A stretch of 5,175 nt of DNA, from IMG/VR virus record IMGVR_UViG_3300025880_000004. One strand, written 5' to 3'. Below the pieces are notes generated by a model that made no database searches, was not told where the DNA came from, and saw nothing but the letters and a program-made list of their open reading frames with translations. The translations under genes were made by a program, and so were the position numbers. Shown piece by piece: positions 1 through 5,175 of this stretch (its first letter is position 1; each line of letters opens with the position of its first letter). Source of the stretch: a virus.

Positions 1-121
1 CAAACGTGATGCTAAAGGCAAAATAACTAAGAGTAAAGATGAGCCAAAAGTAGTACAGTTAAAAGTGGATAATAAAGATAGCGGAGCTAAGCCAACAGAA
101 GGTACAGCAGAAGCTAAATAA
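1..121 (+). CDS. Partial CDS: the last 39 codons plus stop of the 118-aa VP3-like ORF. This is a duplicate of 5049..5169 created by the terminal redundancy, not a separate gene.
   Basis: Reading from position 2 gives KRDAKGKITKSKDEPKVVQLKVDNKDSGAKPTEGTAEAK and then TAA at 119..121. This is identical to the C-terminus of ORF 4813..5169. Confidence 0.85.
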   Translation, partial: KRDAKGKITKSKDEPKVVQLKVDNKDSGAKPTEGTAEAK

Positions 122-127
122 GAAATA
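1..127. repeat. Terminal redundancy, copy 1 (identical to 5049..5175). It marks a circular 5,048-nt genome.
   Basis: Base-by-base comparison gives 1..127 = 5049..5175, 127/127 identical. The repeat runs from inside a CDS into the downstream spacer, as expected when a circular contig is read past its start. Confidence 0.97.
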
Positions 128-172
128 TGGGGGAGTTCAGAAGTCTGGGTCCCCCCTATTTTGATAAGAGTG
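119..172 (+). repeat. GC-clamp hairpin element, copy A (intergenic, starts at the VP3-like stop codon).
   Basis: Left arm TAAGAAATATGGGGG (119..133) matches TAAGAAAAATGGGGG (1106..1120) at 14/15. Right arm TCCCCCCTATT (150..160) matches 1126..1136 at 11/11, and GATAAGAG (163..170) matches 1140..1147 at 8/8. The central loops differ. As far as I can see by eye, these two elements carry the only G-runs of 5 or more and the only C-runs of 5 or more in the window. Confidence 0.85.
129..162 (+). terminator. Candidate intrinsic terminator or ssDNA hairpin downstream of the VP1 / VP3-like gene pair.
   Basis: GGGGGA (129..134) pairs with TCCCCC (150..155). An inner stem CAG (138..140) / CTG (145..147) can be extended by T-G wobbles. 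The stem is followed by C-TATTTT (156..162). It lies 8 nt after the TAA at 119..121. Confidence 0.5.
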
Positions 173-260
173 GTACGCATCTGTTCTTATATATCAAGGA
201 AATAAGGTCGCTTTAAAAAAGCGCGAAAAAAGAGAAATATGATAAATGTGATACTAGGAT

Positions 261-281
261 TAATAATAATAATAATAATAG
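261..281. repeat. Trinucleotide microsatellite (TAA)x6 followed by TAG, 14 nt upstream of the VP2 start.
   Basis: ttaataataataataataatag is read directly. It gives seven consecutive stop codons in one frame and lies in the spacer between hairpin A and the ATG at 295. Confidence 0.95.
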
Positions 282-294
282 AAAATATAGAAAT

Positions 295-1056
295 ATGAGT
301 TTACTGGGAATAGGAACAACGATAGCTGGAGCAGCATACAATGAGTATGGAAATCAAAGGCAAAATAGACAAGATAGAACAAATGCAATGATGCAATATC
401 AAAATCAACGAAAGTTGAATCAACAAGGAAATAGATTGCAAATGGATATGTGGAATAAAACAAATTATGGAGCACAAGTGGACCATATGAAAGAAGCTGG
501 ATTAAATCCAGCATTAATGTATGGAAGTGCAGGGCAAGGTGGAACAACAGGAAGTCAAGGTGGTGGAAGTGCAACAAAAGCACAAGCGCCAAAAGCGCCA
601 GTAATGGATATGAGTAATATGTTACTAGATGCACAAATTAAAGCAATGGAAGCTAAAGCAAATAGTGATAATGCAAATGCAGAAGCAACAAGAGGATACC
701 AAGCAAAAGAATCAGGTGCAAGAACAACTGAGTCAGGTGCAAGAACAAGAGGAATAGAAGAAAGTATTAATAAAACAATAGCAGAAGTAGATAACTTATC
801 GCAGGCGAAAAAGAATATGATAGCGTCAGAAAAATTAACAGTGACGCAAAATGAAAAAGAAGAAATCAATAGAGATATAGCAAAACAAAATAGAAAATTC
901 TATGAAAATAATGATTTATCAGAAGGTGATTATGGATTGATAAAAGCATTAAAAAGAGCTGGAGTCGATTTGTATAGAGCAATACAATTCGTAATATACT
1001 CGACACCAGAAGAAGCAAAAGAAGTAATAGAGTTCAAAAAAGGATTAGACCAGTAA
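295..1056 (+). CDS. VP2: DNA pilot / minor capsid protein (VP2, functional analogue of phiX174 H).
   Basis: 253-aa ORF. It has a Q/N/R-rich N-terminal part followed by HMKEAGLNPALMYG (AGLNPALMYG at nt 496..525), a motif I recognise as the hallmark of Microviridae VP2/H-like pilot proteins. After that come a Gly/Ser/Thr-rich linker and a long charged, helix-prone region. It sits immediately upstream of rep. First in-frame ATG; frame open upstream to the TAA at 214..216. Confidence 0.8.
   Translation: MSLLGIGTTIAGAAYNEYGNQRQNRQDRTNAMMQYQNQRKLNQQGNRLQMDMWNKTNYGAQVDHMKEAGLNPALMYGSAGQGGTTGSQGGGSATKAQAPKAPVMDMSNMLLDAQIKAMEAKANSDNANAEATRGYQAKESGARTTESGARTRGIEESINKTIAEVDNLSQAKKNMIASEKLTVTQNEKEEINRDIAKQNRKFYENNDLSEGDYGLIKALKRAGVDLYRAIQFVIYSTPEEAKEVIEFKKGLDQ
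709..750 (+). repeat. In-frame 21-nt tandem duplication inside VP2 (ESGARTT / ESGARTR).
   Basis: gaatcaggtgcaagaacaact (709..729) versus gagtcaggtgcaagaacaaga (730..750): 18/21 identical, with a 16-nt perfect core tcaggtgcaagaacaa at 712..727 and 733..748. Confidence 0.95.
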
Positions 1057-1058
1057 AG

Positions 1059-2033
1059 ATGTGTTTGTATCCAAGATTGATACGAAACAGGAAGTACACT
1101 AAAAATAAGAAAAATGGGGGGGTCATCCCCCCTATTAGTGATAAGAGAGTGTTAATGGTGCCTGTAGGGTGTGGGAAATGTATAGAGTGCAAAAAGCAGA
1201 AAGCCAGAAACTGGCAAGTAAGACTGCAAGAAGATATTCGCGTTAACAAAAATGCTAAGTTTGTAACTTACACATTTTCGGAACACGAGTTACAAAAATT
1301 AGATAACGAGATAAAAGGATTAAGTGGATATGATAGAGATAATGAAATATGCAGATTAGCAGTAAGAAGATATACGGAAAGATGGAGAAAAAAATATGGA
1401 AGAACGTTGAGACATTGGTTAGTGACAGAATTGGGACACCAGAACACAGAAAGAGTGCATATGCATGGTATTGTGTGGACAGACGAAGTGAAGGATATAA
1501 AAGAGATATGGAAATATGGAAATATATGGATTGGGGAATATGTGAGTGCGAAAACGATAAATTATATCGTGAAGTATGTGAACAAGGTAGATGAAAGTCA
1601 TAAGACGTATAATAGTAAGATATTTACGAGTCAAGGTATAGGAAGTGAATATGTAAATAGACGAGATAGTGAGCGTAATAAGTATAAGAAGGAGAAAACG
1701 ATAGAAACGTATAAAACACGCGAGGGTGTAGAGTTAGCTCTACCAGTGTATTATAGAAACAAAATCTATAACGAAGAGCAAAGAGAAGCTCTCTGGTTAG
1801 AAAAATTAGATAAGGAAGAGCGATATGTGTGTGGTGTGAAAGTGGATATAAGTAAAGGTGAAGAAGAGTATTATAAGCTATTAGAAATGATGAGACAAAA
1901 GAATAAAAGATTAGGATATGGTGATGATGCAAAAAATTGGGAGCTTAAAAGATATGAAAATGAAAGGCGTAACTTAAAAAAGTTAGAAAGATTGGAAAAG
2001 CTATATGGGGTAGGGCAGGAAAAAGTTGCGTAA
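1059..2033 (+). CDS. VP4: Rolling-circle replication initiator protein (VP4; HUH endonuclease, phiX174 gene A analogue).
   Basis: 324-aa ORF that starts MCLYPRLIRN, the MCxxP start typical of microvirus VP4. It has the CGKCIEC cysteine motif (nt 1170..1190), RCR motif I FVTYTFS (1260..1280), the HUH motif RVHMHGIVW (HMH at 1458..1466) and the two-tyrosine motif III YIVKYVNK (1563..1586; Y169 and Y173). The start lies 2 nt after the VP2 stop. Confidence 0.93.
   Translation: MCLYPRLIRNRKYTKNKKNGGVIPPISDKRVLMVPVGCGKCIECKKQKARNWQVRLQEDIRVNKNAKFVTYTFSEHELQKLDNEIKGLSGYDRDNEICRLAVRRYTERWRKKYGRTLRHWLVTELGHQNTERVHMHGIVWTDEVKDIKEIWKYGNIWIGEYVSAKTINYIVKYVNKVDESHKTYNSKIFTSQGIGSEYVNRRDSERNKYKKEKTIETYKTREGVELALPVYYRNKIYNEEQREALWLEKLDKEERYVCGVKVDISKGEEEYYKLLEMMRQKNKRLGYGDDAKNWELKRYENERRNLKKLERLEKLYGVGQEKVA
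1106..1151 (+). repeat. GC-clamp hairpin element, copy B, embedded in the 5' end of the rep (VP4) coding sequence.
   Basis: G-run 1116..1122 and C-run 1127..1132 form a 6-bp G:C stem with loop TCAT. The flanks match copy A (see 119..172). It encodes KNKKNGGVIPPISDKRV in the variable segment between the MCxxP start and the CxxCxxC motif. Confidence 0.85.
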
Positions 2034-2174
2034 TTAAAAAAAAGTAGTATATTAGTAAAATAAAACGAGGAAACAGGGGAAATCGTAATAAAAGTGTCAG
2101 CCCTATAAATCGGGACAGTGTAAAATGGGGCACCGAGGAACCCTGTGTAACCTCAAAAAAAACCAAAAGTTTAC

Positions 2175-2190
2175 CAGGTGACGTAACCTG
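2175..2190. repeat. 16-nt near-palindrome CAGGT-G-ACGT-A-ACCTG.
   Basis: The reverse complement differs at only one symmetric pair of positions (2180 and 2185), so 14/16 positions are palindromic. The centre is ACGT, and the right half contains the second GTAACCT copy. Confidence 0.85.
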
Positions 2191-2225
2191 TTAAACATAG
2201 TATAAATTATAGGACAAATAAAAAA

Positions 2226-2242
2226 TGTTACAATTTGTAACA
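2226..2242. repeat. Perfect 17-nt palindrome TGTTACAA-T-TTGTAACA (8-bp arms, 1-nt spacer). Operator-like or hairpin-forming.
   Basis: Read directly. ATTTGTAAC (2233..2241) is repeated in direct orientation 13 nt downstream at 2246..2254. Confidence 0.9.
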
Positions 2243-2263
2243 GATATTTGTAACCTATATAAT
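2235..2263 (+). promoter_or_regulatory. Sigma70-like promoter candidate: -35 TTGTAA (2235..2240), 17-nt spacer, -10 TATAAT (2258..2263).
   Basis: The -10 hexamer is perfect, the -35 matches TTGACA at 4/6, and the spacing is canonical. The -35 lies inside the right arm of the palindrome. Two caveats apply. The predicted start would lie only a few nt before the ATG at 2274. Also, this consensus would not apply if the host is a Bacteroidota. Confidence 0.3.
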
Positions 2264-2273
2264 ATTAAGTAAG

Positions 2274-2540
2274 ATGGGATACAATCGAGAACAGTACAAT
2301 CATTTAATCAAATCAAGAAAAGAAGAAAGGAGGTATAACTATGAAGAGCCTCTATGGAAAACTGAATCTATGTATGTAGATTCGGCAACAGGAGAAATCA
2401 TTCTAAAAAGAAGATTAGAAAACGGAGAATACGTAAAAATAAAATCAACAACTAAATACAGTAAAGATGGAAAAATCAAAATTAAAACAATTACAACCGA
2501 ATGCGAAGAAAGTAAACAACAAAGACTCTGGAGATGGTAA
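2274..2540 (+). CDS. Hypothetical protein, 88 aa, K/E/R-rich. It occupies the rep-to-capsid gap where gokushoviruses carry VP5.
   Basis: First ORF after the control region. Its A-ending, purine-rich codon style matches the confident genes. I recognise no motif. It overlaps the next ORF by 74 nt in another frame. Confidence 0.5.
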   Translation: MGYNREQYNHLIKSRKEERRYNYEEPLWKTESMYVDSATGEIILKRRLENGEYVKIKSTTKYSKDGKIKIKTITTECEESKQQRLWRW

Positions 2541-2769
2541 TCAAACAATTACTAGAAAGGAAATAAAAGATAGTCCTTTTCATGTAATAACAATAGACGG
2601 AGAAAGCTTCGGTGTGATGGGAGATTATAGACTGACGGAAAAATCAGCAGATGAAAGAGAAGTAATCGAAGAATTAGAAAAAATTACGTGGAACAGAATA
2701 GTACAAGTAGTAATGCTATTAGAAGAAGTAAGAACAAAAATTAATAATAAAATAAAAGAACAAGTATGA
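2467..2769 (+). CDS. Hypothetical protein, up to 100 aa. The start is uncertain (alternative in-frame ATG at 2617). It appears translationally coupled to VP1.
   Basis: Its stop TGA (2767..2769) overlaps the VP1 ATG (2766..2768) as ATGA. The C-terminal half (EREVIEELEKITWNRIVQVVMLLEEVRTKINNKIKEQV) looks helical. I recognise no motif. Confidence 0.5.
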   Translation: MEKSKLKQLQPNAKKVNNKDSGDGNQTITRKEIKDSPFHVITIDGESFGVMGDYRLTEKSADEREVIEELEKITWNRIVQVVMLLEEVRTKINNKIKEQV

Positions 2770-4802
2770 AAACAGAAATAGGCGGAGATAGATTAGGCTC
2801 CGGAAATAAACAAGAAGTAAGTCTAAGAAATTATGAAAGATCGAGTCACGATCTAGGATATATATGGAGAAGTAGTATGGCAAGTGGAACGTTAGTACCG
2901 TTCCTTAGTGAAGTAGGGCTACCAGGAGATAGCTTTGATATAGACTTAGACGTAGATGTAAAAACGTTACCAACAGTAGGACCGTTATTTGGAAGTTATA
3001 AAGTGCAGTTAGACGTGTTTCAATGTCCAGTAAGATTATACAATGGAAAATTACATATGAATATGCTAAATATAGGTATGGATATGAGTCAAATACTATT
3101 ACCACAAATTCAACAAATAGCAAAATATGAAGTAAATGAGGGAGATAATTCACAAATAAACAGTAGTAGTATATATAGTTATCTAAACCAAAGAGGGTTA
3201 GGAAGAACACCAGGAGGAGGAGAAGGAGCAGTAGTAAGATATTTTAATGCAATACCCTATCTGGGATATTGGGATATATATAAAAATTACTATGCGAATA
3301 AACAAGAAGAAAGAGGATTTGTAGTACATGCAGAAGATAGTAATGCATTTAAAGTATTAAGTGCAGATGTAATAACAACAAATAGTCAAGGAACATTAAC
3401 AGGACTAAGTCCATATAGTGTAGAAGGAGCAGGATATGCAACAGTAGATACGAGTTTAACAACGGCGTATGCAGTAGAATTAGTCGTATATGTAAAAAGT
3501 GGAGATGTAGTAGAAGGATTACCATTAGCAGAAAATGTAAAAGTAAAAATAGGAGGTGGTGTAGAAACATTTGCAATAGATGAGTTTGATGAAAATACGG
3601 TAGGTGGAAATATAAATGGAAGTTATGCAATAACATTTAGAAGATATAATGGAGTAAGAGCAGCTTCACAAAGCTGGCAAGTAGCACAAACAGAAGTATT
3701 AAATGATATACCAGATGGACAAGGATTACCACAATTAGTGGAATTTCCGTTAGATAATATAGATGATATGAGAATGGATATATTAGAAGCAGTAAGAGAT
3801 ACGACGGCGTTTGTAATAGATAAAAATAGTGCAAGTCCATACGGATTAGGACTAGGGTATGCAGGATTAGAAACAGAAAATAAATTTTACAAATTAGCAA
3901 GTCAAGAAGGATTAGGAATAAAAACATATCAAAGTGATTTATTCAATAACTGGATAAGTACAGAATGGATTGATGGAAGTAATGGAATTAATGAGGTAAC
4001 GGCAGTAAGTACAGCGGGTGATGAGTTTACGATAGATAGTTTAAACTTAGCAAATAAAGTGTACAATATGTTAAATAGAATTGCGATAAGTGGTGGAAGT
4101 TATGATGACTGGTTAGATGCAGTATATACGCATGAAAGAGCAAAAAGTTGTGAAAACCCTATTTATCATGGAAGTTTGATAAAAGAACTAGGATTCGAAG
4201 AGGTAGTAAGTTTAAGTGATGTAAACGATGTAAATGGAGAAGCGCAACCGTTAGGAACATTAGCGGGACGTGGAAGATTGACTGGAAAAAATAAAGGAGG
4301 TAAAATTAAAATTAAAGTAGATGAGCCGAGTTATATAATCGGGTTAGTAAGCTTAACGCCAAGAATAGACTATAGTCAAGGGAACAAATGGGATACAAAT
4401 CTAAAAACAATGAATGATTTGCATAAACCAGCGTTAGACGCAATAGGATATCAAGACTTAATCACAGACCAAATGGCTTGGTTTGATACATCTACAGACA
4501 CAAGCGGAGTAGTAACATATAACACAGCAGGTAAACAACCAGCTTGGATTAACTATATGACAAATGTAAATCAAACAAGAGGAAACTTTGCAGTAGAAGG
4601 AGATAGTATGTTTATGACATTAAACAGAAGATATGAACAGGGAAGTAGTGGAATCGAAGATTTAACAACGTATGTAGACCCAAGCAAGTATAATGAAATA
4701 TTTGCGCAAACAGATAAAAGTGCACAAAATTTCTGGGTACAGATAAGTAATAAGATACTAGCTAGAAGAAAAATGAGTGCGAAAGTAATACCTAACCTAT
4801 AA
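2766..4802 (+). CDS. VP1: Major capsid protein (VP1; phiX174 F-protein family).
   Basis: 678-aa ORF, the longest in the window. Several blocks match, from memory, the conserved blocks of Microviridae major capsid proteins: SHDLGYIWRSSMASGTLVPFLSEVGLPGDSF..TLPTVGPLFGSYKVQLDVFQCPVRLYN (N-terminus), AIPYLGYWDIYKNYYAN, ISGGSYDDWLDAVY, PLGTLAGRG, EPSYIIGLVSLTPRIDYSQG and the C-terminal ..ILARRKMS. The N-terminal GGDRLGSGNKQEVSLRNYERSSHDL pattern reminds me specifically of Alpavirinae VP1. Confidence 0.95.
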   Translation: MKTEIGGDRLGSGNKQEVSLRNYERSSHDLGYIWRSSMASGTLVPFLSEVGLPGDSFDIDLDVDVKTLPTVGPLFGSYKVQLDVFQCPVRLYNGKLHMNMLNIGMDMSQILLPQIQQIAKYEVNEGDNSQINSSSIYSYLNQRGLGRTPGGGEGAVVRYFNAIPYLGYWDIYKNYYANKQEERGFVVHAEDSNAFKVLSADVITTNSQGTLTGLSPYSVEGAGYATVDTSLTTAYAVELVVYVKSGDVVEGLPLAENVKVKIGGGVETFAIDEFDENTVGGNINGSYAITFRRYNGVRAASQSWQVAQTEVLNDIPDGQGLPQLVEFPLDNIDDMRMDILEAVRDTTAFVIDKNSASPYGLGLGYAGLETENKFYKLASQEGLGIKTYQSDLFNNWISTEWIDGSNGINEVTAVSTAGDEFTIDSLNLANKVYNMLNRIAISGGSYDDWLDAVYTHERAKSCENPIYHGSLIKELGFEEVVSLSDVNDVNGEAQPLGTLAGRGRLTGKNKGGKIKIKVDEPSYIIGLVSLTPRIDYSQGNKWDTNLKTMNDLHKPALDAIGYQDLITDQMAWFDTSTDTSGVVTYNTAGKQPAWINYMTNVNQTRGNFAVEGDSMFMTLNRRYEQGSSGIEDLTTYVDPSKYNEIFAQTDKSAQNFWVQISNKILARRKMSAKVIPNL

Positions 4803-4812
4803 AGAAAAAGAT

Positions 4813-5169
4813 ATGTATAAATATAGAAAACCGAGTAAAAGTACTTTAACAAGTGTAGAATGTGTTGAAGGTGAACCAATAGAACACAAGATTGAGAGAA
4901 TTGTGAGTAACAAAGAGCCAATAAGTGATGGGGCGCCAGAGATATTTACGGAACGTAAAGAAGGTGTAAAAAGTGCATATAATATCCGAACGGATAGATG
5001 GGAAATTGCGACAGACGCAATGAGTAAGGTAGAAGGAAGTATCCAAGCCAAACGTGATGCTAAAGGCAAAATAACTAAGAGTAAAGATGAGCCAAAAGTA
5101 GTACAGTTAAAAGTGGATAATAAAGATAGCGGAGCTAAGCCAACAGAAGGTACAGCAGAAGCTAAATAA
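4813..5169 (+). CDS. Small conserved-looking structural or scaffolding-type protein (VP3-like), 118 aa.
   Basis: It starts 10 nt after the VP1 stop and shares the codon style of the confident genes. The core EPISDGAPEIFTERKEGVKSAYNIRTDRWEIATDAM (nt 4915..5022) resembles a motif (..YTERKDGV..YDIRTDR..IA..AM) that I recall from small proteins encoded next to VP1 in gut Microviridae. The C-terminal 40 aa are Lys-rich and probably disordered. The function assignment is an inference. Confidence 0.7.
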   Translation: MYKYRKPSKSTLTSVECVEGEPIEHKIERIVSNKEPISDGAPEIFTERKEGVKSAYNIRTDRWEIATDAMSKVEGSIQAKRDAKGKITKSKDEPKVVQLKVDNKDSGAKPTEGTAEAK

Positions 5170-5175
5170 GAAATA
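5049..5175. repeat. Terminal redundancy, copy 2 (identical to 1..127).
   Basis: 127/127 identity with the start of the window. Confidence 0.97.

Follow-up and report, generated by a model that had tools for sequence, protein, structure and literature searches.

Plus-strand hairpins at gene boundaries of a microvirus genome, one of them embedded in the rep reading frame

Results

Gene Order and Two G/C-Clamped Hairpins

We analyzed a 5,175-nucleotide stretch of viral DNA (IMG/VR record IMGVR_UViG_3300025880_000004; hereafter the window), which represents a 5048-nt circular microvirus genome read with 127 nt of terminal redundancy. Because of this redundancy, the stop codon of orf118 is also found at 119–121 (Table 1). 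An earlier note, made from the sequence alone, had placed the stop codon of a VP3-like gene at position 119; the stop lies where it was placed, but the VP3-like label was not borne out, because orf118 matched no Pfam or PHROG family. Further along lie a pilot protein gene and rep, whose Pfam and PHROG matches identify Rep as an HUH-type initiator. The host is probably a member of the Bacteroidota rather than E. coli. The Bacteroidota promoter motif TAnnTTTG was not found in the non-coding regions, a sigma-70 promoter scan performed at chance level (17 sites found, 20.5 expected), and no Rfam family matched either strand at thresholds up to E = 5.

Runs of five or more G or C residues occur at only four places in the whole window (129–133, 151–156, 1116–1122, and 1127–1132), and they lie in two segments that are both predicted to fold, as the earlier note had proposed. 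In the first, copy A, an outer clamp pairs GGGGGA (129–134) with TCCCCC (150–155) around an inner CAG/CTG stem (136–140 with 145–149) and an AAGT loop; its predicted folding energy is −8.0 kcal/mol as DNA (z = −2.2) and −20 as RNA (z = −3.1 relative to shuffled sequences). The second, copy B, has a 10-bp stem (AATGGGGGGG/CCCCCCTATT) and a TCAT loop, with corresponding values of −8.9 (z = −2.8) and −18.1 (z = −2.9). Both copies therefore provide the stable, G+C-rich stem-loop in the sense transcript that is looked for in an intrinsic terminator. A segment after rep that had been proposed as a third copy folded no better than shuffled sequences (z = +1.2 as DNA and +0.5 as RNA).

Table 1. Features of the window discussed in the text
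Feature	Position	Strand	Basis and remarks
Copy A 5' flank, AAATAAGAAATAT	116..128	+	Includes orf118 stop codon TAA (119–121); resembles copy B 5' flank
Copy A hairpin	129..155	+	Predicted folds; relatives hold a hairpin of variable sequence at the same position
Copy A T-rich tail, CTATTTTGAT	156..165	+	Terminator-like; T counts in tails of after-orf118 hairpins
GATAAGAG block at copy A	163..170	+	Common with copy B; in relatives a semi-conserved lead-in to CE1
CE1, GGTACGCATCTGTTCTTATATATCAAG	172..198	+	27-nt deeply conserved non-coding block directly 3' of copy A; relatives and prophages
CE2, CGCTTTAAAAAAGCGCGAAA	209..228	+	Conserved block with small hairpin; comparison with relatives
Pilot protein gene (VP2/H-like)	295..1056	+	PHROG pilot-protein families; stop codon 2 nt before rep ATG
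rep, replication initiator gene	1059..2033	+	Pfam PF23343 and PHROG 942
Copy B 5' flank	1103..1112	+	Codons for conserved K-N-K-K
Copy B hairpin	1113..1136	+	rep codons 19–26 (N-G-G-V-I-P-P-I); folds, covariation, codon and strand bias, prophages
GATAAGAG at copy B	1140..1147	+	Codons for conserved D-K-R
Site B' (rep nt 83–118)	1141..1176	+	Unstructured in the window; substitute hairpin in lineages without copy B
Proposed third copy	2125..2143	+	Rejected; folding z-scores positive
orf118 (118 aa)	4813..5169	+	Conserved ORF after capsid gene, no family match; stop codon also at 119–121

Base Pairing in Copy B Has Shaped the rep Codons

Copy B is the stronger of the two elements. Its stem was kept in most of the approximately 100 relatives compared, whose Rep identities range from 100% to 47% and which include Bacteroidales prophages, and it covaries: across 67 distinct sequences the covariation score was 0.222, compared with 0.132 in shuffled alignments (0 of 500 reached the observed value), and every control in which the register was slid gave 0.117 or less. 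Pair 12/31, for example, was U-A in 31 sequences, C-G in 26, and U-G in 7, and pair 15/28 was G-C in 50 and C-G in 8. Amino acid changes were compensated across the stem, with Pro-to-Ala replacements accompanied by the rare GGC codon and Pro-to-Ser replacements by GGA. When substitutions were compared, synonymous changes to CCT, which keep a G.U pair, were seen, but changes to CCA or CCG never were. In some relatives (L003 and L085 among them), the codon phase in which the C arm is translated differs. The compensatory changes, G.U wobbles, shifted codons, and change of phase uphold the view that the signal resides in DNA or RNA and not in protein.

Codon usage in the stem was correspondingly skewed. 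Glycine was encoded by GGG at 90 of 119 stem positions (76%) but at only 181 of 1203 positions elsewhere in rep (15%); for proline, CCC accounted for 59 of 106 stem codons (56%) and 30 of 280 elsewhere (11%), and CCA for 5 of 106 and 146 of 280, respectively. The suppressed synonymous variation that had been expected at these codons was not found, as raw diversity was 0.65 in the stem versus 0.67 (P = 0.35). The constraint is thus visible as codon identity and covariation and not as lowered raw synonymous diversity, and copy B has dictated rep codons and even amino acids (Gly-Gly...Pro-Pro). Our search of the literature found no description of a hairpin within rep.

The plus strand was the more stable of the two in 56–59 of 68 copy B sequences. 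A consensus terminator scan called neither copy A nor copy B on the plus strand and flagged copy B on the minus strand only. We considered minus-strand terminators because of this call and the T-runs on that strand, and we ruled them out because G.U pairs and folding energies favor the plus strand. Beyond the full stem, the tail of copy B contains 1.6 T per 10 nt, which is the background level, and no canonical U-tract; the T residues beside the G/C clamp pair with the upstream A-run.

Hairpins of Variable Sequence Follow orf118 and VP1

Among relatives, intergenic hairpins begin at a median of 7 nt past the stop codon of VP1 or orf118, which is the gene 3'-end placement expected of intrinsic terminators. 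Their place is kept, and their sequence differs even between close relatives; replacement of the inner part of copy A between near-identical genomes indicates rapid local turnover. GNRA loops recur on different stems (12 of 35 distinct hairpins), mostly with A-T or G-C closing pairs. The plus strand was more stable in 16 of 20 after-orf118 hairpins and in 14 of 15 after-VP1 hairpins. The tails of the after-orf118 hairpins are T-rich (mean 4.4 T per 10 nt versus a genome background of 2.2), and in the window copy A, which lies 7 nt behind the final gene of the capsid block, is followed by CTATTTTGA. After-VP1 hairpins have A-rich rather than U-rich tails, with T at the background level (2.1 per 10 nt). 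We also examined a small ORF that spans copy A (127–216) and encodes PPxxDK, as Rep does; we rejected it because neither its ATG at 127 nor its frame is conserved among relatives.

The Likeness of Copies A and B Is Confined to One Sub-lineage

The blocks described as shared by the two regions were found: AAATAAGAAAnATGGGGG (116–133 and 1103–1120), TCCCCCCTATT (150–160 and 1126–1136), and GATAAGAG (163–170 and 1140–1147). Even without the G/C clamps, the similarity of the flanks had an empirical P of approximately 1e-4 relative to position pairs drawn at random from this genome; of 4652 other positions, not one matched the copy B flanks as well as copy A does. The description of the two as a duplicated element did not hold in the sense of a functional pair. 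The identity of the flanks is limited to the sub-lineage of the window, and in sister lineages the A flanks are kept and the B flanks have drifted. Nor does the A stem follow that of B, as genomes with GGCGGG/CCCGCC in copy B still have a GGGGG/CCCCC intergenic hairpin. We likewise rejected the idea that A and B evolve in concert within genomes, because the score was high only in the window's sub-lineage, and L008-type copies of A are closer to window-type B than to the B of the same genome. Each flank has a constraint of its own: the copy B flanks are codons for the N-K-K-N motif conserved in nearly all relatives' Rep and for D-K-R (with synonymous variants of GATAAGAG, such as GACAAAAGA and GATAAGCGG, in relatives), and the 3' flank of copy A belongs to the conserved block upstream of CE1. 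The likeness stems from an ancient local event (duplication or gene conversion) or is partly a coincidence of constrained sequences, and it is not needed for function.

The rep Hairpin Tracks the Pilot/rep Junction

Copy B lies about 57 nt past the stop codon of the pilot gene, so that it too is placed at a gene or transcription-unit 3' end, and its presence follows the junction of the two genes. Lineages that lost it usually have a substitute hairpin, B', about 30 nt downstream. Among 84 distinct rep 5' ends, 56 had only B, 14 only B', 11 both, and 3 neither (Fisher P = 6e-7, kinship ignored); control windows averaged −1.3 to −1.6 kcal/mol. The distance from the pilot stop codon to the rep ATG was −1 to +6 nt in 79 of 82 genomes. 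A hairpin within rep was present in 91 of 95 genomes in which the genes abut but in only 4 of 11 with a gap of at least 30 nt (Fisher P = 3.9e-6, kinship ignored). Hairpins were found within the gap itself in four relatives: L167, where the tail is T-rich; L127, where the hairpin starts at the stop codon and has a GCAA loop; L128; and L158. Two others (L041 and L042) have no junction hairpin in their gap of 53–63 nt, which encodes an Arg-rich mini-ORF. In a sample selected by CE1 and not by Rep, 9 of 31 genomes lacked a strong hairpin at B or B'. The hairpins do not mark the recombination breakpoints of a swapped pilot-gene cassette, which fall after CE2 (~240–300) and at the start of rep (~1056).

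CE1 Is the Sole Invariant Non-coding Block

CE1 was the only non-coding block that is invariant among relatives, and no consensus structure was predicted for CE1/CE2. On the strength of this sequence conservation, CE1 is a better candidate for the viral-strand origin than either hairpin. As a phiX174-like origin, the reverse complement of CE1 was rejected; the best scores were 22–24 against a null of 21 ± 2.2 (P = 0.12), and with these scores no significant match to the phiX174 origin was found in the window. A role for CE1 as an Xer/dif attachment site was also rejected. Dysgonomonas and Bacteroides prophages carry CE1 internally, with orf118 on one side and the pilot gene on the other; in a published study of such prophages, the att sites are at the ends of the provirus.

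Discussion

A Proposed Role of the Hairpins as Boundaries of the Plus-Sense Transcript

From the structures, their conservation and covariation, plus-strand polarity, codon bias, relocation, and link with gene junctions, we arrive at a reading to which we give about an even chance: the hairpins would be boundary elements of the plus-sense RNA, with copy A terminating transcription behind the capsid genes and copy B acting as a leaky stop where the pilot gene gives way to rep. Of the functions suggested in the earlier note, that of a terminator (A) and an attenuator (B) fits best, given the A-type hairpins 7 nt past a stop codon, their T-rich tails, and the way in which B tracks the junction. 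We infer that RNA rather than plus-strand DNA is the acting molecule and that the effect is termination or stabilization. Both hairpins would then act in the plus-sense transcript and set the amount of message for each block of genes. Copy A would serve as a Rho-independent terminator and as a stabilizer of the 3' end of the capsid-block message, and copy B would do the same job at the pilot/rep boundary. With no spacer between the abutting pilot stop codon and rep ATG, the hairpin would have come to occupy the earliest part of rep able to tolerate it, codons 19–26, where it would force Gly-Gly to be GGG GGG and Pro-Pro to be CCC CCT. Copy B may terminate transcription leakily, hold back 3' exonucleases, or do both; the pilot-protein message would outlast or outnumber the rep message, and Rep would be kept scarce.

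Several observations stand against these boundary functions. Neither copy B nor the after-VP1 hairpins have a canonical U-tract, which casts doubt on efficient intrinsic termination at those sites. Translation of rep through copy B would oppose folding of the hairpin. The lineage with the mini-ORF has no junction hairpin at all, and nearly a third of the CE1-selected genomes lack a strong one at B or B'. Plus-strand polarity, moreover, suits packaged plus-strand DNA equally well.

Alternative Explanations

This last point leads to the possibility, to which we assign a modest probability, that the site of action is the packaged plus-strand DNA, where the hairpins would let host enzymes prime the complementary strand (a minus-strand origin of the primosome or primase type) or be other single-strand replication signals, perhaps in addition to a role in RNA. 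All three hairpin classes show the plus-strand bias that a single-strand origin requires, and folding is strand-specific in the appropriate sense provided that virions contain the coding-sense strand, which we presume here from known Microviridae. That structure is kept while sequence and exact position are free is also what would be expected with structure-specific factors such as PriA. The T_F terminator hairpin of phiX174 doubles as a minus-strand origin/PriA site, and the same role has been proposed for conserved intergenic hairpins of other microvirus clades. Placement at exactly 7 nt past stop codons, however, is left unexplained, as are the link with the pilot/rep junction and the move into the spacer. 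At 6–12 bp the hairpins are shorter than known single-strand origins, and each genome has two or three of them, with differing sequences. The G.T pairs are long-lived in evolution and would be cheaper in RNA than in DNA, and the recurrence of GNRA loops, mostly on A-T or G-C closing pairs, also argues against action in DNA. A combined scheme seems to us rather improbable: the plus-strand signals would have a dual use, shaping transcripts while copy B (or its substitutes) provides a complementary-strand priming site in the rep frame of Bacteroidota-infecting microviruses and CE1 provides the viral-strand origin.

It is unlikely that copy B acts on translation, whether as a roadblock about 57 nt into rep that slows ribosomes and limits Rep or by promoting −1 frameshifting on the A-rich run just upstream. 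The position near the start of rep is conserved, the abutting pilot stop and rep start codons suggest translational coupling, and in many relatives the stem is immediately preceded by the heptamer A AAA AAC in frame. The heptamer is nonetheless restricted to some clades and is missing from that of the window; the window itself reads AAG AAA AAT, a sequence without slipperiness at the P site. With 0 nt, the spacer falls short of the usual 5–9 nt, and the −1 frame stops after 13 codons, so the window has neither the heptamer, the spacer, nor the productive −1 frame of programmed frameshifting. A roadblock would not account for hairpins that have shifted to a spacer ahead of the ATG, when there is one (L167 and L127), or for the similar hairpins after VP1 and orf118.

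The likeness of A and B might instead be a historical trace, in which about 50 nt of rep was duplicated or converted into the spacer, or be partly chance, with A an ordinary terminator and the structure of B incidental to its Gly-Gly/Pro-Pro codons. The restriction of flank identity to the window's sub-lineage agrees with this, as do the presence of GTCATCCCCCCTATT in both copy B and the copy A of L007 and L017 and the swapping of the inner part of copy A between near-identical genomes. As a whole we consider it quite unlikely: the incidental part is refuted by covariation, codon bias, compensated amino acid changes, and the substitute hairpin, and the duplication part is compatible with boundary hairpins, as it concerns origin and not function.

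That the hairpins are Rep recognition or nicking sites, with a viral-strand origin inside rep and another, related site past the structural genes, is very unlikely judging from the sequence comparisons, even though Rep is HUH-type, hairpins are common among HUH origins, gene A contains the phiX174 origin, and the window's two copies have common flanks: those flanks are lineage-specific, and among relatives loops and flanks vary freely beyond coding needs, so that neither copy has an invariant nick motif; the stem sequence of A is independent of that of B; the hairpin is not a single copy at a fixed position but in several lineages is lost, shifted by about 30 nt, or out of rep in the spacer; two active origins in direct orientation would give sub-genomic circles, as is general in rolling-circle replication; and CE1, adjoining copy A, is far better conserved, as sequence and not as structure, like the 30-nt phiX174 origin.

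Comparison with phiX174 and Other Microviruses

Boundary hairpins would have close precedents. In phiX174, leaky intrinsic terminators follow J, F, G, and H. T_J, T_F, and T_G block only 20%–40% of transcription; T_H, the strongest, separates pilot gene H from replication gene A; it resets transcription ahead of A, blocking 70%. By analogy, copy B would be the counterpart of T_H. Like T_H with its promoter pA, it is a hairpin at the junction of the pilot and replication genes, and it overlaps signals of the downstream gene (the 3' arm of T_H is the gene A ribosome-binding site). Unlike T_H, it lies inside the reading frame about 57 nt past the ATG and not in a spacer, has no clear U-tract, and constrains codons and amino acids; and, unlike T_H with pA, it has no promoter near it that was recognizable in scans of the window. 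Copy A and the after-VP1 hairpins resemble T_J, T_F, and T_G in that they follow structural genes within a few nucleotides of the stop codon, are plus-sense, and are fixed in place while varying in sequence. They differ in their G/C-run clamps and frequent GNRA loops, and in the A-rich tails of the after-VP1 class.

Because T_F overlaps the minus-strand origin/PriA site, one hairpin can serve RNA and DNA roles. The PriA site is likewise a plus-strand microvirus hairpin, recognized by structure in phiX174, but the phiX174 minus-strand origin is a longer hairpin region and lies in a spacer. Reekeekeeviruses and roodoodooviruses have conserved intergenic hairpins with compensatory substitutions between the capsid-side genes and rep, for which a role in replication was proposed. 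In contrast to copy B, these are intergenic and belong to unrelated clades, and no coding-embedded hairpin was reported there.

Implications

Few phages are as abundant in gut and marine samples as microviruses. To our knowledge, almost nothing is known outside phiX174 of how they control gene dosage or where their replication starts. Our results suggest that abutting genes have forced a regulatory hairpin like those of phiX174 into a reading frame and that it is re-created nearby when lost. For annotation, they carry the warning that the conserved N-G-G-x-I-P-P motif of Rep reflects, at least in part, a nucleic-acid constraint. They also yield three candidate cis-elements (copy A, copy B or B', and CE1/CE2) in a phage group with cultured lysogenic hosts, among them Dysgonomonas macrotermitis DSM 27370 and Dysgonomonas sp. 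521, which carry the related prophages L087 and L085. We know of no origin in the Bacteroidota-infecting microviruses; if the hairpins do have a dual use, the region that controls replication in this large uncultured phage group would be bracketed by copy A with CE1/CE2 on one side and copy B on the other.

The Window Contains Two G/C-Clamped Hairpins

Runs of five or more G or C residues are confined, in the whole window, to positions 129-133, 151-156, 1116-1122, and 1127-1132. An earlier note had described two G/C-clamped hairpins here, and this observation is correct. Copy A, which follows the 118-aa ORF orf118, pairs GGGGGA with TCCCCC around an inner stem, and copy B, which lies inside the replication initiator gene (rep, codons 19-26), folds as a 10-bp stem with the loop TCAT; shuffled sequences are less stable than either (z of -2.2 to -3.1). 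Their flanks are alike beyond chance even when the clamps are excluded (P ~1e-4 against random position pairs in the same genome), and none of 4652 other positions equaled this similarity. A third copy proposed at 2125-2143 showed no folding.

The note had also presented A and B as a duplicated element, but the two are not a pair. Within-genome similarity of A to B is high only in the sub-lineage of the window (41.5 in the window, 39 in L007, 39.5 in L017, and 36.5 in L018) and elsewhere is at background or at the level given by the clamps alone. Copy A of the L008 type is closer to window-type copy B than to its own copy B, and genomes with GGCGGG/CCCGCC in copy B retain GGGGG/CCCCC in the intergenic hairpin. 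The flanks of copy B are codons for the conserved residues N-K-K-N and D-K-R; on the 5' side, the flank of copy A includes the stop codon of orf118, and on the 3' side it leads into a conserved block (CE1). The sequence GTCATCCCCCCTATT is common to copy B and to copy A of L007 and L017. The extra identity may reflect an old duplication or gene conversion.

A Conserved, Covarying Structure Is Written into rep

Copy B is both conserved and covarying, and it is embedded in the rep coding sequence. We assembled relatives from GenBank (6), from IMG/VR (77, chosen through Rep), and from cellular loci (5), together with 44 further contigs chosen through CE1, and in most of them the segment encoding N-G-G-x-[IV]-P-P-[IV] makes the same hairpin. 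Across 67 distinct sequences the covariation score was 0.222, compared with 0.132 for shuffles (0 of 500 reached 0.222) and at most 0.117 when the register was slid. U-A (31), C-G (26), and U-G (7) alternate as the closing pair, and G-C (50) and C-G (8) alternate at one inner pair. Compensated changes include Pro to Ala (GCC), paired with the rare Gly codon GGC, and Pro to Ser (TCC), paired with GGA; L003 and L085 read the C arm in another codon phase. Codon choice in the stem differs from that in the rest of rep: GGG accounts for 76% versus 15% of Gly codons, and the shares of CCC and CCA are 56% versus 11% and 5% versus 52%, respectively. Suppressed synonymous variation, for which the note had proposed a check, was not found at copy B, where raw diversity is unreduced (0.65 versus 0.67). 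The constraint redirects and couples changes and does not freeze them.

The Hairpin Is Re-created at Nearby Sites

A substitute site, B', lies ~30 nt downstream of B over codons for K-R-V-L-x-V-P-V, where the rare codons CGG and CCC are used; it is unstructured in the window. A hairpin is present at B only in 56 of 84 distinct rep 5' ends, at B' only in 14, at both in 11, and at neither in 3; structure at one site is negatively correlated with structure at the other (Spearman -0.52, Fisher P = 6e-7). Control windows flanking B and B' were unstructured. Of the 44 contigs chosen through CE1, 31 gave a distinct rep 5' end: 12 have B, 10 have B' only, and 9 have neither, so the rep-internal hairpin is common but not universal.

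The pilot stop codon lies -1 to +6 nt from the rep ATG in 79 of 82 genomes. Among 106 distinct genomes, the rep-internal hairpin is present in 91 of the 95 in which the genes abut and in 4 of the 11 with a gap of at least 30 nt (Fisher P = 3.9e-6, uncorrected for phylogeny, with exceptions in several separate lineages). Several gap genomes place a stable hairpin in the gap instead of in rep: that of L167 (-17.4 kcal/mol) has a T-rich tail and lies 64 nt before the ATG, that of L127 (-15.5 kcal/mol) begins at the stop codon and has a GCAA loop, and L128 and L158 have one too. What is needed is a structure at a place, not a sequence. The junction in the lineage of L041, L042, L108, L144, and L146 has no hairpin; its gap holds an Arg-rich mini-ORF (MARHRRHRRRRRR*; L041 ~2176-2217, L042 ~2694-2738) that recalls the DNA-binding peptides J/VP8.

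Copy A Is One of Many Post-Gene Hairpins

Nearly all relatives have one or two intergenic G/C-clamped hairpins, located after orf118 (the window's clade), after the capsid gene VP1 (more distant clades), or, in a few, after both, and copy A is a member of this class. They begin a median of 7 nt past the stop codon, and their sequence is unconserved: L011, L013, and L019/L025 have very different hairpins in the same place. GNRA loops recur, capping 12 of the 35 distinct hairpins on stems that differ from one another. Against a background of 2.2 T per 10, tails are T-rich after orf118 (4.4) and not after VP1 (2.1) or copy B (1.6).

The inner part of copy A has itself been replaced (GGGGGAGTTCAGAAGTCTGGGTCCCCCC at window 125-154 versus GGGGGGTGTTTTGAGTAAGTCATCCCCCC at L007 4270-4297 and L017 2347-2374), with hundreds of flanking bases identical between the window and L007/L017, a pattern that points to very rapid turnover of this stretch or to switching of templates at the G/C clamps.

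The structures favor the plus strand. G.U pairs are frequent in copy B (23 and 15 sequences at two positions), and opposite G the sole synonymous Pro variant seen is CCT. Folding is more stable for the plus than for the minus strand in 56-59 of 68 copy B sequences, in 16 of 20 hairpins after orf118, and in 14 of 15 after VP1. Together these features rule out the minus-strand terminator suggested by a consensus scan.

Conserved Blocks CE1 and CE2

Next to copy A lie CE1 and CE2, of which the note makes no mention. Nearly all relatives, down to a Rep identity of 50%, retain them in the region separating orf118 from the pilot gene. They are the most conserved non-coding sequences of the group and are also present in prophages of Bacteroidales; 102 IMG/VR contigs carry the CE1 pattern exactly. 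No consensus fold was found for either block, and their conservation is at the level of sequence. CE1 has no significant similarity to the phiX174 origin. It is the leading candidate for a sequence-specific signal in replication or transcription, which makes it less likely that the hairpins are Rep sites; CE1/CE2 are candidates for a viral-strand origin or promoter.

CE1 supplies the 5' arm and loop of a hairpin of 12-16 bp in some lineages, with TTTTT directly after it; the window keeps only ~5 bp of this pairing. In the phiX174 record (L084), a small C4/G4 hairpin (CCCCGAAGGGG, 4329-4343) lies within 2 nt 3' of the 30-nt viral-strand origin.

Genome Organization and Hosts

The 5175 bases comprise a circular genome of 5048 nt (34% G+C) and a 127-nt terminal redundancy, which is why the orf118 stop codon also appears at 119-121. 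The plus strand carries every gene of the window; over the whole window it is 43.6% A, 22.4% T, 23.0% G, and 11.0% C, an extreme composition with strong A>T and G>C skews.

Coordinates of genes, hairpins, and conserved blocks (window unless a locus is named)
Feature	Position	Strand	Sequence or remark
Copy A	129-155	+	hairpin after orf118
CE1	172-198		GGTACGCATCTGTTCTTATATATCAAG; directly 3' of copy A
CE2	209-228		CGCTTTAAAAAAGCGCGAAA; 3' of CE1
Pilot protein gene	295-1056	+	PHROG pilot families
Replication initiator (rep)	1059-2033	+	Pfam PF23343, PHROG 942
Copy B	1113-1136	+	hairpin inside rep
Site B'	1141-1176	+	
Two small ORFs		+	
F-type major capsid protein	2766-4802	+	
orf118	4813-5169	+	conserved; no known family
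CE1-wrapping hairpin, L093	2153-2188		
CE1-wrapping hairpin, L098	910-945		
CE1-wrapping hairpin, L142	1300-1336		
CE1-wrapping hairpin, L167	2367-2401		
CE1-wrapping hairpin, L002	2430-2464		
CE1-wrapping hairpin, L006	2315-2347		

The nearest annotated records are uncultured Microviridae. Related prophages are found in Dysgonomonas, Bacteroides, and Paludibacteraceae genomes, and the hosts of the group are therefore probably Bacteroidota; the absence of Shine-Dalgarno sequences, which this phylum lacks, agrees with such hosts. The integrated prophages (L085-L088; the Bacteroides and Paludibacteraceae examples are MAGs) keep the order capsid-orf118-CE1-pilot-rep intact, and from this arrangement the attachment site is predicted to fall within the spacer that separates rep from the scaffold-side ORFs (window 2034-2273). 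CE1, being internal in the prophages, was rejected as the attachment site. A palindrome (GTTACAATTTGTAAC) and the repeated ATTTGTAAC at 2232-2262, in the long spacer 3' of rep, overlap the sequence most like a sigma-70 promoter (TTGTAA-17-TATAAT), and they could mark a promoter, operator, or attachment region.

Comparison of window 240-1056 with L007, L017, and L082 shows that the pilot gene behaves like an exchangeable cassette, its breakpoints lying 3' of CE2 and at the start codon of rep: rep and orf118 of L007 and L017 are 99-100% identical to those of the window, and the pilot protein just 52%. The capsid gene is mosaic too (76-91% identity). L069 and L071 carry head-to-head inverted duplications of the rep/pilot/orf118 region, probably assembly artifacts or replication intermediates.

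Discussion

In phiX174, leaky intrinsic terminators follow J, F, G, and H; the strongest, T_H, separates the pilot gene, H, from the replication gene, A, and resets transcription before A. The group described here resembles that design in having plus-sense, sequence-variable hairpins right after structural genes and one at the pilot/rep junction, the latter placed in rep or in the spacer according to whether a spacer is present. By this match in layout, copy A would be a terminator and 3' stabilizer of the capsid-side message, and copy B would be a counterpart of T_H embedded in rep, limiting the rep message relative to the pilot message. Given its weak U-tract, copy B may act by stabilizing the upstream message, or by pausing, rather than by efficient termination. 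The hairpins could also have a role in the packaged single strand, possibly alongside one in RNA; the phiX174 T_F hairpin, which is a PriA site as well as a terminator, offers a precedent for such a dual role.

Post-gene hairpins in microviruses are already known. In the literature we found no description of a conserved rep-embedded hairpin that shapes the gene's codons and amino acids and arises anew after loss.
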